DNA from: Dehalococcoidia bacterium
Lineage (GTDB): Bacteria; Chloroflexota; Dehalococcoidia; Plut-88900
NCBI GenBank assembly: GCA_965197585.1
Contig: OZ240215.1
Coordinates: 3,200,001 to 3,264,000 of the forward strand
Direction of reading: 5' to 3'
DNA length: 64,000 nt
Shown here: piece by piece, positions 1 through 64,000 of the stretch
Numbering within the stretch: the stretch's first letter is position 1
How the letters are laid out: the number at the start of each line of letters is the position of its first letter
Notes under the pieces: model-generated
Database searches by the model: none
What the model was told of the DNA's origin: nothing
What the model saw: the letters and a program-made list of their open reading frames with translations, nothing else
Position numbers and translations under genes: made by a program

Positions 1-940
1 TAACGGTGACCGGTTGCTCACCGGCAAGGTATTTTTCCGGGTGCAGGATATGTTCTGTGGATAGCGGAGGGTCGGAGTAGGCGGAATCGACTGATTCCCA
101 ACCCGTGACGGAATGGACGGCGGTTACGAAGACCGCTCCCTGCTGGTAGGGGAAGGCCAGGAGTTTGAAAAGGAAGGGGGGAACGCGGGAAAGGTCGGGA
201 CCATCGTTCCCCGAGGAATATATCTGCCGAATCTCCGACCTTGTCAGGAACGCCCGGGCGTATGCCGTTGAACCTACAACGGCATCACCCTCCACCAATG
301 CTGTCTTGGCGCGGGCCAAGTCGTCGTTTTCCTCATCCTCGGGGAAGAATACGTCCAGGTCGAAGGCCTGGTCCTGGAGAGCGTGAATGAGCTCATGGGC
401 AAGGGTGTATTTGGCAGCGGGATTCGGGTCCTCACCGTCATTCAGCACGAACATCTCACCCGTGTCCGTATCGTAGTACCCGACCACCGACCCTGCGTAA
501 AGGTCGGCAAAGACCTCCTTCAGGTCCGTACCGGGCGGGATGAAATCCAGGAGCATGAAAACCTCTGCCTCAATGTCGGCCTCCTCCTGCGTATACTCCT
601 CCTCGATGCTCTCCCTGACGCTCTCCGCCATCTGATCGGAAGAGATGAAGAACGTAGGAGGGTCTTGTATGACGGGAAGTCCCCGCAATTCCGAGACCTG
701 GCCGGTAATCCGTTCCACCACGTTCTGGATTGATTCGGGAATTGGCGAGGGCGTGGGTTCGGAAGTAGGAGTAAGGGAAGGTGTGGCTGTGGAAGTCGCG
801 GTGGGACTCGGAGTGGAGGTCTGCATTTGAGTTGGCTCGGGGCTCGGACTGGTCGGCCTATGCTGCATGCAAGCCGCGGTCAGTGAAAGTATTGCGACGA
901 ATAAGAGCAGAAAGACGCTTGCGCGGGAGTAGATGTTCAC
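1..940 (-). CDS. Lipoprotein with HExxH zinc-metallopeptidase-like domain; 3' end runs off the window
   Basis: Not in ORF track. Manual translation from GTG at 940: VNIYSRASVFLLLFVAILSLTAAC (lipobox), P/T linker, then VVGYYD...TLAHELIHALQDQAFDL and FPYQQG...PPLSTEHILHPEKY. Confidence 0.8.
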   Translation of the reverse strand, partial: MNIYSRASVFLLLFVAILSLTAACMQHRPTSPSPEPTQMQTSTPSPTATSTATPSLTPTSEPTPSPIPESIQNVVERITGQVSELRGLPVIQDPPTFFISSDQMAESVRESIEEEYTQEEADIEAEVFMLLDFIPPGTDLKEVFADLYAGSVVGYYDTDTGEMFVLNDGEDPNPAAKYTLAHELIHALQDQAFDLDVFFPEDEENDDLARAKTALVEGDAVVGSTAYARAFLTRSEIRQIYSSGNDGPDLSRVPPFLFKLLAFPYQQGAVFVTAVHSVTGWESVDSAYSDPPLSTEHILHPEKYLAGEQPVTV

Positions 941-1006
941 GTAGGCAATCGCTTAGGTCAAATCGTAGGGGGCTTCAATAGAGTAAACGAAACGGCAGGG
1001 GTGAAG

Positions 1007-1633
1007 TTAGCTTGGGAGCAATAAGAGAGCCCACATCAATGTTGCAGACATCGGCGGCACGGTCAGGTTGTCGTCGAGAGGTGAGGGGAAAAGTTCCACC
1101 AGGGCCCCGACTCCCGCCCCACCCAGCGCCACCCAATACGGTACCTCAAGCCCGCCTGCGATCATCCCACACGCCACTACCCCCGCCCCGACGGCAAAGG
1201 CCAGGGTCCCCTCCAGGGACTTGCTGCCTATCTTCACCCGGCCGTAACGCTTTCCCACGACGCCAGCCAACGGGTCTCCCACGGCGATGTACAGAAGCGC
1301 CAGAATCGCTAGCTCTTTGTCGAAGAAAAGAAAAACGATAAGGCTGGTTGCCGCCATGTAAGTGCTGCCCAGCACCTGACTCGACTCCGACTGCTTCATC
1401 AACACAGCGAAGCGTGCTTGGAACCAACCGTTGAGTGCAGGGAGACGCCATCGGCCGATTTCTAGGGCGACCGCAACGCCTGTGAGCGATCCGGTGATGA
1501 TTATCATCACCTCCCTGTCCAGGCCCAATGCCATCAGGGCCAGAGCCGCAGTGGTCAGGACGTGAAAAATGCGTCGGTGCAGACGAGGGGCGGGCTTAGG
1601 GTCGGATTTTGGCACGTCTGGAGAGTCCGACAC
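1007..1633 (-). CDS. CTP-dependent polyprenol (phytol/dolichol)/diacylglycerol kinase family membrane protein
   Basis: RRIFH, GDPLAGVVGKRYG, KSLEG and DDNLTVP motifs; multiple TM segments. Confidence 0.85.
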   Translation of the reverse strand: MSDSPDVPKSDPKPAPRLHRRIFHVLTTAALALMALGLDREVMIIITGSLTGVAVALEIGRWRLPALNGWFQARFAVLMKQSESSQVLGSTYMAATSLIVFLFFDKELAILALLYIAVGDPLAGVVGKRYGRVKIGSKSLEGTLAFAVGAGVVACGMIAGGLEVPYWVALGGAGVGALVELFPSPLDDNLTVPPMSATLMWALLLLPS

Positions 1634-1636
1634 GAC

Positions 1637-2017
1637 TCAGGCGCCCTCGCCCCGATGCTCGGAACAGTCAAGGGCTGAGTTCAGGGTGTCTATGGCGAGG
1701 ACGGTGGAGTGGAGTTTGGCGGGAGGAATGCCGTCCAGGGCCTCGGCGATATTGTGGCGGGTCAGGGCACGGGCCTCCGAGACCGACTTCCCTATCACAA
1801 GCTCGGTGGTGGCGCTGCTGGCGGCTATCGAGGCGCTGCACCCGAGCGTCTGAAAGCGGGCCTCCGCGATTACCCCATCTTGCATTCGAAGGTAGAGCGT
1901 CATGGTGTCGCCGCAGGCCGCATTCTTCTCCTTCCCGACACCCTCCGCACCCTCGATTATCCCCACGTTGCGGGGGTTGTTGAAGTGGTCTAGGAATGTC
2001 TTGCTGTATCGAGGCAC
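1637..2017 (-). CDS. iscU: IscU/NifU-N Fe-S scaffold protein
   Basis: DHFNNPRNVG, ACGD, FQTLGC; directly downstream of iscS. Third Cys replaced by Ser (KLHS). Confidence 0.85.
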   Translation of the reverse strand: MPRYSKTFLDHFNNPRNVGIIEGAEGVGKEKNAACGDTMTLYLRMQDGVIAEARFQTLGCSASIAASSATTELVIGKSVSEARALTRHNIAEALDGIPPAKLHSTVLAIDTLNSALDCSEHRGEGA

Positions 2018-2042
2018 GGTAAGTTCGTCGCGGCCTGGCCCG

Positions 2043-3218
2043 CTACTCGGTCCCCGAGACCCTTCTGAGCCGCTCGACTATGGCCGGTAGCACTTCAAGC
2101 ACCCTGTCGATATCACCGTCCTCGTTGCTCTTCCCCACCGTGAGCCGCAGGCTGCCGACGGCCCTCTCCGCGGGGACGCCCATGGCCGTGAGTACGTGGG
2201 ACGGGTCCAGGGAGCCCGAGGTGCAGGCGCTTCCGCTTGAGGCGGAGATTCCCTCCATATCCAGCCCCACCAATACAGATTCCCCGGCCACCCCGTCGAT
2301 GCAGAAGTTGGCGTTGTTGGGGAGCCTCTCTGTCGGATGGCCGTTGAGGGTGGAGTTCGGGATACGTGAGAGGATACCGTCGATGAGTCGGTCGCGGAGG
2401 GCCTTGCTGTGCTCGTTGTTGACTCCCTGTTCCTCGGCAGCGATGCGCAGGGCCTCCGCCGCCCCGACTATCAAAGGAATGTTTTCGGTGCCGGCCCTCC
2501 GGTTCCCTTCCTGGCTGCCCCCGTACTGGAAGGGCCGGAAGGGTGTCCCGCTGCGGACGTACAGGATCCCGATCCCCTTGGGCCCGTAGAACTTGTGGGC
2601 GGCCAAAGTCAGCATGTCCACACCCAGCCGGTCGACATTTAAGTCCAGGACGCCCCCCGCCTGGGCCGCATCGGTGTGGAAGACGACGTCACGACCCATA
2701 TGTCGGGCCCGCTCCTTAATGGCGGCCCCGATCTCGGCAACGGGTTCGATGGTACCGACCTCGTTGTTGGCCAGCATTATCGATACTACGTTGGTGCGCT
2801 CGGAGATGGACTCGGCCACCTGTTCCGCGTCTACCATGCCCGACTCGTCGACGCCCAGGTACGTGGTCTCGAAACCGAAATCGTCCAGTGCCTGGCAGGC
2901 ATGGAGGATGGCGTGATGTTCGATGGCCGAGGTGACAATGTGGTCCCCTATATCCCGCTGCGCAAAAGCCGCCCCCGACACCGCCGCATTGTCAGCCTCC
3001 GTGGCCCCGCCTGTGAATATAACCTCCGAGGGTGAGCACCCGAGAATTGCGGCTACGGTCTCCCGCGCCTCTTCAAGGGCCGCCTGGCTGGTCTGTGAGA
3101 TGGAATACACCCCCGACGCATTGCCAAATTGTTCGGAGAAATAGGGGAGCATTGCCTCCAGGACGCGAGGGTCTACGGGCGTGGTGGCGGCGTGGTCCAG
3201 ATATATCTGACGTTTCAT
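2043..3218 (-). CDS. iscS: Cysteine desulfurase, IscS/NifS type (start taken at ATG 3218)
   Basis: IYLDHAATTP, HTDAAQ, AHKFYGPKG (PLP Lys), SSGSACTS (catalytic Cys). Confidence 0.95.
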   Translation of the reverse strand: MKRQIYLDHAATTPVDPRVLEAMLPYFSEQFGNASGVYSISQTSQAALEEARETVAAILGCSPSEVIFTGGATEADNAAVSGAAFAQRDIGDHIVTSAIEHHAILHACQALDDFGFETTYLGVDESGMVDAEQVAESISERTNVVSIMLANNEVGTIEPVAEIGAAIKERARHMGRDVVFHTDAAQAGGVLDLNVDRLGVDMLTLAAHKFYGPKGIGILYVRSGTPFRPFQYGGSQEGNRRAGTENIPLIVGAAEALRIAAEEQGVNNEHSKALRDRLIDGILSRIPNSTLNGHPTERLPNNANFCIDGVAGESVLVGLDMEGISASSGSACTSGSLDPSHVLTAMGVPAERAVGSLRLTVGKSNEDGDIDRVLEVLPAIVERLRRVSGTE

Positions 3219-3225
3219 TTCGCTG

Positions 3226-4146
3226 CTACGGCCGGGACAACTGTACCTCGATAACCCCGACGATCTGAGAGCCGTCCGTGACAAAGGCCCGGGGAACGCT
3301 ATTCTGGCGCATAAAGTCGAACACCGCCAATGCGTTTATGTTGGCAGGAATCTGAGGGGCGTCTGGTGGGCTTGGCAGACCGGTGTAAGGCGACATCACG
3401 TGAAACGCCGAGAAGCGGCTCATTGCCTCCCGCGTCTTGGCCGCCCTGTAACCGGCTAGGGCGGTCTGGAGCATCCAAAAACCGATGAATCCGAGCCACA
3501 GGCCGCTCAGCCACTGGCCGAGGAAGTAGACTATGCTTACCCCTCCGGCGCAGACCAGCATTGCGACACCGCAACCACCCAGGGATGCGTAGACCGTGCC
3601 CTTTTCTCGGTTATGGCTAATGGCCCAGACCGCCGACCTGACCAACTGACCGCCGTCCAACGGCAGGCCGGGCATCAGGTTGAAAATCGCCAGAATGGCA
3701 TTCGCCCCGAGCAGGTACGCGCCGAGAAATTCCACATACTCGTTGCTGGGCCCAACCAGGTAGAGATAGACGAAGAGGGCCGCTCCAATGACCAGGTTGA
3801 CGCCAGGCCCGACTATTGATATCAGGGCTTCGGTACGGGGCCGGTCCGCCGCTTTGGTCAGATGGGCTACGCCACCGAAGAGCCACAGAGTGATGCTCTG
3901 CACCGGTATTCCATGAAGCTTCGCTACGATGCTGTGGGCAAGCTCGTGGAGCAGGATGGATGCGAAGAATAGCAGCGTGTAAACGCCCGCCACGCTCCAG
4001 ACCTCGACCGAGGACCAGTGCGGGTATTGGTTGGGTACGTAATAGAGGCCACCGGGGATTAGGAGCATGGCGAAGATGATCAGCCATGTGACCTCAATCC
4101 TGATCGGGATGCCGAATACCCGCGCAATTGTGATTGAGTTGTTCAT
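3226..4146 (-). CDS. Site-2 protease (peptidase M50) with degenerate C-terminal CBS-like tail
   Basis: HELAH, FGGVA, FNLMPGLPLDGG motifs; TM helices. Confidence 0.92.
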   Translation of the reverse strand: MNNSITIARVFGIPIRIEVTWLIIFAMLLIPGGLYYVPNQYPHWSSVEVWSVAGVYTLLFFASILLHELAHSIVAKLHGIPVQSITLWLFGGVAHLTKAADRPRTEALISIVGPGVNLVIGAALFVYLYLVGPSNEYVEFLGAYLLGANAILAIFNLMPGLPLDGGQLVRSAVWAISHNREKGTVYASLGGCGVAMLVCAGGVSIVYFLGQWLSGLWLGFIGFWMLQTALAGYRAAKTREAMSRFSAFHVMSPYTGLPSPPDAPQIPANINALAVFDFMRQNSVPRAFVTDGSQIVGVIEVQLSRP

Positions 4147-4302
4147 TTGAATAGTGGGTTGCGTGTGCTACTAGACCTATTATACAACCGGGGCAGGACA
4201 TCTCTTCCCAGCCTGAGGAATCGCCTTGACCTTTCGGAAAAGCGCGACTTTTCTTAGCGGCTCTTTCCAGTGGGGCTGCGGATCTTGCTGCAGTAGTTCT
4301 GG

Positions 4303-4524
4303 TCAGATAGAGGAAACCGAAACTGCATCAATAGGTTGAGGGATGGGTATGCCCTCACTCGCCAGCATATCCAGATGTTCTGCCACGGCTTCTGAAATGA
4401 GTCTCTCTGTTTCTTCTTTTGTATCGCCCGCCGCCACACAACCGGGCAAATCAGGAAGATAGGCAGAATATCCGTTACCTGTCTCTTCGAAAACCACGGC
4501 GTAGACTTTCAGGGTTGTCGTCAT
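4303..4524 (-). CDS. hicB: HicB-family antitoxin (short form)
   Basis: YSAYLPDLPGCVAAGDTKEE...EAV..HL; downstream of hicA. Confidence 0.92.
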   Translation of the reverse strand: MTTTLKVYAVVFEETGNGYSAYLPDLPGCVAAGDTKEETERLISEAVAEHLDMLASEGIPIPQPIDAVSVSSI

Positions 4525-4531
4525 CTTGTAT

Positions 4532-4723
4532 CTAAGGCGATAGGCCGGCTTGTTTCAAGATACTTCTATAGGTATTTGGAGACAGGTCCTTGCTCGGCTT
4601 CCCGGCTATGGTTACGAGACCTGGCTTGCTGGGATGCTTGTAATGGCGATGGCTTCCCTTGTGCCGAACCTGCCGCCAACCGTCGTCTTCAACTAGTCGG
4701 ATCGCTTCCGCTACTTTTGGCAA
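4532..4723 (-). CDS. hicA: HicA-family mRNase toxin (start approximate, TTG 4723)
   Basis: DGWRQVRHKGSHRHYKHPSKPGLVTI...SILKQAGL. Confidence 0.9.
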   Translation of the reverse strand: MPKVAEAIRLVEDDGWRQVRHKGSHRHYKHPSKPGLVTIAGKPSKDLSPNTYRSILKQAGLSP

Positions 4724-4886
4724 GCTGTCGACGGCTCTGGGCCAATCCTCATTTCGGGAGTCTATACCCGCATTATACCCGACGCAACATAATCTCAGCC
4801 TCTGCTCCCAGGTCCGACTATTCGGGCCTTGTGCTATACTCGCGCCCGACATCCGACTCTAAAATCCACCTCTTTGACTATGCACC

Positions 4887-6119
4887 ATGCGGGCTGAAAT
4901 TGTATCCATAGGCACCGAGATTCTCCTCGGTGAAATCACCGATCTTAATGCCCCCTTTCTCGCCTCCCAACTCCCCCTGCTGGGCATCGACCTTTACCGA
5001 ATCCACCAGCTTGGGGACAACAAGGACCGGCTGGTAGAGACCTTCCGGGCCATCTGGTCCCGGGCCGACCTTATCATGACCACCGGCGGCCTCGGCCCGA
5101 CCCAGGACGACGTCACCCGGGAGGCCGTGTCGGAACTCGTGAGCGAGGAGATGAAGGTAGACCCCGAGCTGGAGGGTCAGCTTCGCTCTTTCTTTAGTAA
5201 CCGCAATTACCCGATGCCCCTTTCGAACCTGAAACAGGCCACGCTGATACCCTCGGCGCGGGCCATCAACAACCCAAGGGGCACGGCCCCCGGCTGGTGG
5301 GTCGAGAGCGGGGAGCGAAGGATAATCTGCATGCCCGGCCCGCCGGGTGAGATGCAGAGGATGTGGAACAAGGAAGTGGCTCCCGAGCTCAAGAAGCTCG
5401 TAGTCGGCGGGGGCGTCCTGGTGTCGAGAACTGTCAAGACTTTCGGCCTCAGCGAAGGTGGCCTCGACGAGATGGTCTCTTCCCTCCTTTCTTCGAACAA
5501 CCCGACCATCGGGGTTTATGCCAAGGATGATGGTATCCATCTCCGCATCACCTCTAAGGGCGATGACGAGGATACGGCCTCTGCGCTGCTGAAAGAGATG
5601 GAGGCCCGAGTCGATGACATCCTGGGAGCCTACATCTGGGGCAGGGACGAGGACACGCTGGAAGGGAACGTAGGGAAGCTGTTGCTGTCCAAAGGCCTGA
5701 GCCTGGCTGCCATGGAGTCCTGTAGTGGGGGCCTGCTGTCCAACATGATCACCAACGTGCCGGGCAGTTCCCAATATTTCAAAGGCGGCGTGGTCTCCTA
5801 CACCAACGAGGTCAAGATGGCCAACGGCGTGGACAGCGGCATTCTCGAGCTTCACGGCGCCATCAGCCGAGAGACGGCACAGGCCATGGCACGGGCCTGC
5901 CGCGAGAGAAACAATGCAGACATGGGTGTCGGTATAACCGGAGTCGCTGGCCCCGACGCAAGCGAAGGCAAGGACCCCGGCACCGTGTTCCTGGGGATAT
6001 CGAGCAGGAACGGGACTCGGTCCGTGGATTTGAACCTTCCCGGAATCCGGCCCCTCATCAAGCAGAGAGCGGCCATAGCCGCCCTTTCCGAGCTTCAAAA
6101 GGAACTTCAGGCCCTGTAA
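4887..6119 (+). CDS. cinA: CinA (molybdopterin-binding-like domain + NMN deamidase PncC domain)
   Basis: IGTEILLGEITDLN, TGGLGPTQDD, MPGPP, ESCSGG, TGVAGP. Confidence 0.95.
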   Translation: MRAEIVSIGTEILLGEITDLNAPFLASQLPLLGIDLYRIHQLGDNKDRLVETFRAIWSRADLIMTTGGLGPTQDDVTREAVSELVSEEMKVDPELEGQLRSFFSNRNYPMPLSNLKQATLIPSARAINNPRGTAPGWWVESGERRIICMPGPPGEMQRMWNKEVAPELKKLVVGGGVLVSRTVKTFGLSEGGLDEMVSSLLSSNNPTIGVYAKDDGIHLRITSKGDDEDTASALLKEMEARVDDILGAYIWGRDEDTLEGNVGKLLLSKGLSLAAMESCSGGLLSNMITNVPGSSQYFKGGVVSYTNEVKMANGVDSGILELHGAISRETAQAMARACRERNNADMGVGITGVAGPDASEGKDPGTVFLGISSRNGTRSVDLNLPGIRPLIKQRAAIAALSELQKELQAL

Positions 6120-6151
6120 GAAAGTCCCGGATCAACCTGAGAGGAGCCACA

Positions 6152-7252
6152 ATGAAAACGAAAGCGGCGGTACTATACGAAGCCAACACCCCCTTGGTAA
6201 TTGAGGAAGTGGACCTGGATCCGCCTAGGGCGGGGGAAGTGAAGATAAAGGTCGGCGCTGCAGGCGTCTGCCGAAGTGACCTCCACTTCATGCATGGAAA
6301 CGCCAAGTGCCCGCTCCCCGTGGTCCTCGGCCATGAGGCCGCCGGCACGGTCGAGGAGGTCGGTGAGGGTGTGACTTCGGTGGCTCCGGGAGACCGGGTG
6401 GTGATTGCCTTCGTGTCCACGTGCGGAAGGTGCGAGAACTGTGTGATTGGCAGGCCCAACCTCTGCCTGACTCGCGGCAAGTTTGTAATGTCCCAGTTTG
6501 ACGGCACCAGCAGACTGCACAAGGGCGATATGAAGATTGCCCAGTTCGACCAGATGTCTTGCTTCGCCTCCCACACCGTGGTCCCCGAGTCTGCCTGCAT
6601 CCCCGCCCCCGACAGCTTGCCCATGGAGATTGCCGCCTTCATCGGCTGCTGCACCACCACAGGTGTCGGGGCCGTTCTCTACAACGCCAAGGTCGAGGCC
6701 AACAGCACGGTCGCCGTGGTTGGCTGTGGCGGCGTGGGCCTCAACGTGATCATGGGTTCGGGCCTGGCCAATGCCCGGCAGATCATCGCAGTAGACATAA
6801 ACGAAGGCAAGCTGGAGTTCGCCATGAAGTTCGGGGCTACTCACTCCGTTAACCCCAGCCAGCAGGACGCCGTGGCCCGGGTCAAGGAGTTAACTGGCGG
6901 CCAGGGCGTCGATTACGCATTCGAGGTCTTCGGCTCCCCCGACACCGTTGAAATGACCTACGAAATGACCAAGAAGGGCGGCACAGCCGTCGTGGTCGGC
7001 ATCTCGCCTTGGGGCTCGAAAGCCCCTATAGATCCCGTGGCCTTGGTACGGGACGAAAAGGTGCTCAAGGGCTGCTATTACGGCTCCGCCCGTATGAGCA
7101 CCGACATGCCCAAGCTCATAGACATGTACCAGGCGGGCAGACTGCCTCTGGATGACCTCGTCACCCGGCGCTACTCCCTCGACCAGATTAACGAAGCCTA
7201 CGATGACCTGGACCGTGGGGAAATCGGTCGAGGCGTGATCACCCAGTTCTAG
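6152..7252 (+). CDS. Zn-dependent alcohol dehydrogenase (MDR superfamily)
   Basis: GVCRSD, GHE, CGRCENC..C structural Zn site, GCGGVG Rossmann motif. Confidence 0.93.
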   Translation: MKTKAAVLYEANTPLVIEEVDLDPPRAGEVKIKVGAAGVCRSDLHFMHGNAKCPLPVVLGHEAAGTVEEVGEGVTSVAPGDRVVIAFVSTCGRCENCVIGRPNLCLTRGKFVMSQFDGTSRLHKGDMKIAQFDQMSCFASHTVVPESACIPAPDSLPMEIAAFIGCCTTTGVGAVLYNAKVEANSTVAVVGCGGVGLNVIMGSGLANARQIIAVDINEGKLEFAMKFGATHSVNPSQQDAVARVKELTGGQGVDYAFEVFGSPDTVEMTYEMTKKGGTAVVVGISPWGSKAPIDPVALVRDEKVLKGCYYGSARMSTDMPKLIDMYQAGRLPLDDLVTRRYSLDQINEAYDDLDRGEIGRGVITQF

Positions 7253-7277
7253 GCTCTCTGCACATTTGAATAGCAAT

Positions 7278-7312
7278 ATGAGCGGCCCCGGTCTGACTGG
7301 GGCCGCTCATTT
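7278..7312 (+). terminator. Probable intrinsic terminator after the ADH gene
   Basis: ATGAGCGGCCCCGGT-CTG-ACTGGGGCCGCTCAT hairpin followed by T residues. Confidence 0.7.
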
Positions 7313-7335
7313 GTATCTAGCGCATCGTATATGGA

Positions 7336-8232
7336 ATGGGCGTGGTTGAGGGTGATTACCGACACGCGTCGATCCGCTATCCACCGCCAAGCAGGTTTAC
7401 AGTGCCGCGTGCTATGGTTCCCGACATATGGGTGAACATAGCCGTGCCTGAATTCCTGGTCCCCACACCGATAGACCTGAATTGGTGGAAGGCGATTATC
7501 CTCCTGGCAACCGGGGCGGTGGCAGGATTTATCAACACCTTTAGTGGCGGTGGTGCGATGATCACCGTACCGGTGCTGATACTCATGGGCATGCCCGCCG
7601 ACATTGCCAACGCTACCAACAGGGTCGGAACGTTCCAGCAGTCAATCACCAGTGCAGTCGGTTTTGAAAGGGCGGGCAAGCTCGAGAAAAGAGCGGCCCT
7701 GCCCATGCTCGTGCCGACTATGTCGGGGGCCGCTTTGGGCGCGTTCACTGCAACCTGGATACCGGTGGAGACCTTCAAACCCCTCATCTTGACCGTGATG
7801 ATTGGCTTCGCAGTCATAACGATTGTGCTGCCCGAAGTCATAATGCCGCCGGAAGGCACCCGGACATTCAGCCTCAGGGAACGACCTCTGGGAATTTTGG
7901 TGTTGTTCGTGTCCGGCGTATATGCAGGAATGGTGCAGGCGGGGGTGGGCTTTATTCTGATGTTGGCTTTGGCCGCCGGCCTCCGCTACGATCTGACCCG
8001 AACTAACGCCTTGAAAGTCGTGTGCACCGGCTTCTTCAGTATTGCGGCACTGGCTGTTTTCATACCCACGGGTCACGTGGATTGGGTCCCGGCCATCCTT
8101 ATTGCCGCCGGCATGACGGTGGGCGCCATTCTGAGCGTCAAGTTTGCACTGACCGTGAGCCAGAAGGTGGTCAAGTGGGTACTGTTCGTCATGGTCTGTC
8201 TGACAGCCGGGTCGGCTCTCATATTCACCTGA
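7336..8232 (+). CDS. TauE/SafE (TSUP) family permease; true start probably near 7414-7444
   Basis: AGFINTFSGGG, ANATN, GVYAG..QAGVG; multiple TM segments. Confidence 0.88.
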   Translation: MGVVEGDYRHASIRYPPPSRFTVPRAMVPDIWVNIAVPEFLVPTPIDLNWWKAIILLATGAVAGFINTFSGGGAMITVPVLILMGMPADIANATNRVGTFQQSITSAVGFERAGKLEKRAALPMLVPTMSGAALGAFTATWIPVETFKPLILTVMIGFAVITIVLPEVIMPPEGTRTFSLRERPLGILVLFVSGVYAGMVQAGVGFILMLALAAGLRYDLTRTNALKVVCTGFFSIAALAVFIPTGHVDWVPAILIAAGMTVGAILSVKFALTVSQKVVKWVLFVMVCLTAGSALIFT

Positions 8233-8509
8233 TGCCGAGTCCCGCAACCGTCCATCGAGCGCCCCTTGCCCTCGTCCACACCCCCACACCTTTCCCTGCC
8301 TTAAACGTTACCCATATTGAGATGGCAAACTAAACTAGGCGCGGATACAAGCATTTGGATCAACGCAGGTTTGGCATCGACAAATTTTGAACGGGTTTAA
8401 AAGCAAGCCTCGAAAGCCTTTGACGTGTAAACAACCGAAGGACTAGAATTTATACGTAGTGTCCCGAAGCAATAGTTTCTTTATTAGTTAACGACGGAGG
8501 ATCCAAAGT

Positions 8510-9346
8510 ATGTTTAGCAGATTCAGAATAACCAAGCGGGCCTCATGGCTTTGGCCCGTGCTCCTGGTGGCCCTCGTGGCCGGGGCCCTGGCGTTCGCCG
8601 CCTGTGGCGGTGAAGACCCGACAGCCACTCCGGAACCCACCGTCACCCCAGTCCCGACCGCTACCCCGGAACCCACTGCCACTCCTGAGCCAACCGCTGT
8701 CCCGGCCCCGACAGAAGCCCCCGAGTCTTCAATGATGTCCCTCACTGATATCGACGAGACCACCACGGTGGGTGATCTCATGGGGGCACTTTCCGAGGAG
8801 GAAGTCGCCTGCTTCAGCGCAGCGTTTGGTGAGGCGATACTTGACACTGTCAAAGACCAGCCGCTGGCTGCCGTTGCTACTGGGTTCGGTGCATTCCCGC
8901 TGGATTGCCTGACTCAAGAAAACGCCATTAGCGCAAGCATTGGCCTGATGTCTCTCCAGGCTGGCGGACTCTCCGATGAGAGCATAGCCTGCATAGCAGA
9001 CGCCTATGGTGAGCACGGAATACCTGGCGCATCCATGGACATGGCCGACGCAATGCGCTCCTTCCTTTTCGCCCAGCTCTGCCTCACCGACGAAGAAGCG
9101 CTGGCTTTACAGGGAGGGGTCTCTGCAGATGACGCCTTCCCGCCCCCCTCTCAGCTCCGCTGCGTAGCAGAACAGACCGACCTGGAGAACTACATCAAGG
9201 TTCTTGAGGCGTTTGCTATGTTGGAGACCGCCACGGAACTTCCCACGCCTGATCCCGAACTCATGATGTTAATGCCCGAATTAATGGCCGCTCAGGAAGC
9301 CTGCGGAATCCAGACAATGTTTGAAGGTGAAGGGTCTCTGCCCTAG
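8510..9346 (+). CDS. Lipoprotein of unknown function with P/T linker and Cys-containing helical repeats
   Basis: GGAGG RBS; LAFAAC lipobox; (PTATPE)n linker. Confidence 0.85.
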   Translation: MFSRFRITKRASWLWPVLLVALVAGALAFAACGGEDPTATPEPTVTPVPTATPEPTATPEPTAVPAPTEAPESSMMSLTDIDETTTVGDLMGALSEEEVACFSAAFGEAILDTVKDQPLAAVATGFGAFPLDCLTQENAISASIGLMSLQAGGLSDESIACIADAYGEHGIPGASMDMADAMRSFLFAQLCLTDEEALALQGGVSADDAFPPPSQLRCVAEQTDLENYIKVLEAFAMLETATELPTPDPELMMLMPELMAAQEACGIQTMFEGEGSLP

Positions 9347-9384
9347 CCCACCGACCCCGCTCCTGCCGCACAGGACAAAATAGA

Positions 9385-9422
9385 ATGGGGCCCCGCAATA
9401 TTGCGGGGCCCCATAACTTTTC
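9385..9422. terminator. Bidirectional terminator between convergent genes
   Basis: Perfect 30-bp palindrome ATGGGGCCCCGCAATATTGCGGGGCCCCAT (9385-9414) with an A-rich left flank and T-rich right flank. Confidence 0.8.
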
Positions 9423-9436
9423 TGTGTAAAGCTGGG

Positions 9437-12400
9437 TTATACCGTGAGACGCCGGTAGAGATAGGGCAGGCGGCGGGGCAGCGACTCGATCTCCGGCACA
9501 ACCTCGTAGCCCATGTCCTGGCACATCGTCTTCAGATAATCATGCCCACCCCGGTCGACGGTAAGGCAGAATGGCACGATCTGTTTGGCCCGGGCCTCCT
9601 GGAGCGCCTTCTTGGTGTCGTGGACGGCGTACTCCTTCTCCACTCCCTCCCGACTGTAGCCTCGGTCCTGGGGCCGGCCGTCGCTGATTAGGAACAGCAC
9701 TTTGGTCCTGGCCTCCTGTACTTCCAGCTTGGAAATGCAGTGCCGGATTGCAGGGCCCATACGGGTAGCGTGCAGCGGGCTGATCTTGTCAATCCGGTTC
9801 TTGACCCGCTCGGAGAATGTCTCTCCCAATTCCTTGATCACGTAGAATTCCACGTTCTCACGCCCGTACCCCGAGAAGCCGTAGATCCCGTACTGGTCCC
9901 CGATGGTCTCCAGGGCCCGGATGAGCAGAACGGAACTCTCTTTCTCCACGTCGATGATGCGCTTGTACGACTTGCGGCTCCCCTCTTCCCGGCGGGCCCG
10001 CAGCCATGCCAGGTATTCTCGGGGGTCGTCGGGTGGGCTCCAGTCGTCGACAGCCTTGCGGGCATCATCAATGGCCTCGGCGGTCGAGGCGCTCATGTCC
10101 AGCAGGAAGGCGACGGATACGTCGCGCTGGATCTTGTTGCGGCGCCAGTAAATCTTGTCGGAAGGGGAGTTGCCGGTGGCCTTTTCGATCATCGCTTCTA
10201 CTACGGCGTCGTAATCTATGTCGTCGCCGTCGGGTAGGCGGCGGACCTTGCGGAACATCTCCGGGGCAAGGAGCTCGAACTGGCGCTTGATCTGGGACTG
10301 CAGGAGGGAGTATTCCTGAAGCGTCTTTTCGTAGAACTCTACGGTCCCCTCCTCCATTACCCGCTCTTTGACACTGCACCAGTTGGGCTTGTAGTCGTTG
10401 GCGCGGAAGTCCCACTCATCATATAAGAAGGTCTTGGCATCGTCGGCTTGGAGTGGACCCCCGGCGGGCGGCGAAGTATCGACGTTTTGGCCCTTGCCGG
10501 GCTCCTGCTGGTCCTGCCCGATCTGCCCCATCAGATTGTCGACGAACATGCTCGCCGAGTTGGTGATCTCCCCCTCCGACGCCTGGTCTATCTCTATCTC
10601 GACGCTCTTTTCAAGCAACTCCTTGAGCGCCTCGGGAGAGATGGGGTCGCCGGAAGCCTGGGTTTCTTCACCATCCTGCCCCTGCCGGAGCTTGGCCAGA
10701 AGCTGTACCAGCTCAGGCTTGAACTCGCCCCTGTACCCGACGTCCTGCGCCGCATCGTACGGCTGCTCTTCCTCGCCTTCTCCCTCGCCACTTTCGCCCG
10801 TCGCCGATTCCTCGCCCTCTGCACCACCGGCCCCGTAGGCCGCGGGCATGGACATGTCGACGTTCTGTTCCTGCTGTTCCATCTCGTCGGTGTTGAAGTC
10901 TTCCCACTCATCCTCGGGGACTTCGCGGTTCATAAGCTGGCGGATGTAGTCATAGAGGCGGATCGTTGCCTCGGCGGCATCTTCCACCGTGGCCTCGGGA
11001 GGGCGGACCTTCATAAGGATCCTGACCAGTTCCTCCACCTGGGCCTTGATCTTGGTAGGCACTTTCAGGTCGGACTTCTGGTCGAGGCTGATGCGCAGAA
11101 GCAGCTCGACGATGGCCTCTTGCAGGGGCAGCGACTCGATATCGGGCCTTTGGGTGAGGGCGTCGTCCTGTGTAAGACGGTATGACTTGCGGATGCCTTT
11201 GTATTCGTATAGCACCCGGGAGTCGAGCCGCGTGTCCTCCGATAGTGTGAACAGATCGTAGGCCAGCTGACGCTCGGGGAAGAGATCGAAATAACGTTGC
11301 AGATCTACGGCGGCAGTTGAGGCTTGGCCATTGCTGCCGGCCCGTTCCTTCCGGAGGTTGGGAAAATATACGGCCTCTTTGTCGAACTCGAACTTGAAGC
11401 TTCCGAACTCCAGGTGTGCAACCTGATGAGTTCCGACAACCTTGTACCAGCCGAAGTTTTCGTCCTTGGAGGCGTACTTGCGGACGAAGGGAGGCAGATA
11501 GACGGACCGGCCCTCAGTTGTGGGATTGTCGCCGGAGACCCAGCCTATCCCTTTTTCCCGAAGGTCTTCCCCTGTCTGGATCTGCACGTCGATGCCGGTT
11601 AGGGCCACGGCGTACATCCACAGGATATCTCGGATCTTGTCCAGCTCCACACCCGCGGACAGCGCTTCCAGCACCCCCCGCCCCTTTACCGACTCCAGCT
11701 TGAAGTAGGCGATGCCGCCTTCTTCGTTCTCCCGCAGGATATCCATACCCTCATCGAACCAACGTATGAGGTCGGAACGGGGGATCTTTTCAAGTACCAG
11801 CGGACTGGTGGACAGGAAGTCGACAACGGCGTAGGGAGACTCGGCAAGTAGTGCGCCCGAGAGCTTCAGAAGCTCGCCTTGAGTGTCTCCATCAACCTCT
11901 CCGAGAGCCTTTGATGCCTCCACAAGGAAGTTCTGGATGTGGGTTGCGTCCTTTTTGGCGAACCGGTCGGCAAGGTCTAGGAATCGGCCTCGCTGCTCCC
12001 GGTCTATCCGACTTAGGATCGCGCCCCCCGACTCGAAGCAGGCCTTCGCATCCCGCCAGTTGAGCTCCACCATGTTGGAGACCAAGGACAGGAACCCGCG
12101 CCGGTCCTGCTTTTCCATGCTGCGGAATACCGGTTCCGCCGATGCCAGGCACTCGTTGGCCAGGTCGTAGGAGCGGCGGGACAGGGCGTCCAGGAAAGTG
12201 ACAAAACGCCGGAACTCTCCGAGGGTCATATATCGGAGCAAAGAGGGCGATGTCTCGAAGAACCGGGAAGATAGTGTCCCCGACTTCCATGTGCCCTTGT
12301 AGAGCCCCTTGCCAAGCGACACCCAGTCCCCGATCTGGTGCGGCGTTAGATGGGCCAGGGCCTCCGGGCTAGAGTGAAAATATGTGGTTGATAGGACCGC

Positions 12401-12688
12401 CGACTCCTTGGCCAGCACTTTGCCCCAGCGGGCCCATTCCATGAAATTGGGAAAGGGCAGCTTGGCCAGGACTTGGGGAGTGACCCGGAAATACTCGGCA
12501 CCCGCCTCCCAGGACCTGAATGAATGCCGAGCAATGGAAATGCCCTCGGTTGCCCAGGATCGGAAGTCGTCTTCCCGTAGGATTCCGGCCAGGAGTCGGG
12601 CCGATGTCCGGTATTGGCTCACCACAGCAGGCGGGAAACTTGTAAGCTCTTGCTCGTAATCGTCCTGTATTTTCTTGCTTATCGCCAT
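9437..12688 (-). CDS. Large CbbO/NorD-type vWA-domain AAA+ adaptor (1083 aa)
   Basis: C-terminal MIDAS LLDMSAST, TRMGPAIRH, LISDGRPQD; YDEWDFRANDYKPNWC; acidic linker; long helical N-terminus. Confidence 0.88.
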   Translation of the reverse strand: MAISKKIQDDYEQELTSFPPAVVSQYRTSARLLAGILREDDFRSWATEGISIARHSFRSWEAGAEYFRVTPQVLAKLPFPNFMEWARWGKVLAKESAVLSTTYFHSSPEALAHLTPHQIGDWVSLGKGLYKGTWKSGTLSSRFFETSPSLLRYMTLGEFRRFVTFLDALSRRSYDLANECLASAEPVFRSMEKQDRRGFLSLVSNMVELNWRDAKACFESGGAILSRIDREQRGRFLDLADRFAKKDATHIQNFLVEASKALGEVDGDTQGELLKLSGALLAESPYAVVDFLSTSPLVLEKIPRSDLIRWFDEGMDILRENEEGGIAYFKLESVKGRGVLEALSAGVELDKIRDILWMYAVALTGIDVQIQTGEDLREKGIGWVSGDNPTTEGRSVYLPPFVRKYASKDENFGWYKVVGTHQVAHLEFGSFKFEFDKEAVYFPNLRKERAGSNGQASTAAVDLQRYFDLFPERQLAYDLFTLSEDTRLDSRVLYEYKGIRKSYRLTQDDALTQRPDIESLPLQEAIVELLLRISLDQKSDLKVPTKIKAQVEELVRILMKVRPPEATVEDAAEATIRLYDYIRQLMNREVPEDEWEDFNTDEMEQQEQNVDMSMPAAYGAGGAEGEESATGESGEGEGEEEQPYDAAQDVGYRGEFKPELVQLLAKLRQGQDGEETQASGDPISPEALKELLEKSVEIEIDQASEGEITNSASMFVDNLMGQIGQDQQEPGKGQNVDTSPPAGGPLQADDAKTFLYDEWDFRANDYKPNWCSVKERVMEEGTVEFYEKTLQEYSLLQSQIKRQFELLAPEMFRKVRRLPDGDDIDYDAVVEAMIEKATGNSPSDKIYWRRNKIQRDVSVAFLLDMSASTAEAIDDARKAVDDWSPPDDPREYLAWLRARREEGSRKSYKRIIDVEKESSVLLIRALETIGDQYGIYGFSGYGRENVEFYVIKELGETFSERVKNRIDKISPLHATRMGPAIRHCISKLEVQEARTKVLFLISDGRPQDRGYSREGVEKEYAVHDTKKALQEARAKQIVPFCLTVDRGGHDYLKTMCQDMGYEVVPEIESLPRRLPYLYRRLTV

Positions 12689-12692
12689 GTCG

Positions 12693-13268
12693 CTAGCTTA
12701 TCAGAGTTAGGAACTGGGTTAGCATTCGGGCGGTGGCCCCCCAAATTACATGGTCTTGGAATTTGTAGGCCCTGTCCTGGTAGACCAACCCGTCGTGCTC
12801 CACTCTAACGGTTGTGTGGTTCGCCGGAGCGAGAAGGTGGTCTATGGGCGCCTCTAGCACCTCGGCGACCTCAATCTCGCTGGGGTTGTACTCATACGGG
12901 TAGGGGAATACCCCGACGAAGGGGGATATTACGAACCCGCTGTGAGTCCCGTAATCGTCCAGTTCGCCCAGGATGGTCACGTCCTCCTGCCTTATCCCCA
13001 TCTCCTCCCACGTCTCCCTCAGAGCAGTGGTGCGAAGGTCGGGGTCGCTGGCTTCGTGCATCCCGCCGGGGAATGAGATCTCACCCTTATGGTGCTCTAC
13101 CTGTTGGGTCCTGACGTTGAAGATAATGTGGAATCGGCCTTCCTTCTCCATCAGGAGGAGTATGACCGCAGCGGGCATTCGTCCGTCAGCCGACACCCGG
13201 GTCGCGTCCCTGTTGGAAAGTAGTCGGGCGACCTCTTGCGGGAAGGTATCTGTGCTTGTATCCAGCAT
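12693..13268 (-). CDS. Nudix hydrolase, CoA pyrophosphatase (NudL/PCD1) subfamily; start taken at ATG 13268
   Basis: AAV..L, HHKGEISFPGG, Nudix box TALRETWEEMG, IWGATA. Confidence 0.9.
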   Translation of the reverse strand: MLDTSTDTFPQEVARLLSNRDATRVSADGRMPAAVILLLMEKEGRFHIIFNVRTQQVEHHKGEISFPGGMHEASDPDLRTTALRETWEEMGIRQEDVTILGELDDYGTHSGFVISPFVGVFPYPYEYNPSEIEVAEVLEAPIDHLLAPANHTTVRVEHDGLVYQDRAYKFQDHVIWGATARMLTQFLTLIS

Positions 13269-13291
13269 CGTCAAAATATAAGTAGCTCGGA

Positions 13292-14191
13292 CTACTCGAA
13301 GATGCTGTTGACCACTTCCTCGACGCTGCGCTGGACTTCTGCGTCGTCTGTAAGAGCCCAGACGACTGACACCTGGCACGCCCTGCGAGGGGCGATCCCC
13401 TTCTTGATAAGCCTGCCGGCGTATATCAGTAGCCGGGTGCTGGCGCCCTCCTGGAGCCCGTGCTCCCGCAGGTTCCGCACCTTTTCACCCAGCTTGCCCA
13501 GGTCCTTTGCAACCTCCATTGAGCAGCCGCTTTCGTGGGCAATGACCTTCTGCTCGACCTCCTTGGGCGGGTAGTCGAACTCTATGGCGACGAACCGCTG
13601 CCGGGTACTGTGCTTGAGGTCCTTCAGGACGCTCTGGTAGCCGGGGTTGTAGGAAATGACCAGCAGGAAGTTGTCGGCGGCTTCAAGTAGCTCTCCCCGC
13701 TTCTCGACGGGGAGAATGCGCCGATGGTCGGTCAGGGGGTGGATGAGGACGGTGGTGTCCTTCCGGGCCTCGACCACCTCGTCCAGATAGCAGATGCCGC
13801 CCGTTTTGACGGCTCGGCTTAGGGGGCCGTCAACCCAGACCGTCCTGTCTCCTTCGAGCAGGTACCGACCCACCAGGTCGCTGGCGGTGAGGTCTTCGTG
13901 GCAGGCCACGGTGACCAGGGGCAGACTGGGCGAGCCGTTCGTAGACGCGGCTTGGCCATCCTCGGGCTTTACGACAGTCAGTGGCTGGCCTAGCCTGTAA
14001 GCCATATATTCGACGAAACGGGTCTTGCCACATCCTGTGGGCCCTTTGAACAGTAGTGGAATCCGCTCTTCGTAGGCGGCGTAGAATATCTCTATCTCAT
14101 CTGCCACGGGAAGATAGAACGGCTCTTCCCTGAGCACATATTCCTCGATGAGGTATCCTCGGTATTCCTCTTTGGTCACGCTCGAGGTCAT
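13292..14191 (-). CDS. CbbQ/NirQ/NorQ-type MoxR AAA+ ATPase
   Basis: [52 protein letters not shown]. Confidence 0.93.
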
Positions 14192-14198
14192 TCCAACC

Positions 14199-14801
14199 CT
14201 ACTTTCTGGCCGTAACCCTGCGGTTCCACGCTTCGATGACGTTCTCTCTAAGCTGTTCAGGCCCGGCGTCGTTCCGGATTACCACGCTGGCCCTTTTTAT
14301 GCGTTCTTCGGTGGACATCTGGGAGTTGATGCGGTCTTTGGCCTGCTCGGCCGTTAGGCCTTTGGACTCTTTGAGCCTCTCAATCACGCTGGCCTCCGGC
14401 GCGACGGTCACCCAGACTTCATCGGTCAGGGGGTCCCACTTGGCCTCCAGCAATACCGCGGCCTCGACTACCATCACCTCCGTGCCCTTACCCCTCTGCT
14501 CCTCTATCCTCTCCCCCACCATGTCGTACATGCGGGGCCACATGATCCCCGTGAGCTTATCCATGTTCGCCGGATCACTGAATACCAGAGCTCCCAGCTT
14601 TGCCCGGTCGATCTGCCTGTTTTCCCTGACGATGTCGCGCCCAAACGTAGCCACGACATCATTGTAGGTCACTGTGTCTGGGAGGTAGGCCTCATGCCCG
14701 ACCCTATCGGCGTCCAGGACTTCGGCGCCCAATTCCTTAAGAATTTGTGACACCGTAGTCTTGCCGGTGGCGATTCCGCCCGTAAGGCCTATGACTAGCA
14801 T
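14199..14801 (-). CDS. coaE: Dephospho-CoA kinase
   Basis: [36 protein letters not shown]. Confidence 0.93.
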
Positions 14802-14881
14802 GTCGGATATCCGGCGGGACTGATAGCGCGTTGCATCAGGTTGTGGCGCATTCGTTCATTTGCTCACAAAGGGTGAGGGTC

Positions 14882-14910
14882 ATTCTAGCAACCGCCATAT
14901 CGGTGGTCAA
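14882..14910 (-). promoter_or_regulatory. Sigma70-type promoter of the coaE operon
   Basis: TTGACC-N17-TAGAAT with extended -10 TG on the minus strand. Confidence 0.65.
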
Positions 14911-14950
14911 GGAACACCCATGTAAAGGCCCCTCACCAGCTAAGCAGAGG

Positions 14951-15250
14951 CTAAGACTCCCCGGATAGGTCTGTGCAGACCCGAACTAAGGGGGGTTGGC
15001 TAAGGAGCGGGACGATGTTATCCTCCAGCATTCGCCGTTCCTCGCTGGCCTCCCAACGCCTCCAGTCTTCCATGCTGCGCCAGGTGCTGATGACGACGAG
15101 GGCCGTGTTGTCGGCTACGTCTATCAGGCTTTCGCCCGAGATGTAGCCGGGCTGACGGATGGCGGCGGCCCTTAGTTCTGTGGCGATCGCCAGGACGTGG
15201 TGCGCCTGCTGGGGTGCAGTGTGCCGTTCGATCAGGATTTTAGCTTGCAT
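14951..15250 (-). CDS. ABM (antibiotic biosynthesis monooxygenase) family protein
   Basis: QPGYISGESL, VISTWRSMEDWRRW; GGAG RBS. Confidence 0.88.
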   Translation of the reverse strand: MQAKILIERHTAPQQAHHVLAIATELRAAAIRQPGYISGESLIDVADNTALVVISTWRSMEDWRRWEASEERRMLEDNIVPLLSQPPLVRVCTDLSGES

Positions 15251-15326
15251 ATGCTGCTCCTCCCCGGTGCTGCTGTTTGTGTCGTCAGTCCAATCGTCTA
15301 GGCTTAGGCTGGAGCCGTGGAAGTGC

Positions 15327-16502
15327 CTATTCGAAGGGTATCTCCACCAGGTCCACCGGTTCCAGCGTCAACTGCTCCGACCCGTCCGCCGTTATGACGT
15401 GGACATCTTCCCATAGTAAGTTTAACCCGACTTCGGGCTCCGTGCTGATTATCATGCCCTCCTCCAACACCGTTTCGTCCTCGGGGCAAACGGAGGGGGG
15501 CTCGGTTAACTGTATCCCCTGCCCGTGGCCCATCCGCCCTACCGGTGCAACCTCGAACCCCGACTCCACAATGACCTCCGCCCCGATCTCGTGCAGTTCA
15601 GCACAGGTGAGTCCGGGCCGCAGGGCCTCCGTCATTCGTCGATTTGCTTCTAGCAGGACGCTGTGCCCCCGTATCTGTTCGGAATTGGCGGGCCCCAGGG
15701 TCGCGAATCGGGCGTAGTCGATGGTGTAGTTTCTTACGTAAGCCCCCGCGTCGATGTACAGGAGACTCCCGCGCTTCAGTGGGCGGTCAAAGTGGAACTG
15801 CGTCTGGCTGACCGGAAAGTCGGATATCAAGTGGACGAAGGAGGTTCGGTCGCCGCCCTCATCCAATATCAGGGCACGAAGTCTCCGGACCGCGTCCCGT
15901 TCGGTCATCCCCGGTACAATCTCTCGGAAGAGCCTCTGCCGTGCGCGGCCTGTGATCGCGGCCGCTTGCCGCATGTACTCGACCTCTTCGGGTGTCTTGA
16001 TCATCCGCAGCTTTACGAAAATGTCGGCGGCGTCCTCGAATGTCACCTCAGGCGCGCCATTTACAATCGCCAAATAGTCCCCGACCGGAACGCCCATCCT
16101 CTGCTCCATCCCAAGCTCCACGCCGATTTGCTTCACTGCTGGCGTTAGGCCGGTAATGGCGTCCAGGACCATGTGTACGGGGAAAGACAGGACGTCCGTG
16201 TAGCCCCGAGCATCGCTGACATAGGTGGACATCCTAACTGTCTCGGTTATCATCGCCCCGACTACGGCGATTGGCTCCCCGACTAGGGGAAACACCAGTA
16301 CCGCCGGCCTTGTGCTGGAGTAGTGGAGTGCCAGTGACCCCGTGGCCCCGGTGAAATACTGGAAATTCTCCTCGTTGGTGACCAGCAGGGCGTCCAGGCC
16401 TCTAGCAGACATCATCTCCCGGGCGCGGCTGTGCCGCTTGTCGATGTCCTCTTTGGAAAAAGCCGCCCAAGCCCCAAGGTCCGTTACCTGATCGCTAGTC
16501 AT
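15327..16502 (-). CDS. M24 Xaa-Pro peptidase/creatinase family protein
   Basis: Creatinase-N domain; RMIKTPEE; D..D, GHGQG, EP and ED metal-site motifs. Confidence 0.9.
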   Translation of the reverse strand: MTSDQVTDLGAWAAFSKEDIDKRHSRAREMMSARGLDALLVTNEENFQYFTGATGSLALHYSSTRPAVLVFPLVGEPIAVVGAMITETVRMSTYVSDARGYTDVLSFPVHMVLDAITGLTPAVKQIGVELGMEQRMGVPVGDYLAIVNGAPEVTFEDAADIFVKLRMIKTPEEVEYMRQAAAITGRARQRLFREIVPGMTERDAVRRLRALILDEGGDRTSFVHLISDFPVSQTQFHFDRPLKRGSLLYIDAGAYVRNYTIDYARFATLGPANSEQIRGHSVLLEANRRMTEALRPGLTCAELHEIGAEVIVESGFEVAPVGRMGHGQGIQLTEPPSVCPEDETVLEEGMIISTEPEVGLNLLWEDVHVITADGSEQLTLEPVDLVEIPFE

Positions 16503-16520
16503 GGTTCACCTTCGTTTTGG

Positions 16521-17621
16521 TCAGGATATGCTGTACAACCTGGCGCAGTTGTCCCACAGAATGGCCTTCCTCGCCTCATCGGATAAGGGCATTGTAAGAA
16601 AGCCCTCAATAGCGTGTGGGAACTTGGAATCGTTGTGGGGATAGTCTGTGGAGAAGACCACGTTGGAGGTCAGGCCCCAGTCCTCAATTATGGTGGCGGG
16701 GGCCTCGTCGGCCTCAATGGAGACGTAGCATTGTCGGCGGAAATACTCGGAGGGAGTGAGCTTCATATCCGGATTTTCAAACTTGCCGGAAAGCTCGTAA
16801 TGCTCGTCAAGCCGCCACAGAAGCCACGGCGCCCACGCAGAGTTACCCTCCAGGAAGGCGACTTGAAGGTCGGGGAACCGGTCCAGGACCCCGCTTCCGC
16901 ACATCGACACCACGCCCAGCATCATCTCCATGGGATGGCAGCATGTATGGTGCATCATGTAAGTATCGAATCCCTTGCCGACCTGGTTCATCGCCGCCGT
17001 GGCCCCTTCATGAAACCCGATGGGTACTCCGAGACTTTGCAGCGTTTCCCAAAGAGGATGGTAGTCCGGGTGGTACCAGTTGCGCCCTTCGACAATGTTG
17101 GGGCGTATGAACACCGACTTGAACCCCATGTCTTTGACGACTGCCTCGGCCTCTGCACAGGCCGACTGTACGTCGAAGGGAGAAACCATGCCCGCTCCGA
17201 GCATTCTTGTCGGACTCTCGCTGCAGAAGTCGGATAGCCACAGGTTGTAGGCATGAGCAACGGCTGCGCTGAGTGCCGGGTCCATGGTGTCCAAAGCGAG
17301 GGCGAAGAGGCCGCGGCTGGGAAACATTATCGCGACGTCTATCCCCTCGGAGTCCATCGCCCTTAGCTGGGATGCGGAGTCGAAGTTGTTGGCGTAGCCG
17401 TCGGAGTAAGCGCCTGACTGTTCGTCCGCTCGGTTCCTGCCCCAATCCGTAGGAACGTCGGGCATAACCTTGCCTTCAAGCTCTATCTGCATATCCCCCG
17501 GCCACCGAGCTGCGCCACGCGGCCTTCGGTCATGAAATGCGGCATCGATGTACCGGTCCCACAGATCGGAAGGCTCTATCACGTGCATGTCCGAGTCCAT
17601 GACCCGGAACCCGTTCTTCAT
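16521..17621 (-). CDS. Amidohydrolase_2 family protein (decarboxylase/hydratase-like)
   Basis: DSDMH, AYNLWLSDFC, FLEG, STDYPH. Confidence 0.9.
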   Translation of the reverse strand: MKNGFRVMDSDMHVIEPSDLWDRYIDAAFHDRRPRGAARWPGDMQIELEGKVMPDVPTDWGRNRADEQSGAYSDGYANNFDSASQLRAMDSEGIDVAIMFPSRGLFALALDTMDPALSAAVAHAYNLWLSDFCSESPTRMLGAGMVSPFDVQSACAEAEAVVKDMGFKSVFIRPNIVEGRNWYHPDYHPLWETLQSLGVPIGFHEGATAAMNQVGKGFDTYMMHHTCCHPMEMMLGVVSMCGSGVLDRFPDLQVAFLEGNSAWAPWLLWRLDEHYELSGKFENPDMKLTPSEYFRRQCYVSIEADEAPATIIEDWGLTSNVVFSTDYPHNDSKFPHAIEGFLTMPLSDEARKAILWDNCARLYSIS

Positions 17622-17709
17622 GCTATCGCTCCTGTGCAGTCGGATGGGACAGTCTCAGGATTGAACTTGTCCCCTCCTGTGAGTGTGGGTGCCGACGCGC
17701 CCGCCCGCG

Positions 17710-18597
17710 TCAGTTGTTGCTGAAACGCTCGTCCATGTCCAGGAGAAAACGCTCGACTTGGGGAGAGAGAGGTGGACTGTCGTCGGGCTCGCGTTCCTCC
17801 TCGGCCCGGGCGTCATATATAGCTTCCAGCCGCTGTACCAGGGCGCCCAGCTCGGGGTTACGAGCCACGGTCTTGCCCAGTTCCACGTACTGACGGACAG
17901 CCTTTTCCCTCGCCTGCAGTTCTTCCGGCAGGCCATACAGCTCGCTGAGCACTTTTAGCACCGCCGCCGCCCCCGAAAGGTCCTCTTCAAGCTGGACGTA
18001 TTGGGGCAGATGCACTGTCAGGTTCCCTGTCTCCAGCCCAATCTCCTGCGCCTTGCGGGAGATCATGTAAAGGATGCTGGTGGGGCCTTCATAGGTGCTC
18101 TTTTTCACCTTGAACCGGTCGGCCAGGGTCTCATCTATGTCCTTCATCCTCAGGGAGCCTGAGATGCGGATAGGCCGCGTATGGGGGACCACGTCGTACA
18201 TCCCCCCGACCAGCAGGTAACGGGTCACTCCCACTTCCTTGAACAGCTCCAGCACCGACTCTATGTACTCCTCGCCCAGCGAGTGAGGTTCCAGCAGGTG
18301 TACGAATAGGAGGTCGGGCATGCCCTCGGCCTGGGAGTAGTTTATGAAGGTGTTGGGAATGGTCACCTGTCGCTCACCGTTGGCGTAGCGGAGCATGGGC
18401 CGGTAGCGTGTGAAGTCGAAGAAGCGCCCGGGCTCCGCCAACTTTGCCAACTCGGACGCCTTAAGATACCGCTCGAGACGGCTAAGCACCGTGGTCCCGA
18501 CACTCCCCACGTCCACCCATGGCCTCATCATCGCTATGGCGTGAGGCTTATTTAGTTCAGGAATTGGATCCGTAGTCTCAAAGGCCTTGACTCTCAC
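17710..18597 (-). CDS. PAC2 (proteasome assembly chaperone-like) family protein
   Basis: PWVDVG, FDFTRYRP, LLEPH, VPHTRP, YEGPT, HLPQY. Confidence 0.85.
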   Translation of the reverse strand: MRVKAFETTDPIPELNKPHAIAMMRPWVDVGSVGTTVLSRLERYLKASELAKLAEPGRFFDFTRYRPMLRYANGERQVTIPNTFINYSQAEGMPDLLFVHLLEPHSLGEEYIESVLELFKEVGVTRYLLVGGMYDVVPHTRPIRISGSLRMKDIDETLADRFKVKKSTYEGPTSILYMISRKAQEIGLETGNLTVHLPQYVQLEEDLSGAAAVLKVLSELYGLPEELQAREKAVRQYVELGKTVARNPELGALVQRLEAIYDARAEEEREPDDSPPLSPQVERFLLDMDERFSNN

Positions 18598-18620
18598 TCG
18601 TCACCTGCCCCCGATTGAAT

Positions 18621-18659
18621 AGCAACCCCCGGGACCCCGACCGGGTCCCGGGGGTTGTT
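18621..18659 (-). terminator. GC-rich hairpin (terminator or stabiliser) after the aldehyde dehydrogenase gene
   Basis: CAACCCCCGGGACCC-CGACC-GGGTCCCGGGGGTTG. Confidence 0.6.
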
Positions 18660-18691
18660 CAGCGCGTCTTGATCTGAGTGTTTAGGCGATG

Positions 18692-20107
18692 CTACTGAAG
18701 GTGCATCACCACCATCTTGAGCTCTGTCATCTCTTCGACGGCGTAGCGAGGGCCTTCCTTGCCCATGCCGCTGAATTTCAGACCGCCGTAGGGCATCAGG
18801 TCGGCACGCCACTGCGGGCCGTAGTTGATGTGCAGGCTCCCGGACTCGACTTCCATGGCAAACTTCATGGCCCAGTCTATGTTCTGGGTGAAGATGCCGG
18901 CAGACAGTCCGTATTCGCTGTCGTTCGCCAGGGCTATGGCGTCGTCAATGTTGTCAATAGGGGTGACGGCCACCGCCGGTCCGAAGATCTCTTCGCAGGA
19001 GATTTTCATCTCGGGCTTGACGTCGGCCACGACGGTCGGGGAGAAGATCGCCCCCTCCCTGTCCCCGCCCGTGACTACGGTTGCGCCCGAGGCAACTGCC
19101 TCGTCGATCCACGCACCCACCCGCACGGCGTCCTCTTCACGTACCATCGGGCCCAACTCGATGCCTTCCTCGATCGGGTTCCCAATCTTTATCTTCTCCA
19201 CACCTTCCTTCAACCCTTCCAGGTAGTCAGCGTAGATCCGACGGTCGGCCAAGACCCGCTGCGTCGATATGCAGACCTGCCCCGCATTGGAGTAGCCGCT
19301 CGCAACAGTTGCCTGGATGACTTTGTCTAAGTCGGCATCCGGCATGACGATGAGCGGGCTGTTGGAACCCAGCTCCATGGTCACTTTCTTTACGCCGGCC
19401 ATTCGGCAGATGTGCTCCCCGACTTCCTTGCTGCCCGTGAACGTGATCTTGCGCACCCGGTTGTCGGTGCTGATCGCGTCTCCGATAAGCTTGCCGCTGC
19501 CGGTAACGCACTGGATTGCCTCGGGGGGCAGGCCGGCGTCCAGGAGTACTTCCACGAGCTTCAGGGCGGACAGGGGGGTGTCGGTGGCGGGCTTGATAAG
19601 GACGGAGTTGCCAGCAGCCAGTGCAGGCCCGACCTTGTGCATAACCAGGTTCAGCGGGAAATTGAACGGACTTATCGCTGCCACGATGCCGCAGGGCACC
19701 CGCATGGTGAACCCGAACTGGCCAGACCAGCTTGGCGCTCCGTCCAGGGGCACCGTCTCGCCGTGGATGCGTTTGGCCTCCTCGGCAGAGCCTGTAAGGG
19801 TCTGTACGGCCCGGTCGACCTCTGTACGGCCCTCTGCTATGACCTTGCCCTCTTCCAGCGTGATGATGCGTCCGTGCTCCTCGCGCCGCTCTTCCAGCAG
19901 TTCAGCAGCCTTCTTCAGAATGCTGTACCGTTCGTAGGCGGGCATCTTGGCCATGATCTTGGCACCTCGGGCAGCGCTGGTGATCGCAGCATCTATGTCG
20001 GAGTCCTCGGCCCTTGGTACGGTGTCAATCTCCACGCCGTCGTATGGGTTAACGACGGCGATCTTCCGGTCCTTATCAATCCATTCTCCGCCTACGAACA
20101 TCTTCAT
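18692..20107 (-). CDS. NAD(P)-dependent aldehyde dehydrogenase
   Basis: PFNFP, KPA, FTGS, MELG, NAGQVCIS, EEIFGP. Confidence 0.95.
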   Translation of the reverse strand: MKMFVGGEWIDKDRKIAVVNPYDGVEIDTVPRAEDSDIDAAITSAARGAKIMAKMPAYERYSILKKAAELLEERREEHGRIITLEEGKVIAEGRTEVDRAVQTLTGSAEEAKRIHGETVPLDGAPSWSGQFGFTMRVPCGIVAAISPFNFPLNLVMHKVGPALAAGNSVLIKPATDTPLSALKLVEVLLDAGLPPEAIQCVTGSGKLIGDAISTDNRVRKITFTGSKEVGEHICRMAGVKKVTMELGSNSPLIVMPDADLDKVIQATVASGYSNAGQVCISTQRVLADRRIYADYLEGLKEGVEKIKIGNPIEEGIELGPMVREEDAVRVGAWIDEAVASGATVVTGGDREGAIFSPTVVADVKPEMKISCEEIFGPAVAVTPIDNIDDAIALANDSEYGLSAGIFTQNIDWAMKFAMEVESGSLHINYGPQWRADLMPYGGLKFSGMGKEGPRYAVEEMTELKMVVMHLQ

Positions 20108-20233
20108 GGATTTTTCCTCCTAATCGTTATCGATAGATTAGCTGCGTAATTAACGCCCGGCACACGGGCACCGAGGCACACTTACCCCGGTCCTCTCTGT
20201 CCGTCCGAGCATTATACCCCATACATTCCTGAC

Positions 20234-21541
20234 CTAGAGTCCCATCTCAGTCATCGACTTATCCAGGAGTTCCACGCCACGGTCCAGCTCCTCGTACGTG
20301 GCCGTCATGGGAGGCGCAATGCGCCAGACGTTGGCTATGTTGGCATAGGAGGCTTGCTGAAGGATTAGCCCGTTCTCCAGGCACTTCTTGGTTAACAGCC
20401 GCGCCTCCTCACCGGCAGGTTCCCTGGTCTCCGGGTCCTTGACCAGCTCCATCCCGAGCAACAGTCCCCTCCCCCGCACGTCCCCGATAATCGGGTGGTC
20501 TTCTTTCATTCTTAGATAGGCGTCCTTCAGGTATTGCCCCTTGGCCCGCGCCTCGTCGGCAAGACCCTCCTTCACCAGTACTTCGATGACGGCAAGCCCG
20601 ACCGCCGCAGCGAACGGGTCGTTCTGGTGGGAAGATATGAAGGCCATCCCCTTGTCGTGGCAGGTCTCTTCTATCTCCTCGGAAGTGATCATGGCAGCCA
20701 GCGGCAACCCAGCCCCGAGGGTCTTGGACAGGGCCAGGATGTCCGGCACGAAACCGTCCTGCTCGAAGGCGAAGGTTGCACCCACCCGCCCGAGTCCCGT
20801 CTGAGCCTCGTCGAGGATGAACAGCAATCCTCGCTCCTCGCACATCTTCTTCACCAATGGGAAGTAGCCGGGCGGAGGTTCCAGCACTCCCGCCGCACTG
20901 AGAATTGGCTCTGCGATGAATGCGGCCAGCGACCCCGTCGTTTGTGCATCGACCATGTTGAAGCCAACCTTGGCGCAGGCGTAATCACAGGACGGGAAAG
21001 TAAGATGGAGGGGACACCGGTAGCAATATGGAGTAGGAATGGCCATGCCCCCTGGTGTCAGAGGTCCATACCCTTCCCTGCGGTTGGAGAAGGTCACACT
21101 GAGCGCCCCTCCCGTGTGACCGTGATAGCCCTGCATCAGCCCTACAACCTCGAAGCGCCCGGTGAACATCTTGGCAACCTTAAGCGCCACTTCCGTCGAT
21201 TCTCCGCCGGTGCTCAGGAGGAGCACTTTCTGGAGTTGCGGTGGTAGAAGGTCGGCGAGGGACTTGCCCAGCTCGATGACCTCCTCACTTACCAGGTTGG
21301 TGTTGAGGTGGAGTATCCGTTCACAGGAGCGCTCCAAGGCTTCGGTTATGGCTGGGTGGTTGTGCCCGAGGCTCGCAGCCATCTGCCCCGACCCGAAGTC
21401 AAGGTACTCTTTGCCGTCTATGTCCACCAGGGTCGCGCCCCGCCCATGAGCGATGATAGGCTCCCCGTAGTCTTTGGAGGAGCGGAACAGGTGGGCCTTC
21501 GCCTGGTCCAGCAGGGCCGTTTTGCGGGAATCTTGCGACAT
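20234..21541 (-). CDS. Class III PLP aminotransferase, 2,2-dialkylglycine decarboxylase-like
   Basis: SGQMAASLGH, STGGES, FIAEPILS, DEAQTG, SKTLGAGLP. Confidence 0.85.
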   Translation of the reverse strand: MSQDSRKTALLDQAKAHLFRSSKDYGEPIIAHGRGATLVDIDGKEYLDFGSGQMAASLGHNHPAITEALERSCERILHLNTNLVSEEVIELGKSLADLLPPQLQKVLLLSTGGESTEVALKVAKMFTGRFEVVGLMQGYHGHTGGALSVTFSNRREGYGPLTPGGMAIPTPYCYRCPLHLTFPSCDYACAKVGFNMVDAQTTGSLAAFIAEPILSAAGVLEPPPGYFPLVKKMCEERGLLFILDEAQTGLGRVGATFAFEQDGFVPDILALSKTLGAGLPLAAMITSEEIEETCHDKGMAFISSHQNDPFAAAVGLAVIEVLVKEGLADEARAKGQYLKDAYLRMKEDHPIIGDVRGRGLLLGMELVKDPETREPAGEEARLLTKKCLENGLILQQASYANIANVWRIAPPMTATYEELDRGVELLDKSMTEMGL

Positions 21542-21634
21542 GTCATGCTCCTTTGCGTCGGACGGGTTCGGGGACTCGGATATTGTATACGTGAAGGCAA
21601 GAGCGGCACTTGATCGTAGCTTTTCGGTAAAGGG

Positions 21635-21663
21635 TTGACAAGGGTCGGTGCGCCAAATATACT
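21635..21663 (+). promoter_or_regulatory. Sigma70-type promoter of the ABC operon
   Basis: TTGACA-N17-TATACT. Confidence 0.75.
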
Positions 21664-21874
21664 AAGCCGACTTTAGAGGCGCGGAGGCTCTGGGGGGCCT
21701 CTCACATAGCGCCTTGCAATTCCATTTATCGAGGCAGACGGCGAAGTACATATAATTAGTTAGCAGGTGACCTATATCACCGGCCCCACCCCAAGTGGCG
21801 GCCATACGGCGGAACTGCATCGGACCAAGAATCGCAGCTTGAGTCAGGAGTCACAGACAGGGGGACCTTAAGCG

Positions 21875-22966
21875 ATGGCAAAAGCTTTAGAACAGATTAG
21901 TGGCGCTAGCATATCAGTCCGCAATCTCACCAAGTTATACGGTGAGGTTCGCGCCCTTGATAACGCCAACCTGGAGGTCGGCGCCGGAGAGTTCATAACC
22001 CTGCTGGGGCCAAGCGGCTCCGGGAAGACAACCTGCCTCATGATGATGGCAGGTTTTGTCATTCCAACCGCCGGGGATATTCTCGTAGACGGCAACTCGA
22101 TCGTCGACATCCCCACCTACAAGAGAAACCTGGGGATGGTTTTCCAGAACTACAGCCTCTTCCCCCACATGAATGTGGAGAAGAACATCGCCTTCCCGCT
22201 CCAGATGAGAAAAATGAAGAAGCGGGAGATCGAGCCACGGGTGCAGGCCGCCTTGGAATTGGTACGGCTGACGGGCTTCGAAAAGAGGCGGGCCAGCCAG
22301 CTCAGTGGTGGTCAGCAGCAGCGTATTGCATTGGCCAGGGCCCTTGTCTATGAACCCAACGTTTTGCTCTTGGACGAGCCCCTTGGCGCCCTTGACCTCA
22401 AGCTCAGGCAGGAGATGCAGATCGAGCTGAAGCACCTCCACAACAGGCTCGGCGTCACCATCATCTACGTTACCCATGACCAGGGCGAAGCCCTCACCAT
22501 GTCCGACAGGATCGTGGTCCTCAACTTCGGTGCCATACAGCAGGTGGCTACCCCTGACGTTATGTACAAGAGGCCCGTCAACCGCTTCGTCGCCGACTTC
22601 ATCGGAGAGACGAACTTCATCGCCGGCAACGGAGATTTGGACGGCACCAGGTATGTTTTGGAGACCGATGATGGGCTGAGGCTGACAGGCATTGCCCGGG
22701 ACGCTGATGTCGACGTTGAGAACGCCACCGCGGTCGTAAGACCAGAGAGTGTCGTAGAGGTGGCGGAAAGCAACGGAATGACCAACGTCTTCGAGGGAGA
22801 GATTGAAGAGATCATCTACCTCGGCGAGCACGTCAAGTACATAATAAGGCTCGGCACCTCCACGCGCATTATGGCCAAATGGCTCCTTAAGGCGGACTCT
22901 CACCTCTACAAGCAGGGAGAGCGGGTACGGATAGGTTGGGAAGCCGACGACATGTTGGCTGTATAA
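21875..22966 (+). CDS. PotA-like ABC transporter ATP-binding subunit
   Basis: GPSGSGKT, LSGGQQQR, LLLDEP, YVTHDQ, C-terminal TOBE-like domain. Confidence 0.95.
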   Translation: MAKALEQISGASISVRNLTKLYGEVRALDNANLEVGAGEFITLLGPSGSGKTTCLMMMAGFVIPTAGDILVDGNSIVDIPTYKRNLGMVFQNYSLFPHMNVEKNIAFPLQMRKMKKREIEPRVQAALELVRLTGFEKRRASQLSGGQQQRIALARALVYEPNVLLLDEPLGALDLKLRQEMQIELKHLHNRLGVTIIYVTHDQGEALTMSDRIVVLNFGAIQQVATPDVMYKRPVNRFVADFIGETNFIAGNGDLDGTRYVLETDDGLRLTGIARDADVDVENATAVVRPESVVEVAESNGMTNVFEGEIEEIIYLGEHVKYIIRLGTSTRIMAKWLLKADSHLYKQGERVRIGWEADDMLAV

Positions 22967-23093
22967 GCCGGCAGCACGGCAACTAAGATTACATCAACGG
23001 ATTAAGCGTACACATCAGCTAGGCTAAACACTCCGTCCCACCAAGCGGAAATTACCGCAAGGTTCGGGGTCAAGTCGACGACTGGAGATAGGT

Positions 23094-24209
23094 ATGGCTC
23101 AAGCAGGGGCTCGACAAACAGGCGCTTTGGTAGGGAAGGCTCCTTATCTTGCTGACCTAAGAGACGTCGGTGACCAAATAATGGATCCGGCTAGGAGACG
23201 CCTCCTCTGGCTCAATCTTAAGGAGCAGGGCTTCTTCCTGATGCTCATTCTTCCTTCTGTTGCCTTGGTGGCTGTATTCCTGATTTTCCCCCTGTGGCGC
23301 ATGCTTTCGCTCAGCTTCGGCACCACGGATGACGGGGTCGCCTTCAACTATAATTTCGAAACCATAGGCCAGTACGAGAGAGCTGTGAATGGGCCGGTCT
23401 ATAGAGAGTTGTTCAAGACAACTTTCCAGATCTCATTCCTAACTACGGTCTTCTCGATCGCCCTGGGGTATCCCGTTGCCTATCTATTGGCTAACGTCGC
23501 GGACAAGACCCGGGCGATTTTGCTTCCCTTGGTGGTGGTGCCCTTCTGGACCAGCATTTTGGTCCGCACGTTTGCCTGGCGCATCATTCTTGGTAGGAAC
23601 GGTTTCATAAACGAGACTTTGGACTGGATAGGGGTTCGGGACGGTGCGGGAGAGCTATTGCAGTGGGTGGGCGAAGTCATACATATGCGGCCCTTCACAT
23701 GGATTCTTAGTTGGACTGGACTGCCCGACGCTCTGAATTTCACACGTTGGGACCCGTCGGTGGATGGCAGTGGGGGAGAGTTGGAGCTGGTCTTCAACCG
23801 TGTAGGCACCCTGATCGGAATGGTGCATATCCTTGTCCCGTTCATGATATTCCCCATATTCGCCGTAATGCGGGGAATCCCCAATGAATACTTGAGGGCA
23901 GCCGAGAACCTTGGCGCTGGCCCCTTTACGGCCTTCCGACGGGTCTACTTCCCGCTGACCACGCCGGGTCTGGGTGCTGGCATCCTTCTGGTATTCATCC
24001 TGTCCCTTGGATTCTTCATCACGCCGGCTCTGCTGGGAGGCCCTGGAGACCGGATGATATCCAACATGATAGAGATACAAATTAATGAGGTGAATAACTG
24101 GGAGTTTGCGGCAGCTCTTGCCTTCATGCTCCTGGGCGGCACCCTAGTCTTGTACTTCATCTATGCCCGCTTCCTGAGCATGGACAGACTATACGGAGAG
24201 ATGCGTTAG
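23094..24209 (+). CDS. PotB-like ABC permease
   Basis: LGYPVAY, PFWTSILVR, EAA loop AAENLGA, FFITPALLGG. Confidence 0.92.
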   Translation: MAQAGARQTGALVGKAPYLADLRDVGDQIMDPARRRLLWLNLKEQGFFLMLILPSVALVAVFLIFPLWRMLSLSFGTTDDGVAFNYNFETIGQYERAVNGPVYRELFKTTFQISFLTTVFSIALGYPVAYLLANVADKTRAILLPLVVVPFWTSILVRTFAWRIILGRNGFINETLDWIGVRDGAGELLQWVGEVIHMRPFTWILSWTGLPDALNFTRWDPSVDGSGGELELVFNRVGTLIGMVHILVPFMIFPIFAVMRGIPNEYLRAAENLGAGPFTAFRRVYFPLTTPGLGAGILLVFILSLGFFITPALLGGPGDRMISNMIEIQINEVNNWEFAAALAFMLLGGTLVLYFIYARFLSMDRLYGEMR

Positions 24210-24266
24210 CAGAGGAAGCCCTTCATACCCGCGTCCTACAGATAACGCGAAGGAACACCAAAAATC

Positions 24267-24668
24267 ATGGAAGGCATCACCAACGCCACAAGAGAAGTCT
24301 TCAAGAGTATTATGATCATCTCGACAGGCGTCCTGATTATCATAATGTTCGGCTTCGCCCTCGTGGCCATCGGTCCGGAATTCGTGACGATTGAGCGCGA
24401 GATAGCGCCCGAGGCCCTGGTCGCGGCCGTGCCCGAGTCCCTGAACGCTGACGTCAGAGCTGGAGCCGGAGAAGAACTTCTGCGGGTTCCCCCCGACTTG
24501 TTGGAAGAGTTTCTGCCCGACTACTCGACAGAAGACACTACGATCAACAACTCTTGGTCAAACGTGATGTGGACTGTCACAGGGGTTGCCGTAGCGATAT
24601 GTGCCGCATTTGGGCTCCTTTGGCTCTTAACAATGCTGCCAGCTAGACTCAAGTCCCTCAGGAACTAA
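24267..24668 (+). CDS. Hypothetical two-TM protein between the two permease genes
   Basis: AAGGA RBS; two hydrophobic helices flanking an acidic loop. Confidence 0.7.
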   Translation: MEGITNATREVFKSIMIISTGVLIIIMFGFALVAIGPEFVTIEREIAPEALVAAVPESLNADVRAGAGEELLRVPPDLLEEFLPDYSTEDTTINNSWSNVMWTVTGVAVAICAAFGLLWLLTMLPARLKSLRN

Positions 24669-24703
24669 AGGATACGCCGATCAATGCAAGGAGTTGAGAG
24701 AAC

Positions 24704-25873
24704 ATGAAAGGTGCAGGCACTAGAGGACTCGGTGTTTGGGAAGGCCGTAGGGCTCCTGTCAGAAGGGTTGTGCTCTATCTGTTCGTCTCTGTGGTCTTTG
24801 CCTTCCTAATCCTCCCTAACTTCATCGTCGTACCGCTTTCGGTGACCGACTCCATATTCCTTCAGTTCCCGCCGAGGGGATTCACCTGGCGCTGGTACCA
24901 GGACTACTTCGGTGTGGAGGGGGCTAGTCACTTCGGCTCGACTGGGCGCTGGATACCGGCAACTATAATCAGCGTCGAACTTGCGATAGCTGTCATGGTT
25001 GTTGCTGTACCCATTGGAGCACTGGCGGCTTACGGGCTGACTCGGGGCAAGTTCTGGGGTAAGAATATCCTGAACGCGGTCATCATCTCGCCCCTCATCG
25101 TACCGATACTTATTACTGCAATCGCCCTGTTCTTTTTCCTTTCAAAGGCCCTGCGGTCCTTCTTCAAGTCACCCTCTGGACTGCCGGTTCCCGTCTGGGG
25201 AGAATACGCACTGATTTTCCTGGCCATCGGCCTGGGCATTATCTCCATAGGTGTCCTCTTATTTAGGAGCTTCTACAAGAAGCCGATAGAAGAGTGGGAT
25301 GCGAAGCTTGTCGCATGGTATGAACGGTTCAGGCCTTGGGCCCCGATCGGCATACTGTTTACGGCTCCCTACCTCGTAATCCCGTGGATGTCGGGTTGGA
25401 CGGACAAGTTCGATGGAGGGCTGCTCTCTTCGGCGGACCCGTATCCTCAAGTCCCGGTGGTGGGCGCAGGCCTTCTGGTTGCCCACGTGATGTTGGCTGT
25501 TCCTTACGTCACAATCATCTTGAGTGCAACCCTTAGGAATGTGGAACGTAACCAGGACCAGGCGGCGGCCATCTTGGGCGCGGGGCCAATTAGCACGCTA
25601 ACTAGGGCTGTTCTGCCGCAGATGGTTCCCGGCCTTGCCGCCGCGGCATTCTTCTCCTTCCTCGTGTCCTTCGACGAATTACTGATAGCCCTGTTCCTCT
25701 CGACTAGCCAGATTAGCACCCTGCCCAAGGAAATATGGGACGGTATCCGGACCGAGATCAGCCCGACCATAGCAGCGATCTCCACGATGCTGGTATTCGT
25801 GACCATACTCCTCTTAGGGTTGGCCTTCTTCGTCCAGACCCAGATGCGGAAGAAGGATGCGGCGACGACTTAG
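24704..25873 (+). CDS. PotC-like ABC permease with a large internal insertion
   Basis: FPPRGFTWRWY, PLIVP, AAAILGA, SFDE, TLPKEIW. Confidence 0.92.
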   Translation: MKGAGTRGLGVWEGRRAPVRRVVLYLFVSVVFAFLILPNFIVVPLSVTDSIFLQFPPRGFTWRWYQDYFGVEGASHFGSTGRWIPATIISVELAIAVMVVAVPIGALAAYGLTRGKFWGKNILNAVIISPLIVPILITAIALFFFLSKALRSFFKSPSGLPVPVWGEYALIFLAIGLGIISIGVLLFRSFYKKPIEEWDAKLVAWYERFRPWAPIGILFTAPYLVIPWMSGWTDKFDGGLLSSADPYPQVPVVGAGLLVAHVMLAVPYVTIILSATLRNVERNQDQAAAILGAGPISTLTRAVLPQMVPGLAAAAFFSFLVSFDELLIALFLSTSQISTLPKEIWDGIRTEISPTIAAISTMLVFVTILLLGLAFFVQTQMRKKDAATT

Positions 25874-25917
25874 GGACATTCCAATATAGGAAGAAAAATC
25901 AAAAAGGGACCACTTAG

Positions 25918-26514
25918 ATGCGTACCATTCAAAAGACACTAATCCTGTTGGGGCTCGTAGGGATCTTGGCCTTGCTCTCTTTGTCCGCTGCCTGCGGCGG
26001 CAATGGCAATGGTGATGATGGTAACGGTGATGAACCGGCCCCCACGGCTACTTCGGCAGGTCCTACTTCTACTCCCGCCCCGGCGGCGACTAGCACCCCT
26101 CTTTCAGGTGTCGGGGGAGCGCCCCTGCCTGAAGAGTTTACCGGGGGCGAAGAGATAGCGGCGACGGCCAGCACGACGGACATGATGCCCATCGGTGCAG
26201 ATGGATTGGGTGGGACTCTCGACCTGATCCAGATCGAGCGTCAGACTAAGGTAACTGTCATACTGGACGACGCGGGCCCGGGCCCCTACGCCGCAGCAGT
26301 CCGCAGAGGCGGTTGCCCGGACGAGGGCGGGGATCCCGACGGCCAGTTCGACTACCTCCTCTTCAGCGTAGAAGGCGGCGAGTCCGTAAGCATGGTAAAC
26401 ACGCCGGCCCAGTTCTTCCAGTTCAGCCTTGCCTATGTCATAGTTGTTGACGGCGAAGACCTGGTAAACGACACCCCGATCTCATGCGGCAACATTCCTA
26501 GCCCGCTCAGATAG
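25918..26514 (+). CDS. Lipoprotein of unknown function
   Basis: LSAAC lipobox; P/T linker; small beta-rich domain with GGCP and SCGNI cysteines. Confidence 0.8.
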   Translation: MRTIQKTLILLGLVGILALLSLSAACGGNGNGDDGNGDEPAPTATSAGPTSTPAPAATSTPLSGVGGAPLPEEFTGGEEIAATASTTDMMPIGADGLGGTLDLIQIERQTKVTVILDDAGPGPYAAAVRRGGCPDEGGDPDGQFDYLLFSVEGGESVSMVNTPAQFFQFSLAYVIVVDGEDLVNDTPISCGNIPSPLR

Positions 26515-26535
26515 ACCTTAACAAGCTTGGATATA

Positions 26536-26576
26536 ATGGCCGGGGCCTCCGACATCGGGGCCCCGGCCATCGTTTA
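26536..26576 (+). terminator. Probable terminator of the ABC operon
   Basis: ATGGCCGGGGC...GCCCCGGCCAT hairpin followed by CGTTTA. Confidence 0.65.
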
Positions 26577-26615
26577 TCCAATACAGCTTGCTGACCGCGC
26601 CAAGGAGAGAGCAGA

Positions 26616-27428
26616 ATGACGGACTACAGTAGCCTTAAGTCTCTACAGGTCGAAGTTAGGGACTCCGTTGCCCAGGTAACCCTTGACCGGCCCGACGCCC
26701 TCAACGCCGTCGACCACCAGATGCACCTTGATCTCGAAGAAGTCTTCGGTATGTTGGCGGAGGACTCCAGCGTGAATGCCGTTGTCCTCACCGGAGCCGG
26801 CAAGGCCTTCTCCGCCGGCGGTGACATCAAGGGCATGCAGGAGCGGGCCCGAGACCCGGAAGTGCAGAAGGCCTACATTCATGGCTGGCTTATGCAGGGG
26901 CCCAGGAAGCTGGTCAGAAACCTGGTTGAGCTGCCTCAGCCCATCATTGCCGCCGTCAACGGCCACGCGATAGGCCTCGGGGCTACGCTGGCGTTGCTCT
27001 CAGACATCATTATCGTCTCGGAACAGGCTAAAATTGGAGATCCCCACGTCAGCATGGGTGTCGTGGCGGGCGATGGCGGAGCGGTCATATGGCCCCTTCT
27101 CGTTAGCCTTTGCAAAGCCAAGGAAATGCTGCTCACCGGAGACTTGGTAACCGCGCAGGAGGCCCTGGGCCTCGGTCTGGTCAACAAAGTGGTGGCCAGG
27201 GATCAGGTGGTCCCGTCAGCTATGGAAATGGCTCAAAGACTGGCCTCGGGCCCGACTCTCGCAATCAGGTGGACTAAAATGGCCCTTAACAAGCGGCTGA
27301 GGAACGAAGTTAACCTCGTTCTGGAATCGTCTCTGGCTACCGAAAGCCTGACCTTCTTCACCCGCGACCACACCGAAGCCGTCGACGCTTTCCTGGAAAA
27401 GCGTAAACCTGAATTCCAGGGACGCTGA
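26616..27428 (+). CDS. Enoyl-CoA hydratase/isomerase (crotonase) family protein
   Basis: AFSAGGDI, AAVNGHAIGLG, DPH..GVVAGDG, EKRKP. Confidence 0.93.
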   Translation: MTDYSSLKSLQVEVRDSVAQVTLDRPDALNAVDHQMHLDLEEVFGMLAEDSSVNAVVLTGAGKAFSAGGDIKGMQERARDPEVQKAYIHGWLMQGPRKLVRNLVELPQPIIAAVNGHAIGLGATLALLSDIIIVSEQAKIGDPHVSMGVVAGDGGAVIWPLLVSLCKAKEMLLTGDLVTAQEALGLGLVNKVVARDQVVPSAMEMAQRLASGPTLAIRWTKMALNKRLRNEVNLVLESSLATESLTFFTRDHTEAVDAFLEKRKPEFQGR

Positions 27429-27430
27429 GC

Positions 27431-27604
27431 TTGGGTGTACTGGGCAAGGCTTTATGCCTCCCGTTCAAGCTCCTGCTTTGGGTGGTGACGCTTCCGGCAA
27501 GATTTGTTGTAGGGCCCCTCAAGCTCGTCTTTGTAATTCTTCTTCTGGCCTTGATACTCGCCGGTGTTCAGTTTGTGTTATTCCTAAAATTCTTCGGAGA
27601 TTGA
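27431..27604 (+). CDS. Small (57 aa) hydrophobic membrane protein, below the ORF-track cutoff
   Basis: TTG...TGA reads MGVLGKALCLPFKLLLWVVTLPARFVVGPLKLVFVILLLALILAGVQFVLFLKFFGD; fills the gap between neighbours (2 nt and 9 nt spacing). Confidence 0.65.
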   Translation: MGVLGKALCLPFKLLLWVVTLPARFVVGPLKLVFVILLLALILAGVQFVLFLKFFGD

Positions 27605-27613
27605 GATTCGTAA

Positions 27614-28753
27614 ATGAGCGACAAAGATACTTGCCCCATAATCGACGCAGACAGCCACATCCTTGAGCCCTCCGACCTCTGGCAGAAGTGCCTGGAACCG
27701 GAATATAGGGACCGTGCCCTGCGTTTGGAGAAGGACGACCAGGGCTGGGACCAGTGGGTCATAGATGGGAAACCGTGGGGTTACAGACATGGGGTGTTCG
27801 GGGATATGGGCGCAATCGGCCGAGACCTGGAACCCCACTTCACGCCCGGCGTTGTCTCCTACGAAGAAGGAATAGCCTTCGCACCCGGGGGCTGGGACCC
27901 GAAGGAACGGCTCAACGTCCTCGACAAGGAGGGCATCGACAAGGTCGTCCTCTACCCGTCTCTGGGGATCACCTGGGAAGGCGGATGCACCGACCCCGAG
28001 CTAGGGGACGCGTACTGCCGGGCCTACAACAACTGGCTGCTGGACTGGTGCAGCGAATCGCCCGACCGCCTGGTCCCCATCGCCCACGTATGCTTGTTGG
28101 ATCCCGTGCTTGCCGCCGAGGAGATGAAGAGGGCAGTCTCCGCAGGGGCGAAAGGCATCATGCTTCGTGCCTACCCCTCTGGGAACAGGCAGTATGGAGA
28201 CCCGATCAACGACCGGTTCTGGGCCCAGGCAGAGGAGACCGGTGTTCCCATCGCCCTCCACATTGGCGGAGCCCCGAGGATGATGGGCGAGGAGCTCTTC
28301 GACGTGAAGATGGGCCGCTCAACCTGGTGGATCTACGTCATGTTTATGAGCGAGGTGCAGCTGGGCTTCACCACGGTGATGAACGGCGCTATCCTGGAGC
28401 GGTTCCCGGGCATCAAGATGGTCCTGCTGGAGTCGGGTTGCGGCTGGCTCCCCTACTGGCTCGACCGGATGGACGACACCTTTAAACACACTGGCTTTTC
28501 TACCGCCCTGAAGCTCAAACCGTCCGAGTACTTCAAACGGCAATGCCTTATCACCATGGATGCCGACGAAGAGCTCGCCGCTGTCAGTGTCGCGCATGTC
28601 GGTGCCCAGTCCTTCATGTGGGCCGCCGACTACCCCCACTCCGACGGCCATTGGGATGCAGTCAACAGCGTACGTAGCACGCTGAAAGATCTGCCCGAAG
28701 ACGACTTGAATAAGGTGCTGGGCGAAAATGCCCGGAGAGTCTACGGCCTTTAG
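27614..28753 (+). CDS. Amidohydrolase_2 family protein
   Basis: DADSH, AYNNWL, LESG.GW, ADYPH. Confidence 0.9.
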   Translation: MSDKDTCPIIDADSHILEPSDLWQKCLEPEYRDRALRLEKDDQGWDQWVIDGKPWGYRHGVFGDMGAIGRDLEPHFTPGVVSYEEGIAFAPGGWDPKERLNVLDKEGIDKVVLYPSLGITWEGGCTDPELGDAYCRAYNNWLLDWCSESPDRLVPIAHVCLLDPVLAAEEMKRAVSAGAKGIMLRAYPSGNRQYGDPINDRFWAQAEETGVPIALHIGGAPRMMGEELFDVKMGRSTWWIYVMFMSEVQLGFTTVMNGAILERFPGIKMVLLESGCGWLPYWLDRMDDTFKHTGFSTALKLKPSEYFKRQCLITMDADEELAAVSVAHVGAQSFMWAADYPHSDGHWDAVNSVRSTLKDLPEDDLNKVLGENARRVYGL

Positions 28754-28754
28754 C

Positions 28755-29192
28755 CTACACCCGACCCCACGTAACTACTCGGCCCGGCTCTATGACGATT
28801 ACCGCCCTCCCCCCGAAATCCAAGTCCCGATACTGACAGTAGCGAGCGCGTAGCAGGGGAACAGCGGCATCGTGGTCAGGCCCCGACGTGACGATGGTTG
28901 CAGTGCCCCGCACCATCACAAACCCCAGTTGTGACCAATCGTCTGAGTAGGTGTCTACCGTGAGGCAAACCCGGGGGTTGGTGCGAATGTTACGAATCCT
29001 CTTCAACTCCCTGCGCGACACGTCCTTGGGCTTCTCGTCGATTACGATGAAAATGCGGTCGGATGCCGTGGCGAAGCACACCGGCACCACGTAAGGTTGT
29101 CCGGATTCGTCCACCGTAGCCAGCCGCCCGACGAAATGACTGGCGAGAAACGCGGCGACGTGAGGCTCGAACGGTGTGGGAGCGTCTACCAA
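28755..29192 (-). CDS. PPOX-class split-barrel protein, probably F420-dependent (Rv0121-like)
   Basis: GRLATV, PYVVPVCF, DEKPK, LKRIRNI..NPRV, DTYSDDWSQL; TTG start overlaps the hpnD stop. Confidence 0.85.
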   Translation of the reverse strand: MVDAPTPFEPHVAAFLASHFVGRLATVDESGQPYVVPVCFATASDRIFIVIDEKPKDVSRRELKRIRNIRTNPRVCLTVDTYSDDWSQLGFVMVRGTATIVTSGPDHDAAVPLLRARYCQYRDLDFGGRAVIVIEPGRVVTWGRV

Positions 29193-30061
29193 CGCCGCAC
29201 CAGGTTGCGGAGCATGGTTTCAGACCAGACCTGTGCCGTGAGTCCCAGCTTCTCCCTGGAGCTAAGCGCTATTCGTTCGCCGAAAACGTTGTAGTCCCGC
29301 GCCTCAATCCTGTCCAGGAGCTTCGAATATAGGGCCTGCAGTACGGCAGGGCAGAGCCGGGACCGGGGGGCCAGCAGGGGAAGAAGCCCTGCGCTCCTTT
29401 CGAAGTAGTCCCGTGCCCGGTTGACCTGCTGCACCATCATCGCCCGGAACTCGGGCCCCGTGGTCCCGGCCTGAAGTGACTCGGGAGTCACCCCGTGCTC
29501 CGCCAACTCGTTCTGAGGCAGATACACCCTGCCTCGCCCGCAGTCCTCCTCGATGTCCCGTAGGATGTTCGTCAGCTGCATGGCTATCCCCATGTCGGTG
29601 GCGAACTCCTTGGCCCTTGAATCCGTGTACTCGAAGATCTCAATGCAGACCAGCCCGACCACCGACGCAACGCGGTAGCAGTATTGGTATAGATCCTCGA
29701 AATTCTGGTAGCTGTGGGTCACCAGGTCCATCTCCACGCCGTCGATGATCTCGTGAAAGTAGTCCTTGGAGATGCCGAACTTACGGCACGAGTCCAACAG
29801 GGCAACGAACAGGGGAGACTCTGGGTTTCCTTCAAAAGCCTCGTCCAGTTGCCGGTGCAGACCCGTGAGCAGCGCCGCCTTCTCGTCTAAGGGGATTTCC
29901 TCGTCGCTGTAGTCGTCTGATAGGCGGCAGAAAGCATATGCTGCGTAGATGGCCTTCCGTTTCTCTTTCGGGAGAGTGATGAAGGCGTAATAGAAGTTTC
30001 GTGCCCTACTCCGCGTTAGGTCGGTGCAGTAGGCGTAAGATTCTTCCAGGGTAGGAAGCAA
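29186..30061 (-). CDS. hpnD: Squalene/phytoene synthase family protein, HpnD-like (presqualene diphosphate synthase)
   Basis: NFYYAF, YAFCR..DD..D, YCYRVASVVG, QLTNILRD, GRVYLP. Confidence 0.85.
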   Translation of the reverse strand: MLPTLEESYAYCTDLTRSRARNFYYAFITLPKEKRKAIYAAYAFCRLSDDYSDEEIPLDEKAALLTGLHRQLDEAFEGNPESPLFVALLDSCRKFGISKDYFHEIIDGVEMDLVTHSYQNFEDLYQYCYRVASVVGLVCIEIFEYTDSRAKEFATDMGIAMQLTNILRDIEEDCGRGRVYLPQNELAEHGVTPESLQAGTTGPEFRAMMVQQVNRARDYFERSAGLLPLLAPRSRLCPAVLQALYSKLLDRIEARDYNVFGERIALSSREKLGLTAQVWSETMLRNLVRRW

Positions 30062-30065
30062 GGCC

Positions 30066-32069
30066 CTAGTCCCCGTTCAGGGCCCGGCGATAGCGCCCCA
30101 GAGCGAGGAGGGGGAAATAGATCCTGTACATGTGGTACTTGATCATGAAGTCCCTGGGGAAACCCGTCCCGGTGAAATAGTCCTCGGGCCACGTTCCATC
30201 CGAGCCTTGCGTTGCCAGGAGATATTCTACGCCCCTGCGGGCCTCCGTGCTGTCGGCCTTGTTGGCGGATATGAGGCCCAGCAATGCCCAGGACGTCTGG
30301 GATGCCGTGCTCGGCCCCCGACCCCTCAGAGACGGGTCATCGTAGGAGGCGCAGGTCTCCCCCCAGCCGCCATCTTCGTTCTGGTGTGCTCTCAGCCACT
30401 CCACGGCCTTCTGGACATATGGGCTGTTCATGTCCTCGCCCAGGGCCTCGAGCGCGGGCAGCACTGCCCCGACTCCATAAACGTAGTTCACGCCCCATCG
30501 CCCGAACCACGCCCCATCCTCTTCCTGCTCGTCTTTGATGTACCTCAGTCCGGCGGCAATCCGGGGGTCCGACTCAACGGTAAGGCCCCGCAGCCCGAGA
30601 AGCTCTAGGATATGGGCCGTCACGTCTACACTTGGCGGATCGATCACCTCTCCGAAGTCACAGAAGGGAATCTGGGTAACCAGGGTGCGCGTATTGTTCT
30701 TGTCGAACGCCCCCCACCCCCCGTTTCGGCTCTGCATCCCCATTATCCATTCGATACCGCGGTCTATGGCCCGTTCGCTTGCGATGGGGTCCAACACTAC
30801 CTTGGTCAGGGCGATGGCAACTTCTGCCGCATCATCTATGTCGGGATACCATTCGTTGTCAAACTCGAAGGCCCAGCCCCCGGGCTTGAGCCCCGGGCTT
30901 TTCACTGCCCAGTCCCCCTCTTTCGTGATCTGCACTTCCAGCAGCCACTCCCCGGCCCTCACCAGGGCCGGGTGCTGGCGTGACATCCCCGACTCCTCGA
31001 GGGCGATTACAACCCACGCCGTGTCCCACACTGGACTGATGCACGACTGGGTCCTGAAAATATCATCCTCTTCGATACCGAAAGTATTGAAGGCCTCCAG
31101 CCCCTTGGCCATCACGGGGTGCTCTATCGGGTAGCCGAGACAGTCCAGGGCGATAAGGGAGTAGACCCAAGGCGGCTGGATGCCGGCCCAGGCCCCGTTC
31201 GCTTCCTGGTGCTCCAGTATCCATTCCTCCGCCTTCTTGATGGCCAGGGCCCGGGTTGGCCGCAGAGGCCACTTGTCCCCGATCTTGATCATCCTGTCCA
31301 GTCCCATGAATGCACGCTTCCAGCTGACCAGTCCGGGTTCGCCCCTGACCGTGTAGCTTAAGCGCCCCGCGTCCGGCGGGATCAGCTCGTCGATCTTTGC
31401 GTAATCCGGTACGCTTCGCACGGGCCTCTTGTCCATGATGATGGTCATGGGCACTATCGTGCCCCGGGCCCAGGATGAGAACTCGTAGATGTTGAAGGGG
31501 AACCACGTTGGCAGGAGGAACATCTCCGGCGGCATAGCCGGGATGGCGTCCCAACTCCACTCCCCGAGCATGGCGAGCCAGATTTTCGTGAAGTTCCGAA
31601 CTTTGGGAAGGCCTCCCTCGGAGAGGATGAACTGCTTAGCTTTGACCATTCGAGGGTCGTCTGCGGAAATGCCGGCGAGCTTCAGCGCGAAATACGCCTC
31701 CACGGTGATATTCAAGTCTCCGGGACCTCCGTAATACACGGCCCAGGTGCCGTCCTCCCTCTGGCAGCTCAGCAGATATCGGGAGACCTGCGCCCACCGA
31801 CGCTTTTCGCCTATGCCCAGGAAGTGAGTGAGCATCAGGTATTCCGCGGTAATGGTTGCGTTGGACTCCAGCTCCCCCCACCAGTACCCCTCCCTGTATT
31901 GCGTGTCCAGCAAATGCTCCTGGCAATTCCTGATCGCCGACTCCAGCGCCAGCCCATCCACAACCCCATTCCTGTGGCCGTTGACCTTTCCATTGCCTTG
32001 GCCATTCGCCTTGCCGTTAGTCTGGCCTCCGACATAAAACCGTCTGATTTCGGGGGCCCTCTGTCTCAT
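30066..32069 (-). CDS. shc: Squalene-hopene cyclase (start taken at ATG 32069, ATGA overlap with hpnA)
   Basis: YPDIDD catalytic motif, QW repeats (QREDGTW, QSRNGGW, QNEDGGW), SPVWDT, GRWGVNY, TGTGFP. Confidence 0.96.
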   Translation of the reverse strand: MRQRAPEIRRFYVGGQTNGKANGQGNGKVNGHRNGVVDGLALESAIRNCQEHLLDTQYREGYWWGELESNATITAEYLMLTHFLGIGEKRRWAQVSRYLLSCQREDGTWAVYYGGPGDLNITVEAYFALKLAGISADDPRMVKAKQFILSEGGLPKVRNFTKIWLAMLGEWSWDAIPAMPPEMFLLPTWFPFNIYEFSSWARGTIVPMTIIMDKRPVRSVPDYAKIDELIPPDAGRLSYTVRGEPGLVSWKRAFMGLDRMIKIGDKWPLRPTRALAIKKAEEWILEHQEANGAWAGIQPPWVYSLIALDCLGYPIEHPVMAKGLEAFNTFGIEEDDIFRTQSCISPVWDTAWVVIALEESGMSRQHPALVRAGEWLLEVQITKEGDWAVKSPGLKPGGWAFEFDNEWYPDIDDAAEVAIALTKVVLDPIASERAIDRGIEWIMGMQSRNGGWGAFDKNNTRTLVTQIPFCDFGEVIDPPSVDVTAHILELLGLRGLTVESDPRIAAGLRYIKDEQEEDGAWFGRWGVNYVYGVGAVLPALEALGEDMNSPYVQKAVEWLRAHQNEDGGWGETCASYDDPSLRGRGPSTASQTSWALLGLISANKADSTEARRGVEYLLATQGSDGTWPEDYFTGTGFPRDFMIKYHMYRIYFPLLALGRYRRALNGD

Positions 32070-33064
32070 GCCGCCACCCCCAGGGGGGCCCGGCTCCGGA
32101 ACCACGAGACTGCATCGCTCAGGGCAGTCTCGATAGGCGTCTGCGGCATCCCGAGCTCGGAGACGGCCTTTGAGGAGTCGAAGTACATCGGATGTCGGGC
32201 CATCCTCACTCCCGCCAACGGTATGCGAGGCTGCTTGCTCAGCAGCTTCACTGAAAGCAGTTGGTCGACGTGGGCCAGGGTCATGGCCAGCCCATAGGGG
32301 AGCTTGAACCGGGGCACGGGCATGCCGGCCGCGCTCCCCAGAGCTTTGAAAAGCTCTTTCAGGGTCAGATTTCGGTTGCCCAAGATATATCTTTCGCCGG
32401 TGCGGCCCTTCTCAAAGGCTAATATGTGCCCCCGAGCCACGTCCCGGACGTCAGCGACATTCATTCCCGTGTCTATGTAGGCCGGCATCCGACCCTTGAT
32501 AAAGTCCAGTACGATCCGACCTGTCGGGGTCGGCTTGGGGTCCCACGGCCCGATTGGTGCCGTAGGATTCACGATGACCAGGTCCAACCCCCGACTGCAG
32601 AACGCCAGCGCCTGCTCTTCAGCTATGAACTTTGACCGGTGATATCCGTCCACAATCTCGTCCAGCGAGGAGGAAGATCTCTCGTTGGGGACGGGCCCGC
32701 CCTTCCAGTGCCCGAACACCGAGGCCGTGCTCGTATACACAACCCTGTCCACCGCCGCCTCTATCGCCGCCTCTAGGATGTTCGTAGTGCCGTCCACGTT
32801 GGTCTTGACGAAGTCTCCGGGGTCTGGACTCCATAGGCTGTATAGTGCCGCCGTGTGAAACAACGCCTCGCGGCCCTTCATCGCACCGGTCAACGATCCC
32901 CGGTCCCGCAGATCTCCGATAGCGACCTCGACGTCCAGGTCTTTGAGGGCCGACATGTCGGCTTCCGGGCGGCACAGCGCCCGAACCTCGTGGCCGTCCT
33001 TCAGCAATTCCCTGACCAGGTTGCCGCCAATGAAACCCGTGGCCCCGGTTACCAAGGCTTTCAA
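32066..33064 (-). CDS. hpnA: Hopanoid-associated sugar epimerase (extended SDR)
   Basis: TGATGFIG, YHRSK, NPTAPIGPWDPKPTPTG; position in the hpn operon. Confidence 0.9.
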   Translation of the reverse strand: MKALVTGATGFIGGNLVRELLKDGHEVRALCRPEADMSALKDLDVEVAIGDLRDRGSLTGAMKGREALFHTAALYSLWSPDPGDFVKTNVDGTTNILEAAIEAAVDRVVYTSTASVFGHWKGGPVPNERSSSSLDEIVDGYHRSKFIAEEQALAFCSRGLDLVIVNPTAPIGPWDPKPTPTGRIVLDFIKGRMPAYIDTGMNVADVRDVARGHILAFEKGRTGERYILGNRNLTLKELFKALGSAAGMPVPRFKLPYGLAMTLAHVDQLLSVKLLSKQPRIPLAGVRMARHPMYFDSSKAVSELGMPQTPIETALSDAVSWFRSRAPLGVAA

Positions 33065-33100
33065 ATCGCCCTCGGCTCCTTGAATATTCCGTCGGCTGGT

Positions 33101-33847
33101 TCAGTTGACAAAGAGAAAGCTCCTGATGAATCCGTTGAGGGCCCTGTCCGCCGCCCGCGCCTTCAGCCCGAGCCCCGACAGTCTCCACACCTCGCTAGGA
33201 TGACTCACGACGTATCCAAGCCCTCGTGCCACCGAGACCCGCCCCTCCTCATGTAGAGTGTCCAGCCCCTCCGGAAGCCGCATTTCCACGGGGTCCAATA
33301 TCGCCCTGACTGCAAGAAAAGGTAGCCCGTAGCGGGATACTGTCTTCGCCACGTGATAGGTCTCCATGTCCAGGGCTTGCACCCCGAGACTCTCGCCCAA
33401 CTGTCTTTTCACATCCGGCTCAGTCACTACTCGCGAAACAGTCCCGATCTTCCCAATCTGGTATCGTACGCCCGACCGTGACAGCGCCGACTCCGCTCTC
33501 GCCAATAAAGCAGGGTCGAGGGTAGTTGTGCCGGGTCCGCTCTCACTAACTCCGGAGTCGTCCACCAGGCACGTCTCCGCGCCCAGCACCAGGTCACCGG
33601 TCCTGAGACCCTGCGAAGCTGCCCCCGCATAGCCCAGGGCCAGTATCTCCGTCACCCCGTGCTCTCTAGTTAGCTCAGAGACCACGCTCTCCGTCCTCCC
33701 CGCCCTTATCCCAACGGTTGATACGAGAACGCCCGTATCTCCAATCACGCCTTTCAGCAAGCGCCCGCGTCCGTTCACCGGCGAGGCTTGTATAGCCTTC
33801 GCGAAGGAGGATGCCTCCCTCGGCATGGCGGTTAACACCGCTAGCAC
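33101..33847 (-). CDS. hpnG: Hopanoid-associated nucleoside phosphorylase/nucleosidase (start taken at GTG 33847)
   Basis: GYAGA, GDLV, LDMET, AVRAILD (PNP/MTAN fold); operon context. Confidence 0.8.
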   Translation of the reverse strand: MLAVLTAMPREASSFAKAIQASPVNGRGRLLKGVIGDTGVLVSTVGIRAGRTESVVSELTREHGVTEILALGYAGAASQGLRTGDLVLGAETCLVDDSGVSESGPGTTTLDPALLARAESALSRSGVRYQIGKIGTVSRVVTEPDVKRQLGESLGVQALDMETYHVAKTVSRYGLPFLAVRAILDPVEMRLPEGLDTLHEEGRVSVARGLGYVVSHPSEVWRLSGLGLKARAADRALNGFIRSFLFVN

Positions 33848-34203
33848 GTTGGGCTCACTTCCTCGGCTTCCCTCTCGTCCGCCCGAGCCTTGGCCTCTGT
33901 TTTCCTTCGTTGCCAAGCTTCCCAGGACTTGCCGACGGCAGTGTCCTTTCCCGAGAAGTTGACATTGGCTATCTCGGAGTACGGGAGGGTGAATGGCCCG
34001 CCCCCCGACGCATCAAAATATTCCAGAAACGGCTCTCGCGTCTCAATGTCCCTATTGAAGATGTACCCCTCGATAGCCGAGCCGTCGGTCTTCACGATAG
34101 TCGTGTTGCCGCGATAGTCGAAAGCCAGTTCAATGACCTGCTCGATGCTCAGCGTCTCGTCGAGGGCTGGTGTCCAGCCTTCCAGCGATTTCTGTTCCGC
34201 CAT
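33841..34203 (-). CDS. Hypothetical 120-aa protein inside the hpn operon (possible Sm/SH3-like barrel)
   Basis: AFDYRGNTTI..DG..IEGYIFNR; stop overlaps the hpnG start. Confidence 0.75.
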   Translation of the reverse strand: MAEQKSLEGWTPALDETLSIEQVIELAFDYRGNTTIVKTDGSAIEGYIFNRDIETREPFLEYFDASGGGPFTLPYSEIANVNFSGKDTAVGKSWEAWQRRKTEAKARADEREAEEVSPTC

Positions 34204-34227
34204 GTTTAAGCGCCCTTTGACTCGGGG

Positions 34228-35250
34228 CTAAAGTTTGCCGGAAATGGTGGCTGCTACGGAGCCTTTGAAACCCTTCCAGCTCGCGAACGTCTTGTCTACA
34301 GCCGTGGCCTCGAACCCGGAATGCACCATGCAGTCCTTGCACTTGGGGTTGCCGCTGGCCTTGCCGTAGTCTTCCCACTTGGTCTCTTCCAGTAGCTGTT
34401 TGAAGCTGTGGGCGTACCCTTCCTGCAGTAGGTAGCAGGGCCTCTGCCACCCGAAGACGTTGAAGGTCGGGTTGCCCCAGGGAGTGCATTCATAGTCTTG
34501 CTTGCCCATGAGGAACTGCAGGAACAGGGGAGATTGGTTGAACTTCCACTCCTTCTTCTTCTCGGCGAGGATCTCGGTGAAGAGTTGGTTGGTGTTCTGC
34601 TTTCGTAGGAAGTGCTCCTGGTCGGGGGCCTTCGAGTAGCTGTAACCAGGGGATACCATCATCCCCTCCACCCCCAACTCCGTCATCTCATCAAAGAACG
34701 CGCGCACCCGCAGGGGCTCGGCCCCTTCGAAGAGCGTGGTGTTCGTCGTGACCCGGAACCCGAGCGCCAGCGCATGCCTTGCAGCCTCGACAGCCTTGTC
34801 GTAGACCCCGTCCTGGCACACCGACTGGTCGTGGTCCTCCCTCAGTCCGTCCAGGTGAATGCTGAAGGTGAGGTACTTGGAGGGCTTGAACAGCCCCTCG
34901 TCCAGCTTCTTCTTAAGGAGAATGGCGTTTGTGCACAGATATATGTACTTCTTGCGCCGGACCAGCTCTTCAACAAGCTCGCCGATCTCCGGGTAGAGCA
35001 GGGGCTCGCCGCCGGGAATGCTCACTATGGGCGCGCCGCACTCCTCCACCGCCCCGAGACACTGCTCCACGCTGACCCGTTTCTTCAAAATCTGGGCCGG
35101 ATACTGGATCTTCCCGCAGCCTGCACAGGCTAGGTTGCACTTGAACAGCACCTCCAGCATCAGTACTAGCGGGTAGCGCTTTCTGCGCATCAACTTTTGC
35201 TTGAGCACGTGGCCCGTGACGGTCATCACCTGTGAAAGGGGTACGCCCAT
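34228..35250 (-). CDS. hpnH: Radical SAM adenosylhopane synthase
   Basis: YPLVLMLE, CNLACAGC, CTPWG, PCYL, CKDCMVHSGFE. Confidence 0.95.
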   Translation of the reverse strand: MGVPLSQVMTVTGHVLKQKLMRRKRYPLVLMLEVLFKCNLACAGCGKIQYPAQILKKRVSVEQCLGAVEECGAPIVSIPGGEPLLYPEIGELVEELVRRKKYIYLCTNAILLKKKLDEGLFKPSKYLTFSIHLDGLREDHDQSVCQDGVYDKAVEAARHALALGFRVTTNTTLFEGAEPLRVRAFFDEMTELGVEGMMVSPGYSYSKAPDQEHFLRKQNTNQLFTEILAEKKKEWKFNQSPLFLQFLMGKQDYECTPWGNPTFNVFGWQRPCYLLQEGYAHSFKQLLEETKWEDYGKASGNPKCKDCMVHSGFEATAVDKTFASWKGFKGSVAATISGKL

Positions 35251-35252
35251 GG

Positions 35253-36278
35253 TTAATGCTCTCTTTCTAGGAAGAATTTGGCGAGACCCCTGAGCTGGGA
35301 GTCCATGTCCTCGGCGAGGTTCAGGGCGTCAAGGCGGCGCATAGCCGAGTCCTTGTGTTCCGCGGCTAGGCCCTGGCAATAGTTCCGGGCCTCGGTCCTT
35401 TCGAGAATGGACAGGACTTTATTCACCTCGTCCTCGTTGGCCGGATCGCCGTTTCGGTATATCTCCTGCAGGGCCGTCCGGTCGGCTCCCTGGGCGGATT
35501 GAAGGGCGTGTACCACCGGCAGGCACATCTTCTTCCGCCGGATGTCAGAGGCTATGGGCTTCCCCAGCCGGTCCTCGTCTCCCCACACCCCGAGAACGTC
35601 GTCTCGGATCTGGAAGGCCAGGCCCATGTCTATTCCGAAGAGCCGCCAGGACTCCGCCGTCTCGGCGTCGCATCCGGCGAACAGTGCCCCAAGGTAGAAC
35701 GAGCATGCAAACAGCTCCCCCGTCTTCCTCTTGATCATCCCCAGGTACTGTTCCGTCGTTACGGCGGTGTTACGCTCGTAGGTAATGTCCAGGAACTGCC
35801 CCTCGATCATTGCAAGGGATGCAGATTCCAACCCCTCGACTGCAAGGCGGATTTGGGTGGCCGACTGAGAGGAGTCCACACCCTTGACCAGGGTCAGCGC
35901 TGCGAGGCCCCTCATGGAGTCTCCTGCATTGATGCCCTGGGCCAGGCCCCACTTGTGCCACACCGTGTCCCGATGTCGGCGCTGGGTGTCCCCGTCTTGA
36001 ATGTCGTCGTGGATCAGGGAAAAGTTGTGTACCAGTTCCATGGCTGCGGCCGCATTAAGGGCCTTGCGCCAGTCGCCGCCCGCAGCCTGGCAGGCGAAGA
36101 GGCACATCATGGGTCTTAGGCCCTTGCCTTGCCCGTTAGAAGGCCGACCCTCGGCGTCGATCCACCCTAGGTGATATCGCTGCATCTCGTAGATGCCCAA
36201 GTCCCGCCCTTCAAAGGCCGACCTGAGGGTAGCGTCGAGAGATTCCTTATATGTGTCGAAGACTGCGGGTAGCGTCAT
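35253..36278 (-). CDS. Trans-polyprenyl diphosphate synthase (IspA-like; start taken at ATG 36278)
   Basis: GKGLRP, HDDIQD, GQFLD, KT, FQIRDD, K.PI.SDI..K. Confidence 0.92.
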   Translation of the reverse strand: MTLPAVFDTYKESLDATLRSAFEGRDLGIYEMQRYHLGWIDAEGRPSNGQGKGLRPMMCLFACQAAGGDWRKALNAAAAMELVHNFSLIHDDIQDGDTQRRHRDTVWHKWGLAQGINAGDSMRGLAALTLVKGVDSSQSATQIRLAVEGLESASLAMIEGQFLDITYERNTAVTTEQYLGMIKRKTGELFACSFYLGALFAGCDAETAESWRLFGIDMGLAFQIRDDVLGVWGDEDRLGKPIASDIRRKKMCLPVVHALQSAQGADRTALQEIYRNGDPANEDEVNKVLSILERTEARNYCQGLAAEHKDSAMRRLDALNLAEDMDSQLRGLAKFFLEREH

Positions 36279-36307
36279 ATAGCTTCGAGAAGTTCTGTTA
36301 GGTGGGC

Positions 36308-38224
36308 CTACTGCCCTGTCCTGTTCTTCGCCATAGTTCGTTGTTCCGAGCCCTTCGGAAACAGCTCGGGAAAGTCCCCCCTGATGGAACTGGCGATGCC
36401 CTGCGCAGTGAGCCCCAGCATTTCCAGTAGCTCCGACCGAACACCATGCTCGATGAACCTGTCCGGCACGCCGAGTTTCTTCACCTTCGCTCCCCTGGGC
36501 ATCGCGTTTTCTATCAGCGAAAGCACGCGGGACCCGAAACCGCCGCTTATCATGTGCTCTTCCACAGTGACGGCCCGACCCGTTTTGGCAACGCTGTCCA
36601 GTATCAGTTTTTCGTCCAGTGGGTTTATAAACCGGGCGTTCAGAACCGTACACTCAATGCCCTCGGCCGCAAGGGCTTCCGCGGCTTCCATAGCCGGGTA
36701 GACCATCGAGCCGATGGCGATGATAGTCAGGTCCTTGCCCTCCCTCAACTCCTCGCCCTTGCCGATCTCCATGAGATGAGGTTCAGAGGCCAGCGGTACC
36801 CCGTATCCCGTCCCTCGCGGGTAGCGGAGAGCGGTGGGGCCATTTCGCTGGACAGCCGTGTAGAGCAGGTGCTGAAGCTCGTCTTCGTCCTTCGGAGACG
36901 CCATTACGATGTTCGGCAGAGAACCCATGAAGGCAATGTCAAAGATGCCCTGGTGAGTCCTCCCGTCCTCCCCGACCAGCCCCGCCCTGTCCACTCCGAT
37001 GATCACCGGCAGGTCCTGTAGGCATACGTCGTGCAGGATCTGGTCGTAAGCCCTCTGCATGAATGTCGAATATATGGCCACCACCGGCTTCAAGCCGCCG
37101 CGGGCCATCCCCGCAGCTACGGTAACGGCGTGCTGTTCTGCTACGCCCACGTCGAAAATCCGCTTGGGAAAACGTTTCTCGACCTGCTTGAGCCCCGTGC
37201 CCTCGAGCATGGCAGCGCTGATGCCGACCACCGCGGGGTTCGCTTCCATCAGCTTCTCCATCGTGTCGGCGAAGACCTTGGAATAGGTCGGCGCCCCGGA
37301 TCCCGCCCCAATGGGCGAGCTTGGCTGGTGGAACTTGATGGGGTCCAGCTCTGCAGGCTCGTGCCCCCGGCCCTTGTGGGTCACCACGTGTACCAGGGGC
37401 GGCCTGTCGTGGTATTTCATAGCGTCCCGCAGGACGGTTTCCAGTTCCTCGATATCATGGCCGTCAATGGGGCCTATGTAGCGGAAGCCTATCTCTTCCC
37501 AGATCCTGTAGGGGATGATGATCCCCTCCAGGCTGCTCTTGATGCGGCTGGCCAGCCTCCAGACTAGCTCTCCCTGGGGCAGGGCCTTGGCCAGGTTGCG
37601 TCCCCCTTCTACCAGGGCTCGGTACTCTGGATTCAGGGTGATCCGATTCCGCCAGTTAGTGAGCCAGCCCACGTTCTCGGAGATGGACATCCCGTTGTCA
37701 TTCAGGATGACCATAAGGTTCTCAGGACTGTCCTGGGCTATGTTGTTCATCCCCTCGTAGCTGAGCCCCGCGGTCAATGCCCCATCCCCCACCACCCCGA
37801 CCACGTAGCCGCCCTGGTGCGTAAGAGTGAGAGCCGTAGCTACTCCCGCAGCCGCCGACAACCCAGTCCCCGCATGCCCCGCTCCGAATATGTCATGGGG
37901 GCTTTCGTTAATCTCCGCAAAGCCCGATAGTCCGCCTTTGGTCCTGATATCGTCGAACCCGTCTTTGCGGCCCGTGACCAGCTTGTGCGTGTAGCACTGG
38001 TTGCTGGTGTCCCAGACAATCTTGTCCTGCGGGCTGTCCAGGATTCGGTGTAGAGCCAGTGTCAGCTCAACCACGCCCAGGTTGGACGCCATATGGCCAC
38101 CGTTCTTGCTCACCACCCGGATGATCGTCTCCCGAATCTCTTCGGCCAGGGTGCCCAGTTCCGCGTAGGAAAGACCCTTCAAGTCCTGGGGACTGTTTAC
38201 TTTGTCTAGTACGCTGTTTGCCAC
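36308..38224 (-). CDS. dxs: 1-deoxy-D-xylulose-5-phosphate synthase (start taken at GTG 38224)
   Basis: GGHMASNLG, GDGA..NDN TPP motif, AEQH, YSTF.QRAYDQ, DRAG. Confidence 0.96.
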   Translation of the reverse strand: MANSVLDKVNSPQDLKGLSYAELGTLAEEIRETIIRVVSKNGGHMASNLGVVELTLALHRILDSPQDKIVWDTSNQCYTHKLVTGRKDGFDDIRTKGGLSGFAEINESPHDIFGAGHAGTGLSAAAGVATALTLTHQGGYVVGVVGDGALTAGLSYEGMNNIAQDSPENLMVILNDNGMSISENVGWLTNWRNRITLNPEYRALVEGGRNLAKALPQGELVWRLASRIKSSLEGIIIPYRIWEEIGFRYIGPIDGHDIEELETVLRDAMKYHDRPPLVHVVTHKGRGHEPAELDPIKFHQPSSPIGAGSGAPTYSKVFADTMEKLMEANPAVVGISAAMLEGTGLKQVEKRFPKRIFDVGVAEQHAVTVAAGMARGGLKPVVAIYSTFMQRAYDQILHDVCLQDLPVIIGVDRAGLVGEDGRTHQGIFDIAFMGSLPNIVMASPKDEDELQHLLYTAVQRNGPTALRYPRGTGYGVPLASEPHLMEIGKGEELREGKDLTIIAIGSMVYPAMEAAEALAAEGIECTVLNARFINPLDEKLILDSVAKTGRAVTVEEHMISGGFGSRVLSLIENAMPRGAKVKKLGVPDRFIEHGVRSELLEMLGLTAQGIASSIRGDFPELFPKGSEQRTMAKNRTGQ

Positions 38225-38245
38225 GGGAACCTCTTGCTGCCTTGA

Positions 38246-38359
38246 TAAAAAAATGCCCGCCGATGTTGGCCTCGGCTTAAATAATGCCACATAGGCGGGC
38301 GGGGTGACTATATCGACAGCCGAGGTACTAGGCTAACATATGGCCTGAATAGGCGTCAA
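38246..38359 (-). promoter_or_regulatory. Promoter plus leader terminator (candidate attenuator) upstream of dxs
   Basis: TTGACG-N18-TAGCCT; GCCCGCC...GGCGGGC hairpin + A + T7 ending about 22 nt before the dxs start; competing CCTCGGCT/AGCCGAGG helix. Confidence 0.6.
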
Positions 38360-38376
38360 CGTGGACTACCCGAAAC

Positions 38377-39684
38377 CTACCTGGTAGATGAGATACTCCT
38401 CAGGATTCTCTCCCGGAAGACGATGGCGAACATGAGGAGAGAAAGCCCCATCAGGCAGGCGTTTCCCGCATACACCCACGTCAGAGAGGTGGCCCCCAGC
38501 GCCAGGTATCCGATAAGCGGCCCAAGCGCCGACCCTAAGTCCTGCCAGGTCGCGTACCGACTCATTACCGTCGACCTCCGGTCCCTGGGCGCAAGGTCTC
38601 CCGCCAACGCATCCGAGGACGCCCCGACCGCCGCAGCGCTTATGAATCCCGCGGGAAGCCACAGCAAGGTCAGGGCCAGGTTTCCCGGAAAGGCCAGGAG
38701 AAGCACCATGCAGATGGAGAAAGGCGCGGCAATTAGAATTATCCGTTCCCGCCCGATCCGGTCGCCGAAAAGACCTAGGATCGGTCCCCCGAGTGCCGCA
38801 ATCCAGTTAGTGGCTAATAGAGCCCCGTTCAGCGTCGCAGTCCCTATCATCCACCCTCCTACCGACGCCCCTCCCTCGCCCAATACTTCGTTTAGGAAGA
38901 ACCCGAGTGTCGATACTACTATTCCCCCCAGCGCAAAATAGAACACAAAGGAATTAAGGAAGAGCGCTAAAAGCCGGACCGTCTTTCCGTCCCGTTCTCT
39001 TGAGGTTCTGCCCAGAAGCATCCCCTGTAGGAAACTCCCGTCTTCCTCCCTTGCGTCGGCCCTCATAGGGATGGAGATAGAAATAGCAGCCTTGTCAGTG
39101 CGCGTGGGGCTCGGTCTCTTCACAATGCCGAAGACCAGCGGAAGCGCTACTAGGCCCAACCCCGCTACTATCGAAAAGCTCACCAGGCGGCCCGTTAAGT
39201 CGAATAAGATGCCGCCAAGCAGCACCCCCACGATGCTCCCTGCCCTCTGCCCTCCGCTGGACAACCCCATCAACCGCGCTCTGTCACCCTCACGGCCGTC
39301 CTCCAGCACCGTCACGTACCCCCCGAGCCTGAGGATCGAGTAGCACAGTCCCCACAGGAGCCGGGCTATCAACAGCACGGCGAATCCGGGGCCAATCCCG
39401 TAGGCAAGCGTGGTCCCAATGGATAGCACGACAGCCAATGCCAACGGCCTCTCCATGCCGAATCGCCTGAAGAGCCGGTCCGCCAGAGGGTTGCTGACCA
39501 GCCTGACAAACCGGTTGGCGCTCAAGAGCACCCCAACCATCCCCGCCGACACCGCAAACGCCGACACATTGGTAGGCAGCACGGCATACATCATGGAATC
39601 GCCCATGATGACCGCGGCGACGATGGCAGTGATTGTCAGCACCCGAGGAGGCGCTAGCCCATAGAACCTCGATCTACCCCTCAT
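38377..39684 (-). CDS. MFS transporter
   Basis: About 12 TM segments; G.FGDRIGR motif A in the second half. Confidence 0.9.
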   Translation of the reverse strand: MRGRSRFYGLAPPRVLTITAIVAAVIMGDSMMYAVLPTNVSAFAVSAGMVGVLLSANRFVRLVSNPLADRLFRRFGMERPLALAVVLSIGTTLAYGIGPGFAVLLIARLLWGLCYSILRLGGYVTVLEDGREGDRARLMGLSSGGQRAGSIVGVLLGGILFDLTGRLVSFSIVAGLGLVALPLVFGIVKRPSPTRTDKAAISISIPMRADAREEDGSFLQGMLLGRTSRERDGKTVRLLALFLNSFVFYFALGGIVVSTLGFFLNEVLGEGGASVGGWMIGTATLNGALLATNWIAALGGPILGLFGDRIGRERIILIAAPFSICMVLLLAFPGNLALTLLWLPAGFISAAAVGASSDALAGDLAPRDRRSTVMSRYATWQDLGSALGPLIGYLALGATSLTWVYAGNACLMGLSLLMFAIVFRERILRSISSTR

Positions 39685-39810
39685 ATTGCGACCACTCTAA
39701 CATTGGCCCGGCGTATTAGCCCCCTCACCTTGACAATAATGACGCGTGGGTGTTCCATTACCCCGCTCCCGACAGGAAAGCTACACCCTGCGACTTAAGG
39801 CTGAAATAAC

Positions 39811-41094
39811 ATGCGACTCGACCTGGCATCATTTAACGTAGACCGTATCGCCCTGGCTAACGAGACCCGCCTCTCCGACGGAGAATTGCGTGTCGACGCA
39901 GGTGCCGTGAAAGACCTCGTCCTCTCCGAGGACCTCTTCGAAGACGTTCAGGTCCACGCCGTACACCCCGGAGACCAGGTCCGCATTCTTCACGCTCTGG
40001 ACGTTGTCGAGCCGAGGCACAAGGTGTCGGGGCCGGGTCAGGTGTTTCCGGGTGTCCTGGGTCCCCCGCTCCCCGTGGGCGAGGGCCGGACTCATTGCCT
40101 GAGGGGTATGACAGTGACCACCGCAGGAGAGGCAGTGCGGGGGGAGCCGGTCTACTGGCGGGAGGCGATTATTGACATGTTCGGCCCGGGCGCCGACTAC
40201 ACCCCCTTCTCCCGCACGGCCAACCTGGTCCTTGAGATCAAGGCCCGACCAAACGACGAGCCGGATGCTGAGGAAGACAACACGATAATGGGCTCGGGGT
40301 ATTCGGCAACATATAACAAGGCCGTGCGTAAGGCCGGATTCAAGGTGGCAAGCTGGCTGGCGAGCCTGACCGCGGATATGACACCCGACTCCGTGGATGT
40401 GCTGGAGCTTGGCCCCGTGGACCCGAGCCTGCCCAAAGTCTTCTACGCCTGCCAGGAGTCCACCCAGTTCCTCTACGGAGAGGTGATGGGTTGGCAGCCT
40501 ACGCTCCTTCACCCCAACGAATACGCGGACGGCGTGATATATCGTGCCTTCAACGGCCCCGGCAGCATCAGGGAAGCGACCTACTTCTATCAGAACCACC
40601 GGGTCGTAGCTGACATGTACGCCCGACACGGTAAGGACATAAATTTCGGTGGGGTGGTGCTGTACCCGTTCGGCAGCGAAAAGGTGGAGGAGAAGGAGAG
40701 GATCACCAGCTTCGCGGCCAAGCTGTTGGCTATGATGAAAGCCAACGGCGTGGTCATTTCCTTTGTTGGAGGCGGGCACCCGGGCATCGACCCCATGCTC
40801 CTGTGCCAGAAGTGCGAGCAGTTGGGCATCCGCACCACCCTCATGTACCCCGAGATGGCTGCTGGCCCGTCGGACCCCGGCTTTGTCCATTTCGTTCAGG
40901 AAGCCGACGCTGTGGTGAGTGTCGGCAACTACGAAGAGATCGTCACCCTACCCCCCGCCCCGAAGGTCATCGGCGGGACCACCGTCCACCTGACGGACCT
41001 CGACGCTCACGGCGAACTACCCCTTACCATCAGGCACATATACGGGGCCTCCAGCCCCCTGGGAGATTGGACGCTTGCCGGCGTCCAGTATTAG
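39811..41094 (+). CDS. Glycine/sarcosine/betaine reductase component B proprotein-like (GrdE/PrdA family), copy 1
   Basis: LDVVEPR.K, FPG..G, G.GRT..L, EAIIDM.GPGA.YTPFS, PTLLHPNE..DG, HGKDINFGGV. Confidence 0.85.
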   Translation: MRLDLASFNVDRIALANETRLSDGELRVDAGAVKDLVLSEDLFEDVQVHAVHPGDQVRILHALDVVEPRHKVSGPGQVFPGVLGPPLPVGEGRTHCLRGMTVTTAGEAVRGEPVYWREAIIDMFGPGADYTPFSRTANLVLEIKARPNDEPDAEEDNTIMGSGYSATYNKAVRKAGFKVASWLASLTADMTPDSVDVLELGPVDPSLPKVFYACQESTQFLYGEVMGWQPTLLHPNEYADGVIYRAFNGPGSIREATYFYQNHRVVADMYARHGKDINFGGVVLYPFGSEKVEEKERITSFAAKLLAMMKANGVVISFVGGGHPGIDPMLLCQKCEQLGIRTTLMYPEMAAGPSDPGFVHFVQEADAVVSVGNYEEIVTLPPAPKVIGGTTVHLTDLDAHGELPLTIRHIYGASSPLGDWTLAGVQY

Positions 41095-41104
41095 CGAGCT
41101 ACTA

Positions 41105-42406
41105 ATGATGCGCTTGGAACTTGCCCGCCACCACGTCCACGAGATTCGCTTCTCCGATACGACCCATTTCTCCGACGGCGTCCTCCACGTATCCAAGGAT
41201 GCGATACGGGAGATTGTTACTAGCTCGGGCCCTTTCCAGGACGTGGAGTTGCATGTTGCTAAACCGGGAGACAAGACCCGCATAATCAACGTCTTGGACG
41301 CGGTGGAGCCGCGTCATAAGGCGTCGGGGTCGGGTACCGTGTTTCCCGGTATGGTCGGCGCCCCTGTCACGACGGGCGAGGGACTGGACCACGTTCTCGA
41401 AGGCATGGCGGTCATAACTGTCGGTGAGCCCGCCCCCGGCGAGTCCGTCCACTGGCGAGACAGCGTCGTCGACATGTGGGGCGCGGGCGCGCAATACACG
41501 CCGTTCTCCAAAACCATCAACCTCGTCGTCCATATTAAGGGGAAGAGTGAGTTCGATGCGGAGGAAGTGCAGAAGCAGGAGTGGCTGGATGCAATCGATG
41601 GCTCAGACTATTCCCGGGCCTACAACTTTGCAGCCCGCAGGGCCGGATTTAAAGTTGCCGACTTCCTCGCCTCCGCCGCCCGAGACTCAGTGCCTGACAT
41701 CAAGGAAGCCCTGGAGCTCCCTCCAGTGGCCGATGACCTGCCTCGCGTCTTCTATGTCTGTCAGCTTCACCGCGACAGGTGGCTCTACGCCGAGAGAATG
41801 GGCTGGCAGCCGACATTCGTACACCCCAACGAGATCTTCGATGGCGCCGTATTCAGCAGCTTCATGGGCCCCGCAGGGTCCCGGGACTGCAGCTACTTCT
41901 ACCAGAACAACCCGGTAATAAGACAACTCTACAGCCGTCACGGTGCCGACCTGAACTTCGCCGGGGTGCTCCTTTGGTTCTACGGCCCCATGAGTGTCGA
42001 TGAGAAAGACCGCATCGGCGGCTATGCCACCAAGCTGCTTCGGATGGTAAATGCCGATGGGGCAATCCTTACCTGGATCGGTGACGGACAGTCGGGAGTC
42101 GACGTCATGATGATGTGCCAGAAATTTGAGCGGGCGGGGATACACACCACCGTCCTCAGCCCCGAGATGGCTCTCACCGCTGACGACCCAGGCTTCGTCC
42201 ACTACGTGGAGGAAGCCGACGCCCTCGTCAGCACCGGCAACTACGAAATGAACCTGGACATGCAGCCTCCGGACCGGGTCCTGGGCGGTACCCACCTTGA
42301 AGTTCGCCCCATCGACGCTGCGGGCCCCTTGTCCCTTCCCCTCAGGTTCATCTACGGTGCTGTAAACCCTGCCGGTTTCAACCGTCTGGCGGGCGTCGGT
42401 TTCTAG
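41105..42406 (+). CDS. GrdE/PrdA-family proprotein-like, copy 2
   Basis: LDAVEPR.K, VVDMWG.GAQYTPFSKT, PTFVHPNEIFDGA, NNPVI..LY.RHG. Confidence 0.85.
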   Translation: MMRLELARHHVHEIRFSDTTHFSDGVLHVSKDAIREIVTSSGPFQDVELHVAKPGDKTRIINVLDAVEPRHKASGSGTVFPGMVGAPVTTGEGLDHVLEGMAVITVGEPAPGESVHWRDSVVDMWGAGAQYTPFSKTINLVVHIKGKSEFDAEEVQKQEWLDAIDGSDYSRAYNFAARRAGFKVADFLASAARDSVPDIKEALELPPVADDLPRVFYVCQLHRDRWLYAERMGWQPTFVHPNEIFDGAVFSSFMGPAGSRDCSYFYQNNPVIRQLYSRHGADLNFAGVLLWFYGPMSVDEKDRIGGYATKLLRMVNADGAILTWIGDGQSGVDVMMMCQKFERAGIHTTVLSPEMALTADDPGFVHYVEEADALVSTGNYEMNLDMQPPDRVLGGTHLEVRPIDAAGPLSLPLRFIYGAVNPAGFNRLAGVGF

Positions 42407-42494
42407 CCGGATTCCCTTTTCTCCTCGTGACTCATTTTGACGCATTTCTGTATTTACGCTAACCTACTGTCTCAGTAAGTGATATTGAGGAGAC

Positions 42495-42803
42495 ATGGCA
42501 ATGGCAGATAATAAGAAACGTCTCACATTGGACTTGGATGCCCCTCTCCAGCGTCGTCTGAAAGCCGTGGCCGCACTAAAAGGCGTGAGCATGAGGCAGT
42601 ACTGCCAATCCGCCATTGAAAAGGAACTGGATAGAGATGGCATCAACGGCACTGCTAACCACTCACCAAAGCGCGTTACCGTGGATGACTTGAGGGCACT
42701 CCACAAGAAAATATTTGGGGATAGGGTTTTGCCTGGCAATTCTGTTGACATTATCCGAGAAGAACGTGAGAAGCGAGACGAGCAACTGTGGAACAGCAGG
42801 TAG
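42495..42803 (+). CDS. vapB: RHH/CopG-like antitoxin
   Basis: KRLTLDL...LK..AALKG.SM..Y (RHH pattern); GAGGAG RBS; overlaps the PIN gene. Confidence 0.8.
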   Translation: MAMADNKKRLTLDLDAPLQRRLKAVAALKGVSMRQYCQSAIEKELDRDGINGTANHSPKRVTVDDLRALHKKIFGDRVLPGNSVDIIREEREKRDEQLWNSR

Positions 42804-43237
42804 AAGCCTTTGTTGTGGTGGATGCCGGTTTAGTTTTCAAGTGGCTGATCGTGGAAGAAGACACTGAGAAGGCAATCTCTGCGCTCCAGTTATGGGAAAA
42901 TGATGGAATTAGGCTATCTGCGCCTTACTTTATGCTAGCTGAGGTTACTAATGCACTCCATCGTCATGTGAGGAGAGGCGAGCTAACCATTCATGCAGCG
43001 CTGGATCTGCTGGACTACTTAATGACCTTGGGAATTGAGCTTCACGAATCTCCCCGCCTCCACCACCGTGCCTTGGAGCTCGCCTCCCAGCTCCAACAAG
43101 GCGCAGCCTACGACTCCCACTATCTCGCCCTCGCCGAAGCCTTGGACTGCGAGCTCTGGACTGCCGACCAAAGATTCCACCGTGTGGCTGGGTCCCTCGC
43201 CCCGAACATGCACTGGCTAGGTGAGCTAGTAATTTGA
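42788..43237 (+). CDS. vapC: PIN-domain toxin
   Basis: VVDAG, EVTNAL, YDSHYLALAE, LWTAD acidic residues. Confidence 0.92.
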   Translation: MEQQVEAFVVVDAGLVFKWLIVEEDTEKAISALQLWENDGIRLSAPYFMLAEVTNALHRHVRRGELTIHAALDLLDYLMTLGIELHESPRLHHRALELASQLQQGAAYDSHYLALAEALDCELWTADQRFHRVAGSLAPNMHWLGELVI

Positions 43238-44529
43238 AACTCGAACTCCATACCTTCGAAGTCGATGACGTCCAGTTCTCTTCCGAGACGCGCCTTTCCG
43301 GCCGAACGCTGAATGTCGACCGTCAGGCAATCCTCGACATGGTGTCGGAAGATGGCCATTTCAGCGAGGTCGAGGTCCGTCTGGTTCGCCCCGGAGAAGA
43401 CACCCGCCTCATCAACGTTCTGGACGTTGTGGAGCCCCGGCATAAGGTGTCGGGGCCGGGGGGTATGTTCCCCGGTTTGCTGGGCCCGGCGGTCGGCGTG
43501 GGGGCCGGTCGGACCGACCGCCTCACGAACCCGGTTGTCGCCTTGTGCAGCGAACCTATGACCGACGAACCGGTCTACTGGCGAGACTCGATAATGGACA
43601 TGACCGGCCCCGCGGCCCGGTACAACCTCTTTCGGGACAACCACGTCCTCGTTCTGGCATTGAAACCGCGGCTCTTGGACGAGACCGCAGACCGAGGCGC
43701 CTCCGCCCTCACTAACCACGCATACGGTGCCGGGCACGTGCAGGACTACAATCATGCTGCGAGAATGGCCGGTCTCAGAGTGGCCGAATACCTATCGCGC
43801 TCCGCTCAGAGTGCGGCCGCGGATAGCGTCGATGTTTATGAGCTTGGTGATGCCAGGCCCGGGCTCCCCAGGGTCTATTTTGCCTGTCAGCTCGTACTTC
43901 ACAGGGTATACGGTGAATTGCTAGGCTGGCAGCCGACTCTCCTGCACCCCAACGAGCTTTTCGATGGCGCAGTCTTCAATCCCTACAACCCACCGGCCTG
44001 CGGCAGGGAGACCACCTATTGGCTGCAGAACCATCCCGTGGTTCAGCAGCTGTACGCATTACACAACCGGGAAATCGACTTTGGCGGTGTCCTGCTTCAG
44101 CGGGCACAGGTTATGAGCCAGGACGACAAGGACCGCACTACGGACTACTCCGTGAAGCTGCTGGGTATGGGAGGAGCAGATGGGCTTGTGCTCACCTGGT
44201 CGGGTTCCGGGAACCCGGGTGTCGATACCATGATGCTTGCCGCCAAGGCAGAAAAGGCGGGAATCAAGTCGACGGTCGTGAACTCGGAGATGTCCAAGTA
44301 CGCCGGAGACACGGGTATTACCTACTTCCCCCCCGAAGCCGACGCCGTGGTCTGCGCCGGCAACTACGAGGAAGAAACCGACCTGCCTCGGATGGAAACG
44401 GTCTTGGGCGGCACGATGCTGGGCAATCCGGAGATCGACGCTAGAGGACCCATGTCCCTCCCCCTGCGCTACCTCCTCGGCTCCACCAACGTCACCGGCG
44501 CCAACCGCCTCTCCAGCGTTTCTTACTGA
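43234..44529 (+). CDS. GrdE/PrdA-family proprotein-like, copy 3
   Basis: LDVVEPRHK, IMDMTGPAA, PTLLHPNELFDGA..PACGR, GSGNPGVD; TTG start overlaps the vapC TGA. Confidence 0.85.
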   Translation: MKLELHTFEVDDVQFSSETRLSGRTLNVDRQAILDMVSEDGHFSEVEVRLVRPGEDTRLINVLDVVEPRHKVSGPGGMFPGLLGPAVGVGAGRTDRLTNPVVALCSEPMTDEPVYWRDSIMDMTGPAARYNLFRDNHVLVLALKPRLLDETADRGASALTNHAYGAGHVQDYNHAARMAGLRVAEYLSRSAQSAAADSVDVYELGDARPGLPRVYFACQLVLHRVYGELLGWQPTLLHPNELFDGAVFNPYNPPACGRETTYWLQNHPVVQQLYALHNREIDFGGVLLQRAQVMSQDDKDRTTDYSVKLLGMGGADGLVLTWSGSGNPGVDTMMLAAKAEKAGIKSTVVNSEMSKYAGDTGITYFPPEADAVVCAGNYEEETDLPRMETVLGGTMLGNPEIDARGPMSLPLRYLLGSTNVTGANRLSSVSY

Positions 44530-44556
44530 GAGCAGTTAGGGAAGAGAAGATTTCTG

Positions 44557-45234
44557 CTACTCATTCAGTAGTTCGGGATGGAGCACCGTCCTGAACGTCA
44601 GTGACAATCGGCGGTTCCGGTCTCGTCTCCCCCATGGTGCTTGCTCGCTCTTTCGCGGAGCAATGCCATGTTGCCACACATGACGAGCATCGGCAGTCAT
44701 TAGAACGCAGGAACCCCGTTGTAACAGGGCGGGGGATTTGTCCTTCCAATTCTTTGAAAAGTCCATCTCCCAGTCATCCAGCAACGATATTGTGCAGACT
44801 GTCGGCCCAAAACCGTGATGGTCTGTATGTGTCGCTATGCCCTGCCCTGGCTTGTATTCATTTACGATGACCTGCTCGGGCACCCGCTTGAATAACCCCG
44901 TTTCGTCATACAATTTCTTGGACAGTCGGGCTAGCCAATCGGGAAGCGGGCCAACATGCATATCTGGAGTGATAGAACGCGCTTTGTAATCGTAAAGCCA
45001 GCCGTAGTGCTGCACCCGGCGCCGCAAGTCTTCTCGCCACATTTCCTTAGCGGCATCAACCTGCTTCACACACGCGGCCTGTTCTTCAGGCGTTAAAAAT
45101 CCATGCCATATTTTCAAACCAGGGATCATATTCACGTCCTGCAACCCAGACAGACTACTAACCTCAAAGTTAATATGACGAGGAGTCACTGGGGGAATAA
45201 TGGCAATATCGGGAAAAGACATTTGAAGCGACAT
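44557..45234 (-). CDS. AlkB-family 2OG-Fe(II) dioxygenase (ALKBH8/6-like motif set)
   Basis: RRVQHYG..YDY, VNEYKPGQGIATHTD (HxD), WQHGI, RLSLTFR. Confidence 0.92.
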   Translation of the reverse strand: MSLQMSFPDIAIIPPVTPRHINFEVSSLSGLQDVNMIPGLKIWHGFLTPEEQAACVKQVDAAKEMWREDLRRRVQHYGWLYDYKARSITPDMHVGPLPDWLARLSKKLYDETGLFKRVPEQVIVNEYKPGQGIATHTDHHGFGPTVCTISLLDDWEMDFSKNWKDKSPALLQRGSCVLMTADARHVWQHGIAPRKSEQAPWGRRDRNRRLSLTFRTVLHPELLNE

Positions 45235-45251
45235 CTTGGTAACTCCCAGAT

Positions 45252-46013
45252 TTACTTAGAATATAGTGAAGCGATTCTCAAAGACGTTCCACACTTACTT
45301 TTCATAGATATACCAAAACTCTTCAATTTTTCCCGAAAGAGATCCCAGGCTGCATCAAACTGGCAGGACCAACTGCCCGTGCTGGCATCGACAGCCACCA
45401 AGTTGCACAAAGGTAAACCACCTAGCATATTATACGCTTGGGCTACGATCTGTGCGAATTCATAGATGGCCTCATCGGCATTATCTTGCCCATATACTTG
45501 TACCAACACATGGCCAAAGGTGATGGTGTAACTTGTACCATCTGCGTGATTTTCCTTCAACTTGACCAATAAGGCATCCATATCTTGATAATATTGCAGA
45601 TCAGGGTAGCCAGGTATCTTATCCGATAATCTGTTCCTTATTTTACAAGCGAGACACAACATCGCTGGGCTATGGTCCAAGCCGTACAGGCTGATACGAC
45701 TAAGTTCGACTCCTTTCTCAGTTGCCCAGTCAACAAATGCCCATGAGAATGGTCCTGCTCCACAACCGATGTCGATATGAGCTATTCGCCCTCCAACCTC
45801 GGCTAAGTTAGCTAGCATCTTCCTATAGATGTCATACCGATAATCTGATTGAGTATTAAGTTCCTTGCCAAGATATGCATCGGTATATTGAATTACATTT
45901 ACGAATGTAGCGTTCTTACTTATTTGATGTGAAGGCTTATGTGAGAGTGCCTCTATGCACCGCTCCTCCATAATCTCTCGTATGATAGTCTGATAGTGAT
46001 CCTTGACCGACAT
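45252..46013 (-). CDS. Class I SAM-dependent methyltransferase-like protein
   Basis: HIDIGCGAGP (motif I), YGLDHSPAM (motif II); GGAGG RBS; AT-rich. Confidence 0.78.
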   Translation of the reverse strand: MSVKDHYQTIIREIMEERCIEALSHKPSHQISKNATFVNVIQYTDAYLGKELNTQSDYRYDIYRKMLANLAEVGGRIAHIDIGCGAGPFSWAFVDWATEKGVELSRISLYGLDHSPAMLCLACKIRNRLSDKIPGYPDLQYYQDMDALLVKLKENHADGTSYTITFGHVLVQVYGQDNADEAIYEFAQIVAQAYNMLGGLPLCNLVAVDASTGSWSCQFDAAWDLFREKLKSFGISMKSKCGTSLRIASLYSK

Positions 46014-46256
46014 GCTGAAATAGCCTCCAATCTTCTTTTCTGAATACAGGATAAGGCACTATCCCCTTGATCGCTACTAAGAAACCGGCCTTATGTTACT
46101 GAAGGCATGATGTGTGGTAGCACCCCCCTGTGACATCAGCTTCTTGCCCCTCCCCACCCCACCCCCTCCATAATGGCCCATCCCATACAAGCCGTATGCT
46201 CCATCAGTTGGGTTGTCCCACGCAGTGTGCCCAACGCCCTGAACATGTGATTTTTC

Positions 46257-46336
46257 TTGACATACTGGTAGGGTTTTGGTAACTTATTGGCGATGAAAAT
46301 CCCCTGAGAGCTCCCGTGCTTCAAGGGGTTTTTTGT
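46257..46336 (+). promoter_or_regulatory. Promoter followed by a leader hairpin and U-tract upstream of fbp
   Basis: TTGACA-N17-TAACTT, then AAAATCCCCTGA...TCAAGGGGTTTTTT. Confidence 0.55.
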
Positions 46337-46428
46337 TGTTGGCGGCAGTCTATTTTTCATTGGGACGCGGCTTGCCGCCGGAGAATTTATGAAGGCTCAC
46401 CATTGACGGTCGGGAAGGCTGGCGCACC

Positions 46429-47607
46429 ATGAAACTCACCCTTTCGGTTATTAAGGCGGACGTAGGCTCCATCGGCGGGCACACCAAACCCTCGGAACGC
46501 ATGATGGAAGCGGTCCGCTCAGACGTACGGCAGGCCAGGAGCAAGGGCCTCATTATTGATGGATTCGTCTCCCACACGGGAGACGATATCGCGATAATTA
46601 TGACCCACACCCGAGGCACAGACGACACGGACGTCCACCAGTTCGCGTGGGACAGCTTTATCGGTGCGACCGGGATAGCTCAGGAAACGGGCCTGTACGG
46701 TGCTGGACAAGACCTGCTGGTCGACGCCCCGTCCGGCAATGTCCGGGGCGCGGGCCCCGCCGTAGCCGAGATGGAGATCAACCACGAGCCCGTCAAGTCC
46801 AACAAGGTCCGCCCCGCCGAGTCCTTCTGTGTCTTTACCGCCGACAAGTGCGGCCCCGGCGCATACAACCTCCCCATCTTCCTCGCCTTCGCCGATCCTA
46901 TGTACTGCGCAGGTCTCATGCTCCCCAAGTTGATCGGGGGCTTCAAATTCCGAATAATCGACATGGAGAACGTCGGTGGCGACAGCGTCATTGAGCTGAA
47001 CGCTCCCGAGGACTATTACAAAATTGCCATCCTCCTGCGGGACAACGAGCGCTTCGCCATCGAATCGATTTCCTCCAGGACCTTCGGCGAGCCCGCGGTC
47101 GCTATTTCGGCGCAGAGACTCCACAATATCGCCGGCACCTACACCGGTAAAGACGATCCCGTGGCCCTGGTTAGGAACCAGGGCATCTTCCCCGCCCCCG
47201 AGGAGATACTGTCCCCCTTCGCAAAGGCCCACTACGTCGGCGGAGACGCCCGCGGCTCCCACGTCATGCCTCTCATGCCCGTGGCCCTCAACACCGCCGT
47301 TACCGGTATATACTGCCTTCCCCTGATCGCCTGTGTTGGCTTCTCAGTTGATGCCGCAGGACACTTCTCGGAGTCTTGGATTGACATGTTCGACAACGTG
47401 GCATGGGACTCGGTCAGGTACAAGGCACAGGAAAAGGCGATGGAAATGCGCTCCCAGGGCTGGTCCGGCGCAGCGATGCTTCCCTACACCGAGTTGGAGT
47501 ACAGCGGCTTCCGGAACGTGGTGGAAGACCTGATTAGCAGGTTCGCCATCCAGAACGGCCAGAAGTCCGTCGAGGAAACGGCTGCCACTATGAAATCGGT
47601 GGGCTAG
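46429..47607 (+). CDS. fbp: Bifunctional fructose-1,6-bisphosphate aldolase/phosphatase (class V)
   Basis: SVIKADVGS.GGH, GDDI, LYGAGQDLL, GNVRG.GP, YTGKDDP (Schiff-base Lys). Confidence 0.95.
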   Translation: MKLTLSVIKADVGSIGGHTKPSERMMEAVRSDVRQARSKGLIIDGFVSHTGDDIAIIMTHTRGTDDTDVHQFAWDSFIGATGIAQETGLYGAGQDLLVDAPSGNVRGAGPAVAEMEINHEPVKSNKVRPAESFCVFTADKCGPGAYNLPIFLAFADPMYCAGLMLPKLIGGFKFRIIDMENVGGDSVIELNAPEDYYKIAILLRDNERFAIESISSRTFGEPAVAISAQRLHNIAGTYTGKDDPVALVRNQGIFPAPEEILSPFAKAHYVGGDARGSHVMPLMPVALNTAVTGIYCLPLIACVGFSVDAAGHFSESWIDMFDNVAWDSVRYKAQEKAMEMRSQGWSGAAMLPYTELEYSGFRNVVEDLISRFAIQNGQKSVEETAATMKSVG

Positions 47608-47656
47608 CCCTTCCCCCTGAGACCCGGTCATCAAACCGCCGGACAGCTCCCGTAGG

Positions 47657-48253
47657 TTGCTCTTAGCCACCTCGAACCGAGGCAAGGTTCGTGAGTTGCG
47701 GAAATTGCTTGCCGGATCAGGACTTACCTTGGTTACCCCCTCGGATCTGGGTATTTCACTGGATGTCGAGGAGACCGGCGACACCTACGAAGAGAATGCC
47801 GCCATCAAGGCCAGGGCCTTCGCGTCTGCATCGGGACTCTTGACCTTGGCCGACGACTCAGGCTTGGAAGTCGACGCCCTTGGCGGAGCCCCCGGGGTAC
47901 GGTCTGCCCGCTATTCAACCACCGGCTCCGATGGCGATAACGTAGACCTCCTCTTGAATAACCTGAGCGGCGTTCCGGACGATCTCCGCACTGCCCGGTT
48001 CGTCTGTGTGGTGGCTATCGCCGGTCCGTCAGAGGAAATTGAGTTCCGCCGAGGCGAATGCGAAGGCTCAATAACGAGGGAAAGGCGAGGTGAGGATGGA
48101 TTCGGATATGACCCCGTTTTCCTGCTTACCGGCCGGGACGTGACTATGGCGCAACTACCGATGGAAGAGAAGAACCGCATCAGCCATCGCGCCCGAGCAG
48201 TGAGGAAGGCCATTCCCCTGATCAAGCGCCGGCTAGGAGAGACGGGACTTTAA
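47657..48253 (+). CDS. rdgB: Non-canonical purine NTP pyrophosphatase (RdgB/HAM1)
   Basis: ATSNRGK, ADDSGL, PGVRSAR, GFGYDP, KNRISHR. Confidence 0.94.
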   Translation: MLLATSNRGKVRELRKLLAGSGLTLVTPSDLGISLDVEETGDTYEENAAIKARAFASASGLLTLADDSGLEVDALGGAPGVRSARYSTTGSDGDNVDLLLNNLSGVPDDLRTARFVCVVAIAGPSEEIEFRRGECEGSITRERRGEDGFGYDPVFLLTGRDVTMAQLPMEEKNRISHRARAVRKAIPLIKRRLGETGL

Positions 48254-48272
48254 CAGGTAGGAAGAGAGGATC

Positions 48273-48749
48273 ATGGAAGGACTGAGCCACGTCGACGAAC
48301 AGGGCCGCGCCAGGATGGTGGACGTAAGCGCCAAGGCGGACACGGAACGCGAAGCCGTGGCCCGTGGCCTCGTCCTAATGAAACCCGAAACACTTAAGCT
48401 CGTCTCCGAAGGCGGAATCTCCAAGGGCGAGGTCCTTTCCGTGGCCCGGGTCGCAGGGATCATGGCGGCCAAACATACTCCCAGCTTGGTGCCCATGTGC
48501 CACCCTCTTCTGCTTACCCACGTAGAGGTTGACCTCCGCCTCGACACCGATATCAGCGCCATCGAGATCACTGCTACTGTCAGGACCACGGGCAAGACGG
48601 GCGTCGAGATGGAGGCCCTGACCGCCGTCACGGGCAGCGCCCTCACCATCTACGACATGTGCAAGGCCGTCGACAAGGCCATGCGAATCGAGAAAGTGAG
48701 GCTCGTGCGCAAAACTGGAGGCAAATCGGGGGACATAATTCTGGAGTGA
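48273..48749 (+). CDS. moaC: Cyclic pyranopterin monophosphate synthase
   Basis: [37 protein letters not shown]. Confidence 0.97.
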
Positions 48750-48893
48750 CGCCTCTCCTATCCTTTGGGTTCCTCGAACGATATACTAAATAGAGAACTG
48801 ATAGGCGCGCTCCGAACGATGCTGGCTGAAGACTAGGCTCACCAGGCGACTTCTCGGTCTGCAAGCCCCGATTATTAGACGGGAATAACCCTC

Positions 48894-50498
48894 ATGAAAC
48901 TACATTTCGGCAAGACGATATGGTCTCTTCTAATTGTCCTGGTAATGATAGGGGTTGGGTTGGCCGTGGCCTGTGGCGGAGAGGACACCCCACCCCCCAC
49001 CGACACATCGGTTCCACCAACCGACGTCCCCACGGCCAACCAGGACCCGGAGGCCGACTTCGTATGGCACCCCGACATGGTTCCCGCGGGGGACAACTAC
49101 CAGACTCCCTATAAGTTCTTGGCTATGGCTTCGGACCCCGATGGCGATGAACTCACCTACGAATGGGCCTTCACCGGGGGACGGCCTTCCACGGCGACAG
49201 GGGAAGAGGCGACTACTTACTTCCCCGGTATCGCCGACTATGAGGTGACCTTGACGGTGACCGACGGTCGGGGCGGCGAAGCGGTCGTGACTCACATCGT
49301 GCCTCTCCTCAGGGGTGGCGAGCTTCCCACCCCTCTCCCCATCCCCCCTACTCCCGACCCCAACGTATTGACCAAGTATACGTGGGAATACCTGGAAGTC
49401 GGAGCAGGAGCCAAGCCTGCTCTCGCCTTGAACAGTGAGGGTATCCCGGGCGTCGCCTACATTGAGGAGGAGATCCACGGCGTCATAAGGTACGGTCAGT
49501 GGTGGCCGACCGACGAATGGAATCCTGAGTTCTTCGGCTCGTCCATCGTCGCTGAGGGCTACTTCTATGCCCCTCTCGACTTGGCCTACGGCCCGGACGA
49601 CGCCCCGTACATCACGTGGCACGACCACCAGGACCCCGATAACTTCGTCCCGGAGCTTGGGGATGCTGCCTACGGTTTCTACAAAGACTTCGAATGGGAA
49701 GTCGGGTACGCGTACAGTAGGGGACACGATGGCTGGGACAACTCCATTGCCGTGGACTCCCAGGGCAACGTGCACATGGTCGCCATTGACCCCTACAATT
49801 TCAACAGGACGGAAGGGGTCGAGTACTATTTCTACGATGGGGAAGAGTGGGCCATCGAGTCCATAGGTTCCCCTCCCGTCCCCTACGAGTGGGGAACCGG
49901 CCTCGTCCTCGACTCCCACGACAGCCCCCACGTAACCTTCCACGAGCCTTATGAGGGCGACCTGTTCTACGCCACCAAGGGCGATGAGGGCTGGACCATC
50001 CACACCGTCGAGAGTGAAGGCGACGTCGGCAAGTACGCCTCCCTGGCCCTCGATAGGAACGACATGCCCGTCATTTCCTATATGGAGCTCACCGGCCCCG
50101 AAAAGGGAATAAGCAGTGGTATCATCAAAGTAGCCAGGGCCACCGAGATTACTGACTCGGGCCCCGTGTGGGAGATTGACGAGATCGGTGAGGTGGACGA
50201 CCTGTTCATGGGCTTCCGAGGCGCTCGGCTGATCACTTCCTTGGTCATTGACTCCGCCAACAAACCCATCGTCGCCTACTCTGACCAGAGCACCATATAC
50301 GTTGCCTACCAGGAAGGCGCCACGTGGCAGAACGAGGTAGTCCGCTACCGCGGGGAGTTGCCCTTCGGACAGTTGGTCAGCCTGGCCATCGGCGCTGATG
50401 ACACGCTTCATCTGGCCTTCACAGAGGTATCCAGAAGAGATTTTCCGGGCGTGTTCGGCACCGTCATGTACGGACGGGGCACGCCCCAGGAGTTCTGA
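48894..50498 (+). CDS. Lipoprotein with a PKD-like domain and an acidic beta-propeller-like region
   Basis: LAVAC lipobox; DPDGDELTYEW...VTLTVTDGRG; repeated S(I/L)A.D...H(I/V).Y units. Confidence 0.85.
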   Translation: MKLHFGKTIWSLLIVLVMIGVGLAVACGGEDTPPPTDTSVPPTDVPTANQDPEADFVWHPDMVPAGDNYQTPYKFLAMASDPDGDELTYEWAFTGGRPSTATGEEATTYFPGIADYEVTLTVTDGRGGEAVVTHIVPLLRGGELPTPLPIPPTPDPNVLTKYTWEYLEVGAGAKPALALNSEGIPGVAYIEEEIHGVIRYGQWWPTDEWNPEFFGSSIVAEGYFYAPLDLAYGPDDAPYITWHDHQDPDNFVPELGDAAYGFYKDFEWEVGYAYSRGHDGWDNSIAVDSQGNVHMVAIDPYNFNRTEGVEYYFYDGEEWAIESIGSPPVPYEWGTGLVLDSHDSPHVTFHEPYEGDLFYATKGDEGWTIHTVESEGDVGKYASLALDRNDMPVISYMELTGPEKGISSGIIKVARATEITDSGPVWEIDEIGEVDDLFMGFRGARLITSLVIDSANKPIVAYSDQSTIYVAYQEGATWQNEVVRYRGELPFGQLVSLAIGADDTLHLAFTEVSRRDFPGVFGTVMYGRGTPQEF

Positions 50499-50519
50499 CC
50501 GGCCTCAGGCCGGTAGGCG

Positions 50520-50909
50520 TCAGACCCTACCGGATCTGGACAGCAGTTTGCTGACCTCGGACAGGGCGCTGTGGGCGTAGGAGATATACGTCAACGGTGG
50601 CAGGTCCAGCTTCGTCAGCTTCTCCTCCCGCTCCATGTTCGTGGAGAAACCGAAGGGAGAGGGGTTGAAATTGACCTCCAGCTCGTACAAATCCCCGTCC
50701 GGGCAAACAACCACACAGCCTATGTCGCCGGACTGCCCTTGTGGAGGTTCGGCCTCTATGGCCCGGACGGTCAGGCTGCCGTAAAAGGTGGGAAAGGGGT
50801 CCAGCTTGGCCGCCGCATCCTGCAGCAGCTCTTTGAGCCGGGCGGCGGCTTCCTCCAGAGAGGCGTTGGCCTGGTCCATGTAGGTGTCGGAGCCGTATCG
50901 AGAAGTCAT
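50520..50909 (-). CDS. Hypothetical protein
   Basis: ATG start, host-like codon usage, GCVVVCPDG motif; fills the gap between flanking genes. Confidence 0.7.
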   Translation of the reverse strand: MTSRYGSDTYMDQANASLEEAAARLKELLQDAAAKLDPFPTFYGSLTVRAIEAEPPQGQSGDIGCVVVCPDGDLYELEVNFNPSPFGFSTNMEREEKLTKLDLPPLTYISYAHSALSEVSKLLSRSGRV

Positions 50910-51033
50910 GTTAGCGAGGTTCCTGGGAGCGAATTATAGGGAGGCATTGTGAGGGATACAAGGCGGGGAGCGGTTTACCTGAACGCCTTCAAGCCTTAGA
51001 ATGACTTTTAGATGAACAAGGGATAGGACAGAG

Positions 51034-51426
51034 TTGCCTGATATGGAATCACGAAAGCGGAACGGCGGCAGGCCTGCGGACTACATAAGCGATCTCCTGA
51101 GAGGGAGCACGGATTCCCTCTTGATGGCGCTGATCGGTGAATCACCGAAATACGGCTACAGCATCATCAAGGAAATTGAGAAACGCACCGAGGGCGAGCT
51201 CCGCTTCAAGGAAGGCACGCTCTATCCCGCTCTTCACCGGTTGGAGGAGGATGGGCTGATCATGGGAGAATGGGTCTCGGTGAAAGGTATGGAGCGCCGT
51301 TACTATTCGCTCACGGAACGAGGTGCCGAGGTCCTGCAAAACCGTCGCCGGCAATGGCAGCAGTTTTCAAACGCCGTAGACCGCATAATAAGCCCCGCTG
51401 TCCCTGACACACTGCCCAACACTTAG
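51034..51426 (+). CDS. PadR-family transcriptional regulator
   Basis: YGYSI, EGTLYPALHRLE, RRYYSLT.RG. Confidence 0.93.
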   Translation: MPDMESRKRNGGRPADYISDLLRGSTDSLLMALIGESPKYGYSIIKEIEKRTEGELRFKEGTLYPALHRLEEDGLIMGEWVSVKGMERRYYSLTERGAEVLQNRRRQWQQFSNAVDRIISPAVPDTLPNT

Positions 51427-51432
51427 ACGCTT

Positions 51433-52407
51433 ATGCAATCGCCTATCGAGCTTGAACTATATCTGGAAGAGGTCAGGCGCCGCCTGAACTTCGACGCCGA
51501 ACGCTCGGGCCCGATTATCCGTGAGCTCAGGTCCCACCTTCTCGAACGGGCCGAGGACGGCGAAGAGTCCGGCCTCTCTCGTGAAGAGGCTTTGGCCCGT
51601 TCCATCGATTCCTTCGGCAGGCCCAGGGCACTGGCACAGTTGCTCTACGAATCCCACCGCAGATCTTCGTGGTTCGAGTTGGGTGTTTCATCCCTTCCCC
51701 ACCTGATGATTGCTTTCCTCTTCGCCATAGGCGGTTGGGATAATTGGGTATGGGCTCCGTTGCTTATCCTCCCGATGGTACTGGTCACTCTCTACGGCTG
51801 GTGGCAGGGCAAACCTGGCTGGCTCTACCCTTGGGCGGGTTGGTCCTTGGTGCCTCTGGCCATCGGCGCATATTTTGCACTGCCGGTGTTCAACCAGATT
51901 TACCGCCTGCTCACTTCCTCGGGCCCGGCGCCCGATTCATGGGCCGTTGCAGGCCTCCTGGCCTATTTGGTGGTGGCGTCATGGATCCTGGTCTCCACAA
52001 CTGTGAGGGTGGCCAAGCGGAACTGGACACTGGCCTCCTTAATGCTCTTGCCCATGCCCGTTATGATCACTTGGTTCGCGTTACAGGAGCGTGTCGGAGG
52101 CCTTTTTGACGGACGGGCACAGGCTCTCCATCAACTTGACGGCACCATGTCTTTGGTCAGTGTCACGTTCGCGTTCGCAACCGCGGGCTTCCTGCTGCTC
52201 CGAGAGAGCAAGTTGAAGATTTTCGGTCTTATGGCCGTGACCTTCTTCGCCGTGACAGCCATCCTCCGAGCTTCGCAAGAAGATATAGATCGGACGTCGA
52301 TGGCGGTGCTGTCAACGGTGGTTTCGGCGCTGCTTCTTACGCCCGCCCTTATAGAGTCCGCCGCCGACATGATCGAGACCCGGCGGCGTGGGGCCCGGGT
52401 CGGTTGA
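51433..52407 (+). CDS. Membrane protein with N-terminal HAAS/permease-prefix domain (PadR partner)
   Basis: YL..V...EL.SHL.E...G.S..EA....FG.P followed by multiple TM segments. Confidence 0.82.
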   Translation: MQSPIELELYLEEVRRRLNFDAERSGPIIRELRSHLLERAEDGEESGLSREEALARSIDSFGRPRALAQLLYESHRRSSWFELGVSSLPHLMIAFLFAIGGWDNWVWAPLLILPMVLVTLYGWWQGKPGWLYPWAGWSLVPLAIGAYFALPVFNQIYRLLTSSGPAPDSWAVAGLLAYLVVASWILVSTTVRVAKRNWTLASLMLLPMPVMITWFALQERVGGLFDGRAQALHQLDGTMSLVSVTFAFATAGFLLLRESKLKIFGLMAVTFFAVTAILRASQEDIDRTSMAVLSTVVSALLLTPALIESAADMIETRRRGARVG

Positions 52408-52438
52408 CCCTGCCTTAGGCTTAGTGGAGTCCTGATCC

Positions 52439-53191
52439 ATGTCACTGGAATTCCAACGTGGAGACCCCGATAATCCTGTGGGTCACGCCATCCTCTATTT
52501 CATAAGCGCCGAGGACGGCGAGTCAGTGCTTGCCACCTATCTCGTGGTGCCGCCTATCAAGATAGAGTTGGCCAAGTACATGCCTCCAATGTTCGCATCC
52601 AACGTTTCCTTTTCTGACGTGGACAGCGTGTCTGCCATTCCCTTGCCGCCAATGCCCGAGCCGGTCGGGAGCGTCCCTTACCTGGAAGCTCTGGCCGACT
52701 CCCGTGGCGATGATCTGACCTTCGGGGGTTCGGTGAACGCTTCTGATGTGGAGAGAATGCTCCACACCACCAGCGAGGCTGCCCAGGACTACCTGCGGCT
52801 CTACAACAGCCGCCCCACACTGCCCGACGCGCTGACCCAGATAGAGAGCCCTTCGGCCTCCGAGGGTTCTATGGATGACCTGTTGATCCCACTGATGTCC
52901 GACAAAGACAAGTTGGGCGAACTCTCCAAACTGACGGGCTCCATGCGCTACGCTGTGGAAGGCAATGACCAGGCCACGGCGGAAGAGTTGAGGTCTCAGA
53001 TGGAGAGCCTTGGCCGGCATCTGGGAGAGAAGTTCAGGATAGAGGATCTGATAAATGCGGCGCTCACGCCGGGATTGCTCGCGAGCAGGCTGTCGGCCCT
53101 CTACACGGAGCGGTGCTACAAGCTATGCGACGAAGACTACATGGAAGTCGCTCGCATAGAAGACGAGATCGAGAAGCTGAACCGCTCCTGA
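52439..53191 (+). CDS. Hypothetical protein with a C-terminal UVR-like coiled coil
   Basis: GGAG RBS; ends EDYMEVARIEDEIEKL. Confidence 0.8.
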   Translation: MSLEFQRGDPDNPVGHAILYFISAEDGESVLATYLVVPPIKIELAKYMPPMFASNVSFSDVDSVSAIPLPPMPEPVGSVPYLEALADSRGDDLTFGGSVNASDVERMLHTTSEAAQDYLRLYNSRPTLPDALTQIESPSASEGSMDDLLIPLMSDKDKLGELSKLTGSMRYAVEGNDQATAEELRSQMESLGRHLGEKFRIEDLINAALTPGLLASRLSALYTERCYKLCDEDYMEVARIEDEIEKLNRS

Positions 53192-53221
53192 CCCCGGCCC
53201 CAGTTCTCCCCACCTCCACCC

Positions 53222-53353
53222 CTCCCGAAGGGAGCCTGTCCGCCTTAGGCGGATCATTCCGGTCCCCGAGAGCCGGAATCCATCCCCGGAGGTGGCCAGG
53301 GCGGGGCGTCCTGTCCCCTCTCCCTCTGATGGGAGAGGGCTAGGGTGAGGGTG
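53222..53353. repeat. Cluster of REP-like palindromes
   Basis: CTCCC-GAA-GGGAG; TCCGCC-TTA-GGCGGA; ATTCCGG...CCGGAAT; CCCTCTCCC-N6-GGGAGAGGG-CTAGGGTGAGGG. Confidence 0.6.
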
Positions 53354-53384
53354 GTCCCACTTGGCCAAATGTGACACGAATCCC

Positions 53385-53414
53385 TTGACAATAATAACAC
53401 GTGTGTTCTATATT
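53385..53414 (+). promoter_or_regulatory. Sigma70-type promoter pointing into a non-coding region
   Basis: TTGACA-N18-TATATT; no credible + strand CDS downstream. Confidence 0.65.
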
Positions 53415-53600
53415 AACTTCCGGCTAGCCTGTCACACACCCAACCCCCAAAGGAGGACCCAACACCCGGGGAACACCACCGGGCCCCCGAGGACTCAACG
53501 TCTAAGCCCATCCCAAAGGGCGGCCCACGCACCGCCCCACGGCTCAAGCGAAAGCCGCCATCTCCTCTCCTAAAGCTCCCGGCTCACCTTTCCCCAACCC

Positions 53601-54078
53601 TGGCGATGGAAGACGCCTTGGATTCGTAAAACTGAAGACTCCACCACCTCTTACCAGGTGGTCGAGAGCAGGTCTTCTCTCTTGTGAGTGAGGAGGTCTG
53701 AAAAGGCCCGACGCCACTGCGCGAAGCGGGCAGGGCGCTCATTAAGCGCTCACGCGGAGGGGCCGGACCGAGCCGAGAAGTCCTCGGTGCCCCCCGTGTC
53801 TAAGTCGTTTCCGCCGTTGCTCCCGGCTCCCGGACGCTTCGGCAATGTTTAAATTACTACTCCTGTGGGGTCTACAGCTGGACCCGGCCCCCTAAGGCTG
53901 CTTTAACGCAGTACAGCCAACCCACGTGTAGGAGCCGTGCCGGACCGCTCGCCCCGGTCGAGTCCGTGCAGCAGTCGAACATATGGGATAGCGGGCCTGT
54001 AGCGTCCCCGCCCCGGGACGCCCGAACCCCCGCTGGATCGCAACAGGGGCATCGTCCAAAGAGCGTATTCCATCGCCA
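53601..54078 (+). ncRNA. Candidate 478-nt structured ncRNA (alternative: MITE)
   Basis: Terminal stem TGGCGATGGAA-G-ACGC / GCGT-A-TTCCATCGCCA; at least 8 internal hairpins including GAAA and UUCG loops. Confidence 0.55.
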
Positions 54079-54131
54079 CCCCACCAACCAAAACCGAAAC
54101 CCCCGACCGACAACTGAATAACCAGAATCTC

Positions 54132-54152
54132 GTAGGGGCGACCGGCTGGTCG
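54132..54152. repeat. GTAG-type REP-like element (partial)
   Basis: GTAGGGG-CGACC-GGCT-GGTCG. Confidence 0.45.
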
Positions 54153-54271
54153 GAGGCGCTCAACCCCCTTTGAAACACACTCCTCATCCGTTGCCTTGAC
54201 CGGCACCGACCCGCGTTTAATCTACGGTAGGGATGACGTGTCTGCGCGGCGAGTGAGGCAGTGAAACCCGT

Positions 54272-54784
54272 CTACTGGGTCATCAGGAAGGCGACAACGG
54301 CGTCGAGTTCTTCTGCGCTTAGGGTTTCGCTGAAGGTCACCGGCATCAGGCTCTCCGGGAACCCCTCAACGATATACGCATTGGTCTCGAGTATCGACTG
54401 CCGTATGTACTCCTCTGCGCTGAGGCCCGCTATTCGGGTCCCGGCTCTTTCGGAGATGCCTTGTAGGCTCGGCCCCAGCCCGACGGTCCCGTCGAGCGAG
54501 TGGCAGGTCGTGCAGGTGATGGGTGATGCGGAGTTGAAGACCCGTTCGCCGTCGCTCCCACCCGTGTCTCCTTCCGAACTGTCGTCCGGAGGTGTGGTGG
54601 GGGGAGCCTCAGCGTCCACGTTCCCTTTCTGCACTGCTGAAAGCACAGGGGTTGCGGTGGGAAACACTGCGGGGTCTCCGGCGCCCCGGTCCCGAGTCGC
54701 TAGTACTGACATCGGCACCGCAACCGCCACTATGACGGCAATTACGCCACCTGCTAACAGTGCTTTCAGCGTTAGGTTAAACAA
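54272..54784 (-). CDS. Membrane-anchored monoheme cytochrome c
   Basis: N-terminal TM helix, P/T linker, CTTCH, GPSL.G, distal Met in LMP. Confidence 0.9.
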   Translation of the reverse strand: MFNLTLKALLAGGVIAVIVAVAVPMSVLATRDRGAGDPAVFPTATPVLSAVQKGNVDAEAPPTTPPDDSSEGDTGGSDGERVFNSASPITCTTCHSLDGTVGLGPSLQGISERAGTRIAGLSAEEYIRQSILETNAYIVEGFPESLMPVTFSETLSAEELDAVVAFLMTQ

Positions 54785-54856
54785 CTCTTGTCTGTGTCCT
54801 ATGGGTCCTCGGCGAGAACGGCTAAAAGCCTAAATCATGCCACTTAATAAGTCAAT

Positions 54857-54874
54857 GAGTGAAATATAGCACAA
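54857..54874. promoter_or_regulatory. Rex-like operator upstream of the cytochrome c gene
   Basis: TTGTGCT-ATAT-TTCACTC on the minus strand, compared with Rex consensus TTGTGAA-N4-TTCACAA. Confidence 0.45.
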
Positions 54875-54932
54875 ATGGCGAATTTGCCGACCCCTCTGTT
54901 AGCTCAATTCGAAGAACCGTGTGCCCAGCGCC

Positions 54933-55667
54933 TCAACTCGATAGGGCCTCGATGTCCGCAATGACTTCGTCCCGGTCAAGGAAGACGGTGAGATAGTATT
55001 GACGAATGTTCCCCTCGGCATCGACCAGGACGAACACGTTCTGGTGGTCGAAATCGACCGAGCCATCGATCTCTAGGAAATCGGACACCGAGTCCGCACC
55101 GAGATAGTCGGAGAGCGTAGGGTCGTCGGCATTCTCCTCTAATGGTGGTGCCAATTCCTCCATCAGCCCCGAGGCTCCGCCATGATCCGGTGTAAATGGA
55201 CGATAAGACACCCCGAAACCGCGAGTTATGACCCTTTCCAGCTCTTCCGGGGAACCCGTTAGGAAGTGCCATTCGCCATCCTTGGCCCCGAACAGCTGGG
55301 CGTATTCGTTCAGCCTGTCCGGGGTATCCCGTTCGTGGTCGAATGAAATGGAGACCATCTTCACGCTTTCACCGAGCAAACCCTCTTCAATCAGCCTGTC
55401 CTGTAGAAGGGCCATTTGCAGAGAGAGGGTAGGGCACGTGTCCTTGCAGTTAGTCCATGTGAAGTTGACCACGTAGGCTTTTCCCTTCAGGTCATCGCTG
55501 TTCAGCGTCTCTCCATTGTGGCTCTGCATCTCCCACGTAGGCGCGGGTATGGATATCCCGGGAGTGGGGGTGGGTTCGGGTGAAGAGCAGGCGGAGAAAA
55601 GGAGCGCAGTAAGTGCCGCGGCGAATACGACCAGCGCTATTAATTTCGGGCTTCGAGGGGTATACAA
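54933..55667 (-). CDS. SCO1/SenC copper chaperone lipoprotein
   Basis: LFSAC lipobox; WTNCKDTCP (CxxxCP); DHQ His ligand. Confidence 0.92.
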   Translation of the reverse strand: MYTPRSPKLIALVVFAAALTALLFSACSSPEPTPTPGISIPAPTWEMQSHNGETLNSDDLKGKAYVVNFTWTNCKDTCPTLSLQMALLQDRLIEEGLLGESVKMVSISFDHERDTPDRLNEYAQLFGAKDGEWHFLTGSPEELERVITRGFGVSYRPFTPDHGGASGLMEELAPPLEENADDPTLSDYLGADSVSDFLEIDGSVDFDHQNVFVLVDAEGNIRQYYLTVFLDRDEVIADIEALSS

Positions 55668-55698
55668 GCCGTGTCCTGCCCGCCAACCGGGCCCCGGG

Positions 55699-56601
55699 TC
55701 AGATGGATATCGTACTGTCGAGCATTATGGCTGTGAATATACCGGCCAGGTAGAGAAGGGAGTAAAGGTACGCCGACTTTGCCCGGCTCGCCTGTTCATC
55801 TCGCCACAGCTTCAGGGCCAGGTAGATCAGGCCCGCTCCCAGGGGTGCGGCTATATAAAGATACAGCCAGTCCACGGCCTGGGTGGTGAAGAAAACCATA
55901 GTGAGAGCTACGACAAGGAAGCTGTACAGCAGGATGTTCCAGGTCGTCTCCTTGACGCCTCGGACAACTGGAAGCATCGGGATGTCGGCGCGGGCGTAAT
56001 CACTCCGTATGAGGAGAGCGAGCGCCCAGAAATGGGCCGGAGTCCAGAAGAATACGATGGCGAAGAGGTAAAGCGCAGGCAGATCCAGCCCTCCGGTGAC
56101 CGCCGCCCACCCGACCATTGGGGGCACGGCGCCCGCGGCCCCGCCGATTACTATGTTCTGTGGGGTGCGCTTCTTCAGATAGGCCGTGTAGACGAGCACG
56201 TAGAATACGGTCGCGCCCAGGGTCAGGCCCGCGCTGAGGACGTTGGCCCACGCGGCCAGCACTCCAAAGGCGATGACGTTGAGAGCTATCCCGAAAGTCA
56301 GAGCCTGCCACGCCAGGATCCGTTGGGAGGCTACCGGCCTTTGGCGCGTGCGAAGCATCTTCTGGTCCGACTGCCGTTCCATGTAGTGGTTCAACGCGTT
56401 TGCCCCACCCGCGGCCAAGGTCCCCCCCGCCAGAACAACTAGTATCAGTTGTCCGGAGGGTATGCCCTGCTCGGCCAGAAACATCCCGCCCAGGGCCGTC
56501 ACCAGGAGAAGCGAGATAATCTTGGGCTTGGTCAGGCTGATGTAGTCTTGGAGCAGTGCAATCACGCTCGGTCCTCTCGCCACTCCCTGCTTAAGCAGCA
56601 T
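55699..56601 (-). CDS. ctaB: Protoheme IX farnesyltransferase (heme O synthase); start taken at ATG 56601
   Basis: LTKPKI, D.KM.RT..RP, LKKRT.QNIVIGG.AG, WTPAHFWAL. Confidence 0.96.
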   Translation of the reverse strand: MLLKQGVARGPSVIALLQDYISLTKPKIISLLLVTALGGMFLAEQGIPSGQLILVVLAGGTLAAGGANALNHYMERQSDQKMLRTRQRPVASQRILAWQALTFGIALNVIAFGVLAAWANVLSAGLTLGATVFYVLVYTAYLKKRTPQNIVIGGAAGAVPPMVGWAAVTGGLDLPALYLFAIVFFWTPAHFWALALLIRSDYARADIPMLPVVRGVKETTWNILLYSFLVVALTMVFFTTQAVDWLYLYIAAPLGAGLIYLALKLWRDEQASRAKSAYLYSLLYLAGIFTAIMLDSTISI

Positions 56602-57568
56602 AACGCTCCTCGGTTTTGGCCCTAGGGCCCACATAGACCACCGCTACAAGAAGCACCAAAGCTGCCCATACGAAGGTAGCAGCGGCCAGGTGCATGACAT
56701 TCGTGGCCCTGTGGAAGCCGATCATTACGTTGACGCCCCCCACGATAATCTGTCCAACAAATAAGGCGATGAACAAGGGCGCCAGTCGGTTGATACTCGG
56801 TATTTGGCGCCGCAGATTATATGCCTGGTTCGCCGCGGCTACGATGATGGGTACGGCCACAATTGTCAAAAGTCGGTGGCCCATGTGGACGCCTTCCAGG
56901 AATGTGTCGGGGAAAAGAGAGCCACTGCATAGCGGCCACGAGTCCCCACAGGCCCCCGTGGCCCCCGTCGCCTGCGTGTAGGCCCCGCTCAGAATTACGG
57001 CGAAGGTTGCCACCAAAGCGGCAATGAATGTGTTACGCGCAGTCGTGGATATGGAGGTGGCTTCTCCTGTTCGTGGGTTGCGAAGGCTGACCCCGACGAC
57101 GGTTACCAGGATCATTAGGCCGAGCACCGACTGCGCTACGGTGAGATGGGCCATGACAAGCCATTCGTTGAGCTCCGTCCTGACCGTTATCCACCCGAGA
57201 ATTACCTGTACGATCAGCAGCAAGATTGCAAGGATTATTGGTGATGTTAGAAGTCTCTCTTTGCGATGGGAACGCCAGATTACAATCCCCGTGACCACGA
57301 TAATCAGCCCCGTCACTGCCGCGACCATGCGGTGTGAGTACTCGATGAGGGTTGCGGGGTCGGATGAAGGGATAACCTTGCCGTGACAGAATGGCCAGTC
57401 GGGGCATCCCAGGCCCGAGTCGGTAATACGGACCACCCCTCCGAGAATGATGAGCCCTAAAAGAAATATGACTGAGGCCAGAGACCAGGCCCTGAGGGGT
57501 CCTCCGGCAGGTTCGGTTGTCGGGCTGGCAGTGAGTGTTCGGTTGACCAATTGGCCCCACTCCCCCAC
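56591..57568 (-). CDS. ctaA: Heme A synthase
   Basis: GLGCPDWPFC, EYSHR, GACG.SWPLC, HMGHR. Confidence 0.93.
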   Translation of the reverse strand: MGEWGQLVNRTLTASPTTEPAGGPLRAWSLASVIFLLGLIILGGVVRITDSGLGCPDWPFCHGKVIPSSDPATLIEYSHRMVAAVTGLIIVVTGIVIWRSHRKERLLTSPIILAILLLIVQVILGWITVRTELNEWLVMAHLTVAQSVLGLMILVTVVGVSLRNPRTGEATSISTTARNTFIAALVATFAVILSGAYTQATGATGACGDSWPLCSGSLFPDTFLEGVHMGHRLLTIVAVPIIVAAANQAYNLRRQIPSINRLAPLFIALFVGQIIVGGVNVMIGFHRATNVMHLAAATFVWAALVLLVAVVYVGPRAKTEERYAA

Positions 57569-57614
57569 GGCGGAGCCGCGTCGGGCAGGTTTCTAAGTCC
57601 GCCTGAGAGTCCGT

Positions 57615-57632
57615 TTGTGCATTACTGCACAA
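57615..57632. promoter_or_regulatory. Rex-like operator in the divergent ctaA/ctaC region
   Basis: Perfect TTGTGCA-TTAC-TGCACAA inverted repeat. Confidence 0.65.
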
Positions 57633-57773
57633 CTGGGAAATTATAGCATACAGCCCTCTTTGTTCCTTTGGATTTCAGCCCTTGACGGGCAGTAGCATCT
57701 TTGATAATCTCCTACGTGAAAATTTTTACAGACTCCGTGCTCCTCATACCGGATTTCACGAGAGGTCCCTATA

Positions 57774-59378
57774 TTGGCTTCAGGCCTCATCAGGAAGACA
57801 CTTCTCCCCGGCCTCCTACTGGCCGCCCTATTCATACTGGCCAGTTGCGGCAACCAGTCCACCTTTAATGCCAAGGGGGAGGTCGCGCGTCAGCAGCTGG
57901 AACTGTTCTGGATCATCTTTGCGCTGGCAGCCTTCGTCTTCGTGCTTGTCGAAGGGGCCCTCATCTACGGTGCGTTCCGGTATCGGAGGCGTCCAGGACA
58001 GGCTATCCCCAAGCAGACCCACGGTCACACCAAGCTGGAGATAGCCTGGACTATAGCCCCGACCATCGTCCTTGTCGGCGTGGCCATCCCGACCCTCTTT
58101 GCCATCTTCAACACTTCTGCCTCCAGCGGGTACGAAGTCACCATGACCGTTGTAGAAGAGGTGGTTGACTCCAGAAGCGAGGTAACCGTTGAACAGGCCC
58201 GTTCGATTGACTCGGCTGCCGCAGTGGGAGACGAAATAACCGTCCCCCGGATGCACGTCGAGGTTCGGGCCCACCAGTGGTGGTGGGAATTCCGCTATTC
58301 CGACATCGAAGTGGAAACGGCCAACGAACTCCACATCCCAGTCAACACCAGGATTGATGTGGACCTGCATTCAGACGATGTTATTCACAGCTTCTGGATT
58401 CCCAATCTCGCAGGCAAGCTCGATGTCGTCCCCACAGTTACCAACAAGACATGGTTCATGGCTGAAGAGGCTGGAGTCTATGAAGCCCGTTGCGCCGAAT
58501 TCTGCGGCCTGGCGCACACAGACATGCGTTTCGTCGTAATCGCCCATGAATGGGACGACTTCGACGGCTGGGTGGCGGCTTACGATGCCGCTCCCCAACT
58601 GCCCACCGGCGACGCACTTGAAGGCCAAGCGGTTTTCCTGAGCAAGGGGTGTGTCCTGTGCCATAACAAAGACGCTCCTACCTCCGTGGAAGTCAGGGCC
58701 CAGCAGAGGAAGCAATTCATGGAAGGCAATGCCGTGGTGCCCGGCCCGAACCTGAAACAGTTCGCCACCCGTACTACTATGGCTGCAGGCATCGCCCCTC
58801 TCACCAAGTCTAACCTGGAAGCTTGGCTTAGAAACCCTGACGAGTTCAAGCCCGGCAACCGGATGGCCGAACTCGCTGCGGTCTACAATGAGCCTTCCCA
58901 GGCCATGACTGAAGAAGAGGTCGTTAATCTTGCCGCCTATCTGCTAAGTTTGCGCCCGGCGGTCGAGGCAATCCCGACTCCGACGGCCATGCCTCCTGTA
59001 GGCTCTACTCCTACTCCAACCCCCGACCCCTCCATAACGCCAACGGTCGAACCTAGTCCCACGCCGGTATCGCTCCCACCTGGGGATGCCGCACGGGGGG
59101 CTCAGATCTTCCAAACGTCCACTCCCCTCACCTGCGTCACGTGTCACTCCTTGGACGGGACGGTGGGATTGGGCCCGAGCCAGCAAGGAATAGCGGCCAG
59201 AGCCGGTACCCGAATCCCGGGCATGGACGCCAGGGAGTACATCACACAGTCTGTTCTGGACACCAATTCGTACATTGTCGAAGGCTTCCCGGCTGACCTT
59301 ATGCCGGCCAACTTCATCGAGACTATAGGCCCGCAGGGCGTAGCCGACGTGATTGAGTACCTGTTAACCCTCAATTAG
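57774..59378 (+). CDS. ctaC: Cytochrome c oxidase subunit II fused to two cytochrome c domains
   Basis: LASC lipobox, LEIAWT, HQWWW, HSFW, CAEFCGLAHTDM (CuA), CVLCH, CVTCH. Confidence 0.95.
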   Translation: MASGLIRKTLLPGLLLAALFILASCGNQSTFNAKGEVARQQLELFWIIFALAAFVFVLVEGALIYGAFRYRRRPGQAIPKQTHGHTKLEIAWTIAPTIVLVGVAIPTLFAIFNTSASSGYEVTMTVVEEVVDSRSEVTVEQARSIDSAAAVGDEITVPRMHVEVRAHQWWWEFRYSDIEVETANELHIPVNTRIDVDLHSDDVIHSFWIPNLAGKLDVVPTVTNKTWFMAEEAGVYEARCAEFCGLAHTDMRFVVIAHEWDDFDGWVAAYDAAPQLPTGDALEGQAVFLSKGCVLCHNKDAPTSVEVRAQQRKQFMEGNAVVPGPNLKQFATRTTMAAGIAPLTKSNLEAWLRNPDEFKPGNRMAELAAVYNEPSQAMTEEEVVNLAAYLLSLRPAVEAIPTPTAMPPVGSTPTPTPDPSITPTVEPSPTPVSLPPGDAARGAQIFQTSTPLTCVTCHSLDGTVGLGPSQQGIAARAGTRIPGMDAREYITQSVLDTNSYIVEGFPADLMPANFIETIGPQGVADVIEYLLTLN

Positions 59379-59440
59379 TTTGTTGAGAGCCCCACAGAAA
59401 ACTAATATAATTCGGCCCTAACCTTGGAAGAGGCGTCATT

Positions 59441-61327
59441 TTGGTAACGGCAGACGAAGTAATAGAGGGAGTAACCTCTAGGTCCAAGACTCTGGACACG
59501 GCCTGGAGTTGGATCACGACTGTCGATCACAAGCGGATCGGCATCCTCTACATGGTCACAGCGATAATCTTCTTCTTCGGCGCGGGGATCGAAGCGCTGG
59601 TGATGCGGACTCAGCTGGCGAGACCCGACAGCACACTGGTCGAAGCGGAAACCTTTAACCAGATGTTCACCATGCACGCTCTCTCAATGATCTTCCTGGG
59701 CGTGATGCCCATGAGCGTCGCCTTCTTCAACCTCATAGTGCCGCTGGCCATTGGCGCCCGTGACGTAGCCTTCCCGAGGCTCAACGCCCTAAGCTACTGG
59801 ATATTCCTCTTCGGCGGCCTGCTGCTCAACGGTGGCTTCATATCTGGAATGGGTTCCCCGGACGCGGGCTGGTTCGCCTATGCCAACCTGACGGAAGAGC
59901 CGTTCTCCAAGGGTCAAGGGATGAGCTTCTACGCCCTGGGACTGATCACCTTGGGGGTGTCGTCACTCGCGGGCGCATTTAACTTCTTAGTCACCATCAT
60001 CAACATGAGGGCGCCGGGTATGACTCTGATGAGGATGCCGCCCTTCATCTGGATGACTCTCGTGACCTCCTTCCTGTTGGTTACGGCGATGCCCGTGATC
60101 ACTGTCGGCCTTATACAGATCCTCTTCGACCGGAACTTCGGGACCAACTTCTTCGACACCACTGCAGGCGGCAGCCCGGTGCTCTGGCAGCACGTCTTCT
60201 GGCTGTTCGGCCATCCCGAAGTCTACATCCTGATATTGCCCGCCATGGGCATAGTTTCCGAGATCATCCCCACCTTCTCCCGTAAACCACTTTTCGGGTA
60301 CCACTTCGTGATCTTCTCGGGTATCGTCATCGGATTTATGGGCTGGGGTGTGTGGAGCCACCACATGTTCACGGTGGGTCTGGGTAACATCGCAAACTCT
60401 GTGTTCGCAATAACCACGATGCTCATAGCAATCCCGACGGGCGTTAAGATATTCAACTGGCTTGGGACCATGTGGGGAGGATCGATCAGATTCTCGACGC
60501 CCATGCTCTTCGCGCTCGGATTCGTGGCTATGTTCATACTCGGCGGCCTGAGTGGCGTGACCCACGCCTCGCCCCCCGCCGACGCCCAGCAACAGGACAG
60601 CTACTACATCGTCGCCCACCTGCACTACGTGCTGTTCGGCGGCAGCATCATGGGCCTGCTCGCCGGGATCTACTACTGGTTCCCCAAGGTGACCGGCCGG
60701 ATGCTCAACGACAATCTCGGTAAGCTCCACTTCTGGCTGGTGATGTTTGGGTCGAACCTCACCTTCTTCCCCATGCACATCCTGGGCCTGGTGGGCATGC
60801 CCCGCAGGGTGTACACCTACTCCGCCACGTCAGGCTTCGAGGCGTACAACCTGCTTCAGACTGTGGGAGCATTTATCCTCGCCGCTTCCTTCCTGATCTT
60901 CCTGCACAATGTGTTCAGCTCGCTAAGGAAAGGCGCTAGGGCTGGCAAGGACCCGTGGGACGGGCGCACCCTGGAATGGACTATCCCTTCTCCTCCCCCC
61001 CACTACAATTTCGTGGAGATTCCTGCCATCCACAGCCGGGAGCCCGCTTGGGACATGAAGTACGGTCACGACTCCGAAGGCGCTATGCCCATCGAGAGAC
61101 CGGACGCCCCGGGTGCCCAGCTATACAACGAGGCGGAAGAGGAAGACCACCCGGAAATCCATATGCCCAGCCCTTCCTACTGGCCCATTGTGGTGGCCGC
61201 GGGATTCGGCATTGCGGGAGCTCTGTTCATTGTGGGGCCATGGTACAGCTCCATTGGGCTGGTAATCGCCATGATAGGGCTCTACTCCTGGGCCGCCGAG
61301 CCCGTATCGAAAGATGAGCACCATTAG
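59441..61327 (+). CDS. ctaD: Cytochrome c oxidase subunit I (A1 type)
   Basis: DHKRIG, GHPEVY, WSHHM, AHLHY, GMPRR. Confidence 0.97.
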   Translation: MVTADEVIEGVTSRSKTLDTAWSWITTVDHKRIGILYMVTAIIFFFGAGIEALVMRTQLARPDSTLVEAETFNQMFTMHALSMIFLGVMPMSVAFFNLIVPLAIGARDVAFPRLNALSYWIFLFGGLLLNGGFISGMGSPDAGWFAYANLTEEPFSKGQGMSFYALGLITLGVSSLAGAFNFLVTIINMRAPGMTLMRMPPFIWMTLVTSFLLVTAMPVITVGLIQILFDRNFGTNFFDTTAGGSPVLWQHVFWLFGHPEVYILILPAMGIVSEIIPTFSRKPLFGYHFVIFSGIVIGFMGWGVWSHHMFTVGLGNIANSVFAITTMLIAIPTGVKIFNWLGTMWGGSIRFSTPMLFALGFVAMFILGGLSGVTHASPPADAQQQDSYYIVAHLHYVLFGGSIMGLLAGIYYWFPKVTGRMLNDNLGKLHFWLVMFGSNLTFFPMHILGLVGMPRRVYTYSATSGFEAYNLLQTVGAFILAASFLIFLHNVFSSLRKGARAGKDPWDGRTLEWTIPSPPPHYNFVEIPAIHSREPAWDMKYGHDSEGAMPIERPDAPGAQLYNEAEEEDHPEIHMPSPSYWPIVVAAGFGIAGALFIVGPWYSSIGLVIAMIGLYSWAAEPVSKDEHH

Positions 61328-61372
61328 CCTGCATACCTGCGCAATATAGCCGTATCACAACGGAGAACCCTT

Positions 61373-62044
61373 TTGGCCCACGCCGCTACAACTGAACACA
61401 GCCCGGAGCACGAGACCACCACCGGTCTGGATCATCGCAAACTTGCGATGTGGGCCTTCCTGGGCTCCGAGTGCCTATTCTTCGGCACTTTCATTTCGAC
61501 ATACCTCGTATACCGGAATCAGAGCCTGGTAGGCCCCTACCCCAAAGACATCATCAGTATTCCGGTTACCTCGGTAAGCACCTTCGTGCTGCTCATGAGC
61601 AGCTTCATGATGGTGATGGCCCTTTACTCCATAAGGAGGGGCGACAACAAGGGATTCCGGGTCTGGGTAATTGGTACGGCTTTGCTCGGGTCTGTATTCC
61701 TCGGCTTTCAGGTCTTCGAATTCCGGGAGTTCTACATTCACGGCCTCTCCCCGTCAACCAACCTGTTCGGGACCACCTTCTTTGTCCTGACGGGGTTCCA
61801 TGGCGCTCACGTGACCGGAGGCGTAATCTGGCTGGTGTCGCTCTTCGGCCAATCGGTGAACGGCACGCTGACCCAGAAAGATTCTCTGAGAGTGGAGTTG
61901 GCGGGCCTTTACTGGCACTTCGTCGACATTGTCTGGATTATTATTTTCACCCTGGTGTACTTGCTGGGCGCAGAGGACGGACCGGTAGGCGAGGCCGGTC
62001 ATGCCTTGCTCTCGGGCGGTTTGACGAAGTTCCCGATGGTTTAG
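61373..62044 (+). CDS. ctaE: Cytochrome c oxidase subunit III
   Basis: FLGSE..FF, TGFHGAHV, YWHFVD.VW. Confidence 0.95.
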   Translation: MAHAATTEHSPEHETTTGLDHRKLAMWAFLGSECLFFGTFISTYLVYRNQSLVGPYPKDIISIPVTSVSTFVLLMSSFMMVMALYSIRRGDNKGFRVWVIGTALLGSVFLGFQVFEFREFYIHGLSPSTNLFGTTFFVLTGFHGAHVTGGVIWLVSLFGQSVNGTLTQKDSLRVELAGLYWHFVDIVWIIIFTLVYLLGAEDGPVGEAGHALLSGGLTKFPMV

Positions 62045-62078
62045 GGACCGGAACTAAGGCAACAATTAAGCACAGCTG

Positions 62079-62411
62079 ATGCAGGACGACGCAATAAATA
62101 CCGCTGCCGGGTCTGGCCATTCTCCTGAGGATGACGGGCACCCTACCGTAGCTAAATACATCAAGATAGCGATAATTCTGGCGTTGATCACGCTTATAGA
62201 AGTGGGCGTGTTCTACCTGGATTTCGACAGGACGCTCTTCATAATCGTTTTCTTGGTTATGTCGGGCGTCAAGTTCGCCATCGTCATCATGTTCTACATG
62301 CACCTGAAGTTCGATGATATCCTCTTCTCCAGGCTCTTCATTGGCGGCCTTACCTTGGCTGCCGCTGCTCTCTTCTCCCTCTTGGGCCTGTTCCAGATCC
62401 TGGTAGAGTAG
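62079..62411 (+). CDS. ctaF: Cytochrome c oxidase subunit IV
   Basis: LITLIEV, KF..V..FYMHLKFD; three TM segments. Confidence 0.9.
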   Translation: MQDDAINTAAGSGHSPEDDGHPTVAKYIKIAIILALITLIEVGVFYLDFDRTLFIIVFLVMSGVKFAIVIMFYMHLKFDDILFSRLFIGGLTLAAAALFSLLGLFQILVE

Positions 62412-62469
62412 CCTCCGGGCCCCCAGCGACGCGTTTTTGGGCTCTCGCCCCTGATTTCCGAGGTGCACT

Positions 62470-63315
62470 GTGCCGGTCGATGGCGGTTTCACTCCCGAAT
62501 TCTCCTGGCTGAACTGGGGCGGCGACATCAGCGTGGTCGCCGGGGTTTTCCTGCTGGAGGCCCTGTACCTGCTGTCCGTGGGGCCTCTGCGGCCCCGATT
62601 CCCCGGCTCATCGGACGTCAGCACCCGGCGGATAGTCTTATTCAGCCTCGGCCTGTGGTCCATCTTCTTTGCCCTCTACTCTCCACTGGACCAGCTCAGC
62701 GATCACTATCTGTTCAGTGCGCACATGATCCAGCACCTGCTCCTGGTACTGGTGGGCCCCCCTCTAATGCTTCTGGGCACTCCGGGATGGATGCTGAGAC
62801 CCTTCCTCGGGATACCCGGGGTATTCGGCGTCGCCAAAGTTCTGACCTATCCCGTGCTCGCAGCTCTCCTATTCAACCTCCTGTTCGCCGTCTGGCATGT
62901 GCCTGCGATTTACGAGGCGGGACTGAACAGACTTTCGGTGCATATTGTCCAGCACTTGACCTTTATAGCTGCCGGTGTGATCATGTGGTGGCCCGTACTT
63001 AGCCCCATGAAAGAACTGCCCCGCCTCCCTTACGCAGGACAGGTGCTCTACCTCTTTGTGCTTTCAATCCCTCCGGCAATAGTCGGCGCCCTCATAACCT
63101 TCTCCGACAGTATCCTCTACGAGACCTACGCCGCCGCACCCGAGATCTGGGGTATTTCGACACAGGCCGATCAGCAAATTGGCGGTGTGATCATGAAGCT
63201 GCCGGGCTTCCTGATTTTCCTTCTGGCGGCGGGCATTATCTTCTTCACCTGGGCCGCCAAGGAGGACGAGAGAGACCGGCTGGAGGCGGCTGAGCATTTG
63301 AAGGACCTCAACTAG
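62470..63315 (+). CDS. ctaG: caa3-type oxidase assembly factor
   Basis: SPL, LFSAHMIQH, WH.P, DQQIGG.IM. Confidence 0.92.
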   Translation: MPVDGGFTPEFSWLNWGGDISVVAGVFLLEALYLLSVGPLRPRFPGSSDVSTRRIVLFSLGLWSIFFALYSPLDQLSDHYLFSAHMIQHLLLVLVGPPLMLLGTPGWMLRPFLGIPGVFGVAKVLTYPVLAALLFNLLFAVWHVPAIYEAGLNRLSVHIVQHLTFIAAGVIMWWPVLSPMKELPRLPYAGQVLYLFVLSIPPAIVGALITFSDSILYETYAAAPEIWGISTQADQQIGGVIMKLPGFLIFLLAAGIIFFTWAAKEDERDRLEAAEHLKDLN

Positions 63316-63327
63316 AGGTTCTCCAGC

Positions 63328-64000
63328 ATGACCACAGTCACGGATATAGTCTCCCGAGCGGGGGCGAGCGCCGTGTTCATGTGTGATTTCTCGCCTCCCC
63401 GCACCCCGAGTGCAAACTGGCCGGACGAGGTGCTATCCCTCAACCCCGACCTGATCTGCGTCCCCCACCTGGCCCCCCACCCCACCCGCCCCGACGCCAT
63501 AACTGCCGCACACCTGATACGGGACAAGACCGGCGCAGAGGTAGTCTTCAACTTTGCCACCCGGGATGCAAGGAAATCGGAAGTCTGGGAGCGGCTTGGT
63601 AACGCCCGCAGCCTGGGCTTGGAAAACATAGTGGTATTGCTAGGAGATGCGGACAGGGGGGTGGGCAGCGTAGCTCGCGAGAATAGCTTTAAGCCAACCG
63701 AGCTTATTCGTGAGTTACAAGGCTTAGATGAAGGTTTCTGTGTGGGTGCGGTGGTGGACCTAGCCAAGGGTGTGGATCAGGAGGCCGACCTTTCTCGTCG
63801 AAAAATCGATGCGGGAGCAGACTTCCTACTCGTGCAGCCGACCTTCGATATAGACGCTGCAGAGCGGTTTCTGGCAAAAGCAGACACGTCTATTCCCATG
63901 TTCTTCGGGGTCCAGGTACTGGTTAAAGGAGGCGTTGCATTCACCCCGGTTCCGGATTCCCTGCGCCTGGAAATCGAAAGTGGACGGTCGGGTGTGGATG
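63328..64000 (+). CDS. Methylenetetrahydrofolate reductase (MetF)-like flavoprotein, truncated by the window end
   Basis: Not in ORF track. Manual translation from ATG 63328: CDFSPPR...ATRD...NIVVLLGD...KIDAGADFLLVQPTFD. Confidence 0.78.
   Translation, partial: MTTVTDIVSRAGASAVFMCDFSPPRTPSANWPDEVLSLNPDLICVPHLAPHPTRPDAITAAHLIRDKTGAEVVFNFATRDARKSEVWERLGNARSLGLENIVVLLGDADRGVGSVARENSFKPTELIRELQGLDEGFCVGAVVDLAKGVDQEADLSRRKIDAGADFLLVQPTFDIDAAERFLAKADTSIPMFFGVQVLVKGGVAFTPVPDSLRLEIESGRSGVD

Follow-up and report, generated by a model that had tools for sequence, protein, structure and literature searches.

Discussions of bacterial MITEs, which are usually short, center on DNA-level effects, as promoters, terminators, or protein-binding sites; the Correia elements, for example, span ~100-300 bp. 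Among insertion sequences (IS), TG...CA ends are typical of the IS481 and IS3 families, which also have short target duplications. Other mobile elements encode structured non-coding RNAs that combine a scaffold with a variable part, namely the omega RNAs of TnpB and IscB and the bridge RNAs of IS110. OLE, GOLLD, ROOL, and raiA are multi-branched, covarying RNAs of several hundred nucleotides with a function that is not known.

MITEs can carry sigma-70-like promoters, as the Correia elements of Neisseria do. Correia-type MITEs are described as non-autonomous elements that lie between genes in many copies, have terminal inverted repeats, target duplications, and sigma-70-like promoters, often stand just 5' of genes, and are transcribed (PMC10969869). 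At the RNA level, STAB-SD, the 5' mRNA stabilizer of Bacillus thuringiensis cry3A, is described as a strong Shine-Dalgarno-like box that lies close to the 5' end and does not start translation (PMC4113751).

Here, we analyze a window of 64,000 nucleotides from the genome of a Dehalococcoidia bacterium (GCA_965197585.1, contig OZ240215.1, positions 3,200,001 to 3,264,000), in which the initial annotation had proposed an undescribed large RNA at 53601-54078 or, alternatively, a MITE. The 478-nt region forms the core domain within a single copy of a repeat that occurs ~57 times. The element resembles Correia-type MITEs in the traits listed above, with terminal inverted repeats that are imperfect and seen in one subfamily and with transcription that is suggested only, but it is longer (about 700-870 bp across the family), its promoter reads inward through a leader, a stem-closed core, and a tail, its best-kept parts are RNA features rather than termini, and its cores are of at least eight exchangeable types. 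It resembles IS481/IS3-type insertion sequences in its 5'-TG...CA-3' termini and short target duplications, but lacks a transposase gene, and its termini match only moderately. Unlike omega and bridge RNAs, it has no adjacent effector gene, no complementarity to its flanks was found, and its RNA would be several times longer. The likeness to OLE, GOLLD, ROOL, and raiA stops at ~57 copies per genome, restriction to one genus, and mobile-element hallmarks.

Results

A non-coding, highly pairable region with a promoter

The local features noted in the initial annotation were reproduced. The reverse complement of TGGCGATGGAA (53601-53611) recurs exactly as TTCCATCGCCA (54068-54078), and the stem extends through ACGC/GCGT (53613-16/54063-66) past a single G.A mismatch at 53612/54067, a pair that is restored by the C found at 54067 in contigs of three RNA libraries. 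The interior is indeed pairable: the 478 nt fold at -220.1 kcal/mol, compared with -186.5 +/- 6.7 for 100 shuffles (z -5.03), none of which equaled the native value. Because the minus strand folds about equally well (-225 kcal/mol, z -4.0), folding energy is uninformative on strand. The proposed TTGACA-N18-TATATT promoter ends 187 nt 5' of 53601 and is the sole promoter match in 53150-54320, where shuffled sequences give a mean of 0.1; no intrinsic terminator, nor any other terminator-like site, was found in the same interval. Both flanks are C/A-rich as described, with 43.9% C and 19.9% G in the leader and 39.0% C, 36.7% A, and 13.5% G in the 45-nt tail, against a genome baseline of 30.8% C and 28.4% G.

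The region is also non-coding, as had been claimed, with no open reading frame longer than 104 aa in 53192-54271. Protein coding was rejected for the family as well: a 44-copy alignment has no three-base periodicity, and indels break the frames. The ATG in the 5' arm of the closing stem opens frames that differ among copies.

The whole window gave no match in Rfam 15. Within 53150-54300, no score at E<=10 exceeded 17.4 bits, compared with a gathering score of 80, and the Rfam families RNase P, tmRNA, SRP, 6S, OLE, group II intron, ROOL, GOLLD, and HEARO all fell below the gathering threshold. At 14 loci with other copies the sole Rfam match was a tRNA, and for type C, the GGTCC type, and type D nothing relevant appeared at E<=5. 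The likeness of GATGGAAGGTCC to the P4 region of RNase P found no Rfam support, and assignment to a known RNA family was rejected.

The region is part of a repeat family confined to one genus

The idea of a large non-coding RNA thus stands insofar as the region does not code for protein, is strongly structured, and lies behind a real-looking promoter, with pairing kept by compensatory changes. It fails in treating 53601-54078 as the bounds of a single-copy gene, since the region makes up the core of a ~780-nt unit (about 53352-54130) that is itself one copy of a repeat. Sequences matching 53365-53625 and ~53990-54125 occur dozens of times in this genome (G000). An nhmmer search gave 58 matches, and 77 after iteration; 59 of these extend as far as the 5' module's end, and 57 have scores over 100 bits, so that the copy count proposed as a check comes to 57-59 full copies. 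The 3' module, a C/A-rich tail, occurs in 45 places, and 44 of the 59 5' modules pair with one into units of 650-829 nt. In other genomes the distance between the modules is 412-899 nt, save for one case of 3176 nt with an insertion. Altogether the family accounts for about 45 kb, or 1.3% of the genome.

The 57-59 copies share the promoter, a C/A-rich leader, the closing stem, and the C/A-rich tail (Table 1). The promoter pattern TTGA[CT]-N17-19-TAnnnT is intact in 57/57 full copies, and an AGGAGG box is likewise present in all 57. Across the family a GTGACAC motif, which in the window copy lies inside the left-end module, is found upstream of the -35 box. When the left flanks of 77 promoter matches were compared, GATCC(C/T)ACTTGGC(A/C) appeared in the left flank of three other copies. 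From the promoter position, transcription is predicted to start near 53421. The palindrome GGCTAGCC that follows is replaced at the same site in other subfamilies by different palindromes (GACTAGCTAGTC, GTTCGAAC, GGTCTAGACC) and may form a hairpin at the 5' end or be bound by a protein. A single contig from an RNA library connects 53353 with 54131, a weak hint given that one side is only 22 nt long and lies in repeat sequence.

Table 1. Features of the window copy and termini of the element
Feature	Position	Strand	Remarks
Left-end module TGGTCCCACTTGGCCAAATGTGACAC	53352..53377	+	Counterpart of left terminus TGATCCCGTTCACATAGAGGGGTGACAT in copies with intact ends
Sigma-70-type promoter TTGACA-N18-TATATT	53385..53414	+	11/12 consensus matches
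Short palindrome GGCTAGCC	53422..53429	+	Predicted 5' end of transcript
Shine-Dalgarno-like AAAGGAGG	53449..53456	+	No downstream start codon; nearly invariant in 67-row alignment A2
Leader domain	53468..53595	+	Closed by long-range helices (RNAalifold, model-based alignment A3)
Leader helix GGGGAA/UUUCCCC	53468-73 with 53589-95	+	
Leader helix CCGGG/CCCGG	53479-83 with 53578-82	+	
Leader helix GAGGA/UCCUC	53489-93 with 53563-67	+	
Closing stem, 5' arm GGCGATGGAAGACGC	53602..53616	+	15 bp
Stem-closed core, subfamily 5	53617..54062	+	Ornate interior of the initial annotation
Closing stem, 3' arm GCGTATTCCATCGCC	54063..54077	+	A at 54067 breaks one pair
C/A-rich, G-poor tail	54079..54120	+	Final part is CAACTGAATA
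Degenerate right border	54121..54130	+	No right-terminal module GTGTCACTAATCTACCGAACGAGTACA, no visible target duplication
Element termini TGATCCCGTTC.../...GAACGAGTACA			

The family is genus-specific. BLAST detected it in 8/8 genomes of the same genus and in 0/3 other genera of the same taxonomic family, and the leader model R1 matched 5/5 genomes of the genus and 0/145 other Dehalococcoidia genomes. A 25-nt leader pattern had no match in viral contigs, and the whole element had none in plasmids. Among the papers listed by title and abstract on Dehalococcoidia/Chloroflexi, sponge symbionts, or bacterial MITEs, none described such an element. In this genome 42 copies lie on the + strand and 17 on the - strand, with a switch near 2.65 Mb at the cumulative GC skew minimum. 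This may reflect a replication-linked orientation, but the skew curve is irregular, and strand counts of long open reading frames are without bias.

The element has transposon-like ends and empty sites

At the DNA level, the MITE alternative is closer to the truth than a stand-alone RNA gene, but not with the ends first proposed: the TG...CA at 53601/54078 with adjacent CCC belongs to the arms of an internal stem. The true ends, as seen in a subfamily with intact termini, are farther out, one 5' of the promoter and the other 3' of the tail. In this subfamily the termini read 5'-TG...CA-3' and form imperfect inverted repeats, and the target duplications are 5 bp long. The right-terminal module GTGTCACTAATCTACCGAACGAGTACA occurs in 25 copies, and both terminal modules occur together in only 15. 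In these 15, compared by eye, TGATCCCGTTCACATAG... agrees with the reverse complement of ...CTACCGAACGAGTACA at ~12/16 outer positions and 19/27 overall.

The target duplications expected of a MITE were present: identical 5-nt direct repeats stand beside the TG...CA ends in 8/15 two-ended copies, and a further 4/15 have repeats alike at 4/5 positions. TTG directly follows the repeat in 9/15, the usual insertion site being just upstream of a TTG(AC) -35 box. At one locus (L033) a copy in another species is matched in G000 by an empty, uninterrupted site (...GTGC TTTCG TTGACAGC...), and the filled site duplicates TTTCG. Among 20 elements from other species whose flanks could be mapped in G000, 14 sites were filled, three were empty, and three had larger gaps.

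Empty sites were also found for the window locus itself. It is filled in G005, G003, and G001 and empty in four species (G004, G006, G007, and G008), in which ~230 nt separate the flanking genes and no module of the element was found. The window copy retains a left-end-like module only; its right terminal module and target duplication are absent.

Outside the family, the termini occur nowhere else in G000 except at the groES promoter, where the left-terminal sequence stands alone together with the -35 region. Thus, the left end may be a general promoter-upstream element and not purely a transposon end. The GTGACAC-type promoter is found at groES, at phage-like capsid and terminase clusters, and in a second repeat family.

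Candidate mobilizing enzymes

The element contains no transposase gene, no longer (autonomous) version was found among 80 loci, and no cognate transposase with matching ends was identified. Because of the 5-bp duplications and TG...CA ends, a DDE enzyme is indicated. Three DDE_Tnp_1 IS types in G000 have ends unrelated to the element. An IS481-like IS of 1056 bp (L004:369-1424; 21 copies, 5-bp duplication ATTCC) has an inverted repeat alike to the right end of the element at 17/27 positions. This IS has no full copy in G004-G007, all of which carry the family, and from these comparisons it is a weak candidate for the partner.

Elements that use other enzymes were also considered. PF01797 (Y1 transposase) and PF07282 (TnpB zinc-ribbon) had no matches in G000, which is 92% complete, and neither did PF00078 (reverse transcriptase). 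With no Y1 or TnpB and with 5-bp duplications present, an IS200/IS605 derivative (PATE) or a TnpB omega RNA was rejected. A retron, a group II intron, or another retroelement RNA was rejected as well, there being no reverse transcriptase and no group II intron match in Rfam. Nine IS110-type recombinase genes are present in G000, two of them ~640 nt upstream of a copy, and these two are separate insertions of ~1160 nt. An IS110 bridge RNA was set aside because the elements stand alone and there is no excess of matches between body and flank: the longest exact match to an element's own flanks averaged 9.36 nt (n=44), against 9.1 nt for the flanks of other elements.

Covariation in the closing stem and leader

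The closing stem is 95% Watson-Crick across 98 copies, and its positions 12-14 covary (A-U 73/G-C 22, C-G 62/U-A 23, G-C 69/C-G 21). Read on the + strand it contains 34 G.U against 15 A.C, a modest bias toward that strand. In the leader, the structure was obtained from a refolded model-based alignment, the first automatic structure having 17 pairs. Across 94 distinct rows its helices are 92.2% paired, compared with 33-52% in slid controls, and contain 89 two-sided changed cells, compared with 40 in shuffles, of which 0/500 reached 89. Covarying leader pairs include AU 51/GC 31, CG 37/GC 15, and AU 45/GC 27. The structure of the window subfamily has 140 pairs that are 96.3% paired, compared with 38-45% when slid, and six pairs show two-sided changes. 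Alignment of whole elements across the family with MAFFT and RNAalifold recovered little except the closing stem, and a fold of the central module across subfamilies gave only 11 pairs.

Neither thermodynamics nor the ratio of G.U to A.C in predicted helices served to assign the strand, since the reverse complement did equally well or better. The minus strand gave the better core fold in 90/98 cases, and consensus folding of the reverse complements yielded 1078 pairs, 52 of them covarying, compared with 1015 and 55 on the + strand. We tentatively place the RNA on the + strand.

Cores are exchanged between copies

The cores fall into at least eight subfamilies of 225-559 nt. The window core belongs to subfamily 5, which has one copy in G000 and accounts for 6/98 collected elements. 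It contains the junction CCUG(Y)...(R)CAGCCAACCC...GGAGCC, which is common to two other subfamilies and present in 38/39 members of clusters 0, 3, and 5. Large deletions and hairpin insertions are tolerated in cores, and small hairpin units (TGGAACATCCGCC...) are inserted in tails, leaders, and one core.

Leaders, tails, and entire cores have been exchanged between copies, and core subfamilies have been swapped between orthologous loci: in 4/14 orthologous pairs the cores are unrelated. Nine of the ten pairs with unswapped cores have 88-99% core identity, about equal to their mostly coding flanks; the tenth, the window locus compared with G001, has 68%. Within that pair, the core segment 53706-54062 is 87% identical, whereas the two genes on either side share 64-66% of their third codon positions. 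Compared with the closest relative, the element is no better conserved than its flanks (94.5% vs 95.2%), and promoter, leader, and tail are frequently less alike than the flanks in orthologous pairs. From these comparisons, leader conservation may owe much to gene conversion. The window core has no long complementarity elsewhere in the genome (coverage 1 over 53630-53970).

Transcription

In four RNA libraries, contigs over parts of the element have a summed word depth of ~200-700, compared with 6-27 on the flanking genes; these figures are sums over paralogs and organisms, DNA may be present in RNA libraries, and the contigs are strandless. The depth is no more than suggestive of a transcribed element whose RNA is abundant. 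RNA runs cover small shares of the stretch (0.05-0.14). Run X20, which is labeled as a sponge metagenome, contributed 18 pieces, mostly 90-95% alike, from which we conclude nothing further on habitat, and in run X19 positions 53812-53982 are without contig cover, a kind of gap from which we draw no inference.

Discussion

On balance, we lean toward viewing the family as a genus-specific, non-autonomous MITE-like element that also serves as the transcription unit of a ~700-nt structured non-coding RNA, with the window copy old and fixed. The element is, or was, probably a non-autonomous transposable element, moved in trans by a DDE transposase of the IS481/IS3 kind. Transcription from near 53421 would produce a stable and abundant RNA. 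An unpaired AGGAGG near the 5' end may act as a STAB-SD-like stabilizer against RNase J, a homolog of which is encoded in the genome (565 bits); the comparison with STAB-SD is only an analogy. The G-poor, C-rich tail may load Rho, which the genome also encodes (593 bits). The leader and closing stem would be recognized by a partner, and the core would be an exchangeable, compactly folded module. A role for the RNA as a trans-acting decoy or as a scaffold for a protein is speculation.

Function may instead reside in the DNA, a reading that we consider doubtful. The element would then be a portable promoter or upstream-element cassette, or selfish DNA, with an interior accreted from the small palindromic repeats that are scattered through this genome and a transcript that is a by-product. 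Promoter-bearing MITEs are known (PMC10969869), and here the GTGACAC promoter type would also drive groES, the phage-like clusters, and the second repeat family. Copies are found immediately 5' of TTG(AC) boxes, and restriction to one genus suits a young selfish element. The inserted hairpin units, the variable core length with its large deletions and replacements, and a minus strand that folds at least equally well also fit. However, the inward-reading promoter and the AGGAGG are kept in every full copy, and the leader helices that covary pair segments ~110-130 nt apart, which is hard to obtain from local DNA palindromes. The excess of G.U over A.C in the fixed closing stem, the junction motif common to three core subfamilies, and a window copy that lacks intact ends yet has a core better preserved than third codon positions likewise argue against function at the DNA level alone.

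A bolder reading, which we regard as unlikely, is that the copies are ~60 expressed genes of a new modular class of large, trans-acting RNAs, for which the transposon-like ends are merely the vehicle of spread. In such a class the leader and closing stem would present an exchangeable core of at least eight types, for instance as specificity modules or decoys, and candidate targets would be RNA-binding, defense, or transposition machinery.

We find it distinctly improbable that the family has been domesticated as trans-acting structured RNA genes, such that its spread is history and the copies now serve the cell, for example with cores as specificity modules. This would agree with 14/20 testable copies standing at orthologous positions in another species, with the uniformly intact promoter, with the flank-like identity of 9/10 unswapped orthologous cores, with the window core and G001 being more alike than third codon positions, and with the high RNA-library contig depth. 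However, the family is limited to one genus, no partner protein or target is known, and the window core is without long complementarity elsewhere in the genome. Cores have been lost, swapped, and interrupted, and presence or absence varies among species, so single copies are dispensable. Finally, it is very improbable that an RNA-directed transposase or recombinase uses the RNA as a guide or bridge, with the variable core setting target specificity: a conserved scaffold with a variable interior inside a mobile element and two of nine IS110-type genes ~640 nt upstream of an element would fit, but TnpB, Y1, and reverse transcriptase have no matches in the 92% complete genome, body-flank matches equal those with other elements' flanks, the elements are not adjacent to a recombinase gene, and the 5-bp duplications with TG...CA ends point to a DDE enzyme.

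What does a MITE-like transcription unit mean for these bacteria? The best-kept parts of this mobile repeat are RNA parts, namely the promoter, an untranslated Shine-Dalgarno box, the fold of the leader, and the stem that closes the core. Should the RNA have no function, the family is a warning that a repeat family can supply an intricate fold, a promoter, and covariation alike, and a copy-number check is advisable before a new RNA gene is claimed. For annotation, the family places promoter-like modules beside host genes. Relatives of these bacteria appear in metatranscriptomes, one of them labeled as a sponge metagenome. If the RNA is functional, it would be a new large bacterial RNA family with dozens of paralogs per genome, and the swapping of its cassettes in uncultured Dehalococcoidia could be studied as a natural experiment.

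A large family of promoter-carrying repeats

The 478-nt stem-closed region at 53601-54078 was initially read as a candidate new large ncRNA. The observation itself was confirmed, in that the region is structured, non-coding, and without an Rfam match, but we found that it belongs to one copy of a large family, and its reading as a unique ncRNA has only partial support. Its 11-nt ends, TGGCGATGGAA (53601-53611) and TTCCATCGCCA (54068-54078), are exact reverse complements, and the stem continues through the proposed ACGC/GCGT extension with one G.A mismatch (53612/54067). The strong pairing noticed by eye is also evident in the folding energy (-220.1 kcal/mol versus -186.5 +/- 6.7 for 100 dinucleotide shuffles, z -5.03); folding of the minus strand is just as favorable (-225 kcal/mol, z -4.0). 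A TTGACA-N18-TATATT promoter occupies 53385-53414, matches 11 of 12 consensus positions, and is the only site of its type in 53150-54320 (0.1 in shuffles). The same interval yielded no intrinsic-terminator-like site. Between the flanking genes, no ORF exceeds 104 aa. Searching the whole window with Rfam 15 at gathering thresholds returned 0 matches, and a search at E<=10 in 53150-54300 returned nothing meaningful.

The single-copy reading did not survive a search of the organism's own genome (G000; 3.43 Mb, one contig, 92% complete), in which the query 53350-54250 gave 44 matches. Coverage along the query was 57-58 over 53450-53550, 1 over 53630-53970, and 5-12 over 53990-54130. Profile searches with the 5' module (53365-53625) gave 58 and then 77 matches, of which 59 run to the module end and 57 score >100 bits. 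The 3' module (about 53990-54125) gave 45 matches, and 44 of the 59 5' modules pair with one to form units of 650-829 nt. The other 18 5'-module matches are the promoter part alone, preceding other sequences that include the type D family (~12 copies), two phage-like gene clusters, and a capsid-like cluster; a separate search added a match in front of groES. In an alignment of the 44 copies, the leader is very conserved (column entropy 0.2-0.5 bits), the 3' arm and tail are conserved, the interior is variable (1.0-1.3 bits), and three-base periodicity is found nowhere. The promoter pattern TTGA[CT]-N17-19-TAnnnT and the AGGAGG box are each intact in 57 of 57 full copies. Family members lie on the plus strand in 42 cases and on the minus strand in 17, with seven consecutive minus copies at 2.68-2.98 Mb, just beyond the cumulative GC skew minimum (2.65 Mb) of an irregular skew curve.

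By BLAST, the family is present in all eight other same-genus genomes and in none of three further genera of its taxonomic family; in 29 genomes from outside that taxonomic family, the sole match was of 22 nt, at chance level, and to flank sequence. R1, a covariance model of the leader, matched in 5 of 5 sampled genus genomes and in 0 of 145 genomes from other genera of the class. A 25-nt leader pattern matched >93 stretches in a species-representative collection and, among the matches listed, 80 of 80 were titled 'MAG: Dehalococcoidia bacterium'. Viral contigs held no match to this pattern, and plasmids held none to the element. In another genome of the genus (G004; loci L017 and L026), a single copy can contain two or three tandem matches to leader parts (query 130-170), which suggests internal leader duplications in that species.

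Termini and insertion sites

Type C copies, which carry sequence of the 'GGTCTAGACC' kind after the -10 box, have sharp borders, TGATCCCGTTCACATAGAGGGGTGACAT on the left and GTGTCACTAATCTACCGAACGAGTACA on the right. The unit starts with TG and finishes with CA, and its outer parts form imperfect inverted repeats. All 25 right modules in G000 lie in family members. Identical 5-nt direct repeats stand immediately outside the ends in 8 of 15 copies with both terminal modules; in four others the repeats agree at 4 of 5 positions, and in three they do not match. TTG directly follows the right-hand repeat in 9 of the 15, often as TTGAC. At a locus filled in another species (L033) and uninterrupted in G000, ...GTGC-TTTCG-TTGACAGC... 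becomes TTTCG-[element]-TTTCG-TTGACAGC, a 5-bp duplication exactly at a -35-like box. Usable flanks were available for 52 elements of other species, and 20 of these mapped to G000; the site there is filled in 14 cases, empty in 3 (gaps of 124-142 nt), and marked by a larger gap in 3. The alternative of a MITE was closer to the truth than a unique ncRNA, but the ends proposed for it were wrong.

The window copy has a left-end-like module, lacks the right module, and shows no visible target duplication; it looks like an old, fixed family member. Its locus is filled in G005 (94.5% identical), G003 (86.5%), and G001 (76.5%). In G004, G006, G007, and G008, the flanking genes are ~230 nt apart and neither module was detected. 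One RNA-library contig joins 53353 to 54131, omitting 777 nt, and would be the empty form of the site, with one side of the joint only 22 nt long and within repeat sequence.

Features of the window copy and of associated repeats
Feature	Position	Strand	Remark
Upstream flanking gene	ends 53191	+	250-aa protein without Pfam match
Downstream flanking gene	ends 54272	-	cytochrome c
Left-end-like module	53352-53377		TGGTCCCACTTGGCCAAATGTGACAC, window copy
Leader helix GGGGAA with UUUCCCC	53468-73 with 53589-95		consensus refold
Leader helix CCGGG with CCCGG	53479-83 with 53578-82		consensus refold
Leader helix GAGGA with UCCUC	53489-93 with 53563-67		consensus refold
Type D copies	G000:C1 ~3022080, 1590855, 62856, 505614, 1445634, 1577659, 2280196, 3035257, 3062932, 3386774		others (loci L128, L129)
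~170-nt hairpin module	near G000:C1 384676, 1249388, 1397272, 1577333, 1590740, 1784870, 1870181, 1984518, 3162452, 3412406		
Phage-like gene sets	near G000:C1 2865340, 1119960, 2874409, 1869318	-, -, -, +	
Small hairpin unit, examples	G000:C1 1428823-1428900		TGGAACATCCGCCTCTGGAGGA; also rows L083, L056 of the 67-row alignment A2

Which enzyme might move the element? Reverse transcriptase, TnpB-type zinc ribbon, and Y1 transposase each gave 0 hits in G000, and its transposase domains comprise 11 DDE_Tnp_1, 9 IS110, and 29 rve hits. None of the three DDE_Tnp_1 IS types has ends related to those of the element. G000 carries 21 copies, 89-100% identical, of an IS481-like IS with a length of 1056 bp and an rve transposase of 329 aa (L004:369-1424, which is G000:C1:1007810-1008865, and 20 other places). 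It starts TGTAAGTG..., finishes ...CCACA (ends TGT...ACA), and lies inside a small palindromic repeat with a 5-bp duplication (ATTCC). Of 27 positions in its inverted repeat, 17 agree with the right end of the element. The IS481-like IS abounds in G000, G002, G003, and G008. In G004-G007, however, which do carry the family, it has no full copy; this uneven presence suggests a recent burst. We infer as the probable mover a trans-acting DDE enzyme of the IS481-like general kind. Another rve IS (438-aa frame) has inserted in two family members just ahead of the -35 box, at a distance of a few bases, at G000:C1:659305-660650 and at L011 ~2243, the G005 orthologue of the window copy. It holds the same relative position in two species and seems to target the promoter-upstream region of elements.

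Associated repeats

Type D is a second repeat family that shares the promoter of the element and has a different leader (CAGGCCCGAC...AAAGGAGTCCCATGAGTCGCAC...). Downstream of this leader lie low-complexity open frames of 250-455 codons that are probably non-coding; type D has no Rfam hit. Since type D also contains GCGATGGAAGG, it could be distantly related to the element family. The groES-groEL operon is preceded by GATCCCGTTCACATAGAGGGGTGACATCACCCCCTTG (L130:163-270; G000:C1 about 3404962-3405070), which is identical to the type C left terminus and -35 region and is followed by a -10-like TAAAAT and a CIRCE-like inverted repeat (TTAGCACTC-N9-GAGTGCTAA). Either a solo element end supplies this promoter or the element borrowed a host promoter.

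A ~170-nt upstream module, composed of a 19-bp perfect hairpin (GACATATCAGCCATGTTGC...GCAACATGGCTGATATGTC) and then AATAAAACAGGGCGGGTGGGCGG, precedes 8 family members and 2 type D copies, and two IS110-type insertions (~1160 nt) lie directly upstream of it. Phage-like gene sets share the GTGACAC-TTGAC promoter type with the repeat family; their contents, labeled by eye from translations only, are a scaffold-like, proline-rich protein with a capsid-like one, and a terminase-like frame preceded by small proteins. One to three insertions of a small hairpin unit (TGGAACATCCGCCTCTGGAGGA and variants) can stand between tail and right terminus, and the unit also occurs within some leaders, one core (L021), and type D leaders. 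It has the look of a tiny, independent repeat that is prone to insertion.

Conserved RNA-level features

Several observations suggest selection on an RNA. Across 98 distinct copies from several genomes, the closing stem has 15 pairs that are 95% Watson-Crick. Positions 12-14 switch jointly (A-U 73 / G-C 22, C-G 62 / U-A 23, G-C 69 / C-G 21), and non-canonical cells on the plus strand include 34 G.U and 15 A.C. A model-based alignment of 98 leaders (94 distinct), with the consensus refolded, yields nested long-range helices (table) that leave the AGGAGG box unpaired. In the leader, 92.2% of cells pair versus 33-52% with the partner slid. Cells altered on both sides number 89 versus 40 +/- 4 in shuffles (0 of 500 reach the observed value), a test that kinship among sequences can pass even without structure. 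Three leader pairs covary (AU 51 / GC 31, CG 37 / GC 15, AU 45 / GC 27).

For the window core type (11 sequences, five genomes), 96.3% of 140 predicted pairs are paired versus 38-45% when slid. The majority of pairs are invariant; changes on both sides occur in 6 pairs (reached in 3 of 500 shuffles) and 15 cells (0 of 500). Cores fall into clusters of 19, 19, 14, 14, 10, 6, 6, 4, 2, 2, 1, and 1 members, with lengths of 225-559 nt. Clusters 0, 3, and 5 (the window's) have in common a central signature, CAGCCnnCCC...GGAGCC (38 of 39 members; 41 of 98 overall), and a helix, CUG(Y):(R)CAG (CG 12 / UA 6). Between G000 and G001, the core at 53706-54062 is 87% identical and third codon positions of both flanking genes are 64-66% identical.

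Other evidence tempers the RNA reading. Consensus folding of reverse complements versus the plus strand gave 1078 versus 1015 pairs and 52 versus 55 covarying pairs, and 90 of 98 individual cores fold more stably as the minus strand. Because the minus strand folds as well, the fold alone cannot tell RNA from DNA palindromes. Moreover, in 14 orthologous pairs, promoter, leader, and tail are often below the 400-nt flanks in identity (in one example, leader 70%, flanks 97.9%). Cores are unrelated (36-47%) in 4 of the 14 and 68-99% identical in the other 10, nine of them at 88-99%, about flank level. The low leader and tail identity and the unrelated cores indicate that copies exchange segments, and leader uniformity may derive partly from concerted evolution. 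Cores also tolerate a substituted first domain, the absence of the final two hairpins, and insertion of a small hairpin unit.

Expression

In a search of sequencing runs, DNA runs contain the stretch and RNA libraries hold small shares of it. We compared contigs from four metatranscriptome runs with 52900-54600 and found pieces, 85-99% alike, over much of the element. Summed word depth is ~200-700 on the element (runs X18, X19, X21) and 6-27 on the flanking genes; these depths sum paralogues and organisms, come from contigs without strand or ends, and may include DNA in RNA libraries. Directly upstream of the element, the small repeat CCCCTCTCCCTCTGATGGGAGAGGGCTAGGGTGAGGGTGG (53299-53355) reaches a summed word depth of ~16,000 in two RNA libraries and is found again beside many family members, and it is therefore a repeat of very high abundance, among transcripts or community-wide.

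Discussion

The element is a transposon-like, promoter-carrying, non-coding repeat with conserved RNA-level features. The nearest known kind is the promoter-bearing MITE, such as Correia as described in PMC10969869. Unlike a Correia-type MITE, the element is several times longer and is laid out as an RNA gene. A bridge or omega RNA failed the tests as far as they were run. An IS200/IS605 derivative (no Y1 transposase), a retroelement RNA (no reverse transcriptase), and the known Rfam families also failed.

How might such an element work? We propose that a trans-acting DDE transposase inserts it just upstream of -35 boxes and that transcription would start near 53421. About 30 nt from the resulting 5' end, the AGGAGG box, unpaired in the leader fold, could act as a STAB-SD-like stabilizer. 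In the account of cry3A mRNA in PMC4113751, a 30S subunit bound to the STAB-SD blocks RNase J1; an RNase J homologue is present in this genome. Rho, also present, may load on the G-poor, C-rich tail and terminate transcription; the search of 53150-54320 detected no intrinsic terminator. The RNA may serve as a protein decoy or scaffold, a role that we suggest with low confidence. The leader and closing stem would be the recognized scaffold, and the core an exchangeable module.
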